From Oscillospiraceae bacterium (GTDB taxonomy: Bacteria > Bacillota > Clostridia > Oscillospirales > CAG-272): DNA of 64,000 nucleotides. Position numbers and translations under genes: made by a program. Under the pieces are notes generated by a model that was not told the origin of the DNA, ran no database searches, and saw only the letters and a list, made by a program, of their open reading frames with translations. The stretch is taken from assembly GCA_015063685.1 (NCBI GenBank), contig SVTR01000014.1, positions 2,717 to 66,716 of the forward strand, given 5' to 3'. Numbering within the stretch: position 1 is the first letter of the stretch; each line of letters starts with the position of its first letter. Below, piece after piece: positions 1 through 64,000 of the stretch.

Positions 1-1213
1 CAATGCTTTCCTCAAGGTCAGCCTGCGTTGCCGCCTTTCGACCGTTTCTGACCGCGCGAAGAGCCGCTTCATTGACGATATTGGCAAGCTCAGCACCCGA
101 TGCACCCGAAGCCATACGGGCGATCTGCGTGTAGTCCACATTAGGCTCGACTTTGATCTTCTTTACGTGAACCTTGAGGATCTCCTCACGCCCCTTGAGG
201 TCGGGAAGCTCTACGGGAACACGTCTGTCAAAACGTCCGGGACGAGTCAGCGCGGGATCAAGTGTTTCGGGACGGTTGGTAGCCGCAAGAATGACAACTC
301 CTGAGTTGCCCTCAAAGCCATCCATCTCTGTAAGAAGCTGATTGAGCGTTTGCTCACGCTCGTCGTGACCGCCCATCCCACCGTTGCTACGCTTGCCGCC
401 GATGGCGTCGATCTCATCAATAAACACGATGCAAGGCGCTTTTTCCTTTGCCTGCTTGAACAGGTCTCTTACCTTGGACGCGCCCATGCCGACGAACATT
501 TCCACGAACTCTGAGCCCGACATTGAGAAGAACGGAACACCCGCCTCGCCTGCGACTGCCTTGGCAAGCATGGTCTTACCCGTACCGGGAGGGCCTACAA
601 GAAGAAGACCCTTGGGCATTTTTGCACCAATTTCTTCGTATTTCTTTGGATTATGGAGATAGTCCACAATTTCGGCAAGATTCTCCTTGGCTTCGTCCTC
701 ACCCGCAACATCGGCAAATTTAATACCATCGGAGGAATGAACGTAGACCTTGGCATTGCTCTTGCCCATATTGAACATCATGGAATTCTGACCGCCCATT
801 TTCTTCATCATATGTTTAGAAATCAGTTGACCGATGATTATAAACATCGCAATGGGAAGAATCCAATTGAAAATGATCTGTGAGAAGATACCGGGTTGCT
901 CAATGATCTCACCCTTAAACTGTGCCCCGGCTTGATGCAGACGTTCGGTAAGTCCCGGATCGTTGACAATACCTGTTTTATAAACTTGTTTTTGCGCTTT
1001 GTCGGTAAACATGATATAATTTTCAGTTTCTACGATCTGAACCAAGCCAATATCGCCTTGACTAGTCATCGTCATAAACGTACCGTAATCGGTTTCTTTG
1101 ACTTGGGCGTTCATGATCATCGGCATAATGACCATATTCAGCACGAGAAGCACGGCGAGGGCTACGAGATAGAAATTTCGCAGCATTCTTTTCGGTTTGT
1201 TTACTTCTTTCAC
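1..1213 (-). CDS. ftsH: ATP-dependent zinc metalloprotease FtsH (N-terminal ~400 aa; 3' end runs off the window)
   Basis: Reverse-strand translation gives two TM segments, Walker A GPPGTGKT, Walker [10 protein letters not shown] and the [27 protein letters not shown] lies 9 nt upstream of GTG at 1213; an alternative ATG is at 1186. Confidence 0.9.
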
Positions 1214-1311
1214 TTTTCAAATCTCCTTTAATACGAAAGAAAATTATTCATTTTACGACATCATTTTACGGTCGGTTTCTAAACTGAATCGAAACTTACA
1301 ATGATTTTTTC

Positions 1312-1352
1312 AAAATAAAAAACGAGCAGCTCCGCTTTGGTACTGCTCGCTC
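1312..1352 (-). terminator. Intrinsic terminator after plsY
   Basis: Minus-strand hairpin CGAGCAG (1349..1343) / CUGCUCG (1329..1323) followed by U6 (1322..1317). Confidence 0.7.
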
Positions 1353-1363
1353 TTGTCAATGAT

Positions 1364-1996
1364 TTATTCTTTTGTAATATTTGTTTTTTCAAGTGCTTTT
1401 TCTTTCTTCCAAAGGAAACTGAACGGCATCTCTGTTTTTTGCTTGATCCGCTTCAAATTCTCTTTATGCTTGTATATCATAAGCGGAAGGATAACAGCAA
1501 TGATCAATGTTCCCCACGCATCTTGGCGCATAATGCCGTACACGATCGGAAAGACCGCCGATGCAGTCAGAGGAACAAAGCAAATGTAATCGGTTACGAT
1601 CGCTACTATGATCTCCGCGGCAAGCATAATGAGGAACACTCGCCAGTCAAACGCAAGGATCATACCGCCAAGGCAGGCAAGCCCTTTACCGCCCTTGAAA
1701 TTCATATAGAACGGAAAGACGTGTCCGAGGATACAAGCCACACCGGTAACCGCAAACGAATATGTAAGCTCGGGAAATAGCTTTCCGCAAAGCCATATGG
1801 CAAAGGTTGCCTTTGCTATATCAAACAACGCACATCCTATACCGAGTACCTTTCCAAACAGAATCAACGCATTGGATGCTCCCGCATTCTTTGAACCCTT
1901 TTGACGAATATCAACCCCACGGATCTTACCAATTATGTAAGACGGATTGATCGCGCCTATTAAATATCCGATTAAAATGCAAAGTATGTATTTCAT
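1364..1996 (-). CDS. plsY: Glycerol-3-phosphate acyltransferase PlsY
   Basis: 210-aa polytopic membrane protein with PlsY-type motifs (GSKNAGASN, HVFPFYMNFKGGKG). ATG is preceded by a G-rich SD. Confidence 0.85.
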   Translation of the reverse strand: MKYILCILIGYLIGAINPSYIIGKIRGVDIRQKGSKNAGASNALILFGKVLGIGCALFDIAKATFAIWLCGKLFPELTYSFAVTGVACILGHVFPFYMNFKGGKGLACLGGMILAFDWRVFLIMLAAEIIVAIVTDYICFVPLTASAVFPIVYGIMRQDAWGTLIIAVILPLMIYKHKENLKRIKQKTEMPFSFLWKKEKALEKTNITKE

Positions 1997-2009
1997 TCAT
2001 ACCCCCATA

Positions 2010-3098
2010 TCATTGCTTTTTCGGTAGCATAACCGCAAAGGTGGTGATACCATTTCCGCTATTTACGCTTATTTCTCCGTTATGAAGCTCCACAATCTTT
2101 TTCACAATGGCAAGCCCAATTCCGTTTCCTTGCGTTGCATGAGATTCGTCGGCTTGGTAGAATTTCGCAAAAATCTTTTCTTGCTTTTCGGAGGGAATTT
2201 CGCTACCCGTATTGCTGACCTTCACGCAAAGATTTTCACCCGCATCGAGCACCTCAAGCTCAACGGTTCCGCAGCGAGGAACAAATTTCACGGCATTGTC
2301 AATCAGGTTGATCCATACCTGCTTGAGCATTTCCTCATTTGCTTCGATCATATATTCGTCAAAGTCAAGCTGAAGATCTATATTTTTGCTTGACCATTTT
2401 TCTTCAAGCAGAAGAACGGCGGATCGTACCTGCTCGGAAAGATTGAAGTGAGATACGTCGGTAAGTATCGTTTGATTTTCCACCTTGGTCAGATTCAATA
2501 CGTTGCTTGCCATAGAGGAAAGGCGCATGGACTCCTCGCGAATGGCTCGGGCATACTGAACACGTTGTTCTTCTGTAAGATTCCCTGATTCAAGCAAATT
2601 GGCAAGCCCTGTGATCGAAACGATGGGCGTTTTGAATTCGTGAGAAAAGTTATTGATAAAGTCGTTTCGCAGAAGCTCTGTATTTTCAAGCTCCTCTGCC
2701 ATGGTATTAAAGCTTGTCGTAAGCTCTTTTACCGCGGGATGCGCCGACATCGTATCGCCAAATTTCAGACGGGTTTTGAAGTCTCCTGCTGCAAGACGGT
2801 TCATCTTATTGATGATCTCATTCACGGGCTTCAGCGGCAGGCGGCTGCTGAAAAAGACGCTTACGCCACCGATAATCAGGCTAATCAATGACATAAACAA
2901 AATGACCTGCCCCAGTTGAAGCTCGCCATTGATATCGACGATCACCCCCGCCTTTGTTAAAAGCCACAGTCCGAGAGCCGTCAACCCGATCGCCGCGAGA
3001 AGAATGATAAATACAAAAATGGATAAAGCGATCGTCAAGGACATTCTGGACGTTTTTTCCTTGATTTTCTTTATATTGAGCTGCGGTGTCTTTTTCAT
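2010..3098 (-). CDS. Sensor histidine kinase (TM-HAMP-HisKA-HATPase)
   Basis: Two N-terminal TM helices, H-box FSHEFKTPI, N-box IDNAVKF and G-box GNGIGLAIVKKIV. Overlaps the upstream response regulator stop by 4 nt. Confidence 0.9.
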   Translation of the reverse strand: MKKTPQLNIKKIKEKTSRMSLTIALSIFVFIILLAAIGLTALGLWLLTKAGVIVDINGELQLGQVILFMSLISLIIGGVSVFFSSRLPLKPVNEIINKMNRLAAGDFKTRLKFGDTMSAHPAVKELTTSFNTMAEELENTELLRNDFINNFSHEFKTPIVSITGLANLLESGNLTEEQRVQYARAIREESMRLSSMASNVLNLTKVENQTILTDVSHFNLSEQVRSAVLLLEEKWSSKNIDLQLDFDEYMIEANEEMLKQVWINLIDNAVKFVPRCGTVELEVLDAGENLCVKVSNTGSEIPSEKQEKIFAKFYQADESHATQGNGIGLAIVKKIVELHNGEISVNSGNGITTFAVMLPKKQ

Positions 3099-3769
3099 AC
3101 CTTTTTAACCGCCTTATATCCGAGTCCGCGAACCGACTCTATTTCAAATTCACTCCACCCCTCGAACCGCTTGCGGAGTCTGCCAACGTGTACGGTAACC
3201 GTCTCCCATCCCGTCTCACTCTCAGCCCCCCATATCTCATCCATCAGCTGAATACGGGTAAAGATCTTTCCGGGATATGAAAGGAGCTTATAGAGAAGCA
3301 TAAATTCTTTCTGCGGAAGCTCCTGTACCTCGTTACCTTTTGTCACGGTCAAGGAATCATAATCAAGGATAACGTCACCGACAACGATCTTACGCTCGTT
3401 TGCGATCTTCGCGCGGCGCAGGAGTGCCTTGATGCGATACAGAAACTCGTCCTGATTGACGGGCTTTGTCATATAGTCATCCGTACCGAGCGCAAATCCC
3501 TTGTTTTTATCCGCGGGAAGCTGCTTGGCGGAAACCATCAGAATGGGGAGATTGTTATCGCACTCACGCAGAGTCCTCGTAAACTCATATCCGTCCATCT
3601 TCGGCATCATAATATCAAGCACCACAAGATCGATATGCTCTTTGTCCATCGCATCAAGCGCATCCTCGCCGTTTTTGGCAACGGTTACAGTATAGTTATT
3701 GCTTTTGAGCACCGCCTCAAAATACATCCTCGTATTTTTATCATCGTCTACCACAAGAATATGGAACAT
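3095..3769 (-). CDS. OmpR-family response regulator
   Basis: Receiver domain (VVDDD..., DLVVLDIMMPKMDG) plus a winged-helix trans_reg_C domain (RVGRLRKRF, VRGLGYK). Confidence 0.9.
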   Translation of the reverse strand: MFHILVVDDDKNTRMYFEAVLKSNNYTVTVAKNGEDALDAMDKEHIDLVVLDIMMPKMDGYEFTRTLRECDNNLPILMVSAKQLPADKNKGFALGTDDYMTKPVNQDEFLYRIKALLRRAKIANERKIVVGDVILDYDSLTVTKGNEVQELPQKEFMLLYKLLSYPGKIFTRIQLMDEIWGAESETGWETVTVHVGRLRKRFEGWSEFEIESVRGLGYKAVKKV

Positions 3770-3844
3770 TTTTTCACCGCTTTCTTAAAAGTTATCAATA
3801 TCAAAGACTCTATATCTTCACAAATCACAGCTTTTGTCACTTTG

Positions 3845-4582
3845 TTATCTTCTATTGTCTCTACGTCCAAACATTGTTAGAACGCGGACGAGAAAACGCA
3901 GGAAATAAACGAGAGAGGTCATAAGCGATGCAAGGTAGGTCAATGCCGCAGCCGAAAGGACTTCTTTTGCAGCGGGGATCTCATCCTGTGTGAGAATGCC
4001 CTCCGCAAGCAACATTTTTTGCGCTCTGTGACTTGCATTCAACTCTACGGGAAGTGTCACAAGGGCGAACAAAAGTGATCCGCCATAAAGGATTACGCCT
4101 ACCATAGCAATATAAAAGCCTGTATTAGCATCCGCTGTTGCAGAAAACCAATCAAGTAAAAGACCTACAAGCACAAGGGGCATCGAAAGACGTGTTCCAA
4201 AGTTCACAACAGGAACGAGTGCAGTACGGATTTTGTAAAGCCCATATCCGTCCTTTTTCTGCATTACGTGTCCCATTTCATGTGCGGCAACTGCAACGGC
4301 TGCGACCGAATTGTTAGCATAGGTGCTCTCGGACAAATTGACAATTGCTTTCGTTGGATGATAATGGTCTGTCAAAAAACCTCTGACAGATCCAATCGCA
4401 ATATCGTGAACGTCGTTCGCCCGCATAAGTCGGTTTACGGTATCGTATCCTGTAAGTCCTGATCGGCATCTTGTCGAATTATGCTTGTTAAACGTTGTTT
4501 TCACTTTTCCGCTTGCAATTCCCGAAAAGATCATGCAGGCGAGGATCGCAAGCATAAACCAAAAATAATCTTGTAAATACAT
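3845..4582 (-). CDS. Membrane zinc metallopeptidase (Zn_peptidase_2 / YpfJ-like family)
   Basis: HEMGH zinc motif, an N-terminal TM helix and C-terminal TM helices. Confidence 0.75.
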   Translation of the reverse strand: MYLQDYFWFMLAILACMIFSGIASGKVKTTFNKHNSTRCRSGLTGYDTVNRLMRANDVHDIAIGSVRGFLTDHYHPTKAIVNLSESTYANNSVAAVAVAAHEMGHVMQKKDGYGLYKIRTALVPVVNFGTRLSMPLVLVGLLLDWFSATADANTGFYIAMVGVILYGGSLLFALVTLPVELNASHRAQKMLLAEGILTQDEIPAAKEVLSAAALTYLASLMTSLVYFLRFLVRVLTMFGRRDNRR

Positions 4583-4663
4583 TTTTTGCTCCTTATATCT
4601 ATCTTACAGCAAAAATTTTACTTAGGTATTCTAAACCGAAAATAAACTAACCAATAATATTTC

Positions 4664-4695
4664 AAAAAGGCTCACAGACAGATTGTTTGTGAGCC
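4664..4695 (-). terminator. Intrinsic terminator after the SAS gene
   Basis: Minus-strand hairpin GGCUCACA...UGUGAGCC (4695..4669) followed by U5 (4668..4664). Confidence 0.75.
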
Positions 4696-4704
4696 AAATA
4701 TATT

Positions 4705-5502
4705 TTACTCGATAGGCGTATCGAGCTTTCTGATCCGTTCAAACAAGATCTCATCCTCGCTTGGAATGTCAACAAGGGTTTCCATTTTCGAGCGTATCTT
4801 CATCATATCATTGTCGGTTTGGCTGATCGTTTCGGCGCACCTGCGAAGCTCATCCACAAGCTCGTCCTTGCCGTCAAAATCGGTTTTGTAATGCAACTGA
4901 TGCTCCAGACTTGCCCAAAAATCCATGGCGATGGTTCGAAGCTGAACCTCTACCTCCATCTCCAAACGGCGTTCCGATAGGAACACGGGGACCTTAACGA
5001 TCAGATGTAAGCTCCTATACCCGTTTTCCTTGGGGTTGGCAATATAATCCTTTCGTGTAACGAGCGTAATATCGTCCTGCTTCAAAAGTGCTTCAGCAAC
5101 CAAATAGACGTCGTCAATATAAGAGCAGATCACCCTGACACCGGCAATATCATGAATATGCTCGTCGATGCTTTCGATATCAACGGGCATATTCAGCTTT
5201 GCAAGTTTCTCAATGATACTCGCCGTGCTTTTGAGACGGGTTTGGATCGAGTTGATCGGGTTTCGATGGTATTGAAGACTGAACTCTGTGTTTAATATGT
5301 CAAATTTTGTTTTGATCTCCTTCATCGCGCAGGCGTAGATCATTCTGAGCTCCTTGTAATTTACGATCCTGCCCATCATTTTCTTTGTCTGATGATAGAG
5401 CACGTTCATCGCGGCATTTGACATGGTTGCAAGCGCAGTCGGAAGCGCCGCCTCGTCCAGATCATCAAACAGTGTATCCTTATCTTGATATTGATTTTTC
5501 AA
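4705..5502 (-). CDS. Small alarmone synthetase (RelQ/RelP-type GTP pyrophosphokinase)
   Basis: RelA_SpoT synthetase motifs (HDIAGVRVICSY, ENGYRSLHLIV, EVQLRTIAMDFWASLEH). The best start is TTG at 5502, 6 nt after AAGGAG. The longer track ORF (to 5541) has no SD and would overlap the upstream gene. Confidence 0.85.
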   Translation of the reverse strand: MKNQYQDKDTLFDDLDEAALPTALATMSNAAMNVLYHQTKKMMGRIVNYKELRMIYACAMKEIKTKFDILNTEFSLQYHRNPINSIQTRLKSTASIIEKLAKLNMPVDIESIDEHIHDIAGVRVICSYIDDVYLVAEALLKQDDITLVTRKDYIANPKENGYRSLHLIVKVPVFLSERRLEMEVEVQLRTIAMDFWASLEHQLHYKTDFDGKDELVDELRRCAETISQTDNDMMKIRSKMETLVDIPSEDEILFERIRKLDTPIE

Positions 5503-5513
5503 CGTGTTCTCCT

Positions 5514-5933
5514 TTAATTGCCACATCCGTGATTGCCGCAATTATGCGATCCGCAGCCGTGACTACCGCAGGTGTGTCCTTCTTCGCCGTGCTCGTGATC
5601 GTGATGATCGCATCTGACCTCGGGGTTGAAGTTCAGTTTATTTGCAAGCAAAGCATTTACCGCCTCGTCGCAAGAGCCGCTGACACCGCCGTAGAGCTGA
5701 ATACCCGCGTTGGCAAGTGCCATTTGCGCACCGCCGCCAATACCGCCGCAGATCAGTACCGCGACGTTTTGTGCCGAGAGAAATCCCGCAAGCGCGCCGT
5801 GACCGCTTCCGTTCGTGTCCGCGACCTCGGAAGAAACGATCTTACCGTCCTCTACTGTGTAGATCTTGAACTGCTCGGTGTGTCCGAAGTGCTGAAAGAT
5901 CTGTCCGTTTTCATAAGTTACTGCAATTTTCAT
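5514..5933 (-). CDS. NifB/NifX-domain (dinitrogenase Fe-Mo cofactor family) protein with a Cys/His-rich tail
   Basis: The N-terminal ~100 aa match the NifX/NifB fold pattern (MKIAVT..., GHFGHT, LICGGIGGGA). The C-terminal tail is HHDHEHGEEGHTCGSHGCGSHNCGNHGCGN. Confidence 0.7.
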   Translation of the reverse strand: MKIAVTYENGQIFQHFGHTEQFKIYTVEDGKIVSSEVADTNGSGHGALAGFLSAQNVAVLICGGIGGGAQMALANAGIQLYGGVSGSCDEAVNALLANKLNFNPEVRCDHHDHEHGEEGHTCGSHGCGSHNCGNHGCGN

Positions 5934-5965
5934 TAGCTTATCTCCATTTCTTTGTTTATTGTAAT

Positions 5966-7720
5966 TTATACGTCCTGTTCCTCTACGTCAAACTGGCTCT
6001 GATAAAGCTGATAGTAGAAGCCACCCTTCTGCATAAGCTCTTCGTGATCTCCGCTTTCGATCACGTCGCCGTCCTTCATGACGAGAATCAAGTCGGCGTT
6101 GCGAATGGTGGAAAGACGGTGCGCGATGACAAAGCTGGTTCTTCCTTTCGTCAGCTCATCCATTGCTCTTTGAATAATGACCTCTGTTCTCGTATCTACT
6201 GATGAAGTCGCTTCGTCAAGGATCAGCATGGGCGCATCCTGAAGCATCGCACGGGCGATGGTAAGAAGCTGCTTTTGTCCTGCCGAGATGGTCGTTCCCT
6301 CGGTCAGTACCGTGTCAAGTCCATGCGGCAAGGAGCGAATAAATTTGTCGATTCCGCAGACCTTGGCAACGCGCATAATGTCCTCGTCGGTGATCTCTGT
6401 CATATTGTAAGCAAGATTTTCGCGAACCGTTCCTTCAAACAGCCAGGTGTCCTGCAATACCATACCGAACATATCGTGAACGTCCTCGCGACGAATGTCG
6501 TGAATGGGCGTGCCGTCAACGGTGATACTGCCGCCGTTGATCTCAAAGAATCGCATCAGAAGGTTGACCATCGTGGTCTTACCTGCGCCCGTGGGGCCGA
6601 CAATGGCAACCTTTTGTCCGGGAGTCACCTTTGCCGAGAAGTCCTTGATAATGACCTTATCGGGATTTTCGGGATAGGCAAAGCGAACGTGATCGAATAC
6701 CACCGCTCCCTTTGTATCCGTGGTTTCGTGCTTGGGCTTACCGCTTTCATCCTCCAGCTCCTCGGCTTCCATAAACTCAAAGATGCGTCCCGCACCTGCG
6801 GTAGCCGTTTGCAGGTTGGTCATTCCCTGCGCGATCTGCGTCAAGGGAGCGGTAAAGAGACGAACGTACAGAATAAAGGAAATAATAACGCCGAATTTGA
6901 TCGTCCCGTTGATGGCAAGCGCCGCGCCGATGACACACACGGCAACGTAGGAAAGATTGCCGATAACGTTCATCAGAGGCTGCATCATACCCGACAAAAA
7001 TTGAGACTTCCAGTTTGCGTCATAAACGTCTTTGTTAAGCTTACCGAATCGGTTCAGCACCTTCTTCTCGGCACGAGAAATGCGAACCACGTCGTGTCCA
7101 GAATACATTTCCTCCACGTACCCGTTCAGCGCACCGAGGCTGACCTGACGCTGCTTGAAGTATTTCTGTGAGCGTCCCATAATGAGCATCAAAAGCACCA
7201 TACCGACCATCGTGATGAGAACGGCGGTCAAGGCAAGATGCCATTCGGTCACGAACATCATAATGAGACATCCGATAAACTGCGTTGCGGCGCTGATCAT
7301 CGTGGGCAGACTGTTGGTCATTCCTTGCTGAAGCACCGATACGTCGTTGGTAATACGGCTGAGAATGTCACCCGTTGAGGTCTCGCCAAATTGCTTTTGC
7401 GGTACTTTATTGATCTTGACCGAAAGGTCGTGGCGCATTCTGCGAGAAGCCTTCAGTGTAACGGTCGCCATAATATAATGCTGAACAAAGTTCGCTAAAG
7501 CGCCGATCAGATAAAATACGATCAGCGTAATACCTACTTTGGCAATAGCCGACATATCGATGCCGCCCACAAGTCCGTCGGAAATGATATTGGTGATCTC
7601 TCCGACCTTGTCGGGCGTGATGATCGTCATGACAGCGGCAAGCGCGGCGAGAAGCAACGCAAAAATAACCAGAGGCGCGTTGCCCATGTATTTGAAAATT
7701 TTAGCAAGTGTTTGTTTCAT
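5966..7720 (-). CDS. ABC exporter, fused permease/ATPase (heterodimer subunit)
   Basis: Six-TM ABC_membrane domain plus NBD with Walker A GPTGAGKTT, signature SAGQKQ and Walker B ILDEATS. Confidence 0.9.
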   Translation of the reverse strand: MKQTLAKIFKYMGNAPLVIFALLLAALAAVMTIITPDKVGEITNIISDGLVGGIDMSAIAKVGITLIVFYLIGALANFVQHYIMATVTLKASRRMRHDLSVKINKVPQKQFGETSTGDILSRITNDVSVLQQGMTNSLPTMISAATQFIGCLIMMFVTEWHLALTAVLITMVGMVLLMLIMGRSQKYFKQRQVSLGALNGYVEEMYSGHDVVRISRAEKKVLNRFGKLNKDVYDANWKSQFLSGMMQPLMNVIGNLSYVAVCVIGAALAINGTIKFGVIISFILYVRLFTAPLTQIAQGMTNLQTATAGAGRIFEFMEAEELEDESGKPKHETTDTKGAVVFDHVRFAYPENPDKVIIKDFSAKVTPGQKVAIVGPTGAGKTTMVNLLMRFFEINGGSITVDGTPIHDIRREDVHDMFGMVLQDTWLFEGTVRENLAYNMTEITDEDIMRVAKVCGIDKFIRSLPHGLDTVLTEGTTISAGQKQLLTIARAMLQDAPMLILDEATSSVDTRTEVIIQRAMDELTKGRTSFVIAHRLSTIRNADLILVMKDGDVIESGDHEELMQKGGFYYQLYQSQFDVEEQDV

Positions 7721-7732
7721 TTCGGCACCTCC

Positions 7733-9490
7733 TTACGCAAGCTCGGCAGCCGTCAGCTGAGACTGCGCGATCTCGCGGTAGACGGGGCAGCTTTCCATCA
7801 GCTCGTCGTGTGTGCCGATACCGACCGCCTCACCGCGCTCAAGCACGATGATCTTATCAGCGTCTCGAATGGTGCTGATACGTTGCGCGACGATGACCTT
7901 GGTGGTATCCGACAGCTCCTTTGCAAGTCCGTGGCGAAGCGTTGCGTCGGTCTTATAGTCAAGTGCCGAGAAGGAATCGTCAAAGATCAGTATTTCGGGC
8001 TTTCTTGCAAGAGCGCGGGCGATGGAAAGCCGTTGCTTCTGTCCTCCCGACACGTTCTTACCAAGCTGTACGATTCGGTGCTCCTTACCACCCTCGGTCT
8101 TATCCACAAATTCCTTTGCCTGAGAGAGCGAGATCGCCATATCCACCGTTTCCTCGTCAAAGCCATCTTGGCTTTCACCAAAGGTAATATTCTCTCGGAT
8201 ACTGCCCGCAAACAAGACCGCCTTTTGGGTGATATATCCGATCTTGTTATATAAGCCGTCAAAGGAATAATCCTTGACGTTCACTCCGTCTACAAGGACT
8301 TCACCCTTAGTAGCATCATAGAAACGCGCGATCAAGGAAATGAGCGTCGTTTTACCGCATCCCGTTGCGCCGATGATGGCAAGCGTCTGCCCCTTTTCAA
8401 TGCGGAAGGAGATATCGGAAATAGCCTCCTCTTGTGCCTCGGGATAAGCAAAGGATACGTTTTTGAACTCTACAGTTCCAACCTCGTCGGCACTGCTATT
8501 TGTACCCTCGGTGACGGTTGCCTGTCTGTCAAGCACCTCGTTGATACGTTCCGCCGAGACCTGCGCGGCGGGAAGCATCATAAACACCATGACCATCATC
8601 ATAAAGGACATGACCACGTAGGTCGCATAGGTGCTGAACACGACAACGTCGCTGAACATCGCAATTCTGCCCGCAACGTCGGTAAGTGCGATTTGATTGA
8701 TGAGAGCCGCGCCGAGCCAATAGATCGCTAAGGACAGACCGTTCATACAGGTTCCCATCACAGGCTGCATCAAGGAGAATAGGCGTTGATTTTTCAACTG
8801 CGTGTTCATCATCTCGGTGTTGGGCACGTCAAACTTTTCGGTCTGATAGCCTTCCGCATTGAAGGCGTGGACCACGTTGATGCCCGTCAGATTCTCTCTT
8901 GCCATACGGTTCTGCGTATCGGTCAGCTTCTGAACCTTACGGAAACGAGGCAAACAAACCGACATAATGGCAAGGACTGTTGTGCATATCACAACTACTG
9001 CGGATGCCGTTACGGCAGACAGCTCCCAGCTCTTGCCGAGGATCTTGATGATCGCCCATACCGCCATGATCGGTGCTTTTACGAGCGATTGCAAGCCCAT
9101 AACGACGATCATCTGCAATTGGGTGATGTCGTTGGTCGTTCTTGTAATCAAGCTCGGAATTGAGAACTTGGACGTTTCGGCTTTTCCAAGCAGCATGACG
9201 TGGGAAAACAGCTTTTCTCTGACGGCATAGCTATATCCTGCGGCAATGCGCGAGGTCAAAAATCCGCAAGCGATCGCAAGTGCCGCACTTGCAAGCGTAC
9301 ATCCGAGCATTTTCGCGCCCACAGTCAGAATATCTGCCATTTCACTTCCGGGGGTATTGATCAAAACCGTCAAATCACTCATAAAGTCTGGCATCGTCAA
9401 ATCAAAATAGATCTGTCCGATGATCAAAGCAATACAACCGAGAACCATCCACCGTTCCCGCTTTTTCATGTATTTCAGCAATTTGAGCAT
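7733..9490 (-). CDS. ABC exporter, fused permease/ATPase (heterodimer subunit)
   Basis: Six TM helices plus NBD with Walker A GATGCGKTT, signature SGGQKQR and Walker B IFDDSFS (degenerate-site type, typical of heterodimeric exporters). Confidence 0.9.
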   Translation of the reverse strand: MLKLLKYMKKRERWMVLGCIALIIGQIYFDLTMPDFMSDLTVLINTPGSEMADILTVGAKMLGCTLASAALAIACGFLTSRIAAGYSYAVREKLFSHVMLLGKAETSKFSIPSLITRTTNDITQLQMIVVMGLQSLVKAPIMAVWAIIKILGKSWELSAVTASAVVVICTTVLAIMSVCLPRFRKVQKLTDTQNRMARENLTGINVVHAFNAEGYQTEKFDVPNTEMMNTQLKNQRLFSLMQPVMGTCMNGLSLAIYWLGAALINQIALTDVAGRIAMFSDVVVFSTYATYVVMSFMMMVMVFMMLPAAQVSAERINEVLDRQATVTEGTNSSADEVGTVEFKNVSFAYPEAQEEAISDISFRIEKGQTLAIIGATGCGKTTLISLIARFYDATKGEVLVDGVNVKDYSFDGLYNKIGYITQKAVLFAGSIRENITFGESQDGFDEETVDMAISLSQAKEFVDKTEGGKEHRIVQLGKNVSGGQKQRLSIARALARKPEILIFDDSFSALDYKTDATLRHGLAKELSDTTKVIVAQRISTIRDADKIIVLERGEAVGIGTHDELMESCPVYREIAQSQLTAAELA

Positions 9491-9497
9491 CTTGAAA

Positions 9498-9938
9498 TTA
9501 TTTCTCCTTTATGATCTTATCAATATTTGCATCCATCAATTTGAAGCAACGCTCCATTACGGCGCGATCCTCCTCGCTGATTCCCTCAAGCACGGCACTC
9601 GCAAACTGAATCTGACGTGCTCTTCCAAGCTCTACGATCTTTGTTGCCTTCTCTGTACATACAAGGGCGTCCTTTCTTCTGTCTCCGGGAACGGCTCGTC
9701 TTTCAATGTATCCCCCCTGCACCAAACTCTCAACGTGAGCGGATACCACGGGGCGCTTCAGTCCTCTCATATCGCAAATATAGCTTGCCGTAGCAAACTC
9801 GGGATTATTGGCAATAAAAAGAAGGATGCTGATCGCAGTATGGGGCATATCGGTTTCTTTAGCCAGTGGCAATAATGCCTTTTCGTATGCCAAGCCTATC
9901 TTTCTTGCGTGTCCATTCATTTCCTGAATCGTTATCAT
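9498..9938 (-). CDS. MarR-family transcriptional regulator
   Basis: 146-aa winged-helix protein (ICDMRGLKRPVVSAHVESLVQGGYIERRAVPGDRR), first gene of the operon with the two ABC genes. Confidence 0.85.
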   Translation of the reverse strand: MITIQEMNGHARKIGLAYEKALLPLAKETDMPHTAISILLFIANNPEFATASYICDMRGLKRPVVSAHVESLVQGGYIERRAVPGDRRKDALVCTEKATKIVELGRARQIQFASAVLEGISEEDRAVMERCFKLMDANIDKIIKEK

Positions 9939-9974
9939 AAAAAACTCCTTTTGTTCGTTTTTGAACTATTCCAT

Positions 9975-10003
9975 ATTATACTATTTGTAAATGTAATTGT
10001 CAA
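9975..10003 (-). promoter_or_regulatory. Consensus sigma-A promoter for marR-ABC, overlapped by an imperfect palindrome
   Basis: Minus strand TTGACA (10003..9998), 17 nt, TATAAT (9980..9975). TTGACAAT-TAC-ATTTACAA forms an imperfect inverted repeat over the -35 and spacer (possible MarR operator). Confidence 0.6.
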
Positions 10004-10054
10004 TGATGAAATTGTGAATTTTTATGAAGGTCAGTTGAAAGTTTTATTGCTAAC

Positions 10055-10093
10055 GCAAAAAGTAAGTGCAGACCGATTATTTCGATCTGCACT
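10055..10093 (-). terminator. Intrinsic terminator-like hairpin in the marR upstream region
   Basis: Minus-strand AGUGCAGA...UCUGCACU (10093..10065) followed by UACUUUUUG. Confidence 0.5.
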
Positions 10094-10177
10094 CGTTGAT
10101 TATAACATTGGTTGAATCACTAAAGATATTATCCTTGATTATCGCTCTCGCCGAGTATTTTAATAATCGACGTGACA

Positions 10178-10220
10178 AATAAAAGAAATAACCGCCTTCT
10201 TGCTGCAACTCGAGGCGGTT
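10178..10220 (-). terminator. Intrinsic terminator of the mini-cistron
   Basis: Minus-strand AACCGCC (10220..10214) / GGCGGUU (10196..10190) followed by AUUUCUUUUAUUU. The 5' arm contains the UAA of the 11-codon ORF. Confidence 0.7.
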
Positions 10221-10254
10221 AATTCTTTAACTTATTCGGGATAGCAACCGTCAT
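10219..10254 (-). CDS. 11-codon mini-ORF (MTVAIPNKLKN); candidate leader peptide or small RNA body
   Basis: GGAGAG SD sits 5 nt before the ATG. It lies between a perfect promoter and a terminator. It is too short to judge coding potential. Confidence 0.35.
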   Translation of the reverse strand: MTVAIPNKLKN

Positions 10255-10271
10255 CGGTTCTCTCCGTTATT

Positions 10272-10300
10272 ATTATATCACGACGAATCCGCTTTGTCAA
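10272..10300 (-). promoter_or_regulatory. Perfect consensus sigma-A promoter driving the mini-cistron
   Basis: Minus strand TTGACA (10300..10295), exactly 17 nt, TATAAT (10277..10272). Confidence 0.65.
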
Positions 10301-10544
10301 CTATTTTTTTGAACTTCATATGAGGGCTTTTTCGATCAGAAACGCTTTTTCTTTGATTGGTGACTCAGTTTTTGAGTCACCAATCTTTCTTCCATATCCT
10401 TTTGCGGCTGCTTCACCCAAGCGCTTTTGCCCCCATTCTTGACCATAGGCCGATTTGGAAGCGATGGAGTTAAGAGTGGTCCAAAGCGATCAAATCGGAG
10501 TGAAAACCACTACATATAGTTTTTTGGAGATAAAATACACTATA

Positions 10545-10705
10545 GGGCATCTCTAAATACTTAGTGTGCGGCGAGATGCGAGGGATTTTTTCGTCAGACT
10601 AAACAAAAATCTGCGCGCATAGTCGTCCCTATGCGAAAGAATTTTGTGACGTATGACGGAAAAAGCACCGTCATATCGGCGTGCGATGAGTTTTTAGAGA
10701 TGCCC
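10545..10705 (+). mobile_element. MITE family 1, copy A (161 bp)
   Basis: 13-bp perfect TIR GGGCATCTCTAAA / TTTAGAGATGCCC, flanked by TATA on both sides. By eye it differs from copy C at 2 positions. Confidence 0.85.
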
Positions 10706-10731
10706 TATACTTGCGCTTAGGGTAATAGAGA

Positions 10732-12963
10732 TCAGAAGTTCGGTGACAGAGCCAACGTTTCATTCGTTGGCTCTGTTTGGGGAGAAGCATCCTCCTCTCC
10801 TTCCGTCTTATCTTCAATATCTGTTGCTTGGGTAGACATCTCCTGCCAGACGGAAAAATGGAGATGACAGCAATCCGCGGGTTCTGTTCCCTCCACAAAC
10901 CACCCCACCATAGGTGGGTGCAGATCTCCCAGAGCGTCATAGCAATCCGGGGTAGCGATCTCTCCCGTCAGAGGACAAAGCTTGACGGGAACCACACCGT
11001 CACATACCTCAAAGGATGACCTCCTGTCGACGCCCCGATAGATCTTCTCGCAAGCCATCATGACGTCATCCCAGATATCAATGGAGGGATTGCCGATAAT
11101 GCCGTCCAAGGGTGCGGGATAGTCGTAGCCCATCCACACGCCGCAGAGCAGCTTGGGGGTATAGCCCACAAACCAGCGGTCACAGTTGTTCTGGGTAGTT
11201 CCTGTTTTACCCGCGGAGGGGATCCCCATCTCATCTGTCAAAAGCAACCCTGCGGCGGTACCATCCGACGTCACGGATGACAAAAGCTTGGTCATGACGC
11301 AAGCCTCGGCGGGAGACAGAACCCTTTCGCCCGTGGTGGAATTTTCCATGAGCACCCTTCCCTTTTCGTCCAGTACTCGGCGGTAGGAAATCGGTGGATG
11401 ATACACCCCCTCGGAGAAAATGGTATATCCCCCTGTCAACCCTCGTACGGTCACCCCCACGCTGTTCTGCCCCAACGCCAGGGAGGCTATGGTCATGTCT
11501 CCCACATTTTCCGCCGTGGGAGGTAAAAGCTCGCTTAAACGGAGGGTATCGTGAAGAAAATCAAAGGAGCGCTCCATCCCCACACGCCGCAAAATCTCCA
11601 CCGCAACCGTGTTCAAGGAATGGGAAACACTATCCCGTACCGTGACCCGTCCACGGTAGAGGCCATCCGCGTTTTGCGGCCAGGGACGCCCGTTCAGCTC
11701 TTCCAAGGGCACGTCCTCAAAAATACTGCTCCAAGTAATGACCCCATCCTTCAGGGCGGGGGTATATACGCTGAGGGGCTTGATGGCCGAGCCCGCGGGA
11801 CGGCGGGTCTGGGTGGCGTAATTTTGCAAATAGTATCCGTCTTTTTTTCCGATGGCACCCGCCACCGCCAGGATATCACCGGTATAGGGATCCATGATGA
11901 CGGCGGCAGATTGGGGTCTGCCATCGGTTCCCACAGGAAAATGCCCGATGGTTTCATAGTAGGACGTCAGGATTTCTTGAAGCGTCTCATCCATGGACGT
12001 TTCGATCCGAAGTCCGCCACTCGACAAAAGCAGCATGGCTCTTTCATAGCTGTAATCCAATCGCTCCTGCAAATCTCTCACCACGTCGGATATCACCATT
12101 TCTGTATACCAGGAGGTCACGGTGGTTGCGGACGAGGGCGCATCGCAGATCACCGGGGTTTCAGACATCGCCTCCGCGTACCGTACATCGTCAATATACC
12201 CCTGATCCCTCATCTCCCGCAGGATGATCTCCCGCCGCTGACGGTTTTCTTCGGGATGGGTGCGAGGATTGTAAAGGGTGGGGCGATTGGTGATGGCCGC
12301 TAAAGCGGCGCATTCTGCCAGGCTCAGCTCTGAGGGTTGCTTTTGAAAATAACAGGCAGACGCCGCCCCCACGCCCATACAACCGCTCCCCAAATTGATG
12401 ATATTAAGGTAGACCTCCAGGATCTTCCTTTTATCAGCTCTTCGCTCCAGGTCAAGGGCCGTAAACATCTCGGTCAGCTTTCTCTCGGGTGTCCGGTCAC
12501 GGTTCCCCGTGAGGTTTTTCACCACCTGCTGGGTGATGGTAGACCCTCCGAAGGAAGCGTTTCCCCGATGGATCAGATAATCCCAAACCGCATGGGCCGT
12601 TCGTTTGAAATCCACCCCTTCATGAGTAAAAAATCGTTTATCCTCAATGGCAACAAAGGCGTTGATCAGATCTTCGGGCACATCCTCGTAGGTCACAGGG
12701 ATCTGTTGGTGGATCTCCATCGGCAGTCCTTCGTCCAGCAAGTGATATCTGAACTCTCCCCCTCCCTTGGCTTCGGGATCCGCCGCATACAATCGGGCGG
12801 GGTTACTTTCCTCGTTCAAGGTCAAAAGACTCATATCCATGGTGGCACGGCTATAAGGCAACAGAAACAAAACCACTCCCACAACCGCCGTCATCAGCAG
12901 CAAAAAAAAGGTACACAGAACAACCAATAGTCGTTTTTTTCTTCTGATTTTTTTCTTTTTCAT
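10732..12963 (-). CDS. Class A penicillin-binding protein (PBP1A-type transglycosylase/transpeptidase)
   Basis: GT51 motifs AIEDKRFFTHEGVD and GGSTITQQ; transpeptidase SAIKP, SHSLN and KTGTT. ATG at 12963 (MKKKKIRRKK... then a TM helix) is preferred over the TTG at 13023. Confidence 0.9.
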   Translation of the reverse strand: MKKKKIRRKKRLLVVLCTFFLLLMTAVVGVVLFLLPYSRATMDMSLLTLNEESNPARLYAADPEAKGGGEFRYHLLDEGLPMEIHQQIPVTYEDVPEDLINAFVAIEDKRFFTHEGVDFKRTAHAVWDYLIHRGNASFGGSTITQQVVKNLTGNRDRTPERKLTEMFTALDLERRADKRKILEVYLNIINLGSGCMGVGAASACYFQKQPSELSLAECAALAAITNRPTLYNPRTHPEENRQRREIILREMRDQGYIDDVRYAEAMSETPVICDAPSSATTVTSWYTEMVISDVVRDLQERLDYSYERAMLLLSSGGLRIETSMDETLQEILTSYYETIGHFPVGTDGRPQSAAVIMDPYTGDILAVAGAIGKKDGYYLQNYATQTRRPAGSAIKPLSVYTPALKDGVITWSSIFEDVPLEELNGRPWPQNADGLYRGRVTVRDSVSHSLNTVAVEILRRVGMERSFDFLHDTLRLSELLPPTAENVGDMTIASLALGQNSVGVTVRGLTGGYTIFSEGVYHPPISYRRVLDEKGRVLMENSTTGERVLSPAEACVMTKLLSSVTSDGTAAGLLLTDEMGIPSAGKTGTTQNNCDRWFVGYTPKLLCGVWMGYDYPAPLDGIIGNPSIDIWDDVMMACEKIYRGVDRRSSFEVCDGVVPVKLCPLTGEIATPDCYDALGDLHPPMVGWFVEGTEPADCCHLHFSVWQEMSTQATDIEDKTEGEEDASPQTEPTNETLALSPNF

Positions 12964-13137
12964 ATGGTTTTGCCTTTCCCTGACGACATCCGCAATTTCT
13001 TTTTTCGGATCGAAGATGCCCAAAATAAATCGCCATTATTATATGTCAAAAGTGAATATTTACACCTGCGATGAGACATGATAATACCGACACGCAAGGC
13101 AGATTTTGCATTGAAAACCAAAAAGAAAGGGCATCTT

Positions 13138-13896
13138 ATGAAGACTATCACCAAAATCATCATTTTTTGTCTCATCGGCGTCACGCTGCTGGGCACGCTT
13201 CTGAACGTCGGATTTTTCTGCGAGCTTTACGCCGAGACCCGATCCATAGCGAAAAACAATCTCAGTCGCTGGATTTCCACCCAAAATGACCTGGATCGTC
13301 TGGAGGGGGCCATCTCGGTATTTTTTGATTTCAAGGGGAATCACTATCCCCAAAATACCCCAGAGAGTGAGGAGACACAAAAAATCCAAGAATTCGATAC
13401 CGCCGACGAAACCTCGGAAAGCACACCCGCAGAGACGGTAGCTATGACCGAACCTGCAACAGAGGCCGTGAGCGAGGCTGTCACCGAACCCGTGACCGAA
13501 GCCGCAACCGAAGAAGCTACAGAAGAGGTGACCGAAGTATTTGACAAAATAGATCCCGAAGATTCCACCGAGGCCGTTTTCGATGGAGAGACCGAGGCGG
13601 TGACTGATCCCCGGGAGGAAACAGAAACCGACGCGAATCAGTGGGACGAGCCCTCCGAAGAAGAAACCGCGAATACCGAGGAAACAGTAGCGGAAGTGGA
13701 TACAAGCGTCGGCATCATCTACACCATCAAAATCCACGACGGCATCATCGGCGTCTTTGACAATGAAGGCAATCTGTTGGACACCGTCAACGTGGTGGTC
13801 ATTACCCTGCCCATCGCTGACCGCGAAGCCCTGGATCGAGGCATCACCGCCTGCGGCACCGAGGAACTGCGCAAGATCCTGGAAAGAATTGCCTGA
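13138..13896 (+). CDS. Membrane-anchored hypothetical protein with an acidic T/E/A-rich linker and a small C-terminal domain
   Basis: N-terminal TM helix (MKTITKIIIFCLIGVTLLGTLL), ~130 aa of low complexity (TEPATEAVSEAVTEPVTEAATEEATEEV), then a ~60-aa folded-looking tail. No family recognised. Confidence 0.6.
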   Translation: MKTITKIIIFCLIGVTLLGTLLNVGFFCELYAETRSIAKNNLSRWISTQNDLDRLEGAISVFFDFKGNHYPQNTPESEETQKIQEFDTADETSESTPAETVAMTEPATEAVSEAVTEPVTEAATEEATEEVTEVFDKIDPEDSTEAVFDGETEAVTDPREETETDANQWDEPSEEETANTEETVAEVDTSVGIIYTIKIHDGIIGVFDNEGNLLDTVNVVVITLPIADREALDRGITACGTEELRKILERIA

Positions 13897-13908
13897 CCAT
13901 GAACAACT

Positions 13909-13966
13909 ATTAACAAAAGGGAACCTCTAAAAACTCCATTGATGAGCAAGCCGCAAGGGAGTTTTT
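13909..13966. mobile_element. MITE family 2, minimal 58-bp copy (E)
   Basis: GGGAACCTCTAAAAACTC ... GAGTTTTTAGAGGTGACC inverted ends, flanked by AAAA on both sides. Confidence 0.7.
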
Positions 13967-13984
13967 AGAGGTGACCAAAAAAGC

Positions 13985-14020
13985 ATCTAAAAAACCTCGC
14001 GAGGCCCATAGTGGCCAAGC
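13985..14020 (+). terminator. Intrinsic terminator
   Basis: CCTCGC (13985..13990) / GCGAGG (14009..14014) followed by TTTTCT. Confidence 0.55.
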
Positions 14021-14033
14021 GAGGTTTTCTTAT

Positions 14034-14194
14034 GGGCATCTCTAAATACTCAGCGTGCGGCGAGATGCGAGGGATTTTTTCGTCAGACTAAACAAAAATC
14101 TGCACGCATAGTTGACCCTATGCGAAAGAATTTTGTGACGTATGACGGAAAAAGCACCGCTATATCGGCGTGCGATGAGTTTTTAGAGATGCCC
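14034..14194 (+). mobile_element. MITE family 1, copy B (161 bp)
   Basis: Same TIRs as copy A, flanked by TTAT on both sides. Its end lies 6 nt from the murE stop codon. Same subfamily as copy D (central hairpin loop TTGACC). Confidence 0.85.
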
Positions 14195-14200
14195 TTATGA

Positions 14201-15709
14201 TCAGGAATTGCCCGAAGCATAGTCCGAAAGAGCATTCAGCAGAACGTTTTTCTCACGGTACGCCACCTTTTGCTCTCCAACGAGCTGGTAGGTCTCGTGC
14301 CCCTTGCCCGCAAGCAGGATCATATCCCCGGGCCTTGCGACAGAAACGGCATACGCCACCGCCTCGGTGCGGTCGGAGATCATCACACGGGGACAGCTCC
14401 CCTCCGGGTACGCAGCGTCGATTTCCCGAAGGATGGCCTCGGGATCCTCTCGCCCGGGGTTGTCCGAGGTCAGGATGCAAAGATCGGCACGGATCCCCGT
14501 CACCTCGGCCAGCTCCCGACGCCGTTCCTTGGTACGCTCTCCCACAGAGCCGAAAAGACAGATCAGTCTCTCAGGGTGGTAGCTCCGCAACAGATCCAGC
14601 ATGGAGGCCATGCTGACGGCGTTGTGGGCGTAGTCGATGACATACAACACATGATCGTGGAAGACCGTCTCGAACCGCCCGGGGACGGTGGCCGTCTCCA
14701 GACTTTTACAGGCGTTCTCTACGGGTATACCATAGATCAGATGAGCCATGGCCATGGCACACAGGGCGTTTTTGACGTTGAACTCCCCCGGCTGAGGCAA
14801 AAAATGCATATGGGACAAGGCAAGGCCTTGAATTTTCAGGCCGTATTCCATGCCGGGGATGCCGTTTCGGATGACCCCTTGGATGGCCGTGGTGGTCCAG
14901 GCGGCGTCGGGGTGTCCCTTCGTGGAAAAGCCGACGATATCGGCAGGATCACCTTTCGTCATATCAGGCAAAGCGGGATCATCCAGGTTGCAAACCGTGA
15001 AATCGTGGGGATAGTCGGTAAACAGACGGTGCTTACAGGCGGCATAGTCGGCCATATCGGGATGCTCGTTGCCGCCAATGTGATCCGGAGAGAGATTGGT
15101 GAAAGCACAGACACGGAAGGAAAGGCCATAGGTGCGGTAAAGCTTGAGGCCCTGGGAGGAAACCTCCATCACCGCGGCGATCATCCCAGCATCCAGCATC
15201 TCACGTAAATATGCGTAGATCAGGAGGCTGTCAGGGGTGGAATTGACGGTAGGGTAGTGCTTGTCACCGAAAATAATGCCGTTCGTCCCCATGTAACCCG
15301 TAGGAACACCTGCATCGTTCAGAATTTTTTGAAGGAACAAGGCGGTGGTGGTTTTCCCCTTCGTGCCCGTGATGGCGAACAAGTCCATTTCCCGTTCGGG
15401 ATGTCCGTAAAAGGCGGCGGCAGCTTCAGCTTCCGCGATGCGGGTATCGGGAACTAGGATCTGCAACGCGTCGTCGGGCAAATCCAGAATTCGCTCCACC
15501 AGAAAATATCGACAGCCCTGATCATAGGCCTTCCGCGCATAGGCATGACCGTCGGAGGTAAAGCCCTTGATGCATACAAAAAGGCTGTCCTCTGAGGATT
15601 TTCTCGAATCCACGCAGACGGCAGATACGCCGGCTTTTTTCGAGGGTGCTTGCCCCGAGAGCGTGGCGTTTGACAGCTCCGCTATGATGGAAAATAAGGA
15701 AACGGACAT
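14201..15709 (-). CDS. murE: UDP-N-acetylmuramoyl-L-alanyl-D-glutamate--2,6-diaminopimelate ligase
   Basis: Mur ligase P-loop ITGTKGKTTT and C-terminal TSDNPGRED (DNPR-type, meso-DAP adding). ATG at 15709 follows AAGGA. Confidence 0.85.
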   Translation of the reverse strand: MSVSLFSIIAELSNATLSGQAPSKKAGVSAVCVDSRKSSEDSLFVCIKGFTSDGHAYARKAYDQGCRYFLVERILDLPDDALQILVPDTRIAEAEAAAAFYGHPEREMDLFAITGTKGKTTTALFLQKILNDAGVPTGYMGTNGIIFGDKHYPTVNSTPDSLLIYAYLREMLDAGMIAAVMEVSSQGLKLYRTYGLSFRVCAFTNLSPDHIGGNEHPDMADYAACKHRLFTDYPHDFTVCNLDDPALPDMTKGDPADIVGFSTKGHPDAAWTTTAIQGVIRNGIPGMEYGLKIQGLALSHMHFLPQPGEFNVKNALCAMAMAHLIYGIPVENACKSLETATVPGRFETVFHDHVLYVIDYAHNAVSMASMLDLLRSYHPERLICLFGSVGERTKERRRELAEVTGIRADLCILTSDNPGREDPEAILREIDAAYPEGSCPRVMISDRTEAVAYAVSVARPGDMILLAGKGHETYQLVGEQKVAYREKNVLLNALSDYASGNS

Positions 15710-15726
15710 ACGCACATCCTTTCGTA

Positions 15727-16125
15727 TCAACAAGATTTTCGAACCAAGGGAGCAAGAAGATCTCCCTTGTCGGGCAGGCTCAGGATCACATAACGGCTTT
15801 CCAAGGCTTCGGAATTGCGGGCAACAAAATCCTCCGCTGCACGGTCACAAGGATACAGCGCTAAAATACCGTGTTGCTCTGATGCAAAGTCCAGAAGAAT
15901 CTGCAAAAGGAGATTGTCGGATATCTCATCCATCGGTGCAGGCAGGCGGTACCGCTTGGCGTAGAACAAAAGTCTGAGATTTCTTCCCCGTCCAAACCAG
16001 TGAGCCGTGACCTGATGACGGAGATAAATCTCCTCAGCGGCTCTCCCCGCGGTTTTGGGTTCGCCCAGGAGCACCGGAATAGCGGTGGTATAAAGATATC
16101 CTGTATGATCCTGTGGGTAATTCAT
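15727..16125 (-). CDS. Hypothetical protein (132 aa)
   Basis: ORF with host-like GC content, placed between a consensus promoter and murE. No motif recognised. Confidence 0.45.
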   Translation of the reverse strand: MNYPQDHTGYLYTTAIPVLLGEPKTAGRAAEEIYLRHQVTAHWFGRGRNLRLLFYAKRYRLPAPMDEISDNLLLQILLDFASEQHGILALYPCDRAAEDFVARNSEALESRYVILSLPDKGDLLAPLVRKSC

Positions 16126-16164
16126 GCCGCCGTCCCTTCTTTGAATACCTGAATTATTTATTTT

Positions 16165-16193
16165 ATTATAGCATACACCGAGGGGAATGTCAA
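16165..16193 (-). promoter_or_regulatory. Perfect consensus sigma-A promoter (hypothetical gene-murE)
   Basis: Minus strand TTGACA (16193..16188), 17 nt, TATAAT (16170..16165). It lies 12 nt from the edge of repeat array 1. Confidence 0.6.
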
Positions 16194-16204
16194 TTGATGG
16201 ATCA

Positions 16205-16469
16205 TAAATTGTTGTTTAGCGTGGGCTTACTATGAACCCGTAGGGGCGAACTGCGTTCGCCCGCCGTTCTCCAAAAGCCTTTGCTTATCAATATACTTTT
16301 TATTACGGGCGAACACAGTTCGCCCCTACGACCACGTTGGTCAGAAAACCGTAAACAACAATTTATCCGCCCAACTACCCATTGCGGGATGCGGTACGCA
16401 CAGGATGCACTACCCCGAGCGTTGGCCGCGGCACGGCCGCCCCCACCGCAGGTGGTAAACAACAATTTA
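16205..16469 (+). repeat. Mosaic repeat array 1: TIR/REP-doublet element (module I, 16205..16365) plus half-palindrome module II
   Basis: Boundaries are AAATTGTTGTTT (16206) and AAACAACAATTT (16353, 16457), with TA at the outer flanks. Internal REP doublet 16240..16329 (GTAG-GGGCGAAC-TGC-GTTCGCCC ... GGGCGAAC-ACA-GTTCGCCC-CTAC). Confidence 0.85.
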
Positions 16470-16494
16470 CACGACCAAAATTTTCTCCTCCCCC

Positions 16495-16523
16495 TTGCAA
16501 AATCTCGCCAATTATCGTATAAT
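16495..16523 (+). promoter_or_regulatory. Near-consensus sigma-A promoter for the GNAT gene
   Basis: TTGCAA (16495..16500), 17 nt, TATAAT (16518..16523). Confidence 0.55.
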
Positions 16524-16555
16524 GATATACGGTAACGCTTTTCCGGGAGGTCATC

Positions 16556-17134
16556 ATGAAAAAAAACAGTATTTACCAGCTATTTTCCCATATTCCTACC
16601 CTGGAGACTCCGCGTTTGACCCTACGCGGCATGCGCGTCTCAGATGCTGAAGACATGTTTGCCTATGCGCAGCATGAGCCCGTTACCCGCTTTCTCACCT
16701 GGACGCCTCATCCCAATATCAAGCACACCAAAGAATATTTGACCTATGTGGGTCAGCGATATCGCACGGGGGATTTCTTTGACTGGGCGGTCGTCTGTAA
16801 GAAAGACAGCCGCATGATCGGCACCTGCGGATTTACGTCCTTTAATTTCTCCTCGGATTCAGCTGAGATCGGATACGTGATAAATCCCGACTACCAAGGA
16901 CAGGGTCTTGCCACCGAAGCGGTGCAAGAGGTCATCCGCTTTGGATTTGAGAATCTGTCACTCCATCGCATTGAAGCCAAGTTCATGCAAGAAAATACCC
17001 GCTCCAGGCGGCTCATGGAGCGGGTGGGTATGCAATTTGAAGGGTATGCGCGGGAATCCATGAAAATCAAAGGTGAATACCGCACCATCGGAAGGTGCGG
17101 AATCCTCAAGAGAGAGTGGGAGGAAGCAAGGTAA
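16556..17134 (+). CDS. GNAT-family N-acetyltransferase (RimJ/RimL-like)
   Basis: 192 aa with acetyl-CoA motif QGQGLATEA and LHRIEAKF. GGGAGG SD. The TAA stop (17132..17134) is shared with the first bases of repeat array 2. Confidence 0.85.
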   Translation: MKKNSIYQLFSHIPTLETPRLTLRGMRVSDAEDMFAYAQHEPVTRFLTWTPHPNIKHTKEYLTYVGQRYRTGDFFDWAVVCKKDSRMIGTCGFTSFNFSSDSAEIGYVINPDYQGQGLATEAVQEVIRFGFENLSLHRIEAKFMQENTRSRRLMERVGMQFEGYARESMKIKGEYRTIGRCGILKREWEEAR

Positions 17135-17469
17135 ATGTTGTTGCCGGCCGTGCCGGCTGCCAAAGCTCGGGGGAGTATATCATATGCCTACTGCATCACG
17201 CGATGGGTGGTTAGGCAGCTAAATTGTTGTTTAGCGGAGGTTTAATGAAAACCCGTAGGGGCGAACTGCGTTCGCCCGCCGTCCCCCAAAAGCCTTTGCT
17301 TATCAATATACTTTTTATTACGGGCGAACACAGTTCGCCCCTACGACCATGTTGCTCAGAAAACCGTAAACAACAATTTATCTGACCAACTGCCCATCGC
17401 GGTATGTGGCCTGCATGGGTTGAATAACCCCGAGCCAAAGCCCCACCGCGGGTGGTAAACAACAATTTA
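17132..17469. repeat. Mosaic repeat array 2: II' (inverted) - module I (17220..17380) - II palindromic composite
   Basis: Boundary motifs at 17133 (degenerate AAATGTTGTTG), 17221, 17368 and 17457. REP doublet 17255..17344. The left and right arms are diverged inverted copies of each other. Confidence 0.85.
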
Positions 17470-18837
17470 CCGTGTCAGCTTTTTCATCCAACGATAGCGG
17501 TTACACTTAATAAAGGCGGCGCCGCATTTGAATACCTGATCCGAGTTCAGGCAAATGACCACCGCCACCGGGGGCCAGTGAAAGACAAATGCCGCCAGGA
17601 AGGACAGCGGGATCACGATACACCAAATGCTGATGATATCGTTGATCATGACGAACTTTCCGTCACCTCCGCCACGGATGATACCGACAGCCGTGGGCAT
17701 CTGGTAAGCCGTACCAAAGCCCGTGACGCACAAAACCAAGATAAAATCCAAGGCCATCTGCCGTGTCTCAGGAGAAAGGTCGCTATACAGATTAACGATA
17801 GGCACTCGCAGGACAAACAGAAGCGTGGATGTGATCAGTCCTATGGCCACGAACATGAGCTGAAGAGTCTGGGTATAGGATCGGATCTTCCCCATCTCCC
17901 CGCTGCCGATGGCTTTCCCGATGAGAATAGAGGCCGCCGAGGCCGCTCCGATAGAGGCCACCTTGAGCATCTGAAACAGGGTAGAGGCCACGGAATTGGC
18001 GGCAATGGCGCTGTCGTTCATATGACCCAGGATCACGGTCTGTAAAAGGATCGAGGATCCAAAGATCAAGGAGGTCAGCAAAAAGGAGCGACAAAGCTTG
18101 TAATAATCCTTCACCAGCGGCTTGTCCCATCGGAACAGGTCACGGAGGCGCCATTTGAGCTTCTTATCGATGGCAAACACATAAACAACCACGATCACAA
18201 ATTCCGCTATGCGGGCAGACAGGGTGGCGATGGCCGCGCCGGTGGTTCCCAAGGCCGGGAAGCCCAGATTACCGTAGATCAAGAGATAATTGAGGGATAT
18301 ATTGACCACCAAGGTGGACACCGATACCCAAAAGCCCACCCGAACCGTTTCCACGCTTCGGAGCATGGATAAAAACAGCATGGTCAGGGCAAAAATGAGG
18401 TAAGAATATTTCATGACCCTCAGATACGTCACACCTTCGGCCTTGATGGCAGGCGATGTGGTAAACAGGGACATGAGCCCCTCCGGCGCAACGCAAGAGG
18501 CAATAAAAAGTCCCAGGGACAGGATAGCACCAAATAGAAGCGCGCCTATGGAAAAGCGCTTGATGGGCTCGGTGCGCTTTTGTCCCCAATATTGGCTACC
18601 CAGTACCACCACGGCGTCGCCGGCGCCCATGAGCAGCTGCTGGAATAAAAACTGGATCTGGTTGACGGCGGTAACACCCGAAAGGGCATCCTCGCTGTAC
18701 GCGCCCACCATCACGTTGTCCGCAAGATTGACGCCCAGCGTGATGATATTATAAAGCACCAAAACCCACCAGACCGAGAAGAATTGCCTGTAAAAATCCC
18801 GATCACGGGTCAGAGAAAACCGTATTTTTTTCATCAT
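17467..18837 (-). CDS. MATE-family efflux transporter
   Basis: ~455 aa, about 12 TM helices with the MATE-like two-half organisation. ATG at 18837 (MMKKIRF) is preferred over the GTG at 18864. The TAA stop lies inside the array 2 terminal motif. Confidence 0.7.
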   Translation of the reverse strand: MMKKIRFSLTRDRDFYRQFFSVWWVLVLYNIITLGVNLADNVMVGAYSEDALSGVTAVNQIQFLFQQLLMGAGDAVVVLGSQYWGQKRTEPIKRFSIGALLFGAILSLGLFIASCVAPEGLMSLFTTSPAIKAEGVTYLRVMKYSYLIFALTMLFLSMLRSVETVRVGFWVSVSTLVVNISLNYLLIYGNLGFPALGTTGAAIATLSARIAEFVIVVVYVFAIDKKLKWRLRDLFRWDKPLVKDYYKLCRSFLLTSLIFGSSILLQTVILGHMNDSAIAANSVASTLFQMLKVASIGAASAASILIGKAIGSGEMGKIRSYTQTLQLMFVAIGLITSTLLFVLRVPIVNLYSDLSPETRQMALDFILVLCVTGFGTAYQMPTAVGIIRGGGDGKFVMINDIISIWCIVIPLSFLAAFVFHWPPVAVVICLNSDQVFKCGAAFIKCNRYRWMKKLTR

Positions 18838-18902
18838 AACATGCCACAATATGTAAGCCGCCACATAAAGCGGCGGCTTATGATTTTACTCAAGATAGAA
18901 TA

Positions 18903-19142
18903 TCATTTAATAACCTTTGCGAAAACAAGGATCTGGATCACGATACCGGCCAGCACATAAAGATCAAGCAGACCGCCTACCAGACCGCAAATGATATTAA
19001 CAATGGGGATCAGCGCAGTAATACCGATCACAACGCCGCCGATGATACCAACAACAAGGTAAATCAAAATACCGATAATGAGGTTGGGAACATCCTTAGT
19101 AAATTTGAAGGACAGCGGGAAGAGCTTCTTCAATGCATCCAT
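18903..19142 (-). CDS. Small membrane protein (79 aa, two TM helices)
   Basis: ATG at 19142 is 8 nt after GGAGG. Hydrophobic G/I/V-rich helices. Confidence 0.55.
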   Translation of the reverse strand: MDALKKLFPLSFKFTKDVPNLIIGILIYLVVGIIGGVVIGITALIPIVNIICGLVGGLLDLYVLAGIVIQILVFAKVIK

Positions 19143-19212
19143 AGTAAATACCTCCATAATAAAGTTTGAATAAAAGCCGGGCTATGCCCACCGATTCATA
19201 TTATAGCGCAAT

Positions 19213-19228
19213 TTGACATAAATGTCAA
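19213..19228. promoter_or_regulatory. Perfect 6-4-6 palindrome upstream of ldhA (possible operator)
   Basis: TTGACA-TAAA-TGTCAA, about 85 nt upstream of the ldhA start. The binding factor is unknown. Confidence 0.3.
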
Positions 19229-19313
19229 GCGTATTGGCGAAAAAGAGAACAACATTTTTCACATATTTGACAAATATTTCAATAAAACAATACGAAAAGA
19301 GGAGAAAATCCAC

Positions 19314-20303
19314 ATGAAAATAGCCTTTTTTGATACCAAGCCCTACGACCTGACCTATTTTGAGCCTATGGGCAAGGAAGCGGGTATTCAATTCAAATTT
19401 TACGAGACCAAGCTGAATGAGAATACGGCCAGTCTGGCCCGTGGGTGCGACGGTGTCTGCGCCTTCGTCAACGACGTGGTGACCGCCGCCGTCATTGATG
19501 CGCTTTGCGATATTGGCGTCCGCATCCTGGCGTTGCGCTGCGCGGGCTTTAACAACGTGGATATGCGCCACGCCGAGGGCAAGCTCACGGTGGTGCGGGT
19601 CCCCGCCTATTCTCCCTACGCCGTGGCAGAGCACGCCATGGCTCTGCTGCTCACCTCCATCCGCCGCATCCACAAGGCCTATATCCGCACTCGTGACTAT
19701 AATTTCAGTCTCAACAACATGGTGGGCTTTGATCTTCACGGCAAGACCGTGGGCATCGTGGGCACCGGTAAGATCGGCCGCGTATTTGCTGATATCTGCA
19801 AGGGCTTCGGCATGAAGATCCTGGCCTACGATAAATACCCCTCGCCCCTGGAGGGTGTGTCCTACGTCCCTCTCGATCAGCTCCTCAGAGAAAGCGACAT
19901 CATTTCCCTGCACTGCCCCCTTACCGAGGAGAGCCGCCACCTCATCGGATACGACACCCTGCCCATCCTCAAAAAAGGCGTTGTCATCATCAACACCTCT
20001 CGCGGCGGCTTGATCAACGCGGAGGCTCTTCTGGAGGGCATCAAATCCCGTCAGATCGGCGCGGCCTGCCTGGATGTGTACGAGGAGGAGGGTGATCTCT
20101 TCTACGAGGACAACTCGGGACATATCCTGGAGGACGACGTGCTGGCACGGCTCATCTCCATGCCCAACGTCATCGTCACCTCTCACCAGGCTTTCCTGAC
20201 GTCCGACGCCCTCTACAACATCGCCGAAACCACGGTAGCCAATCTGGTGTCCTTCCGTGAGACCGGTACCTGTGAGAATGAGATCCTGCTGAGCCACCTG
20301 TAA
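19314..20303 (+). CDS. ldhA: D-isomer-specific 2-hydroxyacid dehydrogenase (D-lactate dehydrogenase-like)
   Basis: NAD fold VGIVGTGKIGRV, catalytic R/E/H pattern and C-terminal VTSHQAFLT. AGGAGAA SD. Confidence 0.85.
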   Translation: MKIAFFDTKPYDLTYFEPMGKEAGIQFKFYETKLNENTASLARGCDGVCAFVNDVVTAAVIDALCDIGVRILALRCAGFNNVDMRHAEGKLTVVRVPAYSPYAVAEHAMALLLTSIRRIHKAYIRTRDYNFSLNNMVGFDLHGKTVGIVGTGKIGRVFADICKGFGMKILAYDKYPSPLEGVSYVPLDQLLRESDIISLHCPLTEESRHLIGYDTLPILKKGVVIINTSRGGLINAEALLEGIKSRQIGAACLDVYEEEGDLFYEDNSGHILEDDVLARLISMPNVIVTSHQAFLTSDALYNIAETTVANLVSFRETGTCENEILLSHL

Positions 20304-20331
20304 CGATGCCGTCAAAAGGGTATCTCTAAAA

Positions 20332-20367
20332 ATCTGTGCAATCCCCCTTTGCACAGATTTTTGTTTT
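20332..20367 (+). terminator. Intrinsic terminator after ldhA
   Basis: ATCTGTGCA (20332..20340) / TGCACAGAT (20350..20358) followed by TTTTTGTTTT. Confidence 0.8.
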
Positions 20368-20386
20368 CAGAATTTTTTCATTTGGC

Positions 20387-20412
20387 GAAACTTTCGGGTC
20401 TTTTTTGTCGTC
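20387..20412 (+). promoter_or_regulatory. ECF-type promoter candidate
   Basis: GAAAC (20387..20391), 17 nt, CGTC (20409..20412). It resembles the AAC-N16/17-CGT pattern of autoregulated ECF sigma promoters. Confidence 0.4.
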
Positions 20413-20488
20413 TTATTATATGAAGGGAATCTCATATGACCTTCAAGAGAGTCGGACATTTCAATCCCCACGGAAGGAGACCACAAAC

Positions 20489-21046
20489 ATGGATGACAGT
20501 CGCATCATCTCGCTATACTGGGCCAGGGATGAACAAGCCATCAGCGAGACGGCTACAAAATACGGCACCTATTGCCTTCAGATTGCCATGAACATACTTC
20601 ACAATATGCAGGATTCCGAGGAGTGTGTCAACGATACATATTTGCGTACGTGGAACGCCATCCCACCGGAGCGTCCAAACCATTTCGGGGCTTTCCTCGG
20701 AAAGATCACCCGCCGTCTGTCACTGGACCGCCTTAAAGCCCGTCACGCCGAAAAACGAACGGGAGACCGATGGAGCGTCTCCTTTGACGAGCTGGGAGAT
20801 TGTCTTCCCTCCGGAGATTACGAGGCAGACACAGATGCCCGCGCCATTGGTGATGCCATCAACAGCTTTCTGAAAAAAGAGCTGCCCACCGCGAGAAAGA
20901 TCTTCGTGTGCCGATACTTCTACGGCGACAGTCTGGAAGAGATCAGCCATCGGCTGGGCATATCCGAGGCCAAGGTAAAGTCCTCCCTGTTTCGCTCCCG
21001 CAACCGCCTGAAGGCTCATCTGGAAAAGGAGGGCATTGGATTATGA
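20489..21046 (+). CDS. ECF-type RNA polymerase sigma-70 family factor
   Basis: Region 2 (DSEECVNDTYLRTWN) and region 4 HTH (SLEEISHRLGISEAKVKSSLFRSRNRLK). GGAAGGAGA SD precedes the ATG at 20489. Confidence 0.85.
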   Translation: MDDSRIISLYWARDEQAISETATKYGTYCLQIAMNILHNMQDSEECVNDTYLRTWNAIPPERPNHFGAFLGKITRRLSLDRLKARHAEKRTGDRWSVSFDELGDCLPSGDYEADTDARAIGDAINSFLKKELPTARKIFVCRYFYGDSLEEISHRLGISEAKVKSSLFRSRNRLKAHLEKEGIGL

Positions 21047-21426
21047 ATGACAAATCCTTCCTCATGGCCGAAGCCATGAGCTATATTGACGACCGTTTTC
21101 TGGAGGAGGCTCACCCCGAGGCCCGGGGTATGACCCAGGAGCAGGTCAACAAAAGGAAGACTCTCAAGCAGATCGCCCTGGTTGCTTGTCTTTGTCTGGT
21201 GGCCATCGGTGTTGCGCGACTCCCTTCCCTGAACGAAAGCGCCAGCGACATGTGGGTAGGAAATGGGGCGGCTCCCGAAGCCAACCAACCTTTTGGGGAT
21301 ATAGCAAACGATGGGGCATCTCCCGACGGAAACACCGGTAGCAGTATGGCCCCCGGCATGTCAGAAAGTCTTGACAGCGGGGAAAGCGAGAGCTGTACGG
21401 CAGAAGAGACCGAAGACAACACCTGA
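21043..21426 (+). CDS. Putative anti-sigma factor (single-pass membrane protein)
   Basis: ATGA start/stop overlap with the sigma gene. ~45-aa cytoplasmic N-terminus, one TM helix (IALVACLCLVAIGVA) and an acidic extracytoplasmic tail. Confidence 0.55.
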   Translation: MNDKSFLMAEAMSYIDDRFLEEAHPEARGMTQEQVNKRKTLKQIALVACLCLVAIGVARLPSLNESASDMWVGNGAAPEANQPFGDIANDGASPDGNTGSSMAPGMSESLDSGESESCTAEETEDNT

Positions 21427-21446
21427 AATCAAACAAGGAGGCAAAC

Positions 21447-22718
21447 ATGAAAACCAAGCTCACCACCATCCTATCCCTGATCCTTGCCCTCGTCATAGGG
21501 GTAGGCACTACCCTGCCCATGACGGGATGCGCCGTGACGGTCAAGGCTGAGGAATTGTCCGCCGACTATACAAGAACAGCCACCGATGAGGGCGAGGTCA
21601 CCGACGCCTTCATCACCGCCATGGCTGATTTCTCCATGACATTGTTTAATACCACCGTATCCGCCGACAAAGAAACCGGCAAGGAAAATCACCTGGTCTC
21701 TCCCCTGTCCGCTATGATATGCCTTGCCATGATCGCCAACGGCGCCGAGGGCGAGACACTAACCCAAATGGAAACCGCTCTGGGCATGGATATCCAAGCG
21801 CTTAACAAAGCTCTGTATGCCTACACCCAAAGCCTGTATACCGACGAGGACTGCAAGGTGTCCATCGCTGACTCCATCTGGTATCGGGATCAGGACGGCC
21901 TCAAGGTCAAGGAGGAATTCCTGCAGGCCTGCGCCGATTGGTATCAGGCTCAGCAGTACAAGGTGCCCTTTGACGAGGAGACCCGCAAGGACATCAACAA
22001 CTGGGTCAATAAGTACACCGACGGCATGATCGATAAGATTTTAGATGAGCCCATTGCGGCGGATGTCATGATGTACGTCATCAACGCCCTGGTATTCGAC
22101 GCCAAATGGCTGGAGAAATACGAAAAGTCCGACGTCACGGACAGAGATTTCACATCTCTGGACGGCACGAAGGTTCAGCTTCCTACCCTCCATTCCGAGG
22201 AATCCGTGTACCTGTCTCTCAAAAACGGCTGTGGCTTTGCCAAGAAGTACAAGGGCGGAGCTTACAGCTTCGTAGGTCTCCTCCCCGACGAGGATGTGGA
22301 CGTGTATGCTTTTGCCGCCGCCCTGGACGGTGCCGCTTGGACATCCATGTGGAAGAGCAAGACCACCGAAACGGTGATGGTGCGTTTCCCCGAGTTCACC
22401 TATGACAGCGACATGGACCTGACGCCTATCCTGCAATCCATGGGCATGACCAACCTGTTTAAGAGCGGTGCGGCGGATCTCACAGGTCTCGGCACCTACG
22501 ACGGCGGTAATCTTTACTGCTCAGGTGTGTATCAGAAGACCTTCATTGAGGTAAGCCGCAACGGCACCAAGGCTGCCGCGGTCACCTGGGGCGCGGTCTG
22601 CGGAAACTCCGCGTCTGCGGAACCTAAATACGTTTACCTTGACAGGCCCTTCCTGTACGCCATCGTGGACAACGCTACGGGATTGCCCTTGTTTGTGGGT
22701 ATTGTCACCTCCCTATGA
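21447..22718 (+). CDS. Serpin-family serine protease inhibitor, lipoprotein
   Basis: Lipobox LPMTGC, serpin core (LVSPLSAMICLAMIANGAEGETL), inhibitory-type hinge EVSRNGTKAAAVTWG and C-terminal DRPFLYAIVD. AAGGAGG SD. Confidence 0.85.
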   Translation: MKTKLTTILSLILALVIGVGTTLPMTGCAVTVKAEELSADYTRTATDEGEVTDAFITAMADFSMTLFNTTVSADKETGKENHLVSPLSAMICLAMIANGAEGETLTQMETALGMDIQALNKALYAYTQSLYTDEDCKVSIADSIWYRDQDGLKVKEEFLQACADWYQAQQYKVPFDEETRKDINNWVNKYTDGMIDKILDEPIAADVMMYVINALVFDAKWLEKYEKSDVTDRDFTSLDGTKVQLPTLHSEESVYLSLKNGCGFAKKYKGGAYSFVGLLPDEDVDVYAFAAALDGAAWTSMWKSKTTETVMVRFPEFTYDSDMDLTPILQSMGMTNLFKSGAADLTGLGTYDGGNLYCSGVYQKTFIEVSRNGTKAAAVTWGAVCGNSASAEPKYVYLDRPFLYAIVDNATGLPLFVGIVTSL

Positions 22719-22728
22719 TAAAGTGTAA

Positions 22729-22762
22729 AGGGTTGAGTCCCCGTGACTCAACCCTTCTTTTA
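22729..22762 (+). terminator. Bidirectional intrinsic terminator (serpin / sigE convergent)
   Basis: AGGGTTGAGTC / GACTCAACCCT hairpin followed by TCTTTTAT. Confidence 0.75.
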
Positions 22763-23482
22763 TACAACTCCCTCCATCTCCCGACGGAGCTTGGCGAGGA
22801 TCCTTTTTTCCAGCCGTGAAATATAGGACTGGGAGATCCCCAGCATATCCGCTACCTCCTTTTGGGTCAGCTCCTGCCGTCCCCCCAAGCCGAAGCGATG
22901 CTCAATGATCATCCGCTCTCTGGCGGACAAATGGCTGACGGCACGGTAAAGGGCTTTCTTCTCCTCGGCCTCTTCAATGGCTCGGCTCACCGAGTCCTCA
23001 TCACTGCCCAGAACATCCGACAAAAGCAGCTCATTGCCGTCCCAATCGGTATTGAGCGGCTCATCCAGGGAGACCTCGTGCCGTCCGCTGATCTTTCTCA
23101 GATACATAAGGATCTCGTTTTCAATACAGCGGGAGGCATAGGTAGCCAGCTTGATATTCTTATCCGAGCGGAAGGTGCTGACTGCCTTCACCAGCCCCAA
23201 GGTACCGATGGAAATGAGATCCTCAATACCCACACCGGTATTCTCAAATCGGCGGGCAATAAAGGCCACCAGTCGCAAATTGCGCTCGATCAGAAGAGCG
23301 CGGGCGGCCGCCTCTCCCTCCCCGCCCGCCTCCAGGCAAGCGACGGCTTCTGCCTCCTCTTCTCTTGTCAAGGGTTGGGGCAAAAGCTCGGGGCCGTTGA
23401 TGTAATACAGTCCCTTGGCTCGGTATAGCCGCCTTTGCCAAAGCAGGCGGATTTTTCGGCGCAGGGTTTGAAACAGCTTCAT
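22760..23482 (-). CDS. sigE: Sporulation sigma factor SigE (pro-sigma-E)
   Basis: Immediately downstream of spoIIGA. Pro-sequence, then regions 2-4 ([50 protein letters not shown]). ATG at 23482 follows GGAAAGGAAGG. Confidence 0.85.
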
Positions 23483-23514
23483 AAGATCCTTCCTTTCCCG
23501 TATGTAATTCATGA

Positions 23515-24387
23515 TCATAGCAAAAGACAAGCAGGCACCAGGGCTTGGGCCGTGGTCCCCTCCAAAGCTACAGGACTGATCAACGCCTTGACTCGTTGGG
23601 GGGCGGGGGCTCCTTCCATCCCGCTCAGCCACACCTCGTCCATTTGAAAAGCAGGGAGAAGGGTGTGACCCGCGGCGGTATCCGTGGGAATCAACCGCAA
23701 TCTGTCTGCCTCAGGCAACGAGGTCACCTTTTCCACAGGCAAGGGTATCTCCGCAAGCCACGCTTGCAGCTCCCTCGATAAAAGCGGCGACAGATCTGCC
23801 ATATGCATGATCACCACGGGGGTACCGCTGATGGGGTCGGTCAGCAGATTGCCGCTATCAATCATACCCTCCACCGTCACAGACCTTTGCGCCGTTTTCA
23901 CGGTTACCAATACCTTGGTAGCACGGCGGCTTTCAGACCTACGAAAGATCCTTCCCCAAAGAAGCGTAAAAATGCCCCCAAAAGCAGCCAGCAGCAAAAA
24001 GGCCACCGTTGAAATTCCTTCGTCACCTCCCGGTAAGAGCTGAGCTACGCCCGCACGATTGAGCCAAGTGTACAGAGCGGTCATCACCCCACCCGTAACC
24101 ATAGAAACCAGGACGTAAAGACCTCCCGTCAGCCATAGCTTGACCACACCAAAGGCCACACCGCACATGAGAAAGCAAACCGCCAGGTCAGCAAGCAACG
24201 CAGGGAGAGAGCCCACCTCCAAAAAGAGGGCTATGACCCCATAGAATCCCCCTAAAGCAGCAGCAACGCCAAGGCGCGGCAAGGGCAGAGGACGGTGAAG
24301 CAGCTTGGATGTCAGAATCAGGCACAGGCTATCCATCCCGAAATTAATCAAAAACAGAATATCGGCATACACGTCAACAGGCGGCAT
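23515..24387 (-). CDS. spoIIGA: Sigma-E processing peptidase SpoIIGA
   Basis: Five N-terminal TM helices plus an aspartic protease motif [21 protein letters not shown] at 24387 follows GGAGG. Confidence 0.85.
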
Positions 24388-24542
24388 AGGCTCCTCCGTG
24401 GTCAATAAGGTTCTCTGAGATTGCCCTCCTATTATACACCGCCGCGGGTGCATTGTTTGTCGTTATGAGGAGCATGTGCAGATTTGATTCGGTCGTTAGG
24501 AAGGCTTCCATATCACTTTATGCGTCTCGCTCCCTCAATATG

Positions 24543-24581
24543 CAAAAAACGGGTGTTGCACACAGGCAACACCCGTTTTTT
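24543..24581 (-). terminator. Bidirectional intrinsic terminator after the ACP gene
   Basis: AAAAAACGGGTGTTGC...GCAACACCCGTTTTTT perfect hairpin, with A/T tracts on both sides. Confidence 0.8.
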
Positions 24582-24603
24582 AAGGTGACTCAAAGTTTTG
24601 GAA

Positions 24604-24825
24604 TCAGCGGGACTCCAGGAACTCAACCACATCGCCCACCGTGAGGAAGCGATGAATATCCTCGTCGTCAATGGTCAGATCAAACTTGTCTTCGCAGAGC
24701 ATCACCAGGTTGGCAAGCTCAATGGAATTGATACCGAGATCGGCAGACAGCTCAGCCTCGGGGGTGATGGTGGACGGATCGATCTGAAGCTCATCCACGA
24801 GAATCTTCTTTACAGTCTCGAACAT
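24604..24825 (-). CDS. Acyl carrier protein (73 aa)
   Basis: MFETVKKILVDELQID...DLGINSIELANLV, a phosphopantetheine-attachment Ser context. The long N-terminal extension in the ORF track (to 25347) is non-coding-like. Confidence 0.75.
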   Translation of the reverse strand: MFETVKKILVDELQIDPSTITPEAELSADLGINSIELANLVMLCEDKFDLTIDDEDIHRFLTVGDVVEFLESR

Positions 24826-24932
24826 AAGTAAACTCCATTCTTCAAAACGGAGAGGCATGAGCCCTCCGTGTATTATCCTTTGTATTATAACCCACTTTTT
24901 TGTGTTTGTCAAGATTAATTTTCCTTTTTTTA

Positions 24933-24961
24933 TTGACAGATAACGCGGAATTTTGTAAAAT
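24933..24961 (+). promoter_or_regulatory. Sigma-A promoter for comEC
   Basis: TTGACA (24933..24938), 17 nt, TAAAAT (24956..24961), with a TG extended -10. Confidence 0.55.
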
Positions 24962-25000
24962 ACTTGTAAAGAAACAACATTCTGGAAAGGAGCGTGTATC

Positions 25001-27316
25001 ATGGGCATTTTCAAAAATCGACCGTTATTTTCGGTGACCTGCGCCGTAATGATCACATCCTTACTCGGATTTTTTCTCATCCCACGGGCCAAGGTGCTGA
25101 TAGCGGTTCTCTGTCTGGCAGTCTGCGGTACATTGGGGATCGGTTTGATCATAAGAAAGCGCAAGCTCGGTCTCCCCTGCCCCGGTAGCCGGCTTCTCAT
25201 CTGCGGGCTCCTACTTTTCGTGTCTCTCACCCTTTTCCGCTCCGTTGTCGTCATTGACCGTGCCGAGGCCGAGGCCAAGGGCTTTGAGGGGGAGGCTTGT
25301 GAGGTGGAGGCTACCGTCACCGAACGTCGCGGCTCAGGCGGAAACATGAGCTCCTATGTCCTGGACGTGTCCTCGGTCAATGGGGAAACCGTCCATTACA
25401 ACGCTCTGCTCACCTGCTATTACGTAGCCGATCTGAAGCCGGGCTTCACCGTCCGTCTCACCGCCGAGGCCGTCTCTTTATCCGAGTCCTCAGGCGATGT
25501 GTACGAGGAATATGCCCTGATGGGCGATGGAATTTTTGGCGGTTTTCTGTCCATGACCGATGCCGATTGCCACATCATCAGCGAGGATCCCCCGTCCCTG
25601 CGCCTTCGGATCGCGCGGCACAGGATCTCCCTGTCAGAGGAGCTCAAGCTGCGCTTTGGCGACAAAGCCGGTGGCCTTCCCTCCTCCCTCCTGTTAGGGG
25701 ATCGAAGCCATCTGCCCACCGAGGTCAAGCGCGACTTCGCAAGAACCGGTGTCTCCCATCTGCTGGCCATCAGCGGCCTCCACATGACGTTGATCTTCGG
25801 CATGCTGGCCGCCATTCTGAAGTTTGTCGGCATTCCGCCCAGAGTCAGAGCTCTCCCTTTGGGCTTGGGGGCTGCGGCGTATCTATTCTACCTCGGCTTC
25901 CCTCCCTCTGCCACCCGCGCCGTGATCATGCTGGGCATGACCTATCTGGCGACCCTCTGCTTTGCGGGGGCGGATTCCCTCACCTCTTTGGGTGTGGCGG
26001 GCGCTGGCATTCTGCTGGTCTCGCCCCTGACCGTGGCGGACGTGGGCTTTTGGATGTCCTTCTCCACCGCCTTCAGCCTCCTGACCGTACTTCCCATGAT
26101 TAATCCACCCGTAGAAGCTGCCAAAAAGCCTGGCCTTGTCCGTCAGCTATGGCGCAGAGGTGTACGAAAGGTGCTGTATGGTCTCGCGGCAGGCGTGGTA
26201 GCCGTGACCTTCTCACTCTGGATCACCGTGCCTGTGATGGGGGAAATAAGCTGGTTCTCCGCGCCGTTCACCCTGCTTTTGACACCGCTGATTGGTCTGT
26301 TACTTGTGCTTGTCCCTCTGTCCGTGCTTCTGAGCAACACGCCTTTGACCCCTCTCCTGGATTCCGCCATTCAAGGCATTTCCTCCGCTATCACCGAGCT
26401 TTGTGAAACGGGCGCTCGGCAGTCCTGGGCGGTGCTCTCCCTCAGGGACGGTCTTGTAACCATTGTCGTTCTCCTTATGGTGGTGTTGACCCTGCTTCTG
26501 ATGGGTCTTTCCCTGAAAAAGAAGGGATGGATCATGGCTCCTATGGCAGCAGGATGGCTGGCCATTCTCTTGATTCTGGGCATCCGTGGGGTGATGGGAA
26601 GCCAAGAGATACAAGCGTCTTATCTGACCGCCTCCTCCACCTCCGAAATGATGGTCATGACCCGAGGACAGGAGGCGGTGATCTTTGATCTTTCGGGAGG
26701 AAGCCGTCGAGCCTTTACCGCCGCCGCCAACGAAGCGGCACAGCAGGGTGCCACCGAGATTTCGGCCTTGATCCTCACCGACTATCATTCTGCCACCGCA
26801 GGGGTTTTGTATCGCTTTGTCCGAAGTGAAACCGTCCGTGCGCTCTGGCTCCCCCGCCCCACCTGCGAGGAGGATTACTATCTCATGCTCTCCTGTCTGG
26901 AAGCGGTTGAAGACACCGACACATCGGTAACCGTCTACCGACACGGAGAGGATCTGACCCTTTTCGGGCAAGCCAAGCTAACGGTGGAGCGCACCATGAT
27001 CAGCCGTTCTGTCCGCCCCGTTCTTCTCCTCTCTCTGCAAACGCCCGCCCATGAGATGACCTTATGTGGCAGAAGTATTCTGGAAAGCGATCTCAAAGAG
27101 ACGGCGCTTCGCGCCATGACACATAGCGACACCGTCATTCTGAGCAACATAGGGCCTGAGATCAGAGAGAAAATGAACTGCGCCTTTGACCATTCCACAG
27201 AACAAGTTTGCCTGGCCAATGAAACAGTGGCCGCCCATCTGTCCCCTGAAGGCTATCCCCACGACGATACTCTTGTCACCATCGGCTCCTGTCGGTTCAC
27301 CATCAAAATCGAATAA
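25001..27316 (+). CDS. comEC: DNA internalization competence protein ComEC/Rec2
   Basis: Polytopic competence domain (GVSHLLAISGLHMTLIF) plus a C-terminal metallo-beta-lactamase-like domain. 771 aa. Confidence 0.85.
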   Translation: MGIFKNRPLFSVTCAVMITSLLGFFLIPRAKVLIAVLCLAVCGTLGIGLIIRKRKLGLPCPGSRLLICGLLLFVSLTLFRSVVVIDRAEAEAKGFEGEACEVEATVTERRGSGGNMSSYVLDVSSVNGETVHYNALLTCYYVADLKPGFTVRLTAEAVSLSESSGDVYEEYALMGDGIFGGFLSMTDADCHIISEDPPSLRLRIARHRISLSEELKLRFGDKAGGLPSSLLLGDRSHLPTEVKRDFARTGVSHLLAISGLHMTLIFGMLAAILKFVGIPPRVRALPLGLGAAAYLFYLGFPPSATRAVIMLGMTYLATLCFAGADSLTSLGVAGAGILLVSPLTVADVGFWMSFSTAFSLLTVLPMINPPVEAAKKPGLVRQLWRRGVRKVLYGLAAGVVAVTFSLWITVPVMGEISWFSAPFTLLLTPLIGLLLVLVPLSVLLSNTPLTPLLDSAIQGISSAITELCETGARQSWAVLSLRDGLVTIVVLLMVVLTLLLMGLSLKKKGWIMAPMAAGWLAILLILGIRGVMGSQEIQASYLTASSTSEMMVMTRGQEAVIFDLSGGSRRAFTAAANEAAQQGATEISALILTDYHSATAGVLYRFVRSETVRALWLPRPTCEEDYYLMLSCLEAVEDTDTSVTVYRHGEDLTLFGQAKLTVERTMISRSVRPVLLLSLQTPAHEMTLCGRSILESDLKETALRAMTHSDTVILSNIGPEIREKMNCAFDHSTEQVCLANETVAAHLSPEGYPHDDTLVTIGSCRFTIKIE

Positions 27317-27332
27317 TTCCTGATAACGTCAA

Positions 27333-27379
27333 GGGGCATGCCCAAGTCATCTCCCAGGCTCGGGTATGCCCCTTTTTTT
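27333..27379 (+). terminator. Intrinsic terminator after comEC
   Basis: GGGGCAT...ATGCCCC hairpin followed by T7. Confidence 0.75.
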
Positions 27380-27944
27380 ATGGATCGCTCAAAAACAACG
27401 GCCGTAGCTGCGTCCCGTCCATGGCAGCTTTCAAGGCGGGGATCACCTTCGAAAAATCCGCTACCAGAGAATGGGGCTTATGCTTGGGATCATCCTGATA
27501 CAGCGGAACGAAATAAACCTGCTTTCGGTTGAGTAGCGTGGCGATGTTCCCAAGATTGGCTGACATAGCGTCGTTGCTGGCCAATGCAATAACCAAGGGA
27601 CGGTCGGAGCGCAGATGAGCCTTGGCTGCCATGCAGACGGGGGTATCCGTAATGCCCCTTGAAAGCTTTGCCAGGGTGTTTCCCGTACAGGGACAGATCA
27701 CCAGCGCGTCCAAAGGTTGGGCAGGCCCCAAAGGCTCGGCTGCCTCTATGGTATGGATCACCTTGTGACCGCACAAATCCTCCGCTTGACGGATAAATTC
27801 CTCCGCGTGACCAAAGCGTGTATCCGTGCCATAAGTCATGTGGCTCATGATCGGCAACACGTCGTAGCTGTCACAAAGGGCTGCCAATATCTCCATGGAT
27901 CGGCGCAGAGTACAAAAGGAACCGCACATGGCGTAACCAATCAT
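27378..27944 (-). CDS. dpaB: Dipicolinate synthase subunit B
   Basis: 188-aa flavoprotein-fold protein (MIGYAMCGSFCT..., CPCTGNTLAKL) directly after dpaA with a 4-nt overlap. Confidence 0.85.
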   Translation of the reverse strand: MIGYAMCGSFCTLRRSMEILAALCDSYDVLPIMSHMTYGTDTRFGHAEEFIRQAEDLCGHKVIHTIEAAEPLGPAQPLDALVICPCTGNTLAKLSRGITDTPVCMAAKAHLRSDRPLVIALASNDAMSANLGNIATLLNRKQVYFVPLYQDDPKHKPHSLVADFSKVIPALKAAMDGTQLRPLFLSDP

Positions 27945-28969
27945 GGGATCACCTCCTTGTCACCCGTGTCGGAGCGCACAGCCTTTTCGACTGAGAGAAT
28001 ACAGTCCGCAATGGCGCGTCCCGCGTCCCACGGCGCATAGCGTCCCGGCAGGGAGGGGGCACGGACGATCTGCAGACCGCACCGTCTTGTGGCCTCTCTG
28101 GCGCCATCGGGATCCAATCCCCCCGGAGCCGATGCCAATTCAATAATCAGAGTATCGCAGGGCATCACGGTCAAAATCTCCTTGGAGATAATCCGCGCGG
28201 GCACCGTGTTAAAAATCACCCTGTACCCGTGACAAAGCCGGGAAACGTCCTCCGTATGCACCGCCCGACAACCCTGTGCCTCAGCCAAAGCCAAGCTCTC
28301 CCTTCTGCGCGCAAAAACCGTTACCTGACCGCCGAGAGCGGTTAGCAGCTGCGCCAGCAATTGTCCGATACGTCCGTAGCCCACCACGGCCAGGCGGGTG
28401 TTCAACAAAGCGGTATCCGTCAGCTCCATGGCTGTCATGACCGCGCCCTCAGCGGTCAAACGGGCATTTTTGATGAGAAAGCTTTCGTCATCCTCATAAT
28501 CCGTCACAGAGCATCCCCTTTGACGGAGTGATGCCGTCCACTCCGCGGGCAGACGCCCGCCGAACAGAGGAACCGAGGGATGCTCGGAAAGATACTTCCC
28601 CACCGCCTCCAGGGTGATGGTATGTTGGGTGTCCAAAGGACACGGAACCGTCAAGCCGTCCTTGGTGGAGGGATAGGGGAGCACCACTCCGTCACATCCT
28701 TCCAGCGTGCGCCTCAGATCATGGCATAGTCTGACTCCCTTTCCCAAAAGCCTGTATCCCGATCCCGGCACGCCGTTATCCTCCGCATCTCCCAGCCCCA
28801 TGATCCGAACACGATAGCCTGCCTCAACAAGGAAAGCAGACACGGCCAACTGTCTTGCGTCTCCGCCCAGCACCGAAAGGATCCTGTTTTTATCCCCACG
28901 GTCACAGCTTATTGAATAGGTCTCCGAGGACAGATTTCCTCCCTCGGGATCCTCGTTTATCCTGCACAT
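27941..28969 (-). CDS. dpaA: Dipicolinate synthase subunit A
   Basis: NAD-binding VVGYGRIGQLLAQLL. ATG at 28969 follows AAGGAGG. The upstream extension in the track ORF is not supported. Confidence 0.8.
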   Translation of the reverse strand: MCRINEDPEGGNLSSETYSISCDRGDKNRILSVLGGDARQLAVSAFLVEAGYRVRIMGLGDAEDNGVPGSGYRLLGKGVRLCHDLRRTLEGCDGVVLPYPSTKDGLTVPCPLDTQHTITLEAVGKYLSEHPSVPLFGGRLPAEWTASLRQRGCSVTDYEDDESFLIKNARLTAEGAVMTAMELTDTALLNTRLAVVGYGRIGQLLAQLLTALGGQVTVFARRRESLALAEAQGCRAVHTEDVSRLCHGYRVIFNTVPARIISKEILTVMPCDTLIIELASAPGGLDPDGAREATRRCGLQIVRAPSLPGRYAPWDAGRAIADCILSVEKAVRSDTGDKEVIP

Positions 28970-29074
28970 AAGTGTTTGCCTCCTTTCCCGGGGGCAACCT
29001 TTGGCAACCGCCCCCATACCATATGATATGCGTGCCGGAGCGGTGCGGTGCGGAGAATGTCGAAGAAGGTTGAT

Positions 29075-29155
29075 GGGAACCTCTAAAAACTCTATTGGCG
29101 AGCGAGCCGCAAGGGAGTTTTTCGTCAGATGATACAATGGTTTCGCCGTCAAGTT
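29075..29155 (+). mobile_element. MITE family 2, truncated copy (F)
   Basis: The left TIR GGGAACCTCTAAAAACTC and the internal TTTTTCGTCAGATGATACAAT ... CCGTCAAG match copy G. The right TIR is missing. Confidence 0.6.
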
Positions 29156-29262
29156 TGAAAAAACAAAAGATTTTGAGAGAATTTCTCCGCCCCCCCTTTT
29201 CAGCCAAGAAAAATTGTGGTATAATGGTAAAAACAGCGCGTTTCAAAGCAAAGGAGGATCCT

Positions 29263-30198
29263 ATGAGCGAAAAGTATTCCATTCCGCTGAAGAAGCTGGC
29301 CGAGGAATTTTCTCTGGAGGAGATCTGTATCCCCGGCAACTATGAGAACATTCTCGTCACCACCCCTGAGGTCAACCGTCCCGGATTGGCGCTGGCAGGC
29401 TTTTTTGATATTTTTGACAAAGCACGGCTCCAGCTTATCGGTTACGCAGAGCACTACTACCTTTCGGGACTTTCCTCCGCGGAGCGCTTGAAGCGCATCA
29501 CGGACTTTATCGAAGCTGAGCCCGTAGGTGTCATTTTCACTACGGGACAGACCGTTTTTGAAGAGCTCATGGAGGCGGCCACCAAGGTAGGCGTCCCCGT
29601 TCTCCGTACAGCCGAGCATACATCCCCCTTCATGGCCGCCCTCATTGCGTCCCTCAACACCCATCTGGCACCCCGCATCACCCGCCACGGCGTTCTGGTG
29701 GAGGTCTACGGTGAAGGTCTTCTGCTTCTGGGCGACAGCGGCGTTGGTAAGTCCGAGACTGCCATCGAGCTTGTTAAACGCGGCCACCGTCTCATCGCTG
29801 ACGACGCGGTGGATATCAAGCGCGTTTCTGCCAAGACTCTGGTAGGCTCCGCCCCTGAGATCATTCGCCACTACGTAGAGCTTCGCGGCATCGGCATCGT
29901 GGACGTGCGCCGCCTCTTCGGTATGGGTGCGGTCAAAATGACCGAGAAGATCGACCTGATCATCCACATGGAAAACTGGGTACAGGGCAAGATGTACGAC
30001 CGCCTGGGTCTGGACGAGGAGACCACCGAGATCCTGGGTCTCAAGATCCCCTCCATCACCATCCCCGTCAAGCCCGGCCGTAACCTGGCCATCATCCTGG
30101 AGATCGCCGCCATGAACAACCGTCAGAAGAAGATGGGCTACAATACCGCCGAGGAATTTAATAAAAAGCTCATGAGCCAGATCGGCGGCGAATTCTGA
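29263..30198 (+). CDS. hprK: HPr kinase/phosphorylase
   Basis: P-loop GDSGVGKSETAIELVKRGHRLIADD and the HprK signature ELRGIGI. AAGGAGG SD before the ATG at 29263. Confidence 0.9.
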   Translation: MSEKYSIPLKKLAEEFSLEEICIPGNYENILVTTPEVNRPGLALAGFFDIFDKARLQLIGYAEHYYLSGLSSAERLKRITDFIEAEPVGVIFTTGQTVFEELMEAATKVGVPVLRTAEHTSPFMAALIASLNTHLAPRITRHGVLVEVYGEGLLLLGDSGVGKSETAIELVKRGHRLIADDAVDIKRVSAKTLVGSAPEIIRHYVELRGIGIVDVRRLFGMGAVKMTEKIDLIIHMENWVQGKMYDRLGLDEETTEILGLKIPSITIPVKPGRNLAIILEIAAMNNRQKKMGYNTAEEFNKKLMSQIGGEF

Positions 30199-30929
30199 TG
30201 GCCAATACCGTCGGCACGGCCAAGCTATACCTTTCGGTACGGCCCGTTTTTCGGGAAGAGGATCTTTCCCTGTCAGAGCTGAAGGCAAGGGTGATCCAAA
30301 AACTCTCCGTCTGTGAGGAAAATAGCGCATACCTGGCACGATTGACCCCCCAAGGAGGGATTTCTTCGGTCATGTATCAGCGTTTGACCGCGCTTTGCTG
30401 TTTTTTGGATCTGTTGGACAAGGTGCTCCCCCGAGCTCTGCCCTTTTTGCGGCTCTGTCGGGATGAGCGTGGCCGTCCCTATGCCAAGTGTACAGACACT
30501 TCGGTGCCCTTCTTCGATTTCAATCTTTCTCACTCCGCCTACTGCGTGGCCTGTGCAATCCTCGTGGGAGAAGGACATGTGGGTATCGACATAGAGCCCC
30601 TCATTCCGTCAGACCGCGCCCCAAAAATTGCCGCTCGTTTCTTCTCAAAGAAGGAGCGGACGCATCTTGATACCATATGTGGCCCAGAAAGATACGCCAC
30701 AGCCGCCACAAGTCTCTGGACCGCCAAGGAAGCGCTATCCAAGCAGGACGGCCGAGGATCCCCTCAGTTGTTTGACAGCTTTGCCGTCCATCCCGACATC
30801 ACCCTGTTGCAAGGACAAATTTCGGCGGACGAATCAGTACCCTGTGTCCATCAACTGACCATAGCTGTTCCCACAGGTATTACCCTTCTCCCGGAGGCCG
30901 CCTTCGGATTGCCTGTGAGCTTCACGTGA
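30198..30929 (+). CDS. 4'-phosphopantetheinyl transferase (Sfp-type)
   Basis: FNLSHS, GIDIE and WTAKEALSK motifs. ATGA overlap with the hprK stop. Confidence 0.75.
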   Translation: MANTVGTAKLYLSVRPVFREEDLSLSELKARVIQKLSVCEENSAYLARLTPQGGISSVMYQRLTALCCFLDLLDKVLPRALPFLRLCRDERGRPYAKCTDTSVPFFDFNLSHSAYCVACAILVGEGHVGIDIEPLIPSDRAPKIAARFFSKKERTHLDTICGPERYATAATSLWTAKEALSKQDGRGSPQLFDSFAVHPDITLLQGQISADESVPCVHQLTIAVPTGITLLPEAAFGLPVSFT

Positions 30930-30937
30930 GGTAGCTT

Positions 30938-31888
30938 ATGGCATCGACTTATATCACCCCAAATCATCGAAAATACGTCACCCCGCGTCAGCGCAGAGCT
31001 ATCCTTCTGCTACTCGCTCGGGAGGGCGCGGCCACCCAAAAGCGGCTTTCTGAGGTGCTGGGGAGCAGCCGTATGACGGCCACACGCATGGCCGATCAGC
31101 TCTTGTCAGAAGGACTTCTGCAAGCAAAGCACGCCTCCGATCCTGTCACCGGCCGTAAGAGCTTGGTCTATATCCCGGCAGAGGAGGCGCCGCTGCTGCT
31201 TTTGTGCGCCGATTGTAACGAGTTGACCATGAGTGCCCTTTACTGCGACGGTACGCGATGGCAAGGGATTCGTGTCCCCTATCGGTTTTCTCTGGATGTC
31301 GCTGAAAACCAAGCCGCTCTTTATCGCGCGGCCAAGCAGATGTGGCCCCAAATCGAGGAGCCGTCTGTCAGAGTGATCCATTGCGGACATACGGACAACA
31401 CCTCTCTCCCGGCGGGTCACACGATGCTGGAGGTCAGCAAGACCTTCGCCGCGGCCTGTGGGCTATACTACTTTCCCGAGCTCGCGGATCTGCGCACCGT
31501 CCTTCACATACAGGCAGATACCACGGTTTCGGTCACACTTTTTGTCCGAGAGACCACCGATGATCCCTGGTTTGCGGTAAGAGAGGGACCGGCTATCTGT
31601 GATATGGCCGTGGATCCGACCCAAACGCCCGAACAGATCTGCTCAGGTCTTCGCGCTTCTCTGAAAAACCTCTGCGCTTTCATCACCCCCGACGTGGTGA
31701 TCCTGGAGCTCCCACAAGCATACGACGGCAAGCCCGTCTCCCATACTACCCTGCACAAGCTATTACCCATAAATCTTCCCTCGGATAATCCAAACGCCCA
31801 TCCTATGATTTGCCTCCTGCGAAACGGATCCCCTCTGTGGGCGATTGGCCTTTGGGATATGCTCCGTGAGGAGCGCTGGACAGAATAA
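30938..31888 (+). CDS. Hypothetical protein with an N-terminal winged-helix (MarR/ROK-like) domain
   Basis: RQRRAILLLLAREGAATQKRLSEVLGSSRMTATRMADQLLSEGLL, then ~230 aa without recognisable sugar-kinase motifs. Confidence 0.45.
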   Translation: MASTYITPNHRKYVTPRQRRAILLLLAREGAATQKRLSEVLGSSRMTATRMADQLLSEGLLQAKHASDPVTGRKSLVYIPAEEAPLLLLCADCNELTMSALYCDGTRWQGIRVPYRFSLDVAENQAALYRAAKQMWPQIEEPSVRVIHCGHTDNTSLPAGHTMLEVSKTFAAACGLYYFPELADLRTVLHIQADTTVSVTLFVRETTDDPWFAVREGPAICDMAVDPTQTPEQICSGLRASLKNLCAFITPDVVILELPQAYDGKPVSHTTLHKLLPINLPSDNPNAHPMICLLRNGSPLWAIGLWDMLREERWTE

Positions 31889-31936
31889 CACCTCCACAGT
31901 GCCCTGATTTAACAGGTCACCGTGGAGGTGCTTTTA
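31889..31936 (+). terminator. Intrinsic terminator
   Basis: CACCTCCAC (31889..31897) / GTGGAGGTG (31922..31930) followed by CTTTT. Confidence 0.65.
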
Positions 31937-32003
31937 TTGGTCATTTCTGAATACACGGCGCGCGGTCGTTTTCCGCAAAGCCTGGTCAAAGATACTCGAC
32001 AAT

Positions 32004-32534
32004 TTATTCGATGATCATCTGGCAGGTTTTCATGGCCTGCAGGGCACGGTCATGACTTTCGGGAGAAACCCCGGCACAACAGGCGGCGTCTATGGCCACG
32101 TCGATCTCAGGCAGCGCGGCCTTAATGAGCATGGCATTGGAGATGACGCAGATATCGGTACAAACGCCGATAAGGGTCACCCGTTGGATAGGCTCACCGC
32201 TATGATAACCAACCAGACGTGCCGACAGCTCGGTGGAGCCGAAGGTGGGCTTATCTATGATCTCCACGTCGGTTTTGTCCTGAGCAGCCGCCCACACCTC
32301 ATCCTTGATTTCCCAGCCCTTGGTGCCCTTGATACAATGAGGCACGGGGAGATATTTCCCTTCCCGCGTCTCCATGTAATCGTCTTCATGGGTATCTCGG
32401 GTAAAGATGATCTTACCCTCGTGATTTTTGATCTTGTCCGCCACGGCAGGCAGGATAGCAACGGCCTCGGGAGACCCCAAAGCACCGTCTACAAAATCAT
32501 TTTGCATGTCAACAACAATCAATACGTGCTTCAT
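32004..32534 (-). CDS. Isochorismatase-family cysteine hydrolase (nicotinamidase-like)
   Basis: VVDMQNDF and catalytic Cys context IGVCTDICV. ATG at 32534 is 5 nt after GGAGG. Confidence 0.8.
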   Translation of the reverse strand: MKHVLIVVDMQNDFVDGALGSPEAVAILPAVADKIKNHEGKIIFTRDTHEDDYMETREGKYLPVPHCIKGTKGWEIKDEVWAAAQDKTDVEIIDKPTFGSTELSARLVGYHSGEPIQRVTLIGVCTDICVISNAMLIKAALPEIDVAIDAACCAGVSPESHDRALQAMKTCQMIIE

Positions 32535-32691
32535 AATAACCTCCATTCAGCCACCACCGGCGGCCCAAATACACTTCGAAATTCTACCGTGTCGCTCACA
32601 GCGACAAAAATGGGTTGGGTCCCATTTTTAGGGAGAATTAGGCGTGAAACAGTTGACTTGGGTTTCTGATCTCCGAACTTTCACGCGCTCC

Positions 32692-33543
32692 TCACAAGGA
32701 CGACTTTGCCGCCCGCAGGGTGTTCTGCATAAGCATGGTGATGGTCATGGGGCCAACACCGCCGGGGACGGGGGTGATATAGGAGGCCACGGGCTCCACC
32801 GAGGCGTAGTCCACATCGCCGCAAAGCTTATTGTCAGAGGGACGGCGGTTCATACCCACGTCGATGACCACGGCACCCTCCTTCACCATGTCGGCGGTAA
32901 AGAATTCGGGCTTGCCAATGGCGGCCACCAGAATATCGGCGCGCCGAGTGGTCTCGGAGAGGTTCTTGGTGCGGCTATGGCAGATAGTCACAGTACCGTT
33001 GGCCTGAAGCAGGAGCATGGCCATGGGCTTGCCAACGATGTTGGAGCGTCCCACCACCACGCACTCCTTGCCGTTGACCTCCACGCCGCTGCGCTTCAGC
33101 AGCTCCATGACACCCGCGGGGGTGCAAGGCAGATAGTTGTAATCTCCGATCATAATGCGGCCCACGTTGTAGGGATGGAAGGCGTCCACGTCCTTTTCGG
33201 GACGGATGCGGAGCAGGATGCGTTGCTCGTCAAGGTGGCGAGGCAGGGGGAGCTGGACGAGAATGCCGTGGATCCTGGGATCGGCGTTGAGCTTGTCCAC
33301 CAAGGCCTCCAGCTCCTCTTGTGTCGTCTCCTCAGGCAACTCGTAGGCCTCGGAGTAAAAGCCCACCTCAGTACAAGCCTTGCGCTTGTTGCGAACGTAG
33401 ACCTGAGATGCGGGATCGGTACCCACGATGACCACGGCCAGACCGGGGGTCACACCGGTCTCTTCAATAAACGCCTTGGTCTCCTCTGTAATCTCGGCTC
33501 TCACAGCCGCCGAGATGGCTTTGCCATCAATGATTTTTGCCAT
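32692..33543 (-). CDS. folD: Bifunctional methylenetetrahydrofolate dehydrogenase/cyclohydrolase
   Basis: 283 aa with characteristic [22 protein letters not shown] and [11 protein letters not shown]. Confidence 0.9.
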
Positions 33544-33544
33544 A

Positions 33545-34609
33545 TTAGGATTCCTCGCTTTCTTGGGATTGATTATCAGTTACTTCGTCAGGAATAGACG
33601 TTTTTTCGTCAGGATCTTCTTTCAAAGCGTCACCGGGGGTGTCCTCATCCGGGGTACTCTCTTCCTCGGATACGCCGCCGAAGACGTTCTCATAGGCATC
33701 CCCCTCATCTGTCTCGATCTTGGTCTCACCCTCAACCGTCAGAGGTGCGGGGGGAGCTATCAGCAGGCCTCCAAACAGGCCGTCCAGCTTGCCCTTACCC
33801 TTGAGCAGCAATCCTGCCACCAAAAGGCCGCCTGCCACCGCGAAGCACACCGCACCCACCACCTGGGAAATGCGGAAGGAGCCCACGTAGAGGCTATCCG
33901 TGCGCAAGCCTTCGATGAACATCCGTCCGAAGCCGTACCATGCCAGATACATGAGGGCGTTCTGACCGTTAAACTTCTTTTTCTTGTAAAGAACCGTGAT
34001 GATCACAAAGCCCAGAATATTCCAGAGAGATTCGTAGAGGAAGGTGGGGTGATAATACTTCATTTGGTTACCTGCAAAGTCCGACATCACGCCCATACGC
34101 AAAAAGTACAACGGGCTGGACTCAGCCACCTCGTAACCGAAGGCCTCACCGTTGGCAAAATTGCCCCAACGTCCAATGGCCTGGGCCAGCATGACACCGG
34201 GTCCCACCATGTCCAGCACGCGGAAAACGTTGATCTTTTTGATCAAGCTGACCACCACCAGCGCCAAGCCGCCGGCAATGATGCCGCCGTAAATGGCAAG
34301 GCCTCCGTCCCAGATGGCAATGACGTCAACAAAGGAGTCGTAATGATGGGTGTTCAAGGTGGTCAGGACGTAGTACAGACGGGCACCGAGGACACCGAAA
34401 AGCACGATATAGATGGTCAGATCCAAAAGGTCGTCCACCTTGATCCCTTCCCGCTTGGAACGGATATAGGCGTGGAGCACAGCGGCAATCACTCCCAGCA
34501 TGATGATAACGCCGTACCAATAGATATCTTTTCCAAACAACGAAAAGGCTACGCGGGAAAAGGAAATTTCATAGATCCCAAGACCGGGAAAGGAAACTGT
34601 GGTATTCAT
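33545..34609 (-). CDS. lgt: Prolipoprotein diacylglyceryl transferase with an acidic C-terminal extension
   Basis: Lgt signature [13 protein letters not shown] and multiple TM helices. ~80-aa D/E-rich tail. Confidence 0.85.
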
Positions 34610-34625
34610 GATTTTTCTCCTTCAT

Positions 34626-35939
34626 TCAGGAATTTTCTTGTGGGGTCTCCAAGGGAGCTACCACCGAGAGAACAAACTGATCTTCGATGAAGGTCTCGTC
34701 AAGCAGCGCCGTGATCTCCTCTAAGGTGATGCTTGTCACCGTGGGAATGAAGTCAAAGAGATCAACGCCGTCCATGGCATAGGTCAGAAGAGACTGGGCG
34801 ATATCCTCGGTGTTGTCAAAGCCCGTGACGTAATCGGCGTAAAGGATGCGGCGGCTTCGCTCGAAGTCCTCCCGACACAGCCCTCGGGTTTTCACCCTTT
34901 GGATATAATCGCAAAACGCCCGATAGATCTCCTCGGGATGATCTCCCTCACCTGAGACGGCAAAGTAGCCGTATCCGCGGCCGATGGATGAGCCGTAGGC
35001 GTAGGTGGGGGTGATCCGTTCACCCTCGAAGAGCTGACTGTAAAAGTCTCCTGATCGGGAAAAGAGCATCTCCGAAAGAATAGTCATGGCAAGGTCCCGT
35101 CTGAACAGCGCCTGAGGATCGGTGGGGACATGCCCATCCTTCACTCCGATACAAAACAGGGGCTTTGTGACCTGCATCCGTGTTTCGGTATACCCTCGGT
35201 GGGGCAACGTAGGCTCTTCATATTCGGTCACCTGAGGCAAGGGCATATGCGTTTGCCAGTCCCCAAGCCATGCATCCGCCACGGCCATGACCGTCTCCGC
35301 ACTTACGTTGCCCGCTACCGCCAGGATCATCCGCTCCGGGCGATAAAAGGCTTGATAGTGCGCCTTCAGGAGCTTGGGAGTAATATGGGAAATGGCCGCT
35401 TCGGTACCGCAGATCTCCTCACGCACCCGATGCAGGCCATACATGGCGCGAAGCAGCTCTCCATAGCACCGCTCGAAGGGGCTGTCGTCATTCATACGGA
35501 TCTCCTCGGCAATGATATGCCGCTCACGGTTCACAGAGCCATTGGTCACGTGAAGCCGGGACACCAGCCGAAAAAGCTCAGCCAGCGCCTCCTCAAAGCG
35601 TTGGGTGCAGGAGATATAGTAGACCGTTCGGTCATAGGAGGTATAGGCATTGACCTCGGCCCCCAGCTCGGCAAAACGAAGATCGCAGGAGGTGCCGTCG
35701 GCCTCTTCAAACATCTTATGCTCCAGAAAATGGGCGATACCCAGGGGCGTCTTGTCTCCTGTGGGAAAGCCGCGAGACAGGTGCTTCGGGGTGTCGGCAG
35801 CGCCGTACTGTACCCCCAGCATAGCATAAGCCGTTTCCATCTCCTTGGGGCAGATCAAAATCCGAAGCCCGCTTTCATGGGTCAAGAGCTCGTAGGTCTC
35901 ACCCAAAAGCTCCGACGTAAACAGGCGTTTATCCTTCAT
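34626..35939 (-). CDS. M16-family zinc peptidase (active-site subunit)
   Basis: Inverted zinc motif HFLEHKMFE (HxxEH). ATG at 35939 overlaps the upstream gene stop by 11 nt. Confidence 0.8.
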   Translation of the reverse strand: MKDKRLFTSELLGETYELLTHESGLRILICPKEMETAYAMLGVQYGAADTPKHLSRGFPTGDKTPLGIAHFLEHKMFEEADGTSCDLRFAELGAEVNAYTSYDRTVYYISCTQRFEEALAELFRLVSRLHVTNGSVNRERHIIAEEIRMNDDSPFERCYGELLRAMYGLHRVREEICGTEAAISHITPKLLKAHYQAFYRPERMILAVAGNVSAETVMAVADAWLGDWQTHMPLPQVTEYEEPTLPHRGYTETRMQVTKPLFCIGVKDGHVPTDPQALFRRDLAMTILSEMLFSRSGDFYSQLFEGERITPTYAYGSSIGRGYGYFAVSGEGDHPEEIYRAFCDYIQRVKTRGLCREDFERSRRILYADYVTGFDNTEDIAQSLLTYAMDGVDLFDFIPTVTSITLEEITALLDETFIEDQFVLSVVAPLETPQENS

Positions 35940-37263
35940 CGTCGTCCACCTCCTCGGAGGGTCGCTCGGCATTCAAAAAGTAGACTGTATCCAACACAAA
36001 GTGGTTGGCGACCCTCACCACGTCCTCGGCGGTTACCTTCAAAAAGCGGTTGAGCCGATCTTCGGGCAGGATACACTTTTCGGGATCGTCCGACCAGAAC
36101 CAGTAAGACTCCATGGCGGCAGGACTGTCGGGAAGCTGGCGGTAGCTATTCTTCAAAGAGATCTTGGCAAGCCTCAGATCCTCCGGATCAAGCTGCCCCT
36201 TCTGAATATGGGACAGCACAGAGAGGATCGCCTCCTCTGCCCCTCGGCGGTGACGGGGATGGATCCCAGATGTCACCGATAAAATGCCCTTCTTCCCTTC
36301 AAAGGCAGCGTCGCAGTAATAGCATAACCCCAGCTCCTCTCGGACAAATCGGAACAAGAGAGAGCTTTGCATGATACCGAAAAGCTCGGAAAGCACTACC
36401 GCGGCGGCATAATCGTCACGCTCACCGTCTGCGGGAGTATGATCCGTTAACCCCGACGACCAAGCCATGCAAAGCTTGCCCTGCCCTACGGGGAAGGTCT
36501 CCTCCACACGGCGGGGGCACGCGGGAGGAATGTGAGGTTTGGACTGTGATAAAGTCAACGGCGCAGGCTTGAAATGGTCAAAAGCAGCTTTGAAGGTCTC
36601 TGCCACCCTTTCGGGATTCTCGCTGCCCACATAGTAGACCTCCCACCGCGCACGGGAAAGACGGTCACGAAGCAGATCGGTCACGCCCTCAGCCGTTGCG
36701 GCTTGGATCTGGGGAATTTTGCCGGAGAGAGACAAGCCAAAGGGCTCGTCCTCACACATGATTTGTCGGAGGCGGGTAGTGGCGTAGGAGCGGGTATCGT
36801 TGATCTCGGCACGAATGCCATCGATCAGGGCTTTTTTCTCTGCCGCCACCGTGTCTGCCCGCAAAAGCCCTTTTTCATCGGTGAGGGGATGCAACAGCAT
36901 GTCTGCCAGAAGCTCCATGGTCTCCTTCAGGATGTGGGGGCAGTCATCGGGAAGCACGTATGCATCAGCCAGCATTTCAACCGTCAGACTCAACACGTGA
37001 TTATCCCCTCGGAGGAAATTCCGCAGGGTCAGCGTGGTACCGTACAGATCATCCAACCGTCGGTTGATGAGAGCCAGTCGAGGGTATTTCTCACTTCCTC
37101 GGCGCAAAATGCCAAACAGAAGTGTTCCCAGGGGAGACTTGTTTTCATCGGCAGGGGTCATGGTATAGATGCTCAGCCTGGCGGTCTTGAAGCGTTGGGT
37201 TTTGATGGCGTATAGTGTCACGGCATCCGAGATGGGGATGCGGACAGGGATAGGAGTATTCAT
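35929..37263 (-). CDS. M16-family peptidase-like protein (no HxxEH; probable non-catalytic partner)
   Basis: M16 two-domain length and pattern, but GILRRG occupies the zinc-motif position. The ATG at 37263 lies 1 nt beyond the mazG stop codon (TGA 37267..37265). Confidence 0.7.
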   Translation of the reverse strand: MNTPIPVRIPISDAVTLYAIKTQRFKTARLSIYTMTPADENKSPLGTLLFGILRRGSEKYPRLALINRRLDDLYGTTLTLRNFLRGDNHVLSLTVEMLADAYVLPDDCPHILKETMELLADMLLHPLTDEKGLLRADTVAAEKKALIDGIRAEINDTRSYATTRLRQIMCEDEPFGLSLSGKIPQIQAATAEGVTDLLRDRLSRARWEVYYVGSENPERVAETFKAAFDHFKPAPLTLSQSKPHIPPACPRRVEETFPVGQGKLCMAWSSGLTDHTPADGERDDYAAAVVLSELFGIMQSSLLFRFVREELGLCYYCDAAFEGKKGILSVTSGIHPRHRRGAEEAILSVLSHIQKGQLDPEDLRLAKISLKNSYRQLPDSPAAMESYWFWSDDPEKCILPEDRLNRFLKVTAEDVVRVANHFVLDTVYFLNAERPSEEVDDDEG

Positions 37264-37264
37264 A

Positions 37265-38086
37265 TCAGGTGTGCTTGATCTCGTCCCAAATGGCATCCAA
37301 CTGGGGCATGGTGAGATCCTCCATGGTCAGTCCCCTATCGAGGACGGCGTTCTCCACCTTTTCAAAGCGACCAATGAACTTATCGGTGGCGTGGAACAAA
37401 GATTCCTCGGCGTCCACACCCAGCTTGCGGGCCAGGCTGGTGACGGTGAGAAGCAGATCTCCCATCTCCTCGGACACAGCAGCCTTGTCTCCCGACGCGG
37501 CGGCGGCCTTTACCTCGGCGATCTCCTCGTCCAGCTTCTTCCACACCTCATCGGCGTTGGCAAAATCAAAGCAGGCGGCCTTCTTTCCCACCTTCTGGGC
37601 GCGCATGAGGGCGGGCTCCATGGGGGGGATGGCACGGAGCTTATCTGTCATGGTGACGCGGTGCTTTTCCTCGCCCTTGATCTTGTCCCAGTTTTTCAGC
37701 ACCTCGGCGCTGTCGGCCACCTCTAAGGTGCCGAATACGTGAGGATGGCGATGGATGAGCTTCTGACAGATGTCATTGGCCACCTCATCCATGGAAAAGC
37801 GTCCTTCCTCCTCCTCAATGCGGGCGTGGAACACCACCTGGAGCAGCACGTCACCCAGTTCTTCCCGAAGGAGGGTGGGATTTTCGGTATCGATGGCCTC
37901 GATAACCTCGTAAGTCTCTTCAATAAAGTCCCGACGGATGGAGGCATGGGTCTGCTCCATATCCCAGGGACAGCCGCCCTCGGCGCGCAGGAGTGCCACC
38001 ACCAGACAAAGATCCTCATAGGTGTAGGTACCGGGAGTTTTGGTCAAAAGATAATTGACTTTTTCTTCTCTGTTTTGAATGTTCAT
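37265..38086 (-). CDS. mazG: MazG-family nucleoside triphosphate pyrophosphohydrolase (tandem MazG domains)
   Basis: EETYEVIEAID and ELGDVLLQVVFHA, with a second-domain repeat. ATG at 38086. The track ORF N-terminal extension to 38479 reads through repeat array 3. Confidence 0.85.
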   Translation of the reverse strand: MNIQNREEKVNYLLTKTPGTYTYEDLCLVVALLRAEGGCPWDMEQTHASIRRDFIEETYEVIEAIDTENPTLLREELGDVLLQVVFHARIEEEEGRFSMDEVANDICQKLIHRHPHVFGTLEVADSAEVLKNWDKIKGEEKHRVTMTDKLRAIPPMEPALMRAQKVGKKAACFDFANADEVWKKLDEEIAEVKAAAASGDKAAVSEEMGDLLLTVTSLARKLGVDAEESLFHATDKFIGRFEKVENAVLDRGLTMEDLTMPQLDAIWDEIKHT

Positions 38087-38138
38087 GGGTACATCCTTTA
38101 TGTTAGAATTAGTTTTATATTTATTATACATATTTTTG

Positions 38139-38643
38139 TAAATTGTTGTTTGCGTGGGCTTACTATGAACCCGTAGGGGCGAACTGCGTTCGCCCGCCGT
38201 TCCCCAAAAGCCTTTGCTTATCAATATACTTTTTATTACGGGCGAACACAGTTCGCCCCTACGACCATGTTGCTCAGAAAACCGCAAACAACAATTTTGT
38301 TGACCAACGCTCCATCGTGGTATGTGGTACGCATAGGATGCACTACCCCGAGCGGTGGCAGGCGGCACAGCCGCCAAACAACAATTTATTTGACCGCCAT
38401 CTCTTGCGGAAAGACGGTTGGCAAGAAGCAACCTTCTTCGGCATTTTGGGGCGGGCACTGCCCGCAAACAACAGGGCATCTCTAAATACTCAGTGTGCGG
38501 CGAGATGCGAGGGATTTTTTCGTCAGACTAAACAAAAATCTGCGCGCATAGTCGTCCCTATGCGAAAGAATTTTGTGACGTATGACGGAAAAATCACCGT
38601 CATATCGGCGTGCGATGAGTTTTTAGAGATGCCCAACAATTTA
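38139..38643 (+). repeat. Mosaic repeat array 3: module I (38139..38297) + II + III, interrupted by MITE copy C
   Basis: Boundary motifs AAATTGTTGTTT at 38140 and AAACAACAATTT at 38286, 38376 and 38466 (exactly 90-bp phasing). REP doublet 38173..38262. The last motif is split by the MITE, with an AACA duplication. Confidence 0.85.
38474..38634 (+). mobile_element. MITE family 1, copy C (161 bp), nested in array 3
   Basis: Same TIRs, flanked by AACA on both sides. Its end lies 6 nt from the stop codon of the flippase gene. Confidence 0.85.
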
Positions 38644-40224
38644 TCTTCTTTTCCTCCCCACCCCAAAAAGCACCGCCGCGCCGTACAGGCACATGACCGA
38701 GGCCACAGTACCAAGAGTATGGATGGGTGTAATCTCCTGCCAGCCCAGCCATCCACGGGCAATCCGCACAAGGATAACCGCGCCGCCTCCCGCCACCAAC
38801 GGCCAGGCCACGAGCCGAAGAAATTTTCCGCCCGACGGCAAAAGTCCGGGAATCAAACGGGCGATAAAACAGAAATTCAAAATGACGATGACAGAATCAC
38901 AGGCCAGCGTGCTGATAGGTGCCCCCATCATGCCAACCTCGGGGATACCCAGAAGGACGTAGGCCAGGATCACCTTCACGGCCGTGCCGCATATCAGCGA
39001 AATCACCGGTTTTGCGGCGTGTCCTCCGCCCTGCAGAAGCGCACCGCTGACCGTAATCAGACAAGACATAGGCACAGACAGGGCAACGCAAGTCAGCCAC
39101 GGAGTCGCCATGGCCACAGCCTCGGGCTGTGCGCCAAACAAAAGGGTCAGTACATCCTCAGAAAAGACCGACATTCCCAGGGCAGCCGGAATGGCAATGA
39201 CCAGCGTCAACCGCAGGGCCGACACCGTGATTTTTTTCGCTTGCGCCATCCCTTCACCCGTGCGCTCGTTCAAGGCCGCCGACAAAGCAGGCACCGTAGG
39301 CAAAGAGACCGCCGTCGTGAGGGTGGGAAGCATATGAAAAAGGGGCAAGACCAAGGTAGAATAACACCCGTAGAGGGCATTGGCGGCGATCTCGTCATAG
39401 CCCACCGATTGCAAACGGCGGAGGATCAACGCCAGATCCACCACCTTGGTCACACTCATGACAGCCGCCCCAAAGGTCACGGGAACGGCAGTCACAAGGA
39501 GCCGTATCAGGATATCCAGGTCCGCATTTCTGTCCCGCGAAAGCTTTGTTTGAGACTCTCGACGGTCAAGCATGATCTTGTGAATCCAAAGATAGACCAC
39601 CGAAATTCCCGTTCCCACGGTCAGTCCCAAGACGGCATAGGCCGCCGTAGTGGGCAGATCACAACCCCGTTTTTGAGCCATTGACGCAAAGGTCAGTCCC
39701 AAAAGCAGCTTGCCCAAGGCCTCCATGACCTGGGACACGGCGGTCGGGGTCATGGATCGCTTACCCTGAAAATAGCCGCGAAAGGCAGAGGACAGGCAAA
39801 TGAGCAGGACGGTGGGAGAAATCATGCGCATCCCAGCCGCCGCGCCGCTGTTTTTGAGGAGAGCCGCTAAGGCATCCGAAAAACCATACAACAGTAGCGC
39901 TCCCACTGTGCCGATGATCACAAAAGCCATCAAAGCAACTTTGAAGACCCGCCGTGCCTTATCCTGCGCCTCCTGCCCATCCTTGACGGAGGCAGAGATC
40001 AGCACCGACATAGCCACGGGAAGCCCCGCGGTGGCGATGACACAAAACAGGGCGTACAACTCGTAAGCGGTATTGAAATACCCCATTCCCTCGGTGCCGA
40101 GATAGGCCAGCATGGGAATGCGGTACAAAAGTCCGATCACCTTGACGATGAGCGCCGAGATGGTCAGCACGCTGACGCCGCCGAAAAATTTCCGTGCGGA
40201 TGTGTTTTGGTTTGCTCGTTTCAT
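38641..40224 (-). CDS. MOP-superfamily flippase (polysaccharide biosynthesis protein, SpoVB/YabM-like)
   Basis: ~527 aa, about 14 TM helices, N-terminus KFFGGVSVLTISALIVKVIGLLYRIPMLAYLGTEGMGYF typical of MurJ/SpoVB-type proteins. Located upstream of mazG, as yabM-yabN is in Bacillus. Confidence 0.75.
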   Translation of the reverse strand: MKRANQNTSARKFFGGVSVLTISALIVKVIGLLYRIPMLAYLGTEGMGYFNTAYELYALFCVIATAGLPVAMSVLISASVKDGQEAQDKARRVFKVALMAFVIIGTVGALLLYGFSDALAALLKNSGAAAGMRMISPTVLLICLSSAFRGYFQGKRSMTPTAVSQVMEALGKLLLGLTFASMAQKRGCDLPTTAAYAVLGLTVGTGISVVYLWIHKIMLDRRESQTKLSRDRNADLDILIRLLVTAVPVTFGAAVMSVTKVVDLALILRRLQSVGYDEIAANALYGCYSTLVLPLFHMLPTLTTAVSLPTVPALSAALNERTGEGMAQAKKITVSALRLTLVIAIPAALGMSVFSEDVLTLLFGAQPEAVAMATPWLTCVALSVPMSCLITVSGALLQGGGHAAKPVISLICGTAVKVILAYVLLGIPEVGMMGAPISTLACDSVIVILNFCFIARLIPGLLPSGGKFLRLVAWPLVAGGGAVILVRIARGWLGWQEITPIHTLGTVASVMCLYGAAVLFGVGRKRR

Positions 40225-40275
40225 GATCCCATGCCTGCCCTTCCGCCCACTTCGGGGACAAGGCATTATATGAGA

Positions 40276-41214
40276 TCAGACAAGGATAAATTCGTGATAA
40301 AGTGAGTTCTCGGAAAGATATTCGTGGGAAATGCTCTGCACCCCCTGAAGCTTTCGCAGAAGCTCCTCGGCGATGGGCGCGTCATCCCCCGTCACGGGAT
40401 GAGCGGCGAAAATGCGCTCCACGTGGGACTTCAGCATATGGATCTCAAAGGGCATGGTGGAATCCAGTCTGAAATCACACTTTTCTGCCTCAGGGAAAAT
40501 GGATTTTTCCTCATTTTCTCTGACGCTGTGCCAAAGGTGGAGGGTGAAGGTGGGAATAGCCCCACGCTTAGCCTCGTCTCGTACCAGTCTGCGCATGAGG
40601 CGAATCTCGTTGGGCTCAAAGGTTACGTCTCCCACGGTGATGCTTGAGGCAACGCACATAAAAACGCTGCGGTCGGGAGCCTCATCCAGCATATCAATAA
40701 CCTTGGGGTACACCGCCTGGATGCCCTCAAAGAGGAACACCGGCGCGCGCCCCCGGGTGGTGTCCAAAGGAATGGGACCTTCACGAAGTCCCGTTTTGAA
40801 ATTGAATCTGGGCATTCCCGCCTTGCCTGTAGTCATGAGATCATGAACACAGGTGTGGAGCAGCTCCAGATCCAGAGCGTCCACAGAATCATAGTCCAGC
40901 TTTCCCCCGTTTTCCTGCGCCATGGCAAAAAGCGTATTGCGATCATGGAAGAAATCATCCAGGGACACGGGATATACTTCCCTGCCCGCCGCCTCCAAAG
41001 CCTCTGTCAGCTTGCCCGCGCAGGTGGTCTTTCCGGCGCAGGTGGGACCGGACAATCGGACGATCTTGACGCCCTCACGGACGCAAGCCGCGCTGATGGT
41101 TGCGGCGGCCTTGCTGAGTCGGAGATCAAAGTCCCGATCTCCTGCCTTCACAAGCTCCACAGCCTCCTGCTCACTTGAAAAACGGGCAGGTACGCGAATG
41201 TTGTTTGAAATCAT
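40276..41214 (-). CDS. P-loop kinase, uridine kinase/phosphoribulokinase-family protein
   Basis: Walker A LSGPTCAGKTT followed by SLDDFFHDR, typical of Udk-like proteins. ATG at 41214. Confidence 0.6.
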   Translation of the reverse strand: MISNNIRVPARFSSEQEAVELVKAGDRDFDLRLSKAAATISAACVREGVKIVRLSGPTCAGKTTCAGKLTEALEAAGREVYPVSLDDFFHDRNTLFAMAQENGGKLDYDSVDALDLELLHTCVHDLMTTGKAGMPRFNFKTGLREGPIPLDTTRGRAPVFLFEGIQAVYPKVIDMLDEAPDRSVFMCVASSITVGDVTFEPNEIRLMRRLVRDEAKRGAIPTFTLHLWHSVRENEEKSIFPEAEKCDFRLDSTMPFEIHMLKSHVERIFAAHPVTGDDAPIAEELLRKLQGVQSISHEYLSENSLYHEFILV

Positions 41215-41234
41215 GTGCACCTCCTCAGGTGGGA

Positions 41235-42743
41235 TCATTCCTCCAGAAGTCTGCGGGTCTGATAAAATTCCTCAATGCGGTTGATCTTGTGGGTCATGGC
41301 ATCGGCCCCCACGGTGTCCAGGTACTCATAGGGGTACTTGGGGTTGAACATCCGCTCAATGAAGCGAGGTGAGCCGTCCACCGGCGTGTAATCCACCAGC
41401 TTGGTAACAGCACCCGCGCCTGCGGCAAAGATGGAATGAACCTCCTCCATCATGTAGATATTATAAAGACCTTCGCATCCGGGGAGAGAAAAGCCTACGT
41501 TTTCAAAATTACCCACGGTATTCTTCTGTCTGTACATATAATAGGGGAGATAGCCGTTATGTATGCACTGAATCTGCGAATAATCCACGCATTTTCCCGT
41601 ATCGCCGCCCCGCATGGAGTAAACGTCCGAGCCGGACTGGCGAAGCTCCGAGGATTTTTTTACGCAGAAGGTATGAACCGTGATGTTTTCGGGACGGAGA
41701 TTCAGAATGCCGTCAAAGGAGGCTGAGAAGGTCTTGAAATTATCCCCGGGAAGACCTGCGATGAGGTCGGTGTTGATAACGGGAATGCCCGACGCACGGG
41801 CGATCTCATAGGCCTTATAGAACATTTCGGTGTCATGGGCACGTCCGATCTTGCAGAGCACGTCATCACAAAGCGTCTGTGGATTGACGCTGATGCGCCC
41901 CACGCCGTATTCCTTGGCCACTGCCAGCTTATCCGCCGTGATGGTATCGGGTCTGCCTGCCTCCAAGGTATACTCCTCCAGGCGGGTCACGTCTGTGAGA
42001 GAGGCAATGGTGGAGAGGAGACGGCGCAGCTGATCCGTATCCAGAATGGTAGGGGTACCGCCGCCGATATAGATGGTGCGAAGATTCAGCCCCAGACGGT
42101 CAATGCAGGCAAACATACCCCTGAGATCCTCCTCCAGGCGCAAAAGATAATCGGGGATCAGAGAGAGCAGCCGCTTGGAGGTATAGGACACAAAGGAGCA
42201 ATAGGAACACCTGGTGGGACAGAAGGGGATGGACACATAGACCGAGCAATCCTTCCGACCGGGGGTACCGATGAGTCTCGCCTCGTTCAGCGCCACATCG
42301 GTGGCCAGGGCAGCCTTTTTGGGGATGACAAAATAATCCTTAGTCAATTCCTTCTTGACACGGGTCTTACTCATGCCCTTTTGCAAAAGCTCGGTGGCCA
42401 CCTTGGAGGGGCGCACGCCCGTGAGCATGCCCCAGGAGGAACGGTAACCCATGACCCGCTCGCATACGGTCGTCACGGCGTCACCCACCGCGATCTTTTC
42501 GATACGCTCCTTGGTGTACCCTTCCCGATAATCATAATGGCGGGTTTCCTCGGCAATCTGGCCCTTATAGGAGAACTTGGCCGCCGTATCCACCCCATCG
42601 GTATCCTTGGTCATGGTAATCCAAAGCTGGGGGGTATCCTCGGTGACCTCTTCATCGGCAGAAAATTTGGTGCCCGGGAAAAAGATCATGCAAAGGGTCT
42701 GCACGTAGTATTTATTTACGGGGCCGTCTATATATAGTTTCAT
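41235..42743 (-). CDS. hemZ: Radical SAM coproporphyrinogen-dehydrogenase-like protein (HemZ/HemN family)
   Basis: CPTRCSYCSF radical SAM cluster motif. 502 aa with a HemN_C-like tail. Confidence 0.75.
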   Translation of the reverse strand: MKLYIDGPVNKYYVQTLCMIFFPGTKFSADEEVTEDTPQLWITMTKDTDGVDTAAKFSYKGQIAEETRHYDYREGYTKERIEKIAVGDAVTTVCERVMGYRSSWGMLTGVRPSKVATELLQKGMSKTRVKKELTKDYFVIPKKAALATDVALNEARLIGTPGRKDCSVYVSIPFCPTRCSYCSFVSYTSKRLLSLIPDYLLRLEEDLRGMFACIDRLGLNLRTIYIGGGTPTILDTDQLRRLLSTIASLTDVTRLEEYTLEAGRPDTITADKLAVAKEYGVGRISVNPQTLCDDVLCKIGRAHDTEMFYKAYEIARASGIPVINTDLIAGLPGDNFKTFSASFDGILNLRPENITVHTFCVKKSSELRQSGSDVYSMRGGDTGKCVDYSQIQCIHNGYLPYYMYRQKNTVGNFENVGFSLPGCEGLYNIYMMEEVHSIFAAGAGAVTKLVDYTPVDGSPRFIERMFNPKYPYEYLDTVGADAMTHKINRIEEFYQTRRLLEE

Positions 42744-42792
42744 AACATTACTCCACGTCCTGAATTTTTGTTTTTCTTCGAGTGACGGATGG

Positions 42793-43260
42793 TTACGCTT
42801 GGTTTTTGGGTTGCTTCAGAACCTCGCTGTCCATACAGATGGTCACAGGGCCGTCGTTGACAAGCTCCACGGCCATGTGGGCGCCAAAGACACCCTTTTC
42901 AACAACAGCCACCTGCTCGGAGGCTTTTTTAACAAACAACTCGTATAGCCGTTCTGCCTCGGCAGGCGCGGCGGCACCCAGAAAATCGGGACGGTTGCCC
43001 TGGCGGTAATTGGCCATGAGGGTGAACTGAGAGATCACCAGAAGTCCGCCGCCCACGTCTATGATCGAGCGGTTCATCTTGCCGTTTTCATCCTCAAAGA
43101 TACGAAGCTTCAGGATCTTGGCAAGAAGCTTATCCAGATCTCCCTCGGTATCTCCTTGGGCTACGCCCAGAAGGATCATATATCCGTGGCCGATCTTACC
43201 GACCACCTGTCCGTCCACCGACACCTGGGCACGGCTGACGCGCTGAATGACTGCTTTCAT
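42793..43260 (-). CDS. dtd: D-aminoacyl-tRNA deacylase
   Basis: MKAVIQRVSRAQVSVDGQVVGKIGHGYMILLGV... and SQFTL. 155 aa. Confidence 0.9.
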   Translation of the reverse strand: MKAVIQRVSRAQVSVDGQVVGKIGHGYMILLGVAQGDTEGDLDKLLAKILKLRIFEDENGKMNRSIIDVGGGLLVISQFTLMANYRQGNRPDFLGAAAPAEAERLYELFVKKASEQVAVVEKGVFGAHMAVELVNDGPVTICMDSEVLKQPKNQA

Positions 43261-43367
43261 GTTGTGTTCCCTTTTTTATTTTCTGTTTTCAGGCTTCGGG
43301 AAGGGAGACCCCTCCCTGCGCTATTCTTAGGGCCGTGGGTATTCCCATGCCCTTTTGTATCCGGAAA

Positions 43368-45605
43368 TTACGAGAATCCTCTCACCACGTCAATGATATT
43401 GGGCAAAGAACGCAGACGGGAAACGATGGAGGTATAGTGCTCCACGTTTTTGCACCCTACCTTCATGTTAATGATGGCACGGCCGCCGCTGGCCTTTTGA
43501 GAATTGATCTGCAGGATAGAAACCTTCATTTCCACCAAGGTATTGGCGATATCCGCCAAGGCGCCTACCTCATCCAGCACATGTACCTGAAGGAGAGCCT
43601 CATACACGCTCTTGACAGGGGTAGCTCCCTGGGGCTCATCCCACCAGGCATTGACCCAGCGGTCGGCCAGATCGGGATTGCTCTGCCCCTGCGTTACGTT
43701 GGGGCAGTCCTTCTGGTGGATAGAAATGCCGTAGCCCTTGGTGATGAAGCCCACCACCGCATCTCCGGGCAAGGGGTTGCAGCACTTGGCAAATTTCACG
43801 GCACAGCCGTCGGCACCGTCCACAATGATGCCACTGTTGGAGCGGAGATGACGGGGACGAACGGCCGTCACCACATCGGCGGCGGAGGTCACGTGAGGTG
43901 CTGCCACCTCGGGCTGCTCCTCCTGGCGGTAAGCCTCCAGCTCATCCTTGAACTTGGGCAGGATCTTGGCGACGGTGATCTCTCCGTAACCGATGGCGTT
44001 GAACAAATCGTCAGCGGTGTTAAAGCCGTTCTTCTTGGCAACGCTGGAAACCATCTCCAAGCGTCTCGACTCGGAGGCGCGGGGAGCCGCTTTCTTCAGC
44101 TCAACAGTCAGCGCCTCGCGACCCATGACAATGTTATCAGCCCGTTTCTCCCGCTTGAACCACTGGCGGATCTTGTTTCTCGCCTCACCGGTACGGACGA
44201 TACCCAACCAGTCGCGGCTGGGGCCCTTGGCGGAGGATGAGGTGAGGATCTCCACAATTTCGCCGTTCTCCAGCACCCGGTCAATGGGTACGATCATACC
44301 GTTGATCTTGGCGCCAATCATCTTGTTACCCACCTCGGAATGGATGGCATAGGCAAAGTCGATGACGGTAGCTCCCTGAGGCAGGGCGCGCACGTCTCCC
44401 TTGGGAGTAAAAACGAAGACCTCGTCGTGGAAAATATCGATCTTGAGGGCGCTCATGAATTCCTCAGGATCACGAGTACCATCCTCGGTTTCGATAAGAC
44501 GGGAGATCCACTCCAGCTTCTTGTCCATGTCCTCCTTGGAGGTGGCACCCGACTTATACTTCCAATGGGCGGCGATACCGTATTCGGCGATATGGTGCAT
44601 CTCCCAGGTACGGATCTGCACCTCAAAGGGAATACCGTCGCGGCCGATGACCGTGGTATGGAGGGAGCGGTACATGTTGGGCTTCGGGGTGGAAATGTAG
44701 TCCTTAAAGCGACCGGGGATGGAGTTGAACATTTCGTGGATGATACCCAGGACAGCGTAGCACTCCAGCTCTGTATCCACGATGATACGGAGGGCGTAGA
44801 AGTCGTAGATCTCGTCAAAGCTCTTGTTTTGGTTAAACATCTTGCGATACATACTGTAGACCGTTTTGATACGGCCCTCCAGAGTAAAGCGGATGTCGTT
44901 GCTCTCCAGCTTCTCGGACACGGTGCTTCGGACGTTTTCAATGAAGTTCAGGCTCTGTCCGTACTTGCGCTCAATGCCGTCCCTTACCTCAGCATAGCCG
45001 ATGGGGTCGAGATACTGCATTCCCAGATTTTCCAATTCCTGCTTGATCTTCTGCATACCCAAGCGGTGTGCCAGGGGAGCATAGACCTGCATGGTCTCCA
45101 ACGCCGTCACGCGGCGCTTATGGTCGGGCTTGACACCCAGGGTACGCATATTATGCAATCTGTCACAAAGCTTGATAAAGATCACGCGCACGTCCTTGGA
45201 CATAGCCAAAAGCATTTTTCGCAGGTTTTCAATATGCGCTTCCTCTTTGTCGTCCACGTGCAAGGTCACGATCTTGGTCAGACCCTCCACCAGCATGGCC
45301 ACGTCGGGGCCAAAGCGCTTGGTGATGTCTTTTACGCTGGTCTGCTCACCGCAATCCTCCACAGTATCGTGAAGCAACGCCGCGCAGATGGAATCGGTAT
45401 CCAGCTCCAGGCCCGCCACGATCTCGGCTACCGAGATGGGGTGGGTAATGTAGGCCTCTCCGCTGACACGGTACTGTCCCTCGTGGAGTTTGGCGGCGTA
45501 TTCATAAGCGGCTGTGATCTTTTCCGTATCGTATTTTTTCCCCGTTGCCTTGAGGATATCCAATAACCGTTGGATATCCTCATGGGGTTGAAGGTTTTGT
45601 TCCAT
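43368..45605 (-). CDS. rel: Bifunctional (p)ppGpp synthetase/hydrolase Rel
   Basis: HD hydrolase (HDTVED), synthetase (RFKDYISTPKPNMYRSLHTTV), and TGS and ACT domains. GGAGG SD. Confidence 0.9.
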   Translation of the reverse strand: MEQNLQPHEDIQRLLDILKATGKKYDTEKITAAYEYAAKLHEGQYRVSGEAYITHPISVAEIVAGLELDTDSICAALLHDTVEDCGEQTSVKDITKRFGPDVAMLVEGLTKIVTLHVDDKEEAHIENLRKMLLAMSKDVRVIFIKLCDRLHNMRTLGVKPDHKRRVTALETMQVYAPLAHRLGMQKIKQELENLGMQYLDPIGYAEVRDGIERKYGQSLNFIENVRSTVSEKLESNDIRFTLEGRIKTVYSMYRKMFNQNKSFDEIYDFYALRIIVDTELECYAVLGIIHEMFNSIPGRFKDYISTPKPNMYRSLHTTVIGRDGIPFEVQIRTWEMHHIAEYGIAAHWKYKSGATSKEDMDKKLEWISRLIETEDGTRDPEEFMSALKIDIFHDEVFVFTPKGDVRALPQGATVIDFAYAIHSEVGNKMIGAKINGMIVPIDRVLENGEIVEILTSSSAKGPSRDWLGIVRTGEARNKIRQWFKREKRADNIVMGREALTVELKKAAPRASESRRLEMVSSVAKKNGFNTADDLFNAIGYGEITVAKILPKFKDELEAYRQEEQPEVAAPHVTSAADVVTAVRPRHLRSNSGIIVDGADGCAVKFAKCCNPLPGDAVVGFITKGYGISIHQKDCPNVTQGQSNPDLADRWVNAWWDEPQGATPVKSVYEALLQVHVLDEVGALADIANTLVEMKVSILQINSQKASGGRAIINMKVGCKNVEHYTSIVSRLRSLPNIIDVVRGFS

Positions 45606-45628
45606 AATGCCTCCTGAAATAGACTTTA

Positions 45629-45790
45629 GGGAACCTCTAAAAACTCTATTGATGAAAGAGCCGTGAAGAAGTTTTTCGTCAGATGATACAATTTTTCGAA
45701 CGCGTAGTGGCGCTACGCGAAGAAAAATATGTGAAATATGACGGGAAAGTTACCACGGATTCTCCGTCAAGAGAGTTTTTAGAGGTGACC
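45629..45790 (+). mobile_element. MITE family 2, full copy G (162 bp)
   Basis: GGGAACCTCTAAAAACTC ... GAGTTTTTAGAGGTGACC, flanked by TTTA on both sides. It lies 23 nt upstream of the rel start codon. Confidence 0.8.
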
Positions 45791-45794
45791 TTTA

Positions 45795-45860
45795 GGGGCA
45801 GCTCTGCATTCGACGGATAAAGCCCTGTCATTCGTCGCGCGATGAGCGTCAGAGATGCCC
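45795..45860 (+). mobile_element. MITE family 1, 66-bp deletion derivative (H)
   Basis: Ends GGGGCAGCTCTGCA ... CGATGAGCGTCAGAGATGCCC resemble the family 1 TIR and subterminal sequence. Flanked by TTTA on both sides. Its end lies 6 nt from the recJ stop. Confidence 0.6.
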
Positions 45861-45866
45861 TTTATG

Positions 45867-48077
45867 TCAGTTTTCGGCCACCTGCGCTCTCAACCGCCGA
45901 TACAGCGGCGATGCTTCCACACTGGTCTTGGGAGCCGAAAAGTCAACGTCAAAAGCAAAAATACCGTCCTGGGGTGCCTGGATATGGCACACACCCAGTT
46001 GGTCAAGAATACAAAGGGACAGGCGCATTTTGATATAATCCACCTTTCCGCCGCCCTCCTTGATACGGGTCAGCAGATCCCTGTCGAAAAATGTATGATA
46101 TCCCAGGCGGGCATCCCCGCGAAGCAGGGTATACACACAGGCAATATCGTCTCTTGTGGGGATGATATTTTCCTCGGGGAGGATGGGCGCGCCCGCCATC
46201 ACATCCTCGAACCGTTTCCGCTCAGAGCGGCAGGTCTTTTCATAAGCCTCGGACATACGGGCATCCTGCACGATCATCTGCAAACTGCGCACGCCCTGAT
46301 AGTCATTGATGTTCAGCTGGAACAGCACGTCTGCACGGTCCCCTACCATTACAGGCAAGCGGCTTGCCGGCATGCCGAACCACACGGCCTGCATCATATA
46401 GCCGTCGGCATACAACACCAGTTTTGAATGCTTCCCGTTGCCCAGGGGAATGATCTTCTGAACCGTTACGTCCTTGATCATAAACAGAGGAGTGGGGTTA
46501 GACACCCCGTAAGGCTCCAGCTGATCCAGCTCCTCGGCCAGGGTCATGGTCAACTCATTCATGCTGACCTCACAATCCACCTCGTATCGGACGGCAGTCA
46601 TATCATCGGTAAGGTAATGGGCGGCATACGCATTGATCTTTTCCCGGAAAGCTTCGATATTTCCGCGGCGCACCGTCAGCCCCGCCGCCAGCTCGTGGCC
46701 GCCGAAGCGAACCAGTAGCTCTCTGGCGTCAGACAGTGCCTCTACCAGGTTTAGACCCTTGACGCTTCGTCCGGAGCCCTTACCGATATCGTCCTCGGAG
46801 GGCTCCTGTCCCACCGAGCCGTCAAAGGAAATGAGAATAGAGGGCAGACCGTACTTTTCGGTGATGCGGGAAGCAACGATACCCACGATGCCCTGCAACC
46901 AGCCGTCGTCCTCCAGCACCAGGATCCTGGGTGGCACCTCTGCGGTTGCCAGTTGTTCTTCGATCATACGGTAGGCCTGCTCGGCGATACTGTTTTCCTC
47001 GGCCTGACGCTGTGTATTGATACTGCAAAGCTCTTCCGCCAAGGGAACAGCCTCCTCCTGTGACTCTGCCAGCAACAGATCCACCGCCTTCATAGCGTGA
47101 GAGATCCGTCCGGCGGCGTTGATCCTCGGCGCGATACCATAACCCACAAGCCCTGCGTTTACCTTCCGGCGGGGCTTTTGTGCCGCACCCGCGGCAGGAC
47201 GGATGGTATGATTGCCCGAAATGGCATCCAGCAGGGCGGCCAGTCCGGGGCGGTCCGTATGCTCCAGAAGGCTGAGCCCTCTGGACACGATAAATCGGTT
47301 TTCATCAGCCAGGGGCATAACGTCAGCCACCGTACCGATGGCCACCAGATCCAAAAAGCGATGGCCCACAGCCTGCAAAGCATCACGGTCACTCAGGCCG
47401 CAACGCACAGCCTCACAGGCACAGATAAACTTAAATACCACGCCCACACCTGCCAGCTCCTTGAAGGGATACGGACAATCGGGGCGATGGGGATTGATCA
47501 CCGCCGCGCAGGACGGGATCTCCGCATGGCACTCGTGGTGATCCGTCACCACGGTGTCCATACCCAGGGATTGAGCATAGGCGATCTCCTTGTTGGCGGT
47601 GATACCCGTGTCCACGGTGATGATCAGGTCAACGCCCTCTTCGGCCAGCTTATCCATCACGGGAAGGGACATGCCGTAGCCCTCCTTCTGACGGCTGGGA
47701 ATATAGCTCATCACACGAGCCCCCAATCCCGTCAGATATAGGTGAAGGCAGGTCACCGAGGTGACGCCGTCCACGTCGTAGTCACCGTAAATGGCGATCT
47801 TCTCCCCCTTTGCCAGGGCCTCCAGGGTGCGCTGAACACCTGCCATCATATCCTTCATGAGGAACGGATCGTGGAAGGTCTGCTCATCGCAGGACATAAA
47901 CGCCCGCGCGGCATCGGGATGGGTGTAGCCGCGGTTATATAAAAGCCGTGCCGTCACGGCAGATATATGCAACTCGGCGCTGAGGCGGGCGATCTCCGCA
48001 TCCCGCACCCCTTCATCAGAGGTATAGAGCAAAGACCATATTCGCTCGCGATTCAGGCCTTGTGTATTGTCTTTCAT
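45867..48077 (-). CDS. recJ: Single-stranded-DNA-specific exonuclease RecJ
   Basis: DHH motifs (IYGDYDVDGVTS, VTDHHE) and DHHA1 (GGHELAAG), plus a C-terminal OB-like extension. ATG at 48077. Confidence 0.9.
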   Translation of the reverse strand: MKDNTQGLNRERIWSLLYTSDEGVRDAEIARLSAELHISAVTARLLYNRGYTHPDAARAFMSCDEQTFHDPFLMKDMMAGVQRTLEALAKGEKIAIYGDYDVDGVTSVTCLHLYLTGLGARVMSYIPSRQKEGYGMSLPVMDKLAEEGVDLIITVDTGITANKEIAYAQSLGMDTVVTDHHECHAEIPSCAAVINPHRPDCPYPFKELAGVGVVFKFICACEAVRCGLSDRDALQAVGHRFLDLVAIGTVADVMPLADENRFIVSRGLSLLEHTDRPGLAALLDAISGNHTIRPAAGAAQKPRRKVNAGLVGYGIAPRINAAGRISHAMKAVDLLLAESQEEAVPLAEELCSINTQRQAEENSIAEQAYRMIEEQLATAEVPPRILVLEDDGWLQGIVGIVASRITEKYGLPSILISFDGSVGQEPSEDDIGKGSGRSVKGLNLVEALSDARELLVRFGGHELAAGLTVRRGNIEAFREKINAYAAHYLTDDMTAVRYEVDCEVSMNELTMTLAEELDQLEPYGVSNPTPLFMIKDVTVQKIIPLGNGKHSKLVLYADGYMMQAVWFGMPASRLPVMVGDRADVLFQLNINDYQGVRSLQMIVQDARMSEAYEKTCRSERKRFEDVMAGAPILPEENIIPTRDDIACVYTLLRGDARLGYHTFFDRDLLTRIKEGGGKVDYIKMRLSLCILDQLGVCHIQAPQDGIFAFDVDFSAPKTSVEASPLYRRLRAQVAEN

Positions 48078-48136
48078 AAAGGGATCTTTTCCTTTCAAAA
48101 CTTCTTCACACGAAGGGCCTTAAACGTCAGGTCATT

Positions 48137-49795
48137 TCAAGAAAACTTGCTGATGATGGCCTCAGCCACTCTGAGGCCATCCGTTGCCGCGCTGGTGATG
48201 CCCCCCGCATATCCCGCGCCTTCGCCGCAGGGATAGATACCGGGGTGACCCAAGGCGCAAAAGTCCTCCCCTCGCAGAATGCGCACGGGCGCAGAGGTTC
48301 TGGTCTCCGCACCGGACAAGACTGCCTCAGGCATGGCAAAGCCGGGGAGCTTTCTATCAAAAACCCTCAGTCCTTCTGCCAATGATAGTAGGACGTAGGG
48401 AGGCAGCACCTCGGACAAGGCTGCCGTTTTGAAGTGCCCGCCGCCTCTGTAGGAGGGGAGGACACGGGTAGGTTGCGTCATTCTGTTGGCAGATGCGCCA
48501 CCGAGGAAATCCCCGACGGTCATCACAGGTACGTCGTAATTTTTTCCACCTGCCACGTATGCGGCTCTCTCAATCCGCCGCTGGAACTCAATGGCGCCCA
48601 GCACGTCACTTCCCTCCCAAGGCTCATAATCCTCAGGAAACACCGACACGGCCACGGCGGAGTTGGAATTTGTCAGGTCTCGGGCGCGGTGGCTCATACC
48701 GTTGACCACCACCGTCTCCTCCTCGGAAGCGGCGGCCACCACCTCACCACCGGGGCACATACAGAAAGTATATACACCCCGCGCGCCCTTGGTGTGGGAG
48801 AGATGATACTCCCCTGCCCCAAGATCGGGATGTCCCGCCATATCTCCGTAGAGCATTTTATCCATGTCTTCTCTGAGGTGCTCAATGCGCACACCCACCG
48901 ACATGGGCTTAGGCACCAGGGTATACCCCGATTTAAGCAGCATCGCGTAGGTGTCTCTGGCACTATGGCCGGGGGCCAGCACGATGACGCCGCAATGAAG
49001 CTCCCCACGGGTAGTGACAGCGATAAAGGTTCCGTCGGCCAGAGACTTGATACCGTCCAGACGGCAACGGAACATGACTTCCCCACCCAACGCCGTGATC
49101 TCATCCAACAGATTGGACACCACCAGACGGAGCACATCGGTGCCCACGTGGGGCTTGGCGTTCAGGGTAATGTCCTCAGGCGCCCCCATATCCCGCAGAG
49201 TCTCCAACACAAAAGCGCAGCGAGGATCGTTGATACGGGTCAGAAGCTTACCGTCCGAAAAGGTTCCGGCACCGCCCGCGCCAAACTGGATATTGGATTC
49301 GGTATCCAAAACGCCCAAACTCACAAAGCGATTCACGGCGGCCACACGGTCAGCCACGTTATCTCCGCGGTCAATGAGCAGAGGACGGTAGCCCTCCTTC
49401 GCCAGAAGGTAAGCGCAGAACAGCCCCGCAGGGCCTGTCCCTACTACCAGGGGGCGAGCCAACATAGGCGTGCTTCCCTTCTCGGTTTTGAGTGCCCCCG
49501 GCAGATGGGGCTTGTATCCGCAACGGATCAGGGACGCCTCGGAAAGAGGCCTTTCTCCGTCCTTTACACGGCACAAAACCGAGTATACCAAACGGATATC
49601 CTCTCTCTTTCGGGCATCCACGGATTTTTTATAAAGTCGAAAATGAAGCGACCCGGTGTGAAATCCGGAACGCTTCATTTTTTGTTCAGCTTTGTATAGC
49701 ACGTCGGAGACAGGAGTACCCACAGGCACGGATATCCCCTCCACAATGGCCTCACGAACCTCGGCGCCGTAGCCGCCGTCCCGTTTTTCGGGCAT
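48137..49795 (-). CDS. FAD-dependent protein (COG2509-type uncharacterised dehydrogenase)
   Basis: Dinucleotide fold VVGTGPAGLFCAYLLAKEG and C-terminal GEGAGYAGGI. ATG at 49795 avoids overlap with the upstream small gene. Confidence 0.7.
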   Translation of the reverse strand: MPEKRDGGYGAEVREAIVEGISVPVGTPVSDVLYKAEQKMKRSGFHTGSLHFRLYKKSVDARKREDIRLVYSVLCRVKDGERPLSEASLIRCGYKPHLPGALKTEKGSTPMLARPLVVGTGPAGLFCAYLLAKEGYRPLLIDRGDNVADRVAAVNRFVSLGVLDTESNIQFGAGGAGTFSDGKLLTRINDPRCAFVLETLRDMGAPEDITLNAKPHVGTDVLRLVVSNLLDEITALGGEVMFRCRLDGIKSLADGTFIAVTTRGELHCGVIVLAPGHSARDTYAMLLKSGYTLVPKPMSVGVRIEHLREDMDKMLYGDMAGHPDLGAGEYHLSHTKGARGVYTFCMCPGGEVVAAASEEETVVVNGMSHRARDLTNSNSAVAVSVFPEDYEPWEGSDVLGAIEFQRRIERAAYVAGGKNYDVPVMTVGDFLGGASANRMTQPTRVLPSYRGGGHFKTAALSEVLPPYVLLSLAEGLRVFDRKLPGFAMPEAVLSGAETRTSAPVRILRGEDFCALGHPGIYPCGEGAGYAGGITSAATDGLRVAEAIISKFS

Positions 49796-49802
49796 CTGAC
49801 CG

Positions 49803-50060
49803 TCACGCTTCACCGCCGGTGCCTCCCCTGATAAGGGTATCAAAGGCAGTCTCATGGGTGATCACAGCCGAAACCGTCTCATTGCCCTTGCTTTCCTCGG
49901 GCGTCGTGGTCTTTGGAGGATTGTTGGTACCCGTCAGATACAGCCATACAAAAACAGCACAGGCAAAAGAGATCAGAAGCACCAAAAAGTTCGGTCTAAA
50001 GCGAACCTTTTGCACCTCAACCCTTCTTTTGCTGATTTTCACGAGTTTGAATCGAGCCAT
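49803..50060 (-). CDS. Small single-pass membrane protein in the cdaR position (85 aa)
   Basis: Basic N-terminus plus a TM helix (FLVLLISFACAVFVWLYL), then a short T/P/E tail. No YbbR repeats. Confidence 0.45.
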   Translation of the reverse strand: MARFKLVKISKRRVEVQKVRFRPNFLVLLISFACAVFVWLYLTGTNNPPKTTTPEESKGNETVSAVITHETAFDTLIRGGTGGEA

Positions 50061-50151
50061 GTCAAGTCCTTTCTGATACGCGATCTCCCGCAAGGATCTC
50101 TTTCCGTTGTGGGAAATCCCCACACGCGGATATCGCCGTCTTTTCAATGGT

Positions 50152-51183
50152 TCAAGAATTGTCAGCAGCGTCCTTTTCCTCGTGCTCCCCACGGGATGTG
50201 GGCCGAGCGCGGAGCTTCAACTGCTTTTCAGTACGTCTCTGCTTGCTTTTGGCCTGGCGAAGCACGCGCTTGCGCTCCTTTTCGGCCTTGCGCATTTCCA
50301 GACGGCTGACCTCCTCCAGGCTGACGTTGGTCAGCATATGGAACAGATCCTGCCGCAGATTGTTGCGGATCACCTTCACGCTTTCCTCAGCCTTCAGATC
50401 CGACACGTTTTTGTTATAGTCCATTTTGATCACGCCGGCGTTAGCCACCGAGATACGGTGACGCTCCTCGGATACCACCACGACCACGCAGTCGTTGCAG
50501 TACTCCGTAATGCCAACGGCCGCTCTGTGGCGGGTACCCAACCCCTTCATATCCTCTTCGTTGTTGGTCAGGGGGAGCTTACACCCCGCGGCGGCAATAC
50601 GGTTTTCGCTGATGATCACAGCACCGTCGTGCAGGGGGGAGCGGTTGATAAAGATATTTCTCAGCAGGGCCACCGAAATATCGGCATTCAGCTTTTGACC
50701 CTTATCCACGTACTCACCCAGCTTGGTGGTTCGCTCGATCACGATCAGGGCACCGTCGGAATCCTCCTGGGCAATGGCAATGGCGGCATCCACCACTGCG
50801 TTGATGGTGTTGGTCACCTCGGATTGCTCCTTATCGCCCATAGCGCGGAAACCAAAGGGAGTGGAGCCGATCCGCTCCAGTACGTCTCGCAGCTCGGGTT
50901 GGAAAATGATAACGATAATGATCACGCCCACCGAGATCACCGCCGAGATGATCTGATGGAAGATGTGAATATTCATGATATCGGTCAGAATATAGATCAC
51001 GATCACCATCACCACACCGATGGCCAGCTTACCCGCGCGGCGTCCCTTGACAAAGGAATAGGCAAAATAGAACAGCGCGGTCAAAAGCAGAATATCCAAA
51101 AGATCAGCAGGCATCCTGAAGCTGCTGATGGGGCCTGCTATGTACCGCTCCCATGTGCCCTGTAGCAATTCACCAAAACTCAC
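50152..51183 (-). CDS. cdaA: Diadenylate cyclase CdaA with a long basic C-terminal extension
   Basis: Three N-terminal TM helices; DAC domain motifs DGALIV, RSPLHDGAVII and GTRHRAA. GTG start 7 nt after GGAGGAG. ~70 extra K/R/E-rich residues at the C-terminus. Confidence 0.85.
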   Translation of the reverse strand: MSFGELLQGTWERYIAGPISSFRMPADLLDILLLTALFYFAYSFVKGRRAGKLAIGVVMVIVIYILTDIMNIHIFHQIISAVISVGVIIIVIIFQPELRDVLERIGSTPFGFRAMGDKEQSEVTNTINAVVDAAIAIAQEDSDGALIVIERTTKLGEYVDKGQKLNADISVALLRNIFINRSPLHDGAVIISENRIAAAGCKLPLTNNEEDMKGLGTRHRAAVGITEYCNDCVVVVVSEERHRISVANAGVIKMDYNKNVSDLKAEESVKVIRNNLRQDLFHMLTNVSLEEVSRLEMRKAEKERKRVLRQAKSKQRRTEKQLKLRARPTSRGEHEEKDAADNS

Positions 51184-51226
51184 GGTATATCTCCTCCCGT
51201 AGGGTCGTTTGAAAGTTAATAGATAT

Positions 51227-51255
51227 ATTATAACATATGTATATCATTTTTACAA
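51227..51255 (-). promoter_or_regulatory. Sigma-A promoter for cdaA
   Basis: Minus strand TTGTAA (51255..51250), 17 nt, TATAAT (51232..51227), with an upstream TGT extended -10. Confidence 0.5.
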
Positions 51256-51348
51256 ACCCCTGATGTCATAATTCAAAAAAAATTAACTTCTTTTCGACAA
51301 ATTTTACCTTTTGTACCGTGTCTTGACGAGCAGTAACGGGCAAATACC

Positions 51349-51383
51349 AAAAAAATAGGTCGGTTCCCTTAAAGGAACCGACC
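51349..51383 (-). terminator. Intrinsic terminator after the DUF4956 gene
   Basis: Minus-strand GGUCGGUUCC...GGAACCGACC (51383..51358) followed by UAUUUUUUU. Confidence 0.85.
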
Positions 51384-51414
51384 CTATGTTTCAAGGCACC
51401 GCGGGAGGCTTGCT

Positions 51415-52092
51415 TTACAGCTCCTCCATCATGTTCTGAACCAAGCTGATATTCAGGTTGCCGTTGCGCTCACGAAGCTCGTCGATAAACAGCTTTTCCT
51501 CAGTCCTGTTCTTCAGGACCACGCGGAAATCAAGCTCCAAAAGGGTACCGTAATCCGTGGTTTTGATGCGGTTGAGGTGGTAATATTTGCAATATTTCTT
51601 GAGAACGGGATCAAATACATCGGTATAGTCCAGACTTTCGGGGATGAGAATACGAAGTCTCTTACCCTTGCCGCCGGAGCGATCCAGACCAATGATGGAC
51701 ATGATGATAATAAAGGCCAGGATAAGTCCCAAAGCCACGGCACCAAAGCCGATAAAACCAACACCGCAGGCCATACCGGAGGCAATAGACAGGTAGAAAT
51801 AGATGATATCCCGAGGGTCCTCCACCGTATTTCGGAAACGGATCAGGGCGAGACCGCCACCGATAGAAATGGCGCGGGCGATATTGCTACCGATGCAGAT
51901 AACGATGATGGATACGATGGGGCCCAAAAGCATCATGGTAAACATGACCGAAGGGCGCCAGCCCGAGCGGCGGTGAGTAAACATGTACACCAGCATGATC
52001 ACAAAAGAGAAAGCAATAGCGCAGCCCATCAGCGTCAGCGCGCGGCCCAATGTGATGACTGTAATGTCTTCGCTGTAAAGCAAATGATTCAT
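51415..52092 (-). CDS. DUF4956-family membrane protein
   Basis: Four TM helices plus the IRFRNTVEDPRDIIYFYLSIASGMACG pattern typical of DUF4956. Paired with a VTC-domain gene. Confidence 0.65.
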   Translation of the reverse strand: MNHLLYSEDITVITLGRALTLMGCAIAFSFVIMLVYMFTHRRSGWRPSVMFTMMLLGPIVSIIVICIGSNIARAISIGGGLALIRFRNTVEDPRDIIYFYLSIASGMACGVGFIGFGAVALGLILAFIIIMSIIGLDRSGGKGKRLRILIPESLDYTDVFDPVLKKYCKYYHLNRIKTTDYGTLLELDFRVVLKNRTEEKLFIDELRERNGNLNISLVQNMMEEL

Positions 52093-52175
52093 AGGTAAAT
52101 CCCCCTTGAATTTCTTTGATTATTTGAGAAGTGGTCGCTTGTAAGGGTGTTTTATCGCGCGGAGTCTGTACGACA

Positions 52176-52928
52176 TTAATGGATCAGGCGAAGGTAATGT
52201 TCCTCATCGTTGGCGGCACAAGCCTGGTGATATGTATGGAGCTTGAAATCGGTACCGCACTTGGAAAAGGTGTGGAAGGAAAGGTCGAAATCACTCATAA
52301 CGTGGCAGAACCACAGGGGCACCGCCCCAGCGAATTTCACCTCCAGCACCATTTTGCCGGGGGATAGCACAGGCTCGCCGTAGCGGCCCAGAGACAAGTC
52401 AAGATCGTACCGTCTCGTGAGGATATCGCTATCCAGGGTCACACGGAAGGAGGGGTCGTCCTTGGCAAAAAAGGCTCTGCGAAGATAACTGACGTAGATC
52501 CTGGGGATCACGGTTTCGTGAGATCTGTAGTAGTCGATCTCACGGAGCACCTGCTCGTCGATGTAGGATAGCCCCGAGGGATGAATGCCCGTCTCCAGGT
52601 ACCGCTGCGCATCCTTGAGCAACAGCTTGGCGCGGCGCTTGGTGCCTACACCGTACAGCTTTTTCTTCAGCTCCAGGAAAACCTTGGTATCGGGAGTTGG
52701 CACTCCGTAGCTGCGGAGACGAAGCTTTTCCTTGTACTTAGGCAAGGTCACCGAGGTACGGATCACGTTGTCGTTGACATCATCAAAATAGATGTTGCTG
52801 ATCATGTACGGCTCGCCGTTCAAGTTATGCGAGTCAAATTCCATGCGGGGAAGAATACGTTCGAGAAAGGCCGGCATATCGGAGATCTGCATGGTGGTTT
52901 TTTTCTCCATGCGTTTGAAGGTATTCAT
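52176..52928 (-). CDS. VTC (polyphosphate polymerase, CYTH-like) domain protein
   Basis: KEKLRLRSYG ... VFLELKKKLYGVGTKRRAKL pattern of bacterial VTC-domain proteins. 250 aa. Confidence 0.65.
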   Translation of the reverse strand: MNTFKRMEKKTTMQISDMPAFLERILPRMEFDSHNLNGEPYMISNIYFDDVNDNVIRTSVTLPKYKEKLRLRSYGVPTPDTKVFLELKKKLYGVGTKRRAKLLLKDAQRYLETGIHPSGLSYIDEQVLREIDYYRSHETVIPRIYVSYLRRAFFAKDDPSFRVTLDSDILTRRYDLDLSLGRYGEPVLSPGKMVLEVKFAGAVPLWFCHVMSDFDLSFHTFSKCGTDFKLHTYHQACAANDEEHYLRLIH

Positions 52929-53214
52929 AAACGCCGATCACCTCCTGTCGGAAAATAACTGACTTAACAATTTATTATACCTTGCACATATGTACTTCTT
53001 ATGAACTTAGCATGAATTTTTCGTCGAATTTTTTGAATATCGCACGCATCTTTGAGCGTCATCCTCTCTCTCGGTCATTTCCATACAAGCCACAAATTTC
53101 AACGGCTAAACCTTCAAAAAAGCAGGGACAATAACCGAGAAGCATTTTCACGTCTTAACGTCTTAACGTCTTAACCCCATGGGGGTGCAAGACCACGTCC
53201 GAAAGGAGTTCCTT

Positions 53215-54024
53215 ATGATTCACAAAGCAATAGATAAAATCCCGAGTTCCCTCCTGTCCCTTTTGCTCTGCCTGAGCCTCGCCGTGTGGGAAGTTACCCC
53301 AATCCAAGCGGCGGGTGAAAAGCCTATAGGATGGTATTGCGTTCGCGCCAAGGAGCACAAGCAGCCCTGCGCCGATCCCACCCTTTCCTTTGTAGAGCAG
53401 TACGGCGGCTACTATATTGATCACCGCCACACTTCCCCCGATGCCGAGGATAAGGTGGTATATCTCACCTTTGACGCCGGCTATGAAAACGGTAACGTGG
53501 CCAAAATTTTGGACACCCTCAAAGCCGAGGAGGTCCCCGCCGCATTTTTCATATTGGGCAATCTGCCCGAAGCCCAGCCCACATTGGTGCGCCGCATGGC
53601 AGACGAAGGGCATCTCGTCTGTAATCACACCTTTACCCACAAAGATATGACGGGAAGCCGGGTGGATCAGCTGGCCGAAGAGCTATCCCGCCTGGAGACG
53701 GCTTGCAAGGATCTGTGCGGCGTGACGGTGGCCAAATTTTTTCGTCCTCCCGAAGGTAAATTTGACCGTCTCATGCTGATGGAAGCTCAGCGGGCAGGCT
53801 ACAAAACCGTCTTCTGGAGCTTTGCCTACGCCGATTGGGACAATCAAAAGCAGCCCCAGCCTGCGGCGGCCAGACAAAAGATCCTGGAGAATATGCACAA
53901 CGGTGCGGTGATCCTGCTTCACCCCACATCCGCCACCAACGCCGCCATTTTGGGAGAGGTGATCACCACGCTGAAGGTCGAGGGATATCGCTTCGGCACA
54001 TTGTATGAGCTGACGGAGGCATGA
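53215..54024 (+). CDS. pdaA: Polysaccharide deacetylase, PdaA-like (delta-lactam biosynthetic de-N-acetylase type)
   Basis: Signal peptide, then NodB motifs YLTFDAGYENG and GHLVCNHTFTH. GAAAGGAG SD before the ATG at 53215. Confidence 0.7.
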   Translation: MIHKAIDKIPSSLLSLLLCLSLAVWEVTPIQAAGEKPIGWYCVRAKEHKQPCADPTLSFVEQYGGYYIDHRHTSPDAEDKVVYLTFDAGYENGNVAKILDTLKAEEVPAAFFILGNLPEAQPTLVRRMADEGHLVCNHTFTHKDMTGSRVDQLAEELSRLETACKDLCGVTVAKFFRPPEGKFDRLMLMEAQRAGYKTVFWSFAYADWDNQKQPQPAAARQKILENMHNGAVILLHPTSATNAAILGEVITTLKVEGYRFGTLYELTEA

Positions 54025-54030
54025 AGCACT

Positions 54031-54858
54031 ATGAACAAATCCAACGGCGTCAGCCGTCACTGCAGAAGCCGCCGCATAGAAATGGCTTTTTTGATCTTGG
54101 GAATCAGCTTTCTCTTTCTCATAGGCATTCTTTTGTGGAGCTGGGGACGTCTGAGGGACGCTGAGCCCCGAGCGGTCGATATCACGGCTCCCGAGGCAGA
54201 AGCCGTGGTGGGTGAAAACATCCGCGAGCCTATAGAAGCCGAGACCGACCGTGACATCGTCTTCTATCGAAAGGCCAATGACAACATGGAGATCGCGCTC
54301 ACCTTCGACGACGGCCCTCATCCCTACTATACCCCTTTGATCCTGGAAATTCTCGCAGAATACGATATCAAGGCTACCTTTTTCATGATCGGTGAAAACA
54401 TCAAGTACTACCCTGCCGCCGCAGAGGCCGTGCTGGCCGCAGGGCATGAGATCGGGAATCACACCAACCATCACAGAGGGTTGAAATCCATGTCTGACAA
54501 CGAAATTTTGAAGGAGATCGAGGACTGTGAGGACGAGATCTTCGCCCTTGGAGAATACCGGCCTCAGTTTGTCCGCCCACCCGAGGGCGCCATGAACGAC
54601 CAGGTGCGTCACGTGGTGAGAGACCTGAATTACCGCATCATCCTCTGGGACGTTGACACCCACGATTGGGCTCACACCGCCCCCGCCGAGATCACACGAC
54701 ACGTCCTCAAGGAAATCGACGCGGGAGATATCATCCTCATGCACGACTTCATCGGCCACAACAGTCCCACCCCGGAGGCCTTGCGGATGATGATTCCCGA
54801 GCTTCTGGCACGGGGGTACAAGTTCGTGACGGTAGGGGAGCTTTTGGATGGCTCGTAA
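54031..54858 (+). CDS. Membrane-anchored polysaccharide deacetylase (NodB domain)
   Basis: TM anchor, then LTFDDGPHP and GHEIGNHTNHH. Confidence 0.8.
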   Translation: MNKSNGVSRHCRSRRIEMAFLILGISFLFLIGILLWSWGRLRDAEPRAVDITAPEAEAVVGENIREPIEAETDRDIVFYRKANDNMEIALTFDDGPHPYYTPLILEILAEYDIKATFFMIGENIKYYPAAAEAVLAAGHEIGNHTNHHRGLKSMSDNEILKEIEDCEDEIFALGEYRPQFVRPPEGAMNDQVRHVVRDLNYRIILWDVDTHDWAHTAPAEITRHVLKEIDAGDIILMHDFIGHNSPTPEALRMMIPELLARGYKFVTVGELLDGS

Positions 54859-54920
54859 CACAAATACGGAGGAAGCACTTGTATGCTTCCTCCGTATTCG
54901 GTATTTTGAGATAACCTACA

Positions 54921-55081
54921 GGGCATCTCTAAAAACTCATCGCACGTCGATATGACGGTGCTTTTTCCGTCATACGTCACAAAATTCTTTCGCATAGGGT
55001 CAACTATGCGTGCAGATTTTTGTTTAGTCTGACGAAAAAATCTCTCGCATCTCGCCGCACGCTGAGTATTTAGAGATGCCC
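54921..55081 (-). mobile_element. MITE family 1, copy D (161 bp, inverted relative to A-C)
   Basis: Same TIRs, flanked by TACA on both sides. By eye it has ~4 differences from the reverse complement of copy B. Its end lies 6 nt from the LRR lipoprotein stop. Confidence 0.85.
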
Positions 55082-55087
55082 TACAAT

Positions 55088-56086
55088 TCAGGCTCTCGGA
55101 GCGTCGCCGTCCGCGCAATGGATCACATCCGTGCGGACGAAGGCATCCCAGAACTCTTGCTTTTCAACGGTTGCCCATTGTGCCATAGTCCCCGTAAAGG
55201 TGATGTCGGTCAAGCTGCCGCAATCAAAAAACGCTCTCCTGTCAATGCTCGTCACACTGCCGGCTATGCTCACACGGGCAAGCCCGGTACAAAGTGCGAA
55301 GGCGTCATTGCCTATGATGGTCACGCCCTCCGGGATCACGACACCGGTCAAATGGTCTTGCTCCTGGAAAGCATAGTCCCCGATGCGGGTAACCTTATCT
55401 CCCCAAGGAGACACAGCGGGAATGACAATCTCCGCATCGGTGCATTGTCCCAATCCGATCACCTTACAGGTGCCGTCTCCGTTGGAGAGAAATTCCAATC
55501 CTTCGCTGGGCTTTCTCTCCCCGCACGCTTCGCAGATACCCTCTACGTAGACGTGGGCGGCGGCGACACGGCGCTTCTCACTTTCGCCGCAGGCACAGGA
55601 TCTTTTTTCTACACCGTCCCGTGTGCAGGTAGGTGCTGTTTCAACCGTCCATTCGCTCCACAAATGCTCATGGGGAGGCTCTGTAACCACAGGCTCTTCT
55701 GTGGAAGCGGAGGTATCGGCAGGCGGGGTATCCTCTTCCCCAACCGTCTCCGTTGCTCCCTGCGATGTGGTTTCATTCTCCGTTTCGGGTTCCAAGACAG
55801 ATTCCGGCGTGGTATCCGACGGCAGATCAGTCTCCACGGTGGTTTTCATGGGCAGAGTCGTTACTTCGGTTGTCTCTGTCTGCAAAACGGTTTCTTCGGG
55901 TGCTTCGGTCTGCGCCGGGGTCTCTTCAACCTTTTCGTTTTGCAAGGCCGTCTCTTCGGTGGCAGAGGTCACGGGCAAGGTTTCATCCCCGCCCGCCGTA
56001 CCGTTGTTGCATCCCGTGATGAGCCATGCACACAGAACAGCACACAATGCTAATGTAAGCCTTATTTTTCTCTTTGAATTATACAT
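55088..56086 (-). CDS. BspA-type leucine-rich-repeat lipoprotein
   Basis: Lipobox LITGC, a T/E/P-rich linker, a Cys-rich segment, then LRR_5-type repeats (IPEGVTIIGNDAFALCTGLARVSIAGSVTSIDRRAFFDC). ATG at 56086 follows AAGGAG. Confidence 0.75.
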   Translation of the reverse strand: MYNSKRKIRLTLALCAVLCAWLITGCNNGTAGGDETLPVTSATEETALQNEKVEETPAQTEAPEETVLQTETTEVTTLPMKTTVETDLPSDTTPESVLEPETENETTSQGATETVGEEDTPPADTSASTEEPVVTEPPHEHLWSEWTVETAPTCTRDGVEKRSCACGESEKRRVAAAHVYVEGICEACGERKPSEGLEFLSNGDGTCKVIGLGQCTDAEIVIPAVSPWGDKVTRIGDYAFQEQDHLTGVVIPEGVTIIGNDAFALCTGLARVSIAGSVTSIDRRAFFDCGSLTDITFTGTMAQWATVEKQEFWDAFVRTDVIHCADGDAPRA

Positions 56087-56100
56087 GTCAATCTCCTTTG

Positions 56101-56595
56101 TCATCCGTTATCGCCGAGCAAGCCCTTCTCCCACAGCATCTCCCCCAGCACCTCGGCGGCCAGGGCTACCATCTCGGGGCAGGGGCGTTTCTCGTAGTAT
56201 TCAGAAGTGCGGGCCTCGGCCTCGCCTCCCTTTTCTCCCGAAAGCCCCGCGTTTTGCAGGATCTCACGGCAGACGATGGAGCCGCCACGGCTTCTTTCGG
56301 TGAAGCGGCGGGCCAGCTCGCGGATATCGGCGTAGTGACGGCTCTTGCCCTCCTTGTCGGCGGGGTCGTCGTAGCCGCAGATAAGGCCCAGAACGGCAAA
56401 GGCACCCGTGACACCGCCGCAGACCTCGCGGAGTCGTCCCATGCCGCCGCCGAAGGAGGAGCCGAGCTTTGCGAGGGTGGTCTCGTCCAGACCCGTGAGG
56501 TCGGCGTAGGCCAGGAGGACGGATTGGGCGCAGCCGTAGCCTTTGAGGAAGTTTTCGCGGGCGAGGGCGGCGCGGGCGGTTATGGTTTGGTTCAT
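56101..56595 (-). CDS. C_GCAxxG_C_C-family protein
   Basis: GYGCAQSVLLAY plus downstream conserved Cys residues (CREIL, RPCPEMV). ATG at 56595 follows AAGGAG. Confidence 0.75.
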   Translation of the reverse strand: MNQTITARAALARENFLKGYGCAQSVLLAYADLTGLDETTLAKLGSSFGGGMGRLREVCGGVTGAFAVLGLICGYDDPADKEGKSRHYADIRELARRFTERSRGGSIVCREILQNAGLSGEKGGEAEARTSEYYEKRPCPEMVALAAEVLGEMLWEKGLLGDNG

Positions 56596-56762
56596 CACTT
56601 GATCTCCTTTTTTACTTCAAATACAAAGCCACTTTTTTCTCGGCATAAAGCAATCTTAAATTTCGCCACTCAAGAGCATGGAGAACAGCCCCAGCAATAA
56701 ATATTTAAAATATACTTTTTCAATCATTCGCCAATTTAAATTGACAAATAATTTGTTGCGGA

Positions 56763-57758
56763 TTACTCATTGTTGCCAACTTCTGTTTCTTCAACACTTG
56801 GTCTTTGAGGTCTTTCGTGATGACGATCATCTTCTTTTTCTAACAACTCATCAATGGTATTATGCGACTCATTGTAAGAAGGTGTTAATTCGGCTAGAAT
56901 TCCTTCACTTCCCATAAAAAGCATATCACTGCAATTGCCATAATAAATACTTGGGATATCATTATCTCGTGAGATTCCTCCTGATAGTTGTATATACCCA
57001 TATCTGAACCTATTAGAATAATCATGGCCAACCATCAAAAGTGTTCCAAAAAAGCTTTGCCTTACCCCATCTGAGACATTCTCATATCCAATGGTGTCTA
57101 TCATTCGATTAATTTGTTCAACTCCAATATCTGAACACATACCTAAATCATTTCTGAACTCACCTTTTGCAAATCCTGTAACAAATTTGTCACTACTTGT
57201 TAAATCCTCTGAAATCAATGCAAAATCATGGTCCTCTGTTATAACCAAAATAGACTTATATTGAGGATTAAACTGTCTTTCATCTAGGTATATGTCTAAT
57301 ATAACATTTTCATAATAATCATAAGCCATTTTCCCTAACCAAAATGTATATCGATCTGTTGCCGAATCAACTCGCTCAGGCCCTTCCATTTTCTTAAGAA
57401 GGTCATTAAAATTTCGCTCTAAATATTCTCTAGATGACATAGTAACAAAAACATCTTCAAACTGTAATCCAGCAAAAAATCCATTTAAACCATACCTTTC
57501 CAGCTCCGGATTTTTAATTGTTGGATATACTTCTTGCTCATGTTGATTTGAAGATTCATTTTTGTCCTCAGTATGCTCTCCCTCAACACTTCCCACTGCT
57601 GTTTCATTGGTCGTCCCATGATTACCTTGCCCAGGATTATTTCCCAACTCATCACAGCTTGCAAGCATTGATGTAAGCTGTAACACAGCAAGAATCAATG
57701 GCAATCCCCTTTTAATAAAGCCACCAAGAACCCTTGGAGAGCTGAACTTTGTTTTCAT
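56763..57758 (-). CDS. Hypothetical lipoprotein on a low-GC island (331 aa)
   Basis: Lipobox MLASC and AAGGGGAAG SD. No recognisable domain. The local GC is far below its neighbours (22 of 60 in the sampled line at 57001). Confidence 0.6.
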   Translation of the reverse strand: MKTKFSSPRVLGGFIKRGLPLILAVLQLTSMLASCDELGNNPGQGNHGTTNETAVGSVEGEHTEDKNESSNQHEQEVYPTIKNPELERYGLNGFFAGLQFEDVFVTMSSREYLERNFNDLLKKMEGPERVDSATDRYTFWLGKMAYDYYENVILDIYLDERQFNPQYKSILVITEDHDFALISEDLTSSDKFVTGFAKGEFRNDLGMCSDIGVEQINRMIDTIGYENVSDGVRQSFFGTLLMVGHDYSNRFRYGYIQLSGGISRDNDIPSIYYGNCSDMLFMGSEGILAELTPSYNESHNTIDELLEKEDDRHHERPQRPSVEETEVGNNE

Positions 57759-57861
57759 ATCTCTACTTCCCCTTTATCAGTTAATCATGTCACTTTAATT
57801 ATTTTTCTATCATCTTTCATTTGTTAATTCCTTTTTGAAAGTTCTTGAAAAGAGGGGGCAC

Positions 57862-57899
57862 GGGGGAGAAGAACTTCTTCCAAGAAGTTCTTCTCCCCC
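57862..57899 (-). terminator. Terminator hairpin after thrS (18-bp perfect palindrome)
   Basis: GGGGGAGAAGAACTTCTT-CC-AAGAAGTTCTTCTCCCCC. A U-tract follows on the minus strand only after a 10-nt gap. Confidence 0.6.
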
Positions 57900-57913
57900 G
57901 TAATCGAATCAAA

Positions 57914-59848
57914 TTATCTTCTCTTCTCGGCGATCTCCATCATGATCTCGCTGATGAACTGATCCACGGGCATGACGCCCTTCTCACCGTCCTTGCGGGA
58001 GCGGACGGCCACGGCGTTCTGCTCGATCTCCTTACCGCCGACGACCAGCATGTAAGGCACCTTCTCCTGCTGAGCGGCGCGGATCTTGTAGCCCACGGTG
58101 TTGTTGGACTTATCCACCTCCACGCGCATACCCATCTGGGTCATGCGGTCTGCGATCTTCTGGCAGTACTCGATCTCATCGTCGCCCATGGGCAGGAACT
58201 TGGCCTGGACGGGAGCCATCCAAGTGGGCAGGGCGCCTGCATAACGCTCGATGAGGTAGGCCAGGGTGCGCTCGTAGCAGCCCAGGGAGGTACGGTGGAT
58301 GATGTAGGGCTTCTTCAGCTGACCGTCGGAATCCACGTACTCCATGCCGAACTTCTCGGCCAGGAGCATGTCGATCTGGATGGTGACGATGGTATCCTCC
58401 TTACCGAAGACGTTCTTGTACTGGATGTCCAGCTTGGGGCCGTAGAAAGCAGCCTCGTCGATACCGATGGTGTACTCCACACCCAGGTTGTCCAGGATCT
58501 GACCCATGACGGTCTGGGCGTGCTCCCACTGCTCAGGAGTACCCTCGTACTTGATGCCGGCTCTTGCGGGATCCCACTGGGAGAAGCGGAAGGTGCAGTT
58601 CTCCAGCATACCCACGGTGTCGAGAACGTACTTGGCCAGCTCCAGACAGCCCTTGAACTCCTCCTCCAGCTGCTCGGGGCGCAGGACCAGGTGACCCTCG
58701 GAGATGGTGAACTGACGGACGCGGATCAAACCGTGCATCTCACCGCTGTCCTCGTTGCGGAACAGGGTGGAGGTCTCGCCCAGTCTCATGGGGAGGTCAC
58801 GGTAGGAGCGCTTGCGGTTCAGGAAGACCTGGTACTGGAAGGGGCAGGTCATGGGACGGAGGGCAAAGCACTCCTTGGTCTCATCGTGGGGATCACCCAG
58901 CACGAACATACCGTCCAGGTAGTGATCCCAGTGGCCGGAAATCTTGTACAGCTCGCGCTTGGCCATGAGGGGGGTCTTGGTCAGCAGGTAGCCGCGCTTC
59001 TGCTCCTCGTCCTCGATCCAACGCTGAAGGGTCTGGATGACGCGGGAGCCCTTGGGCAGGATGATGGGCAGACCCTGGCCGATGGATTCCACGGTGGTGA
59101 AGTACTCCAGCTCACGGCCCAGCTTGTTGTGGTCGCGCTTGCGGGCCTCCTCCACGGCGGTGAGGTAGGCGTTCATCTCGTCCTTGGTGGGGTAGGCCAC
59201 ACCGTAGACGCGCTGGAGCATCTTGTTCTTCTGGTCGCCCTTCCAGTATGCGCCGGTACATTGGGTCAGCTTGAAGGCCTTGACGGCACCCGTGGAGAAC
59301 AGGTGGGGGCCTGCGCAGAGATCCACGAAGTCGCCCTGACGGTAGAAACTGATGACGGCATCGGCGGGCAGTTCCTCGATGAGCTGGACCTTGTAGGGCT
59401 CGTCACGCTCGGTCATGAAGGCGATGGCCTCCTCCCGGGGCAGCTCGAAACGCTCGATCTTGTGGTTCTCCTTGACGATCTTCTTCATCTCGCCCTCCAG
59501 AGCCTTCAGCACATCGGGGGTAAAGGCCACGTCGGAGTCGAAGTCGTAGTAGAAGCCGTTGTCGATAGCGGGACCGATGGTGAGCTTGGTGTTGGGGTAG
59601 AGACGTTTGACCGCCTGGGCCAGGATGTGGGAGGCGGTGTGGCGGAAGACGTGCTTACCGTCGGCATCCTCAAAGGTGAGCAGCTCCACGTCGGCGTCGG
59701 CGTCCAGGATGTGGGTCATGCCCACCAGCTTGCCGTTTACGTGGGCGGCAATGTGGGCGCGGGTGACCAGCTCGGCGGCGGCCGCGGCGTCAAAGACCGA
59801 CAGGGGGGCGTCGAAGGTCAAGGATTTTTCTTTGAAATTGATGTTCAT
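57914..59848 (-). CDS. thrS: Threonine--tRNA ligase
   Basis: 644 aa with TGS, the second additional domain, class II core (HGLIRVRQFT, FRNEDSGE) and an anticodon-binding domain. GGAGG SD 7 nt before the ATG. Confidence 0.92.
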   Translation of the reverse strand: MNINFKEKSLTFDAPLSVFDAAAAAELVTRAHIAAHVNGKLVGMTHILDADADVELLTFEDADGKHVFRHTASHILAQAVKRLYPNTKLTIGPAIDNGFYYDFDSDVAFTPDVLKALEGEMKKIVKENHKIERFELPREEAIAFMTERDEPYKVQLIEELPADAVISFYRQGDFVDLCAGPHLFSTGAVKAFKLTQCTGAYWKGDQKNKMLQRVYGVAYPTKDEMNAYLTAVEEARKRDHNKLGRELEYFTTVESIGQGLPIILPKGSRVIQTLQRWIEDEEQKRGYLLTKTPLMAKRELYKISGHWDHYLDGMFVLGDPHDETKECFALRPMTCPFQYQVFLNRKRSYRDLPMRLGETSTLFRNEDSGEMHGLIRVRQFTISEGHLVLRPEQLEEEFKGCLELAKYVLDTVGMLENCTFRFSQWDPARAGIKYEGTPEQWEHAQTVMGQILDNLGVEYTIGIDEAAFYGPKLDIQYKNVFGKEDTIVTIQIDMLLAEKFGMEYVDSDGQLKKPYIIHRTSLGCYERTLAYLIERYAGALPTWMAPVQAKFLPMGDDEIEYCQKIADRMTQMGMRVEVDKSNNTVGYKIRAAQQEKVPYMLVVGGKEIEQNAVAVRSRKDGEKGVMPVDQFISEIMMEIAEKRR

Positions 59849-59877
59849 AGGTTTTACCTCCAGAAATATATGGAAAT

Positions 59878-60396
59878 TTATTTATTTTTTAATATTTTTT
59901 CGCGGGACTTGATCTGTTGCTTATATCCTATGTGCTGTGCCGCGCATGCAACCACACCGTACACGATCATACACACCACCATACCCAACAGGAAGTATCC
60001 CTGCGACGTATCTACATACGGCGCATCGCCGTTGCCGCCATGACAAAACAGCACGCCCAACCAAAAGCCCGCGCCGCTGATGAAAGACACAAAATGAAAA
60101 GCAAGTGCCAACATCAACTGCAAGACAAGTACGGGAGTCAAAGCTAATATCGTTGCCAACATATCCACGCGCTTTTGTTTATAGGCAATACGGCCCGAGG
60201 TCACACAAATGCTCCCCGACGAAATCAATAGACATATCATCGACTCTATAATGCGGCAAACCAATGCATCAGGAAACAGCTTCCACAGTAGCGATTGGAG
60301 CACTATGTCGGCAATCGTTCCGAGAAACAGGCCCAAAACAACGGCCAAAAAATATTCTCCCATCATTGGAAATATTTCTTTTTTCTCGATTTTCAT
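59878..60396 (-). CDS. Hypothetical polytopic membrane protein (172 aa), low GC
   Basis: 4-5 predicted TM helices. 29 nt upstream of thrS and 15 nt downstream of the RAYT gene. No family recognised. Confidence 0.55.
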   Translation of the reverse strand: MKIEKKEIFPMMGEYFLAVVLGLFLGTIADIVLQSLLWKLFPDALVCRIIESMICLLISSGSICVTSGRIAYKQKRVDMLATILALTPVLVLQLMLALAFHFVSFISGAGFWLGVLFCHGGNGDAPYVDTSQGYFLLGMVVCMIVYGVVACAAQHIGYKQQIKSREKILKNK

Positions 60397-60411
60397 GCAT
60401 TTCCCTTTTTG

Positions 60412-60936
60412 CTAATTACGCACTGATTTTTTGTCATCATAATACCACGCACGTGGATTATTGATAATATATTTTCTTGTTTCATAGAGATCGTCTTGAT
60501 TCCGAATCATATGATCGAAATAACTTCGTTGCCAAAAAGATTTGTTATACGGCTCGTATATCCCTTCCTTTACACCGCGAATATATTCATTGGTTGTCAT
60601 AGTCTTGAACCAATCTACGACGTCCTGTAGGGGCGACCCTGTGTGGTCGCCCGTAAAAAACAGAATAGCGTGAATATGATCGGGCATAATAACATATTCA
60701 TCAATTTCCGTGTTCGGAAACTTGTTTTCTATTTCAAGCAACCATTTTTCAATCATCCGATCAGGCTTGTTCGGGCGACCACGCAGGGTCGCCCCTACGG
60801 AATGATCCCACACGATTTCGCCAAATAAGGATTGTCTGTTATGAGTACATATCGTAATAAAGTAGGATCCTTGCTTTGAGTAATCGAGTCCTTTTACTCG
60901 CATCCGTTTTCTTTGCGGATATTGAGGGTTCTCCAT
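60412..60936 (-). CDS. REP-associated tyrosine transposase (RAYT; Y1 HUH, IS200-like superfamily)
   Basis: YFITICT beta-strand, HUH motif PDHIHAIL and catalytic Tyr context WQRSYFDHMIRN (compare the RAYT pattern RRYWEHxIRD). GGAGGGA SD before the ATG at 60936. The upstream part of the track ORF only reads through REP copies. Confidence 0.8.
   Translation of the reverse strand: MENPQYPQRKRMRVKGLDYSKQGSYFITICTHNRQSLFGEIVWDHSVGATLRGRPNKPDRMIEKWLLEIENKFPNTEIDEYVIMPDHIHAILFFTGDHTGSPLQDVVDWFKTMTTNEYIRGVKEGIYEPYNKSFWQRSYFDHMIRNQDDLYETRKYIINNPRAWYYDDKKSVRN
60627..60798. repeat. REP doublet embedded in-frame in the RAYT coding sequence
   Basis: GTAG-GGGCGACC-CTGTGT-GGTCGCCC on the plus strand (60627..60652, encodes GDHTGSPLQ) and its inverted partner at 60773..60798 (encodes VGATLRGRP). 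They are 25 of 26 complementary to each other. Confidence 0.85.
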
Positions 60937-60996
60937 ATTCTTGTATCCCTCCTTTTCCACATTTGCTTTGAAAACTATCACGGACACCATGATTCT

Positions 60997-61107
60997 GTAG
61001 GGGCGACCCTGTGTGGTCGCCCGCAAAAACAAACGCGAAATAGTATTATAGCATACGATAATTATCACAAGGGTTGAACACGGGCGACCACGCAGGGTCG
61101 CCCCTAC
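60997..61107. repeat. REP doublet between the T-box terminator and the RAYT start
   Basis: 60997..61022 is identical to 60627..60652, and 61082..61107 is identical to 60773..60798. The 59-nt AT-rich spacer contains TGCTATAAT on the minus strand (61053..61045). Confidence 0.85.
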
Positions 61108-61116
61108 AGATACGCT

Positions 61117-61351
61117 ATAAAACAAAACCCCGAAGGCTATCACAAAACAGCCTCCGGGGTGCATTTTTACAAAACACACGGTTCCACCCGAATATTTCAC
61201 TCATGGGCGCGCCCAAAAAAGCGCAGTTGCCCTATTCAGTTGGGTCACAAAAGGGCGGTACCTGCCCGAGCTTTTGCGTGGGAACTTACAGCCGATCCGT
61301 TTGGAAAGGTTCCCTTCTCTGTCGCTACCCCTCGGGGGCATATTCCTTTTG
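61117..61351 (-). promoter_or_regulatory. T-box riboswitch leader (candidate Thr ACC specifier)
   Basis: Stem I base CAAAAGG (61351..61345) / CCUUUUG (61254..61248), AG bulge AGCGA (61326..61322), ACC followed by a purine at 61259..61256, T-box GGGUGGAACCGUG (61189..61177) with a UGGAACC bulge in an antiterminator, and a competing terminator 61159..61128 plus a U-tract. Confidence 0.8.
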
Positions 61352-61373
61352 GTGGGCGGATGCCCGTAATTGA

Positions 61374-61796
61374 TTACTTTTTGCGATTATAGGCCGAACG
61401 GGGATTCATGATCTCGCGCCAGTCAAGATCGCCGCGATCCAGGGCCATGATCAGCACCTCGGCGGTGGCGATGTTGGTGGCCACGGGGATATTATACATA
61501 TCGCACATACGGATCAACTCATGCTCAGTCTCGTCATAGGCGGCGGTGGGACGGGTATCGCGGAAGTACAAAAGCACGTCGATCTCGTTATAAGCGATAC
61601 GGGACGCGATCTGTTGCTCGCCGCCCTGCTCGCCCGCCAGGAGCTTTTCGATGGTCAGGCCGGTGGCCTCAGAGATGTACTTTGCCGTAATGCTGGTAGC
61701 GCAGAGATTATGCTTACTCAGAATTCCACAATACGCAATACAAAACTGTGTCATGAGTTCTTTTTTCAAGTCATGTGCAATGATGGCAATTTCCAT
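61374..61796 (-). CDS. mgsA: Methylglyoxal synthase
   Basis: 140 aa: MEIAIIAHDLKKE..., GEQGGEQQIAS, IDVLLYFRD and NIPVATN. Confidence 0.8.
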   Translation of the reverse strand: MEIAIIAHDLKKELMTQFCIAYCGILSKHNLCATSITAKYISEATGLTIEKLLAGEQGGEQQIASRIAYNEIDVLLYFRDTRPTAAYDETEHELIRMCDMYNIPVATNIATAEVLIMALDRGDLDWREIMNPRSAYNRKK

Positions 61797-61950
61797 AAGC
61801 TACCTCTCTTTTCATTTTGCGTTACGGCGTATGGGAAATCCTCCCCCACACTACCAAGTTATGGTCTATTATACCACATCTTCACCCCATTTGTCAATGA
61901 TTTATACAAGAATTTTCAAAAAAAGTTTTATTTTTTGTTGATTTCATATC

Positions 61951-61979
61951 TTGGCATGAGATGTAAAATCAAGTATAAT
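61951..61979 (+). promoter_or_regulatory. Sigma-A promoter for glyA
   Basis: TTGGCA (61951..61956), 17 nt, TATAAT (61974..61979). Confidence 0.5.
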
Positions 61980-62056
61980 GTTATTATGGTGTGGTATTAT
62001 GTTTTATCCGTACATCCGCACCCAACTCATCAAAAAACACAAGGAAGGGTATCCCT

Positions 62057-63301
62057 ATGATCAAGGAAATGAACCAATATCTGGCCGCCCGTGACCCTGA
62101 GGTCGCCGCAGCCATTGATGCAGAGCTGAGCCGTCAGCAGAACGGACTGGAGCTCATCGCCTCCGAAAACTTTGTCTCTGAGGCCGTCATGATGGCCACC
62201 GGCAGTATCATGACCAACAAATACGCTGAGGGCTACCCTGCCAAGCGTTACTACGGCGGCTGCCATTGCGTTGACGTAGCTGAGAATCTGGCCATTGAGC
62301 GTGCCTGCAAGCTCTTCGGCGCCAACTTCGCCAACGTCCAGCCTCACTCCGGCTCCCAGGCCAACACCGCCGTCTATATTGCCCTGCTCCAGGCAGGCGA
62401 CACCGTCATGGGCATGAGCCTTGCCCACGGCGGACATCTGACCCACGGTTCTCCTGTGAACCTGTCCGGTCTGTACTACAATTTCGTCTCCTACGGCGTG
62501 GAGGATGATACCCACCTCATCGACTACGACAAGCTGGAGGCTCAGGCCAAGGAGGTCAAGCCCAAGATGATCGTGGCAGGCGCATCCGCTTATCCCCGTA
62601 TCATCGACTTCAAGCGTCTGGCAGATATTGCTCACAGCATCGGCGCATACCTCATGGTAGACATGGCTCACATCGCGGGTCTGGTGGCTGCCGGCGAGCA
62701 TCCCTCCCCCGTTCCCTACGCCGATGTAGTGACCACTACCACCCACAAGACCCTCCGCGGTCCTCGCGGTGGTCTGATCCTCTGCAACGACGAGGAAATC
62801 GCCAAGAAGATCAACAAGGCCATTTTCCCCGGCATCCAGGGCGGTCCTCTGGAGCACGTCATCGCCGGTAAGGCCGTTTGCTTCGGCGAGGCTCTGAAGC
62901 CCGAATTCAAGGCATATCAGCACCAGGTGATCCTCAACTGCAAGGCTCTGGCAGCCGCCCTCATCGAGGAAGGCTTTGACCTTGTTTCCGGTGGCACCGA
63001 CAATCATCTGATCCTGGTTGACCTGCGTCCCATGGGTGTTACCGGCAAAGAGATGGAGCACCGCATGGACGAGGTTCACATCACCGTCAATAAGAATGCT
63101 ATCCCCAACGACCCCGAGAAGCCCTTCGTGACCTCCGGTGTCCGCGTAGGTACCGCTGCCGTCACCACCCGCGGTCTTGTGGAGGAGGACATGAAGACCA
63201 TCGCTCACCTCATGAAGCTGGTGGCTGTGGACTTTGAAAACTCCGCAGACGAGTGCCGCAAGATCGTGGCCGCTCTCTGCGAAAAGTACCCCCTCTATTG
63301 A
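62057..63301 (+). CDS. glyA: Serine hydroxymethyltransferase
   Basis: PLP-lysine motif [13 protein letters not shown], full-length SHMT pattern. ATG at 62057 follows AAGGAAGGG. Confidence 0.92.
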
Positions 63302-63333
63302 TCAGACGAAACTTTTCCGAAATCTATAGAAAA

Positions 63334-63360
63334 ATCCTGTCACCGCTTGGGTGGCAGGAT
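63334..63360. terminator. Bidirectional intrinsic terminator (glyA / CYTH convergent)
   Basis: ATCCTGTCACC / GGTGGCAGGAT hairpin, with an A-tract before it and a T-rich tract after it. Confidence 0.75.
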
Positions 63361-63364
63361 TTCT

Positions 63365-63850
63365 TTATTTCTTGGCCAGCTCGGCGTTTTTATAGGCTTT
63401 TTCCCCCGTGACCTCGCGGATCACCTTGATCTCAGGAGGGAAAGCCACGGGCGCATCCTCGCTTTTCAGCTCCACCTCGGCAATAGCTTGGTCACGCCAA
63501 AAGGGATAGATGTCGATCTCAATAAGCAGTCCCTCATAGGGGATGCAGTAGCGGGTCTTGTGCAGCGTGCGCTTTTCGGGATCAGCCTCAGACAAAAGCC
63601 GTTCGTATTCGGCCTTTGCAATGACCGTCTCAGACTCCTCACGGGTCACCGCGGTGACCCTGCGCTTGACCGCGTGGTAATAGGTCACGTTATCCCCTGC
63701 CCTGCGCGCTCGCACACGGCGCTCCTCGCCCTCGGGGGCGATCAAGTAGGTTTGGGTGATTTCGCTGATGGTCATACCGGAATAGCATTCCAGCCGTGCG
63801 ATGTCGGGGTACTCGATGAGATATTTGCGTTCAATTTCAAGAGGGGTCAT
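63365..63850 (-). CDS. CYTH-domain protein (triphosphate tunnel metalloenzyme)
   Basis: N-terminal EIERKYL (ExExK) motif. 161 aa with alternating charged beta-strands. Confidence 0.75.
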   Translation of the reverse strand: MTPLEIERKYLIEYPDIARLECYSGMTISEITQTYLIAPEGEERRVRARRAGDNVTYYHAVKRRVTAVTREESETVIAKAEYERLLSEADPEKRTLHKTRYCIPYEGLLIEIDIYPFWRDQAIAEVELKSEDAPVAFPPEIKVIREVTGEKAYKNAELAKK

Positions 63851-63878
63851 GGGGGCCTCCGATTTGAATTTAGATTGA

Positions 63879-64000
63879 TAAATTGTTGTTTAGCGGCCAC
63901 CTGCGGTGGGGCTTTGGCTCGGGGGAGTATATCATATGCCTACCGCATCACGCGATGAGTGGTTAGGTAGATAAATTGTTGTTTGCGTGGGCTTACTATG
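63879..64000. repeat. Mosaic repeat array 4 (II' module plus the start of module I; runs off the window)
   Basis: AAATTGTTGTTT at 63880 and 63973. The interval matches the inverted module II of array 2, and the sequence after 63973 matches the start of module I in array 3. Confidence 0.8.

Follow-up and report, generated by a model that had tools for sequence, protein, structure and literature searches.

A family of 161-nt MITEs in an Oscillospiraceae bacterium and its probable mobilization by an IS5-group element

Prokaryotic MITEs comparable to the elements described here include the Correia elements of Neisseria. In general, prokaryotic MITEs such as QMITE2 of Coxiella insert into AT-rich targets, lie in intergenic regions, carry TIRs and target-site duplications (TSDs), and are moved in trans by related ISs; their transcripts would fold into stable stem-loops (PMC10969869). 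A further example is bcr1 of the Bacillus cereus group, which is described in Delihas 2011 (PMC3184786, after Klevan et al. 2007) as a ∼155-bp repeat that is flanked by 5-bp direct repeats and transcribed, has a non-conserved genomic distribution, and carries compensatory changes that keep its double-stranded structure.

The MITE family analyzed here resembles bcr1 in being a Firmicute repeat of similar length with short direct-repeat flanks, a non-conserved genomic distribution, and compensatory changes that keep a double-stranded structure. In contrast to bcr1, for which 5-bp repeats and transcription are reported, its TSD is 4 bp long and a partner IS has been identified. Compared to prokaryotic MITEs in general, it represents another sequence family with another host range and another partner IS. 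Searches of the literature for the TIR string, for the IS and MITE ends, and for a description of the family returned no match. MITEs of this general type, including compensatory changes in their stems, are well known, whereas this sequence family is new. The only aspect that goes beyond routine is a strongly conserved core that does not stem from this IS and that recurs across bacterial classes and in a second type of element shell.

The window, i.e., the whole stretch of 64,000 nt that was analyzed (G000:C4:2717-66716), belongs to a 2.72-Mb draft genome that consists of 57 contigs and is 93% complete. Judged by neighboring genes, it groups with MAGs of the Clostridia/Oscillospiraceae type from uncultured bacteria of herbivore and human guts. 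A first-pass annotation of this DNA had described four full copies of a 161-bp MITE, and we could reproduce their coordinates, the perfect 13-bp TIRs (GGGCATCTCTAAA...TTTAGAGATGCCC in 4/4 copies), and the distinct 4-bp repeats that flank them (Table 1). Two hairpins had been assigned to all copies. The central hairpin, CGCATAG-N6-CTATGCG, is indeed found in 4/4 copies, whereas the right-arm hairpin (TATGACGG-N8-CCGTCATA) pairs without a mismatch only in copies A, C, and D; copy B reads CCGCTATA, which introduces two mismatches. Across the genus, this right-arm hairpin is 79% paired with little covariation, and its bases pair better with the left arm of the element in an end-to-end rod.

Table 1. 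Features of the 161-nt MITE family, its sister family, and associated repeats in the window (window coordinates).
Feature	Position	Strand	Description
MITE copy A	10545..10705	+	161 nt; minority subfamily; loop TCGTCC; TSD TATA at 10541-10544 and 10706-10709
Left TIR of copy A	10545..10557	+	GGGCATCTCTAAA
Core block L of copy A	10587..10610	+	TTTTTCGTCAGACTAAACAAAAAT; near-invariant in 15 species
Central hairpin of copy A	10616..10635	+	CGCATAG-N6-CTATGCG; arms 10616-10622 / 10629-10635
Core block R of copy A	10642..10663	+	TTTTGTGACGTATGACGGAAAA; pairs with block L in the rod
Right TIR of copy A	10693-10705	+	Right end equals IS left end over 18 nt (10688-10705)
Sister-family mini-element	13919..13976		58 nt; GGGAACCTCTAAA...TTTAGAGGTGACC; TSD AAAA; repeat family D3
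MITE copy B	14034..14194	+	161 nt; majority subfamily; loop TTGACC; TSD TTAT at 14030-14033 and 14195-14198
Other repeat family ending in AAATTGTTGTTT (D2/D4)	16216-16426, 17165-17232, 38149-38359, 63917-63984		Motif also at 38635-38646
Sister-family element, truncated 5′ part	29075..29137		Repeat family D3
MITE copy C	38474..38634	+	161 nt; TSD AACA at 38470-38473 and 38635-38638
Sister-family MITE	45629..45790		162 nt; ends GGGAACCTCTAAA...TTTAGAGGTGACC; TSD TTTA
Degenerate derivative	45796..45860		∼65 nt; family-1-like ends GGGCAGCTCTGCA...GTCAGAGATGCCC; stacked beside the sister element
MITE copy D	54921..55081	-	161 nt, inverted; window inverted repeats I1-I3; TSD TACA (+ strand; TGTA on the element's strand) at 54917-54920 and 55082-55085

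The four copies belong to a family (family 1) with about 85–95 members on at least 40 contigs of the genome. BLAST searches of the genome yielded about 83 full-length matches as well as fragments at contig ends, and pairing of ends detected 88 TIR-bounded elements of 150–180 nt, 78 of which are members of this family and 10 of a sister family with the ends GGGAACCTCTAAA / GGTCACCTCTAAA. Both families together account for 0.77% of the assembled sequence; of the 114 contig ends, 9 are located inside a copy. In the 161-nt class (n = 67), the median distance from the consensus is 3 positions, and 27 pairs of copies are identical. Judged by these sequences, this is a young, star-like population, in agreement with the initial description of the family as recently active, and the element may still be moving in this organism. 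Copies A and C differ from each other at 2 positions and copies B and D at 4. The two subfamilies that had been proposed on this basis are borne out by the diagnostic columns 21, 72, 81, and 84, and the TTGACC loop is the majority form genome-wide.

Several variant forms accompany the 161-nt class. Eight composites of 327 nt contain a sister element inserted at TAAA (positions 56–59); they share an identical inner junction and each has its own outer TSD, indicating that the composite moved as a unit. A 174-nt form, CAGAC-TAAA-GGTCACCTC-TAAA-CAAAA, of which there are 7 copies, each with its own TSD, is such a composite after a deletion between the two TAAA repeats that left a 13-nt solo-TIR scar. 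At the lower end of the size range, two identical 46-nt minis are flanked by different TSDs (TATA and TACA), which indicates that ∼23 nt per end are enough for movement. Across elements of 46–327 nt, the longest open frame has 53 codons and no family match. It had been suggested that translations of these copies could contaminate protein databases; frame +2 is indeed open through the element, but the effect is negligible, with 5 such small proteins among 5.8 billion.

The sister-family MITE in the window is built like the 161-nt MITE, and the ends of the two belong to one superfamily. Its family comprises 18 full copies in the genome and is also found nested within family 1 in the 327-nt composites. 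No right end was found near the truncated sister element (Table 1).

An exact 4-bp TSD is present at 68 of the 87 TIR-bounded copies for which both flanks are available. Only 2 and 3 copies match in the 5-bp and 3-bp registers, respectively, so that the duplication is specifically 4 bp long and chance is excluded. For an empty-site comparison, the element and one 4-mer were removed in silico and the restored sequence was searched in the same genome. The filled site at C57:43673 has two empty paralogs, C36:17851-17936 (84/86 identical positions) and C39:8130-8215 (82/86), each with a single TCCA, and four more family-1 sites have partial empty paralogs across the junction. For the sister element nested in family 1, 75–79 uninterrupted counterparts with up to 86/86 identity carry a single TTTA. 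The single 4-mers at empty sites show that the flanking 4-mers are duplications made at insertion, as the first-pass annotation had assumed when it took the direct repeats as evidence of transposition. Its reading of the element as a MITE likewise stands: the copies are non-coding, TIR-bounded, numerous, and found in varied contexts, with TSDs validated by related empty sites.

Copy B is located 6 nt after the stop codon of murE, between the stop and the native terminator. At the same site in the congeners G006, G002, and G003 there is no MITE, and the stop codon is directly followed by the terminator. Removal of copy B together with one ATAA restores this layout, but the sequences are too diverged for proof at the base level, which is why empty sites within the genome were used above. 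The insertion of copy B beside the terminator means that the murE 3′ UTR gained a 161-nt rod hairpin upstream of it. The native terminator hairpin, AAAACCTCGCGAGGCCCATAGTGGCCAAGCGAGGTTTTC (+ strand as read; 13977-14033), lies between copy B and the 58-nt sister mini-element.

The restored insertion sites share a 14-bp palindromic consensus, TAAAY-TWWA-RTTTA (or TAAAY-NNNN-RTTTA; the middle block is the duplicated 4-mer), in a genome of 53% GC. The mean target score is 6.47 out of 10 at insertion sites vs 2.87 at random positions, and scores of at least 8/10 are reached by 20.7% of the insertion sites compared to 0.095% of random positions. A recurrent site, ATAAAT-TGTT-GTTTAG, fits this consensus perfectly and lies in AAATTGTTGTTT, the end of another repeat family, which occurs 419 times in the genome at ≤1 mismatch. 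Seven of 58 family-1 insertions are found in AAATTGTTGTTT at an identical position, and IS relatives in other metagenomes, like the MITE, have repeatedly hit this motif at one position. In the window, copy C occupies this recurrent target (...AAAC-AACA-ATTTAT), and its restored site carries AAATTGTTGTTT on the minus strand.

Most insertions avoid genes. With 89% of the genome coding, only 5 of 78 copies lie inside called genes, which leaves at least 73 intergenic; the gene calls come from a dicodon model that over-calls (4250 genes), so that 5/78 is an upper bound. This model was used instead of a naive test of ORFs across the insertion site, which was confounded by shadow ORFs (49% vs 92%). 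Copy A, for instance, is intergenic, 26 nt past the stop of a 763-aa gene at 10732-13023(-). Genome-wide, many copies end 5–6 nt past stop codons (e.g., window 14195-14203). As A, Y, and the 4-bp TSD follow TAA in the consensus and put 6 nt between a TAA stop and the end of the element, the target consensus accounts for this spacing, and a regulatory reading is not needed. The orientation relative to upstream genes is unbiased, with 36 copies on the same strand and 45 on the opposite strand.

The first-pass annotation had noted that the window lacks a transposase. This holds for the window as well as for the whole assembly, in which searches with PF01609, PF13546, NF033581, and PF05598 and a tblastn search (E ≤ 10) were all negative, and an all-vs-all comparison revealed no multi-copy ORF of at least 200 aa in the genome. 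TIR pairs 0.5–4 kb apart were considered as a parent IS and rejected, as each combined a MITE end with a fortuitous near-match and the ORFs they enclosed were unrelated. No contig of the bin is shorter than 4.4 kb, and members of the IS clade described below mostly occur on their own contigs of 1.2–1.9 kb in gut metagenomes. An IS assembled on its own as a contig of ∼1.2 kb would have been left out of the bin, so that the absence of the IS here is weak evidence.

A search with PF01609 across the genus, followed by a scan for ends, identified a candidate partner in G007. This IS (L067:1005-2247) is 1243 bp long, has the TSD TGCA and the ends GGGCATCTCTAAAAACTCC and GGGCACCTCTAAAAACCAC, and carries one uninterrupted ORF of 343 aa. 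A second copy is located at a contig end in G010 and shares 99% aa identity with the G007 transposase. The protein contains the DUF772 and DDE_Tnp_1 domains, with the ORF covering positions 4–200 of 200 of the DDE_Tnp_1 profile, and scores 279 bits on NF033581 (cutoff 140), 86.8 on PF01609, and 83.8 on PF05598. Alignments with the transposases of E. coli IS5 and ISKpn26 cover 92% of the protein at 28% identity (E ∼1e-26); on sequence grounds, it is a predicted IS5-family transposase. Among the DDE families that had been suggested for a 4-bp TSD (IS5, IS1380, and IS701), IS5 is thus the correct one; two congeners carry an IS with these ends and a TSD of 4 bp.

Like the described members of the IS5 group (the type element E. 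coli IS5 / insH, and ISKpn26), the candidate partner has a single ORF for a DDE transposase of ∼340 aa with DUF772 and DDE_Tnp_1, short inverted ends that start with GG, and a 4-bp duplication (TGCA in G007 and TGTT in P0009). It differs from them in its transposase, which is only ∼28% identical to that of E. coli IS5, and in its hosts, which are uncultured gut Clostridia. The target specificity of IS5 is YTAR; the target observed here, Y-TWWA-R within TAAAY-NNNN-RTTTA, is related to it in form and not identical.

The IS and the MITE are connected by their termini. Nucleotides 1–18 of the IS match the right end of the MITE exactly (18/18) at about 85 sites of the genome, and the similarity ends at ∼18 nt. 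Neither the IS nor its relatives contain the two conserved blocks of the MITE core; the best match has at least 8 mismatches, equal to that in shuffled sequence. This lack of a shared interior shows that the MITE is not an internal-deletion derivative of the IS; it shares only the ends, as do other non-autonomous MITEs with IS5-type ends. What links the two is therefore the termini, the length of the TSD, and the preferred target. Relatives of the IS at 72–82% aa identity retain the ends GGGCAYCTCTAAAAACT, and in G007 the MITE ends, GGGCACCTCTAAA, are identical to the right end of this genome's own IS.

Target preference ties the MITE independently to this IS clade. The P0009 IS (72% aa identity), which is found on unrelated metagenome contigs, has the TSD TGTT and sits in ATAAAT-TGTT-GTTTAG, the recurrent target of the MITE. 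The P0002 IS (82% aa identity; Logan contig L124) has the same left flank, and its flanks, TGTT and AACA, do not match. On L124, each of these flanks is preceded by TAAAT in inverted orientation, i.e., they are inverted rather than direct repeats, for which a chimeric assembly or recombination of two IS copies might be responsible. Other IS copies also have TAAAT beside the junction.

The genes that flank the IS in G007 and G010 have orthologs in the present genome (∼65% aa identity), suggesting that the short IS contigs are native to the genus. Intact IS copies were found in only 2 of 28 congeners, compared to MITEs in 20 of 24, and five further congeners contain decayed IS remnants. In gut metagenomes, the transposase clade is very large.

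Based on these data, the element is very probably a non-autonomous MITE that belongs to the IS5 group of the IS5 family and is moved in trans by a 1.24-kb IS with the same termini. Both the assignment of this particular IS as the mobilizer and a cut-and-paste chemistry are inferred. According to this model, the DDE transposase would bind the TIRs of 13–18 bp, with ∼23 nt per end being sufficient, and would make a 4-bp staggered cut at the AT-rich palindromic target TAAAY-NNNN-RTTTA, so that repair of the stagger would give the 4-bp duplication. The interior is a self-complementary rod with a central hairpin, maintained in the lineage by compensatory change, and selection against gene disruption together with the TAA in the target consensus would leave copies in intergenic positions, often 5–6 nt past stop codons.

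The element folds end to end as a single rod, with −76 kcal/mol for the + strand (z −9.45) and −58.4 kcal/mol for the − strand (z −6.58). In an alignment of 31 copies from 15 species, 91.5% of the alignment cells are paired and 25 of 62 pairs are changed on both sides. In shuffled controls the mean is 12.2 and 0 of 500 reach 25, and slid controls give 7–14. Over the 31 copies, pairing in the central hairpin reaches 94.5%, with compensatory changes at 3 of its 7 pairs. We read the rod as a property that is selected within the element lineage, not as an RNA gene. Searches of Rfam gave no match at the gathering score (best permissive hit 27 bits vs 249), and no promoter-like site was found in the element, which has only a weak 5-bp terminator-like stem. 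Together with the unbiased orientation, these observations do not support a function at the RNA level.

The interior of ∼85 nt contains two near-invariant blocks of ∼25 nt, TTTTTCGTCAGWCTAAACAAAAAT and TTTTGTGACGWATGACGGAAAA, around the covarying hairpin, and is not derived from the IS.

Three other explanations were weighed against mobilization in trans by the same-termini IS. A different transposase might move the MITE, with the 18-nt match to the IS5-type ends reflecting shared ancestry of the ends or convergence. Such a view could draw on the lack of similarity beyond the termini, on the rarity of the IS in the genus relative to the MITE, and on the negative transposase searches in the present genome. 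Against it stand the 18/18 terminal match, the equal TSD length, the use of the unusual target ATAAAT-TGTT-GTTTAG by P0009-type IS copies on unrelated metagenome contigs, the agreement between the G007 MITE ends and the right end of the IS in the same genome, and the decayed remnants of this IS in five further congeners. We therefore regard another transposase as quite unlikely.

The remaining two explanations conflict with the insertion footprints and were rejected on the TSD and empty-site evidence. That the element is palindromic and intergenic is reminiscent of REPINs, which are handled by RAYT (Y1 HUH) transposases. However, REP/REPIN mobilization makes no TSDs, whereas exact 4-bp TSDs flank 68 of 87 copies here, empty sites have single 4-mers, and the ends match those of a DDE-type IS, so that a REPIN-like element is extremely improbable. 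The same can be said of a non-mobile structured RNA, either a gene or a cis-regulatory RNA, with fixed genomic positions: the very stable fold and the covariation in 25 of 62 pairs would suit it, but each copy has flanks of its own, TSDs as well as empty sites are found, three congeners have no element at the murE site, and neither the orientation (36 vs 45), the Rfam search at the gathering score, nor the promoter search points to an RNA gene, which makes this reading almost certainly wrong. The first-pass annotation had itself raised the possibilities that the 4-bp repeats are not duplications and that the sequence is a structured RNA gene with a fixed context; neither is the case. Mobilization in trans by the IS5-group element remains the preferred explanation.

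Conservation analysis detected the family in 20 of 24 sampled species of the genus at 70–85% identity and in 0 of 16 other genera of the order. Copies in congeners have an exact 4-bp TSD in 20 of 28 cases, and the two ends change together across 15 species. These homologs were found by a BLAST-type search, whereas an exact 38-nt pattern gave no match in species-representative genomes, since the congeners are too diverged for exact matching. In an even sample across the class with 399 scored genomes, two further genomes match, belonging to two other families, and this number is a floor. The core motif is also present in many gut MAGs from roe deer, horse, buffalo, and human. One viral contig, IMGVR_UViG_3300031555_009732, begins inside a copy of the core motif (L145:10-33); a viral contig with the core could be a vector for its spread or just a host fragment.

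Related elements occur in more distant gut bacteria. In G045, a genome labelled Selenomonadaceae whose murE protein is 33% identical, 292 candidate sites were found (L223-L234). There, the copies agree with the 161-nt MITE in their ends (GGGGACCTCTAATAAT...), core, and 4-bp TSDs and have diverged arms, implying spread across bacterial classes in the gut. G046 (murE 36% identical) carries full-length copies at 77% identity. G049, a human-gut Eubacteriales MAG (murE 45% identical; L235-L240), has the same ∼85-nt core in a different shell of 172–211 nt with the ends GGCAATACCGCATAATT...AATTGTGCGGTATTGCC (the GGCAATACCGCA/TTAA shell), of which about 20 pairs were found, all bordered by the TSD TTAA, and whose central hairpin differs from that of the 161-nt MITE by compensatory changes. 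No partner IS was found for this shell in G049, where many ends lie at k-mer-length offsets from contig starts.

Among gut bacteria with murE proteins of only 33–47% identity, the interior is nearly unchanged. The ∼85-nt core may have a function of its own, and two or more transposition systems may have taken it up and spread it from one bacterial class to another, a conceivable reading that we consider doubtful. Roles of the core in that case could be, e.g., binding of a host or element protein or boosting of mobilization.

The IS5-group IS and the MITE form an internally validated pair from uncultured gut Clostridia, in which mobile elements are poorly catalogued. The pair supplies exact ends, a mobilizable unit of minimal length (46 nt), and a target preference defined over 14 bp. 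For genome analysis, such repeats matter because they break assemblies (9/114 contig ends) and can be taken for ORFs by gene callers. If the core is indeed a functional module that moves between shells and classes, it would provide a case in which selection on the cargo of non-autonomous elements is tractable.

Follow-up and report, generated by a model that had tools for sequence, protein, structure and literature searches.

A REP hairpin pair inside a MITE-like shell with conserved inverted ends in intergenic arrays of a Clostridia genome

An element of 161 bp, here called module I, recurs in the 64,000-nucleotide stretch of DNA analysed here (the window) and carries two transposition signatures at once, namely terminal inverted repeats (TIRs) with TA flanks and an inverted pair of GTAG-tagged REP hairpins (a REPIN). 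This raises the question of which machinery moves it and whether one class of repeat rides inside the other. The movement of REPs and REPINs is poorly understood, and the enzymes of several bacterial MITE families are unknown. Module I offers a small natural substrate that unites the two kinds of signal physically, although comparison of relatives can separate them, and it bears on whether a REPIN can spread as the cargo of a TIR element and whether RAYTs exchange hairpins in place.

Module I is a genuine composite, consisting of a REP hairpin pair inside a MITE-like shell with conserved inverted ends. An initial annotation placed it at 16205, 17220, 38139 and from 63972 onward, and all four copies were recovered with the layout that it described. 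Its coordinates were exact for two copies, but the third ends at 38298 and not at 38297. The copies and the parts of the first are as follows.

16205..16365, no strand assigned: module I copy 1 (array A1), assigned by motif, REP pattern and fold
16205-16218: left end of copy 1, TA and terminal repeat
16240-16243: GTAG of copy 1
16244-16262: left REP hairpin of copy 1
16263-16306: AT-rich spacer of copy 1
16307-16325: right REP hairpin of copy 1
16326-16329: CTAC of copy 1
16352-16365: right end of copy 1, terminal repeat and TA
17220..17380, no strand assigned: module I copy 2 (array A2), with the second left-arm variant (AGCGGAGGTTTAATGAAAACCC)
38139..38298, no strand assigned: module I copy 3 (array A3)

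The fourth copy is cut by the end of the window and only its first 29 nt (63972-64000) are present. Each module begins with TA, a TIR of 13-14 bp, about 22 nt, a GTAG-tagged hairpin and a 44-nt AT-rich spacer, followed by a mirror half of hairpin-CTAC, about 22 nt, TIR and TA. The sequence GTAG-GGGCGAAC-TGC-GTTCGCCC and its inverted partner were present in all three full copies, and GGGCGAAC-NNN-GTTCGCCC matched six times in the window, compared to 0.03 matches expected. Between GTAG and CTAC the three full copies have one position different each, and the single core difference reported earlier between arrays 2 and 3 was found again. The subterminal arms, also described as different, occur as two left-arm variants. 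Module I is non-coding and is crossed by spurious ORFs only. As single-stranded DNA it has a predicted folding energy of -44.1 kcal/mol (z = -9.05), with the two REPs predicted to pair with each other across the 44-nt spacer. No Rfam family matched at gathering score; permissive E-values returned only generic miRNA-hairpin models far below their thresholds, and these were set aside as chance matches.

The ends of module I belong to a motif that is shared with other modules. The sequence (TA)AATTGTTGTTT has 11 exact matches in the window relative to 1.2 expected, an expectation that allows up to one mismatch, and its count was reached in none of 100 shuffles. It bounds three module types (I, II and III) across four arrays, and every copy in the window lies inside the arrays. 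The motif is also written TAAATTGTTGTTT and bounds modules other than I. The TIR is perfect over 13-14 bp, with an imperfect extension to about 17-20 bp (TAAATTGTTGTTTAGCGGAG), and in all arrays seen the plus-oriented motif copies come first and the minus-oriented copies last. Thirty ends from seven genomes, picked by an 11-mer, were compared. TA lies directly outside 24 of them, relative to a TA frequency of 3.8% in the window, and the other six have TG, CA, AA, TT or GA (read outward). A purine occupies position -3 in 27 ends, and conservation, partial at positions 12-16, fades between 12 and 20. The TA flanks proposed in the initial annotation are therefore present at most ends, but the right inner flank of copy 3 in array A3 reads TT on the plus strand (AA outward). 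No direct repeat longer than TA was found at the flanks of any element examined. We infer from these flanks that a TA would be duplicated at insertion, although the flanking TA could instead belong to the element itself.

The motif is also where similarity stops. A protein search with the spurious ORF through module I gave three matches, two of which are from the same population as the window. In one (L250), a solo module I lies in unique DNA with a phosphoesterase gene on one side and a TetR gene on the other. Similarity there ends exactly at TAAATTG...CAATTTA; the other (L251) contains reversed module II plus module I and ends at the same motif. Over approximately 90 kb of this population (the 64-kb window plus about 26 kb), all five GAAC-type doublets were inside module I with the same arms and motif. 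The amplified unit in this population is the motif-bounded module and not the doublet alone. A metagenome scan for AATTGTTGTTT-N72-100-AATTGTTGTTT, a pattern without module sequence, returned 120 loci, all of them unrelated coding tandem repeats. Viral contigs gave only chance matches to the motif plus GTAGGG, and a BLAST search with array A2 against plasmid and phage collections gave no match.

The structure is larger than the module I described in the initial annotation and includes modules II and III, and array 2 begins at 17132. The remaining parts of the arrays are listed below.

16366..16469, plus strand: module II of array A1, GC-rich hairpins and then the motif AAACAACAATTTA (16457-16469)
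17132..17219, minus strand: left layer of array A2, a degenerate outer motif TAAATGTTGTTG (17132-17143) and then reversed module II
17381..17469, plus strand: module II of array A2 and outer motif
38299..38388, plus strand: module II of array A3, hairpin variant GGCGGC-ACA-GCCGCC and then the motif
38389..38643, plus strand: module III (38389-38465, hairpin GCGGGC-ACT-GCCCGC) and a split motif, made up of AAACAACA (38466-38473), the D1 MITE (38474-38634) and AACAATTTA (38635-38643)
63879..64000, no strand assigned: array A4, cut by the window end, with outer motif 63879-63891, reversed module II, inner motif 63972-63984 and the start of module I

A full array runs motif+, reversed II, motif+, I, motif-, II, motif-, which makes A2 (17132-17469) in its entirety a palindrome of 338 nt with a folding energy of -91.4 kcal/mol (z = -9.4). 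The units bounded by motif copies are I, I+II, II'+I, II'+I+II and I+II+III, where the prime denotes reversal. Module II measures about 80-105 bp and occurs in both orientations, to the right of module I in arrays 1-3 and reversed to its left in arrays 2 and 4. It carries the motif in direct and not inverted orientation, so simple insertion of a whole element does not explain it. Modules II and III have GC-rich hairpins with 3-nt loops beside the motif, the stems of which differ among copies with complementarity kept (CCACC/GGTGG, GGCGGC/GCCGCC, GCCGGC/GCCGGC and GCGGGC/GCCCGC). The split motif of A3 contains D1, an unrelated MITE within a motif copy, with AACA as its duplicated target. A MurJ-like gene adjoins array A3.

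Every array is intergenic and exactly occupies the space left by the neighbouring genes or promoters. Array A1 is flanked by divergent promoter-like sites (16193-16165 on the minus strand and 16495-16523 on the plus strand). In A2, the TAA of TAAATGTTGTTG is the stop codon of a GNAT gene, and the convergent MATE gene uses the terminal TTA (17467-17469) as its stop codon. In relatives, the terminal TAA is also the stop codon of GNAT in L278 and of a dehydrogenase gene in L289. The present GNAT stop in the window is secondary, since the stop of the closest relative lies upstream of the shared junction, and the case that such TAA stops would be evidence for insertion into stop codons is weakened. 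When the array and one TA are removed from A2, both convergent genes lose their present stop codons, which indicates that the insertion was not a simple TA event or that the site changed later.

Both signatures are real, as the initial annotation stated, and they can be traced to separable repeat classes. Two features of the window are needed here.

60412..60936, minus strand: RAYT-like Y1/HUH transposase gene (174 aa; HUH motif PDHIHAIL; catalytic Tyr region RSYFDHMIRN)
60997..61107, no strand assigned: free REP doublet, armless and lacking the terminal motif, upstream of the RAYT-like gene

The RAYT-like ORF matches Pfam Y1_Tnp (E = 2.8e-9) and NCBIfam REP_Tyr_transpos (71.6 bits, E = 5.9e-20, short of the curated cut-off, which is 80). 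The gene contains two in-frame GACC-type REPs; the GTAG-tagged hairpin at 60627-60652 encodes GDHTGSPLQ and the hairpin-CTAC at 60773-60798 encodes VGATLRGRP. The free doublet reads GTAG-GGGCGACC-CTGTGT-GGTCGCCC, a spacer, and GGGCGACC-ACGCAG-GGTCGCCC-CTAC. The initial annotation had proposed looking for a RAYT flanked by GAAC-type REPs, and to this the answer is a qualified yes. A RAYT-like gene is present in the window, but its REPs are of the GACC type with a 6-nt loop (GGGCGACC) relative to GAAC with a 3-nt loop in module I, none of them is near the terminal motif, and the gene is not flanked by the motif.

Cores without TIRs are not confined to that doublet. A free GAAC doublet (L120) lies directly after a gene, without arms or motif, and reads GTAG-GGGCGAAC-TGT-GTTCGCCC, 57 nt, and GGGCGAAC-ACA-GTTCGCCC-CTAC. 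It is part of the same MAG (RGIG3848, GCA_017456905.1) as L259, which comes from a sibling species closely related to the window organism. When one genome per species was scanned for GTAGGGGCGAACNNNGTTCGCCC, at least 119 loci were found; among the matches listed, most were in Clostridia, Oscillospiraceae and Ruminococcus, with some in distant phyla, and none had the terminal motif beside the REP core. Motif pairs without REP cores also occur, both as modules II and III and as elements named X in L275, L278, L287 and L289. Motif-free cores together with core-free motif pairs indicate that two separable repeat classes have been combined in module I.

Relatives of the window were reached via the GNAT protein encoded between A1 and A2 (79-85% identity in global pairwise alignment and 81-86% by BLASTP). 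The gene order GNAT-MATE-(small ORF)-2-Hacid_dh is kept in all relatives examined, with MurE-132aa upstream of GNAT in L258 and L277. GNAT was considered as composite-transposon cargo between A1 and A2, and this was rejected on account of that gene order, which is conserved with or without arrays. The gap between GNAT and MATE differs as follows.

Window, 332 bp: array A2, with II reversed, I and II
L278, 342 bp: array with II reversed, X and II
L274, 198 bp: hairpin doublet without the motif
L262, 176 bp: solo module I
L277, 8 bp: empty
L258, 2 bp: empty
L289, 2 bp: empty

The site upstream of GNAT (the A1 position) is likewise empty in L258, L277 and L289. Both A1 and A2 therefore show the presence and absence at orthologous sites that is expected of IS630/Tc1-type MITEs, at a divergence of about 10-15% (about 80-94% protein identity) that is too far for base-exact comparison with the empty-site species. 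The TAAATTTA in the empty site of L277 was rejected both as the footprint of an excision and as paired stop codons, since the MATE stop is 8 nt further on. In L262, L275 and L278 the A1 and A2 sites are filled by different family members. The arrays of L278 and L287 run motif+, II homologue, motif+, central X, motif-, II homologue. X has the same ends and non-GTAG hairpins (GGGGAACTTTTT..AAAAAGTTCCCC), differs between these two strains, and occurs solo at other sites in L275 and L289. Two elements in L262 have arms homologous to those of module I, one with GGCC and GACC hairpins that have 6-nt loops and the other with GGAGCGG hairpins. Between species, the hairpins have been exchanged on arms and a spacer that are conserved. 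The motif-bounded cargo types are GAAC REPs, GACC/GGCC REPs, GGAGCGG hairpins and non-GTAG X hairpins. The same ends with differing hairpin cargo indicate that the ends are the constant of the family and the cargo is variable. The REPIN-bearing architecture is kept in at least two species, and so module I is not a one-off chimera.

We favour, at a probability of about 0.5, a MITE family that is specific to this lineage, has TA at most of its flanks, is moved in trans by a TIR-recognising transposase and carries the REPIN as a passenger. Module I would be a non-coding, non-autonomous member of such a family in uncultured ruminant-gut Clostridia, defined by AATTGTTGTTT ends that are usually flanked by TA, with a variable interior whose cargo in this genome is a REPIN made of two inverted GTAG-tagged REP hairpins of the RAYT (Y1/HUH) kind. 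A transposase supplied in trans would read the double-stranded terminal repeats and could move any stretch bounded by a plus and a minus motif. Insertion would probably be at TA, in an IS630/Tc1-like manner, and the arrays would consist of family members nested within or abutting one another, each array side having two or three end-motifs. RAYT activity would account for the origin and turnover of the hairpins and for the type differences among copies and species, and not for the spread of the module.

We infer the class of transposase and its action in trans. The copied unit extends from motif to motif, the ends are conserved with free interiors, and the distance from end to hairpin varies; these three features together suggest an enzyme that reads the terminal repeats as double-stranded DNA and can use any plus/minus pair of them, and the TA flanks suggest that it is IS630/Tc1-like. 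The probability is held at this level because no transposase with these ends was seen, the TA may be the element's own, module II has direct motifs and the hairpins covary. The IS630-family transposase with these ends that the initial annotation envisaged was found neither in the window nor in the Pfam lists of related contigs. No transposase gene bounded by the motif was found in the window, and among the genes called on those contigs Y1_Tnp was the only transposase family listed by Pfam. The covariation of the motif-adjacent hairpins is what a structure-reading HUH enzyme would select.

That last point leads to the possibility of a single machinery, in which a Y1/HUH transposase would move the whole module in single-stranded form, as an extended REPIN or a repeat of the TIRYT type, with the terminal motif as the cleavage or target sequence. 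Units consisting of module, hairpin and AAACAACAATTTA would insert 3' of a resident ...TTTA, giving head-to-tail layers on both strands, and the right-half modules of the arrays do all follow ...ATTTA and end in ...ATTTA. A RAYT-like gene within the window, invariant GTAG tags with covarying stems, compensatory changes that keep the motif-abutting hairpins paired, and the lack of any visible duplication beyond TA are all consistent with it. IS200/IS605-type enzymes, however, cut at fixed offsets from the hairpin (as in IS608), whereas the distance from hairpin to element end ranges here from about 13 to 35 nt across module types. In modules II and III the nearest hairpin lies 0-1 nt from the motif; the spacing is wider in X elements, at about 6-8 nt, and in module I, where GTAG is 22 nt away, and this variation argues against cleavage positioned by the hairpin. 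The REP doublets at the RAYT locus of the window are bare and motif-free, as is the free GAAC doublet of the sibling species, and the GAAC REPs of module I, with their 3-nt loop, are not the type tied to the RAYT seen here. RAYT-like genes with long TIRs and derived repeat families were described by Di Nocera et al. 2013 (PMC3733652), which lends this alternative a precedent, but overall we consider it unlikely.

A role for both systems in one element can also be proposed, in which the shell is a long-lived scaffold and its GTAG-tagged hairpins are exchanged in place by RAYTs. The basis is that the same arms and a related spacer enclose GAAC hairpins with 3-nt loops here and either GGCC and GACC hairpins with 6-nt loops or GGAGCGG hairpins in L262, and such exchange on conserved arms points to a RAYT-type activity that may act inside the module. 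These hairpin types would correspond to different RAYT subfamilies whose own genes carry matching in-frame hairpins. RAYT homologues in L123 (Candidatus Alloscillospira) and L121 do contain in-frame hairpins of the module I REP type, which in L123 read GGGCGAAC-TGT/ACA-GTTCGCCC (GAAC with a 3-nt loop). We put this forward tentatively, as a doubtful reading. If it were true, RAYTs would swap hairpins one at a time at GTAG sites already in place (exchange at the level of the REP), one small element would serve two unrelated transposition systems as a substrate, and the RAYT reaction would be directly testable on a defined natural substrate.

The passenger model must also be weighed against the arrays being a mosaic similar to BIMEs that is not currently mobile, one that is old, has been reshuffled by homologous recombination or gene conversion, and is kept for a host function such as transcript 3'-end protection, insulation of convergent or divergent genes, or binding of nucleoid proteins. 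The arrays resemble enterobacterial BIMEs as mosaic intergenic hairpin arrays with fixed relative orientation and short conserved linkers, and their exact fit between genes and promoters agrees with a host role. In E. coli, the BIMEs bound by IHF have an AT-rich central spacer, as module I does. Homologous module II scaffolds are present at the same GNAT-MATE site in two non-sister species, the central module is mosaic, differing between strains of one species (L278 and L287), and a structural-variant junction lies at the module I end in four assemblies (L003, L005, L008 and L010). In BIMEs, however, REPs are the repeating unit, whereas the present modules (80-160 bp) are heterogeneous, with a 13-bp non-palindromic motif as their boundary, and the arrays are large palindromes. 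The regular BIME-type alternation of REPs with linkers was not found; GTAG REPs occur in module I only, and the arrays are nested palindromes. Solo elements with sharp ends occur at unrelated loci (L250, L262 and L289), and the sites of the closest relatives are empty. Copies within the genome are near-identical while the orthologous scaffolds are about 75% identical, which indicates recent copying. The hairpins are not followed by terminator-like T-runs and match no Rfam family. Taken together, a static mosaic appears quite improbable.

Use of the motif as a site-specific recombination site, with the modules between copies as exchangeable mini-cassettes, would fit the different central modules found between the same inner motif pair (the REPIN here and X in L278 and L287), but no recombinase is linked to the arrays and inverted sites would invert, not exchange, the DNA between them, making this very improbable. 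The integron attC core site has the consensus GTTRRRY; by direct reading against consensus sequences, the motif fits neither attC nor a dif/Xer site.

Several known systems come close to these elements. REPIN and REP-RAYT systems were reportedly described by Nunvar in 2010, Bertels and Rainey in 2011 and Ton-Hoang in 2012. The central part of module I is structurally a REPIN, with GTAG-tagged, GC-rich hairpins in an inverted pair around a short spacer and in an extragenic location, but what has been amplified is not the doublet itself. As in REP-RAYT systems, the window also contains a Y1/HUH RAYT-like gene whose own locus has REPs. Unlike in a REPIN, the doublet has non-palindromic arms of about 22 nt and sits inside a shell with conserved TIRs that is also found with non-REP cargo, and, unlike in REP-RAYT systems, the REP type of the module differs from that of the RAYT locus in the window and the host is a member of the Clostridia. 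REP-RAYT systems are also treated by Di Nocera et al. 2013 (PMC3733652), who described degenerate GTAG units joined to unrelated stem-loops in hundreds of copies in Pseudomonas, as well as RAYT-like genes with flanking long terminal inverted repeats (TIRtrons). Composites of this general sort are thus already known in Pseudomonas. In TIRtrons the repeats flank the tyrosine-transposase gene, whereas the RAYT-like gene here has no flanking motif.

The structure of the shell is that of a TA-flanked Correia/RUP-type MITE, with a putative TA duplication. As with Correia/NEMIS elements of Neisseria and the IS630-type RUP elements of Streptococcus pneumoniae, the elements are 100-300 bp long and non-coding, have TIRs and TA flanks, are intergenic and often abut gene ends, and fold into a long hairpin (predicted here). 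As with Correia elements, no cognate transposase has been identified. They differ in their unrelated end sequences, the REPIN interior and the occurrence of the end-motif two or three times per array side. The last of these resembles the IR/DR ends of Tc1-family elements such as Sleeping Beauty (PMC5224488), which have TA flanks and two direct copies of an end motif per long inverted repeat. Those elements, unlike the present ones, are eukaryotic, about 1.6 kb long and have known binding sites, and the likeness is an analogy only. What appears to be a new form of composite is a REPIN housed in a separate TIR family, in Clostridia, whose conserved arms carry exchanged hairpin types. No description of such a REPIN-in-TIR element was found in the literature searched, which is not proof of absence.

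The elements also affect the genome around them in that intergenic gaps are filled exactly, stop codons are supplied, a structural variant is marked and metagenome assemblies are broken. Array density is about one per 16 kb (four arrays in 64 kb), and the very high genomic copy number suggested in the initial annotation is an extrapolation from it. Other assemblies break repeatedly inside arrays, including at A4. The junction of the L003 type is either the product of recombination between copies or a repeat-induced misjoin, and a single base difference in its right arm suggests that a further genomic copy may exist. The two module copies beyond the window, in L250 and L251, lie on other contigs of the same population.

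The RAYT-like gene (window 60412-60936, minus strand), which encodes a Y1/HUH transposase of 174 aa, contains a REP doublet in frame, with one REP on each side of the HUH motif. The loci compared for this feature were the gene itself, its protein homologues P0124-P0243, and L288, L020, L121 and L123. The peptides VGATL[RC]GRP and GDHxGSPL were kept in most of the 120 homologues (P0124-P0243), down to approximately 50% identity. Across 121 sequences, the covariation of both REP-encoded peptide sites matches the requirement for a hairpin stem: the residue pairing T..G/D..S, corresponding to a GACC stem, was found in 80, A..G/G..P (GGCC stem) in eight, H..V/A..A (GCAC stem) in three, and N..V/E..S (GAAC stem) in one. 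No description of an in-frame REP doublet with covarying peptide sites in a RAYT-like gene was found in the literature. Immediately downstream is a 172-aa ORF (window 59878-60396, minus strand) for which Pfam gave no match; gene calls for a further strain (L252) include this pair as well.

Another hairpin-doublet repeat, GGGGAACTTTTT-NN-AAAAAGTTCCCC and its variants, flanks an AT-rich spacer in loci of related species:

L274, 708-905
L275, 474-719
L278, 6575-6743
L287, 742-931
L289, 7909-8090

This doublet was found within the same terminal motif pair that bounds module I, the approximately 160-bp REP doublet element, and also, in L274, free of it. The existence of bounded and free forms is a parallel to the REP situation.

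Two MITE families were also evident in the window. D1, a classical family whose elements are approximately 165 bp long, has terminal repeats GGGCATCTCTAAATACTC and clearly duplicates 4 bp of its target (TATA, TTAT, AACA, TGTA), and D3 has the related ends GGGAACCTCTAAAAACTC, includes a 59-bp short form, and shows 4-bp duplications of AAAA (13915/13978) and TTTA (45624/45794):

10544-10709, 14034-14199, 38474-38634 and 54920-55082, D1 copies
13919-13977, 29075-29138 and 45628-45793, D3 copies

In two separate arrays, one in the window (38470) and one in L251 (same population), D1 has inserted at an identical point of the AATTGTTGTTT motif, with the duplication TGTT/AACA in both cases.

Array A1 fits exactly between two divergent promoter-like sites:

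16165-16193, minus strand, perfect TTGACA-17-TATAAT, for the 132-aa gene adjoining murE
16495-16523, plus strand, TTGCAA-17-TATAAT, for the GNAT gene

Among the related loci L278-L283, the strains share an identical GNAT protein and vary in the genes upstream of it, in the stretch that starts from the SASA-domain gene, with one unannotated gene (332 or 336 aa) in some and two (426 and 355 aa) in others, none of which had a significant Pfam match.

Identity between the window and four independent assemblies (L003, L005, L008 and L010) breaks off at 17379/17380, precisely where module I of array 2 finishes on its right side; the junction is a misjoin or else a rearrangement mediated by the repeat. 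The continuation in L010 differs from that in the other three, all of which enter one common locus elsewhere, encoding a 314-aa 2-hydroxyacid dehydrogenase, followed in L005 by PPIase and RNase III-like genes.

Follow-up and report, generated by a model that had tools for sequence, protein, structure and literature searches.

The window (the whole stretch of DNA analysed, 64 kb in length) carries on its minus strand, in order of transcription, the methylglyoxal synthase gene mgsA, a T-box leader, a REP doublet, a gene for a RAYT-like transposase, a gene for a 172-aa membrane protein, and thrS (Table 1). The gaps of 15 and 29 nt reported between the three genes behind the leader, with no terminator-like site between them, are borne out. 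mgsA is syntenic in relatives, and 22 nt separate its stop codon from the Stem I base helix. The T-box is placed inside an operon, directly after mgsA.

Table 1. Features of the mgsA-thrS segment of the window, in order of transcription.
Feature	Position	Strand	Evidence and remarks
Sigma-70-type promoter TTGACA-18-TG-n-TATAAT, upstream of mgsA	61897..61868	-	12/12 hexamer match plus TG extension
mgsA, methylglyoxal synthase, 140 aa	61796..61374	-	NCBIfam NF003559, 120.8 bits (cut-off 84); Pfam MGS
T-box Stem I, 104 nt	61351..61248	-	R1 match, covariation, specifier census
Stem I base helix CAAAAGG/CCUUUUG	61351-61345/61254-61248	-	
Stem I AG bulge AGAGA	61320-61316	-	
Stem I distal helix	61314-61309/61285-61280	-	
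Stem I distal loop GGCUGUAA	61293-61286	-	Extra small hairpin before it
Specifier ACC	61259-61257	-	Followed by G at 61256
Stem III-like hairpin, between Stem I and antiterminator	61232..61205	-	Fold and leader alignment
Antiterminator	61192..61153	-	Local RF00230 match; fold of -12.2 kcal/mol with the expected bulge
T-box sequence GGGUGGAACCGUG in antiterminator	61189-61177	-	Motif invariant in relatives
UGGA of the 7-nt antiterminator bulge UGGAACC	61186-61183	-	Would pair with tRNA 3' end UCCA
Intrinsic terminator	61160..61117	-	15-bp stem (61160-61127) plus U-tract UUUGUUUUAU
REP doublet (REPIN-like)	61110..60995	-	Repeat finder, inverted pair I3, 97% complementary
Extended -10 TGCTATAAT, in loop of REP doublet	61053..61045	-	Weak -35 TTGTGA, 14-nt spacing
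RAYT-like Y1 (HUH) transposase, 174 aa	60936..60412	-	Pfam PF01797, E = 9e-10, above cut-off
In-frame REP copy in RAYT	60798-60772	-	Encodes VGATLRGRP
In-frame REP copy in RAYT	60651-60628	-	Encodes GDHTGSPL
Membrane protein, 172 aa, 4-5 helices	60396..59878	-	No match in Pfam, NCBIfam, or PADLOC
thrS, threonyl-tRNA synthetase, 644 aa	59848..57914	-	Pfam tRNA-synt_2b, HGTP_anticodon, tRNA_SAD

The segment 61351..61117 of the minus strand is a genuine, if atypical, class I (terminator/antiterminator) T-box for Thr (features defined according to PMC7778990). The leader features listed in the first-pass annotation are all present, with the exception of the AG bulge, which had been read as AGCGA and is correctly the neighboring AGAGA. 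The antiterminator and the terminator are mutually exclusive, since both use the strand CACCCCGGA; the terminator has a folding energy of -27.3 kcal/mol (z = -6.6; terminator scan and folding). The interval between Stem I and the antiterminator consists of a 15-nt linker and a single hairpin and contains no Stem II, IIA/B pseudoknot, or F-box; the CCGUUA motif is absent from it in both the leader sequence and the alignment. No clear K-turn is visible in the leader. This is therefore a reduced version of the family, without Stem II/IIA-B and with an extra hairpin in the distal loop of Stem I. Distant relatives (L057, L066, L078, and L079) do possess Stem II and CCGUUA and align to RF00230 over its full length. 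The closest relatives (L003-type) seemingly also have no clear Stem III.

The first-pass annotation had looked to the Rfam model RF00230 for support, and here it fared poorly: The whole 64-kb window gives no match at the gathering score of 93, and relaxed filters yield no more than a local match of 14 bits in the antiterminator (model positions 184-216). The thrS leaders of relatives give full-length alignments of 30-87.5 bits (E down to 1e-17), and the 15 relatives searched at the gathering score also stay below 93. The gathering score is too strict for this clade, and we rejected RF00230 as a decisive test since its E-value mode gave full-length sub-threshold alignments in relatives. A covariance model of Stem I built from relatives only, with the window sequence excluded (R1), finds a single match in the 64 kb (61362..61239; 39.6 bits, E = 5e-8), and its alignment of the window leader matches up ACAGAGA and GCUGUAAG. 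Across 63 leaders, paired cells amount to 89.9% (60.6% shuffled, 37-56% slid), the covariation score is 0.83 (0.28 shuffled, ≤0.24 slid), and double-sided, compensatory changes occur in 14 of 15 Stem I pairs. In the final alignment the register of the distal helix was found by script and the leaders were realigned with the covariance model; RNAalifold on a plain MAFFT alignment recovers two Stem I helices only.

The claimed Thr specifier stands: All 63 aligned leaders upstream of thrS have ACC followed by a purine, and the RF00230 alignment of L066 puts ACC at the specifier position. There are no tRNA genes in the window and no tRNA-Thr in loci L001-L060. The sole tRNA-Thr found, the tRNA-Thr(CGU) of clade member L076, has U73 and an encoded CCA, which fits UGGA; it is a non-cognate isoacceptor (not GGU) and comes from a genome other than the window's. 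The ACC specifier and UGGA bulge mark the leader as probably specific for tRNA-Thr, and as a regulator of thrS it is ancestral to this Oscillospiraceae clade.

The T-box motif is found 85-150 nt ahead of the start codon of thrS in most of 80 related loci, as had been expected of such leaders; here the distance from leader to thrS is 1.27 kb. Comparison of these genomes shows the space behind the T-box terminator to be, in the window's sub-clade, a variable gene slot, so that the arrangement at this locus, at first taken for a one-off, is rather one state of a slot whose contents differ among genomes. The gene next to thrS in the sub-clade is usually that of the 172-aa membrane protein. The interval between the terminator and this gene is empty in some genomes; in others it holds an orphan ORF or a DUF559 nuclease-like gene, and here it holds a REP-flanked RAYT. 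Homology with L001/L002 ends at 61119 and resumes at thrS; homology with L081 likewise ends at the T-box terminator.

The membrane protein has no match in Pfam, NCBIfam, or PADLOC searches. It has many invariant polar residues and an AF2 model of pLDDT 90. A PDB fold search with this model also gave no match (best, an ECF S-component; E = 1.2, TM 0.24), and its identification as a Thr transporter or ECF S-component was rejected for want of support. All 24 of its close homologues are encoded immediately before thrS and after the same leader, whether a RAYT is present or not, and their divergence tracks that of ThrS. These observations speak against the earlier view that the membrane gene came as part of the RAYT insertion and point to a resident operon partner of thrS in the sub-clade, older than RAYT. 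We therefore partly reject a single foreign cassette comprising both genes, yet the two have recently been exchanged together as one block. More distant relatives of the membrane protein occur in other, non-thrS contexts, and a membrane ORF at the equivalent position in L067 is unrelated to it.

The transposase carries an HIH motif at residues 87-89 (H87-I-H89) and Tyr156, all invariant in the family alignment. It scores 71.6 bits (E = 6e-20) with the NCBIfam model NF047646 (REP_Tyr_transpos), below the equivalog cut-off of 80, and far lower with the IS200 model (31.7 bits, cut-off 55); among its 2656 homologues some are named RayT by JGI. GC content rises from 0.41 in RAYT through 0.46 in the membrane ORF to 0.61 in thrS, and GC3 is 0.42 in RAYT compared with 0.67-0.87 in host genes and 0.87 in thrS. 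Neither L001/L002 (95% ThrS identity) nor L086/L092 has the gene, and its description as a lineage-specific, compositionally foreign insertion holds. Other members of its family lie inside host operons and have no promoter of their own, one of them 23 nt behind a co-directional gene and another between hsdM and hsdS.

The REP doublet, 59 nt upstream of the RAYT start codon, consists of two inverted 30-nt REPs, 57 nt apart, each made up of a GTAG foot and GGGCGACC-N6-GGTCGCCC. The pattern occurs four times in the 64 kb (0.02 expected). There is no REP 3' of the RAYT stop codon; two copies lie instead within the ORF. We rejected a secondary REPIN insertion as the origin of these two, VGATLRGRP and GDHTGSPL being conserved family-wide. 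Beyond the cassette, we find no REP copies in the window or in the 80 related thrS loci; the exact REP 26-mer is present in >120 contigs of other metagenomes, mostly with no RAYT nearby. Folded as RNA, the doublet gives a single long hairpin (-73.7 kcal/mol, z = -10.6), which could pause or block the polymerase or be cleaved. The doublet and RAYT together (61110..60412) are a recent low-GC arrival and the newest layer of the slot.

The block formed by RAYT and the membrane gene is 97%-99% identical between genomes and its flanks 79%-94%, the change being abrupt both at the terminator and at the start codon of thrS; RAYT itself is 98.9% identical between genomes whose thrS genes are 94% and whose leaders are 85% identical. 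The high identity of the block, the less identical flanks, and the sharp boundaries indicate that the whole slot was recently replaced by recombination, with leader and thrS as arms. This does not extend to every slot block: That all are young was rejected, the DUF559 block of L001 and L089 having diverged in step with its flanks. The leaders of the two RAYT-carrying lineages differ by 15%-21%, and the functional T-box elements are intact in both; since the RAYT block is recent, this integrity is no proof of selection since the insertion. Our literature search returned no paper that combines T-box, thrS, and transposase, nor one describing a mobile gene between a T-box and an aaRS gene.

Transcription of the leader had been supposed to start near 61380. 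The promoter scan finds no promoter there; the nearest is that at 61897..61868. No other promoter-like site lies ahead of the leader, whose transcripts are likely to originate there. This promoter is one of nine TGNTATAAT sites in the window, where 0.93 are expected (an enrichment of ~10-fold). The extended -10 proposed in the first-pass annotation, TGCTATAAT, is indeed present and is conserved in L081/L082. The promoter scan does not call it, its spacing lying outside the scan's criterion. We regard it as a credible candidate for a T-box-independent promoter of RAYT, the membrane gene, and thrS.

The 29-nt gap in front of thrS contains a GGAGG Shine-Dalgarno sequence and no leader or promoter of thrS's own; as anticipated, there is no second T-box in the window and no space for a promoter before thrS. 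Given this short gap and the lack of a terminator upstream, we infer that thrS must be transcribed through the slot. In a census of slot variants, gaps of 19-55 nt precede thrS in nine of 10 variants, and no slot contains a convincing terminator. Genes in Firmicutes are strongly biased to one strand; the co-directionality of slot genes is therefore weak evidence, and we down-weighted it as proof of read-through dependence in favor of gap lengths and the terminator census.

The best explanation of the locus as a whole, to which we assign a probability of roughly 0.6, is T-box read-through through a swapped slot together with an extra promoter supplied by the cassette. Transcription from the mgsA promoter would arrive at the T-box. 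With charged tRNA-Thr it would stop at 61127-61117; with uncharged tRNA-Thr the antiterminator would form and the REP doublet, RAYT, the membrane gene, and thrS would be read through, and this read-through is predicted to reach thrS since no terminator intervenes and the 29-nt gap has a Shine-Dalgarno sequence. From the extended -10 of the cassette a basal transcript independent of the T-box probably also arises, with its start within the REP doublet. On balance, thrS would be shielded from its riboswitch in part, without complete uncoupling, and expression of the transposase would become linked to starvation. The first-pass annotation had offered gating by tRNA-Thr charging and uncoupling by an inserted promoter as alternatives; the evidence at hand is compatible with both acting together.

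Strict gating, in which TGCTATAAT is inactive and all three genes are expressed by read-through only, is in our estimation unlikely. It would suit the lack of a canonical -35 at proper spacing and the silence of the promoter scan at this site, the promoterless existence of family RAYTs in host operons elsewhere, and the simplest slots (L086 and L092), which have no promoter-like element and where thrS would be wholly T-box-dependent. However, with TGNTATAAT over-represented ~10-fold in this segment, most instances should be real promoters, and the conservation of the element in L081/L082 also argues for its activity.

We consider it improbable that thrS has been fully uncoupled, with the REP hairpin blocking read-through or triggering RNA cleavage or decay, thrS transcribed from the cassette promoter only, and the T-box a relic that terminates the mgsA transcript. 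The doublet does form a hairpin of the 30-bp class with the exceptional stability given above and does contain a credible extended -10, and as the cassette is recent, an intact T-box need not still be in use. Yet no U-run follows the REP hairpin and the terminator scan calls no terminator there, and every functional T-box element has stayed intact in both RAYT lineages despite the divergence of their leaders. Nor need cleavage abolish expression: Endonucleolytic processing of the B. subtilis thrS leaders is, reportedly from the work of Condon and Putzer, compatible with it. Moreover, an essential aaRS on a weak constitutive promoter would discard T-box control of thrS, a mode of regulation conserved across at least 29 of 34 Firmicutes (PMC2494555).

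That RAYT, the membrane gene, and thrS form an ancestral operon and not an insertion is highly improbable: The same arrangement is present in three other metagenome contigs and the membrane gene, for its part, is a resident of the sub-clade, but no other sub-clade genome and none of the 80 related loci has RAYT, and its GC3 and its near identity between genomes with more divergent thrS genes and leaders both speak against it. That the leader is no T-box at all, its likeness being due to chance or to a degenerate remnant, would agree with the weak RF00230 result and the missing Stem II, F-box, and clear K-turn, but is effectively refuted already by the independent R1 match, strong covariation with controls, the invariance of ACC and GGGUGGAACCG, the graded RF00230 scores of relatives (up to 87.5 bits), and an intact terminator/antiterminator switch.

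A broader extension of the preferred reading, that of T-box read-through plus a cassette promoter, is that the gap between T-box terminator and thrS hosts selfish or orphan genes that inherit starvation-induced transcription, their cassettes swapping between strains; taken jointly, we hold these propositions tentatively and think them somewhat unlikely. The guests would be RAYT, the DUF559 nuclease, and small membrane or Cys-rich proteins, lodged co-directionally. Silencing such guests through a terminator or polar mutation would not be an option, since thrS expression would be lost as well. If true, expression of a REP/REPIN transposase would depend on tRNA-Thr charging, which would couple genome rearrangement to amino-acid starvation, and slot cassettes would be swapped by recombination via the conserved leader and thrS arms.

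With the class I thrS/thrZ T-boxes of Bacillus subtilis and other Firmicutes (RF00230), the window leader shares the AGAGA bulge, a GGYUGNRA distal loop, a Thr specifier that ends in C and is followed by a purine, thrS as a target, and an antiterminator with GGGUGGNACCG and a 7-nt bulge, in competition with an intrinsic terminator. It differs from them in its score (14 bits vs. the gathering 93); in having no Stem II, IIA/B pseudoknot, F-box, or obvious K-turn; in the extra distal-loop hairpin; in its position right after mgsA with no promoter of its own; and in the 1.27 kb with two unrelated genes that precede thrS. A whole clade of gut Oscillospiraceae appears to use a Stem II-less thrS T-box below the Rfam threshold, and since this threshold misses the reduced leader, riboswitch censuses would undercount T-boxes in these genomes.

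Glycyl T-boxes are naturally without the Stem II domain (PMC7583486). The window leader resembles the glyQS type in having Stem I, a linker with Stem III, and a discriminator but no Stem II domain, and differs in its specifier, ACC (Thr) instead of GGC. Loss of Stem II is usually explained by the very strong GGC:GCC duplex. As the specifier here is ACC, this explanation is not fully applicable, and a non-glycyl T-box functional without Stem II would test ideas on the need for that domain.

The transposase shares with REP/REPIN-RAYT systems (E. coli TnpA-REP, the Pseudomonas RAYTs, and Group 1) its size and class (~170 aa HUH/Y1, PF01797), a best NCBIfam match to "REP-associated tyrosine transposase," and the GTAG-footed inverted REP doublet next to it; its REP also recurs, mostly with no transposase nearby, in many contigs of other metagenomes. 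Group 1 RAYTs are found in Clostridia, their association with REPs is weak, and there are indications that they have been transferred horizontally (Bertels et al. 2017; PMC5581495). Unlike the known systems, the window RAYT falls below the equivalog cut-off (71.6 vs. 80), has no REP outside the cassette in 64 kb, has two in-frame REPs in the gene itself that are conserved family-wide, was recently exchanged between genomes and is not anciently vertical, and lies between the leader and the coding sequence of an essential gene under riboswitch control. This riboswitch-to-gene gap behaves as a modular, recombining gene slot, an arrangement unreported in the literature searched. If read-through is confirmed, tRNA charging would control the RAYT, which would give REP/REPIN mobilization a concrete physiological input.

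Finally, T-boxes often also control membrane transport proteins (PMC2494555), and in multi-gene operons or as internal elements (gltX-cysE-cysS of B. subtilis, transporters) a T-box behind an upstream gene gates several genes including an aaRS, as would be the case here. In the window, unlike in those operons, nothing detectable connects the co-regulated genes with threonine: One encodes a transposase and the other an orphan membrane protein. Operon predictions and regulon inference that read downstream gene function from the T-box specifier would mis-assign a threonine role to both.

The locus reads in a single direction on the minus strand, from a canonical promoter to thrS (see table). The first-pass annotation is exact on the two gaps (15 and 29 nt), on the lengths of the ORFs, and on the placement of TGCTATAAT at 61053..61045. 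The GC contrast also holds: 0.41 for the REP-associated tyrosine transposase (RAYT) gene and 0.46 for the membrane ORF, versus 0.61 for thrS, with GC3 values of 0.42, 0.54, and 0.87, respectively. On the 3′ side thrS adjoins a 331-aa lipoprotein-like ORF (56763-57758, minus strand; GC 0.36, GC3 0.26) that has no match in Pfam, NCBIfam, or PADLOC. This ORF is very low in GC and missing in L001, L002, and L081–L083 (related loci in which a C_GCAxxG_C_C gene directly follows thrS), and there are therefore strain-specific low-GC insertions on both sides of thrS.

Features of the thrS locus, in order of transcription
Feature	Coordinates	Strand	Remarks
Promoter, canonical	61897..61868	-	12/12 match, upstream of mgsA
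mgsA, methylglyoxal synthase	61796..61374	-	NCBIfam 120.8 bits, cut-off 84
Structured leader, 235 nt	61351..61117	-	
Antiterminator	61192..61153	-	-12.2 kcal/mol, 7-nt UGGAACC bulge
Terminator, before a U-run	61160..61127	-	-27.3 kcal/mol, z = -6.6
REP doublet, inverted	61110..60995	-	
Y1/HUH transposase ORF, 174 aa	60936..60412	-	Pfam Y1_Tnp
Membrane ORF, 172 aa	60396..59878	-	
thrS	59848..57914	-	

The leader had been proposed to be a threonine T-box, with RF00230, the Rfam T-box family, named as the check. Formally this check fails: the Rfam 15 scan of the whole window returns no family at gathering score, and when the filters are relaxed RF00230 picks up the antiterminator alone (14 bits over model positions 184-216, where the gathering score is 93). 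The shortfall lies with the model and its threshold rather than with the RNA. We collected 80 thrS loci from related uncultured Oscillospiraceae/Eubacteriales genomes for comparison, most of which keep GGGTGGAACCGTG upstream of thrS, usually 85–150 nt from the start codon. None of 15 related loci tested reaches 93 bits. In E-value mode the same model aligns end to end to the relatives' thrS leaders, with scores from 87.5 down to 36.7 bits (E from 1e-17 to 1e-4) that drop with growing reduction of the leader.

By building a Stem I covariance model (R1) from 36 relatives, with the window and its near kin left out, we obtained a single match on both strands of the 64-kb window, at 61362..61239(-). 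The match is full length (39.6 bits, E = 5e-8) and aligns the AGAGA bulge, the GCUGUAAG distal loop, and UACC-G; the AG bulge, previously read as AGCGA, is in fact the neighboring AGAGA at 61320-61316. Across 63 leaders aligned to R1, standard pairs occupy 89.9% of the pair cells (60.6% when shuffled, 37%–56% with slid partners), and the covariation score is 0.83 compared with 0.28 shuffled and ≤0.24 slid. Double-sided changes are seen in 14 out of 15 Stem I pairs, and the specifier position is ACC followed by a purine in all 63 leaders. Together with the terminator/antiterminator switch, in which the strand CACCCCGGA is common to both structures, the R1 match, the covariation, and the specifier bear out the original assignment: As far as sequence can tell, the leader is a genuine class I Thr T-box. 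Pairing with UGGA needs a U73 discriminator. No tRNA gene was found in the window; the tRNA-Thr(CGU) of clade member L076, beside a UGGA-type thrS leader, ends ...ACCAGC-U-CCA.

The Stem II/IIA-B domain and the F-box, retained by more distant relatives, are missing from the window leader. Absence of the Stem II domain has been described for glycyl T-boxes (PMC7583486). More generally, the thrS T-boxes of this clade (leader alignments A2 and A5; e.g., L003:3767-3986 and window 61117-61351) are without Stem II, the IIA/B pseudoknot, the F-box, or an obvious K-turn. L003-type leaders seemingly also have no clear Stem III, with only ~45 nt from specifier to T-box motif, and many clade leaders carry an extra hairpin within the Stem I distal loop. 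The full set of these elements is present in the more distant L057, L066, L078, and L079. The Rfam 15 gathering score (93 bits) catches none of the clade's reduced thrS T-boxes. The terminator stem of the L003 thrS T-box (L003:3920-3960) is CCCCGGGCGACC-TGTG-GGTCGCCCGGGG, with arms GGGCGACC/GGTCGCCC identical to the RAYT-associated REP core; a REP may have been co-opted here as the terminator of a riboswitch, or the match may be coincidental.

The first-pass annotation described everything between the T-box and thrS as a 1.27-kb insertion. This stands for the RAYT block, which is recent, but not for the membrane gene, which is a resident. Against its two nearest reference genomes (L001 and L002, ThrS 95% identical), the window aligns from glyA, across mgsA and the leader, to 61119, the last base of the terminator region, and again from thrS; in between, the DNA is unrelated among all three. 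The variable position is a slot that begins directly 3′ of the terminator U-tract (GGGGUUUUGUUUU|...). It holds a DUF559 nuclease-like gene and a 143-aa Cys-rich ORF in L001, a 136-aa orphan ORF in L002, a DUF362/4Fe-4S gene in L034, L038, and L049, and in L067 a 162-aa membrane ORF unrelated to that of the window. Following the DUF559 gene we observe a ~250-nt inverted repeat, CGGCTACTCATCCGTC...GACGGATGAGTAGCC, with internal palindromes (L089:3720-3990, L090, and L001:3300-3530), which looks like a MITE-like or structured element travelling with that gene. Not all slot occupants are young, since the DUF559 block of L001/L089 has diverged like its flanks.

Close homologs of the 172-aa membrane protein number only 24 (60%–95% identity, none annotated), and in every recovered context the gene is the immediate 5′ neighbor of thrS and follows mgsA and the same T-box leader. 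It occupies the slot alone in L086–L088 and L092, behind DUF559 and the long inverted repeat in L089–L091, behind a 118-aa ORF in L084 and L085, and behind the RAYT gene in the window and L081–L083. Its divergence tracks that of ThrS (ThrS/membrane protein identities of 97/96, 98/89, 94/77, 91/70, and 89/77%), and the gene therefore acts as a fast-evolving partner resident in the operon. Its product has many polar residues that are invariant and is a real protein under purifying selection. Its AF2 model is confident (pLDDT 90, pTM 0.84, four to five helices) and found no match in a PDB fold search (best E = 1.2). A profile search recovers ~48 distant full-length relatives, whose surroundings are unrelated (following an XRE regulator, or flanked by hisZ and rpsB); no link of the family to threonine was found.

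The recency of the RAYT block is seen by comparing the window with three metagenome contigs of the same arrangement. Nucleotide identity is 89%–94% in host genes and 85% in the leader, and it is 97.8% in the REP doublet, 98.9% in RAYT, 97.7% in the membrane gene, and 100% in the 29-nt gap before thrS. The sliding identity profile bounds the 97%–99% tract at ~61100 and ~59850. As this tract matches the slot, the entire slot content was recently replaced as one block, most simply by homologous recombination through the leader and thrS. Among the window, L081, and L082, thrS is itself a mosaic of segments with 89%–99% identity in 150-nt windows, a pattern that points to frequent homologous recombination inside this essential gene. 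L081 and L082 match completely upstream of thrS but not within it.

The best NCBIfam match of the RAYT is the REP-associated tyrosine transposase (71.6 bits, E = 6e-20, below the 80-bit equivalog cut-off), far over its 31.7 bits against the IS200 model. The HUH motif (H87-I-H89) and Tyr156 are invariant across the family. Over 64 kb there are four occurrences (0.02 expected) of the GTAG-footed palindrome GGGCGACC-N6-GGTCGCCC, all in the cassette of REP doublet and RAYT: Two copies form the upstream inverted doublet and two lie in frame inside the RAYT ORF (60772-60798 and 60628-60651). It is not found in the 80 related thrS loci. One intragenic copy encodes VGATLRGRP, the other (as the reverse complement) GDHTGSPL; both motifs are conserved across the RAYT family alignment (A1), so these REPs are intrinsic to the gene. 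In the homolog P0063 the second motif is amplified in tandem. It is odd for a transposase to have its substrate hairpins within its own coding sequence, and a limited look at the RAYT literature found no description of a transposase gene carrying its own REPs.

More than 120 metagenome contigs with GC contents of 0.32–0.63, sampled in soil, sediment, termite gut, freshwater, and human gut, contain the exact 26-nt REP GTAGGGGCGACCCTGYGTGGTCGCCC. For 86 of 88 copies there is no RAYT homolog on the contig, flanks are unconserved, and the copies frequently come in pairs with inverted sister palindromes (GGGC-NN-CC...GG-NN-GCCCCTAC); this is therefore a real dispersed REP. Such nucleotide-exact conservation across so different hosts is striking. 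Within the window, no dispersal of the REP in this genome is shown.

A transcript start near 61380 had been suggested, but no site resembling a promoter was found in the 22 nt from the mgsA stop codon to the foot of Stem I; the closest one lies upstream of mgsA (12/12 match). Most probably, therefore, the T-box acts from an internal position to attenuate a transcript begun at mgsA, and is not an RNA 5′ end. In many relatives mgsA is syntenic with the leader, in some (e.g., L008) with a separate promoter between. In nine out of 10 slot variants thrS starts 19–55 nt after the preceding gene, with an SD sequence alone in between, and no convincing intrinsic terminator was found in any variant; thrS thus lacks its own promoter and leader, and its transcription has to pass through the slot. 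Where the slot is simplest (L086 and L092), that transcription can only come via the T-box. That all eight kinds of slot gene are co-directional is suggestive only, given Firmicute strand bias. RNA reading past the T-box in the window would include the REP doublet hairpin (-73.7 kcal/mol, z = -10.6, no U-run) and then RAYT, whose SD is good (AAAGGAGG), ahead of the membrane gene and thrS.

The cassette also holds TGCTATAAT, read in the first-pass annotation as an extended -10, in the loop of the REP doublet. The motif TGNTATAAT is approximately 10-fold enriched in the window (nine observed, 0.93 expected); several instances have perfect TTGACA -35 boxes, whereas the REP-doublet copy has only TTGTGA at 14-nt spacing. 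The TGCTATAAT element is conserved in L081/L082. The best reading (probability of roughly 0.6) is a dual input, in which T-box-gated read-through would be joined by a weaker constitutive promoter. Control by the T-box alone, consistent with the poor -35 box and set against the conserved element, is improbable. Full uncoupling of thrS from its riboswitch would draw on that same element and is more doubtful still.

A further proposal, in which selfish genes ride along on the read-through of an essential gene and the RAYT comes to depend on tRNA-Thr charging, is tentative and somewhat unlikely. Host operons also house other members of this RAYT family in co-directional orientation, one of them placed between hsdM and hsdS. 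In a type I restriction-modification operon at L214:2293-4304, the context of the homolog P0031, the RAYT is co-directional and lies after hsdM and before the genes that come next, with GTAGGGGC-type REPs just downstream. Group 1 RAYTs occur in Clostridia, are weakly REP-associated, and are possibly more often horizontally transferred (Bertels et al., PMC5581495), a description that fits the present case. No paper that brings together T-box, thrS, and transposase turned up in a full-text search. Each component belongs to an established kind (thrS T-boxes, RAYTs with REPs, multigene T-box operons). What is unusual is a Thr T-box without Stem II, unannotated by Rfam; a mobile transposase gene between a T-box and its essential aaRS gene; and a T-box-to-thrS gap that acts as a modular, recombining gene slot.
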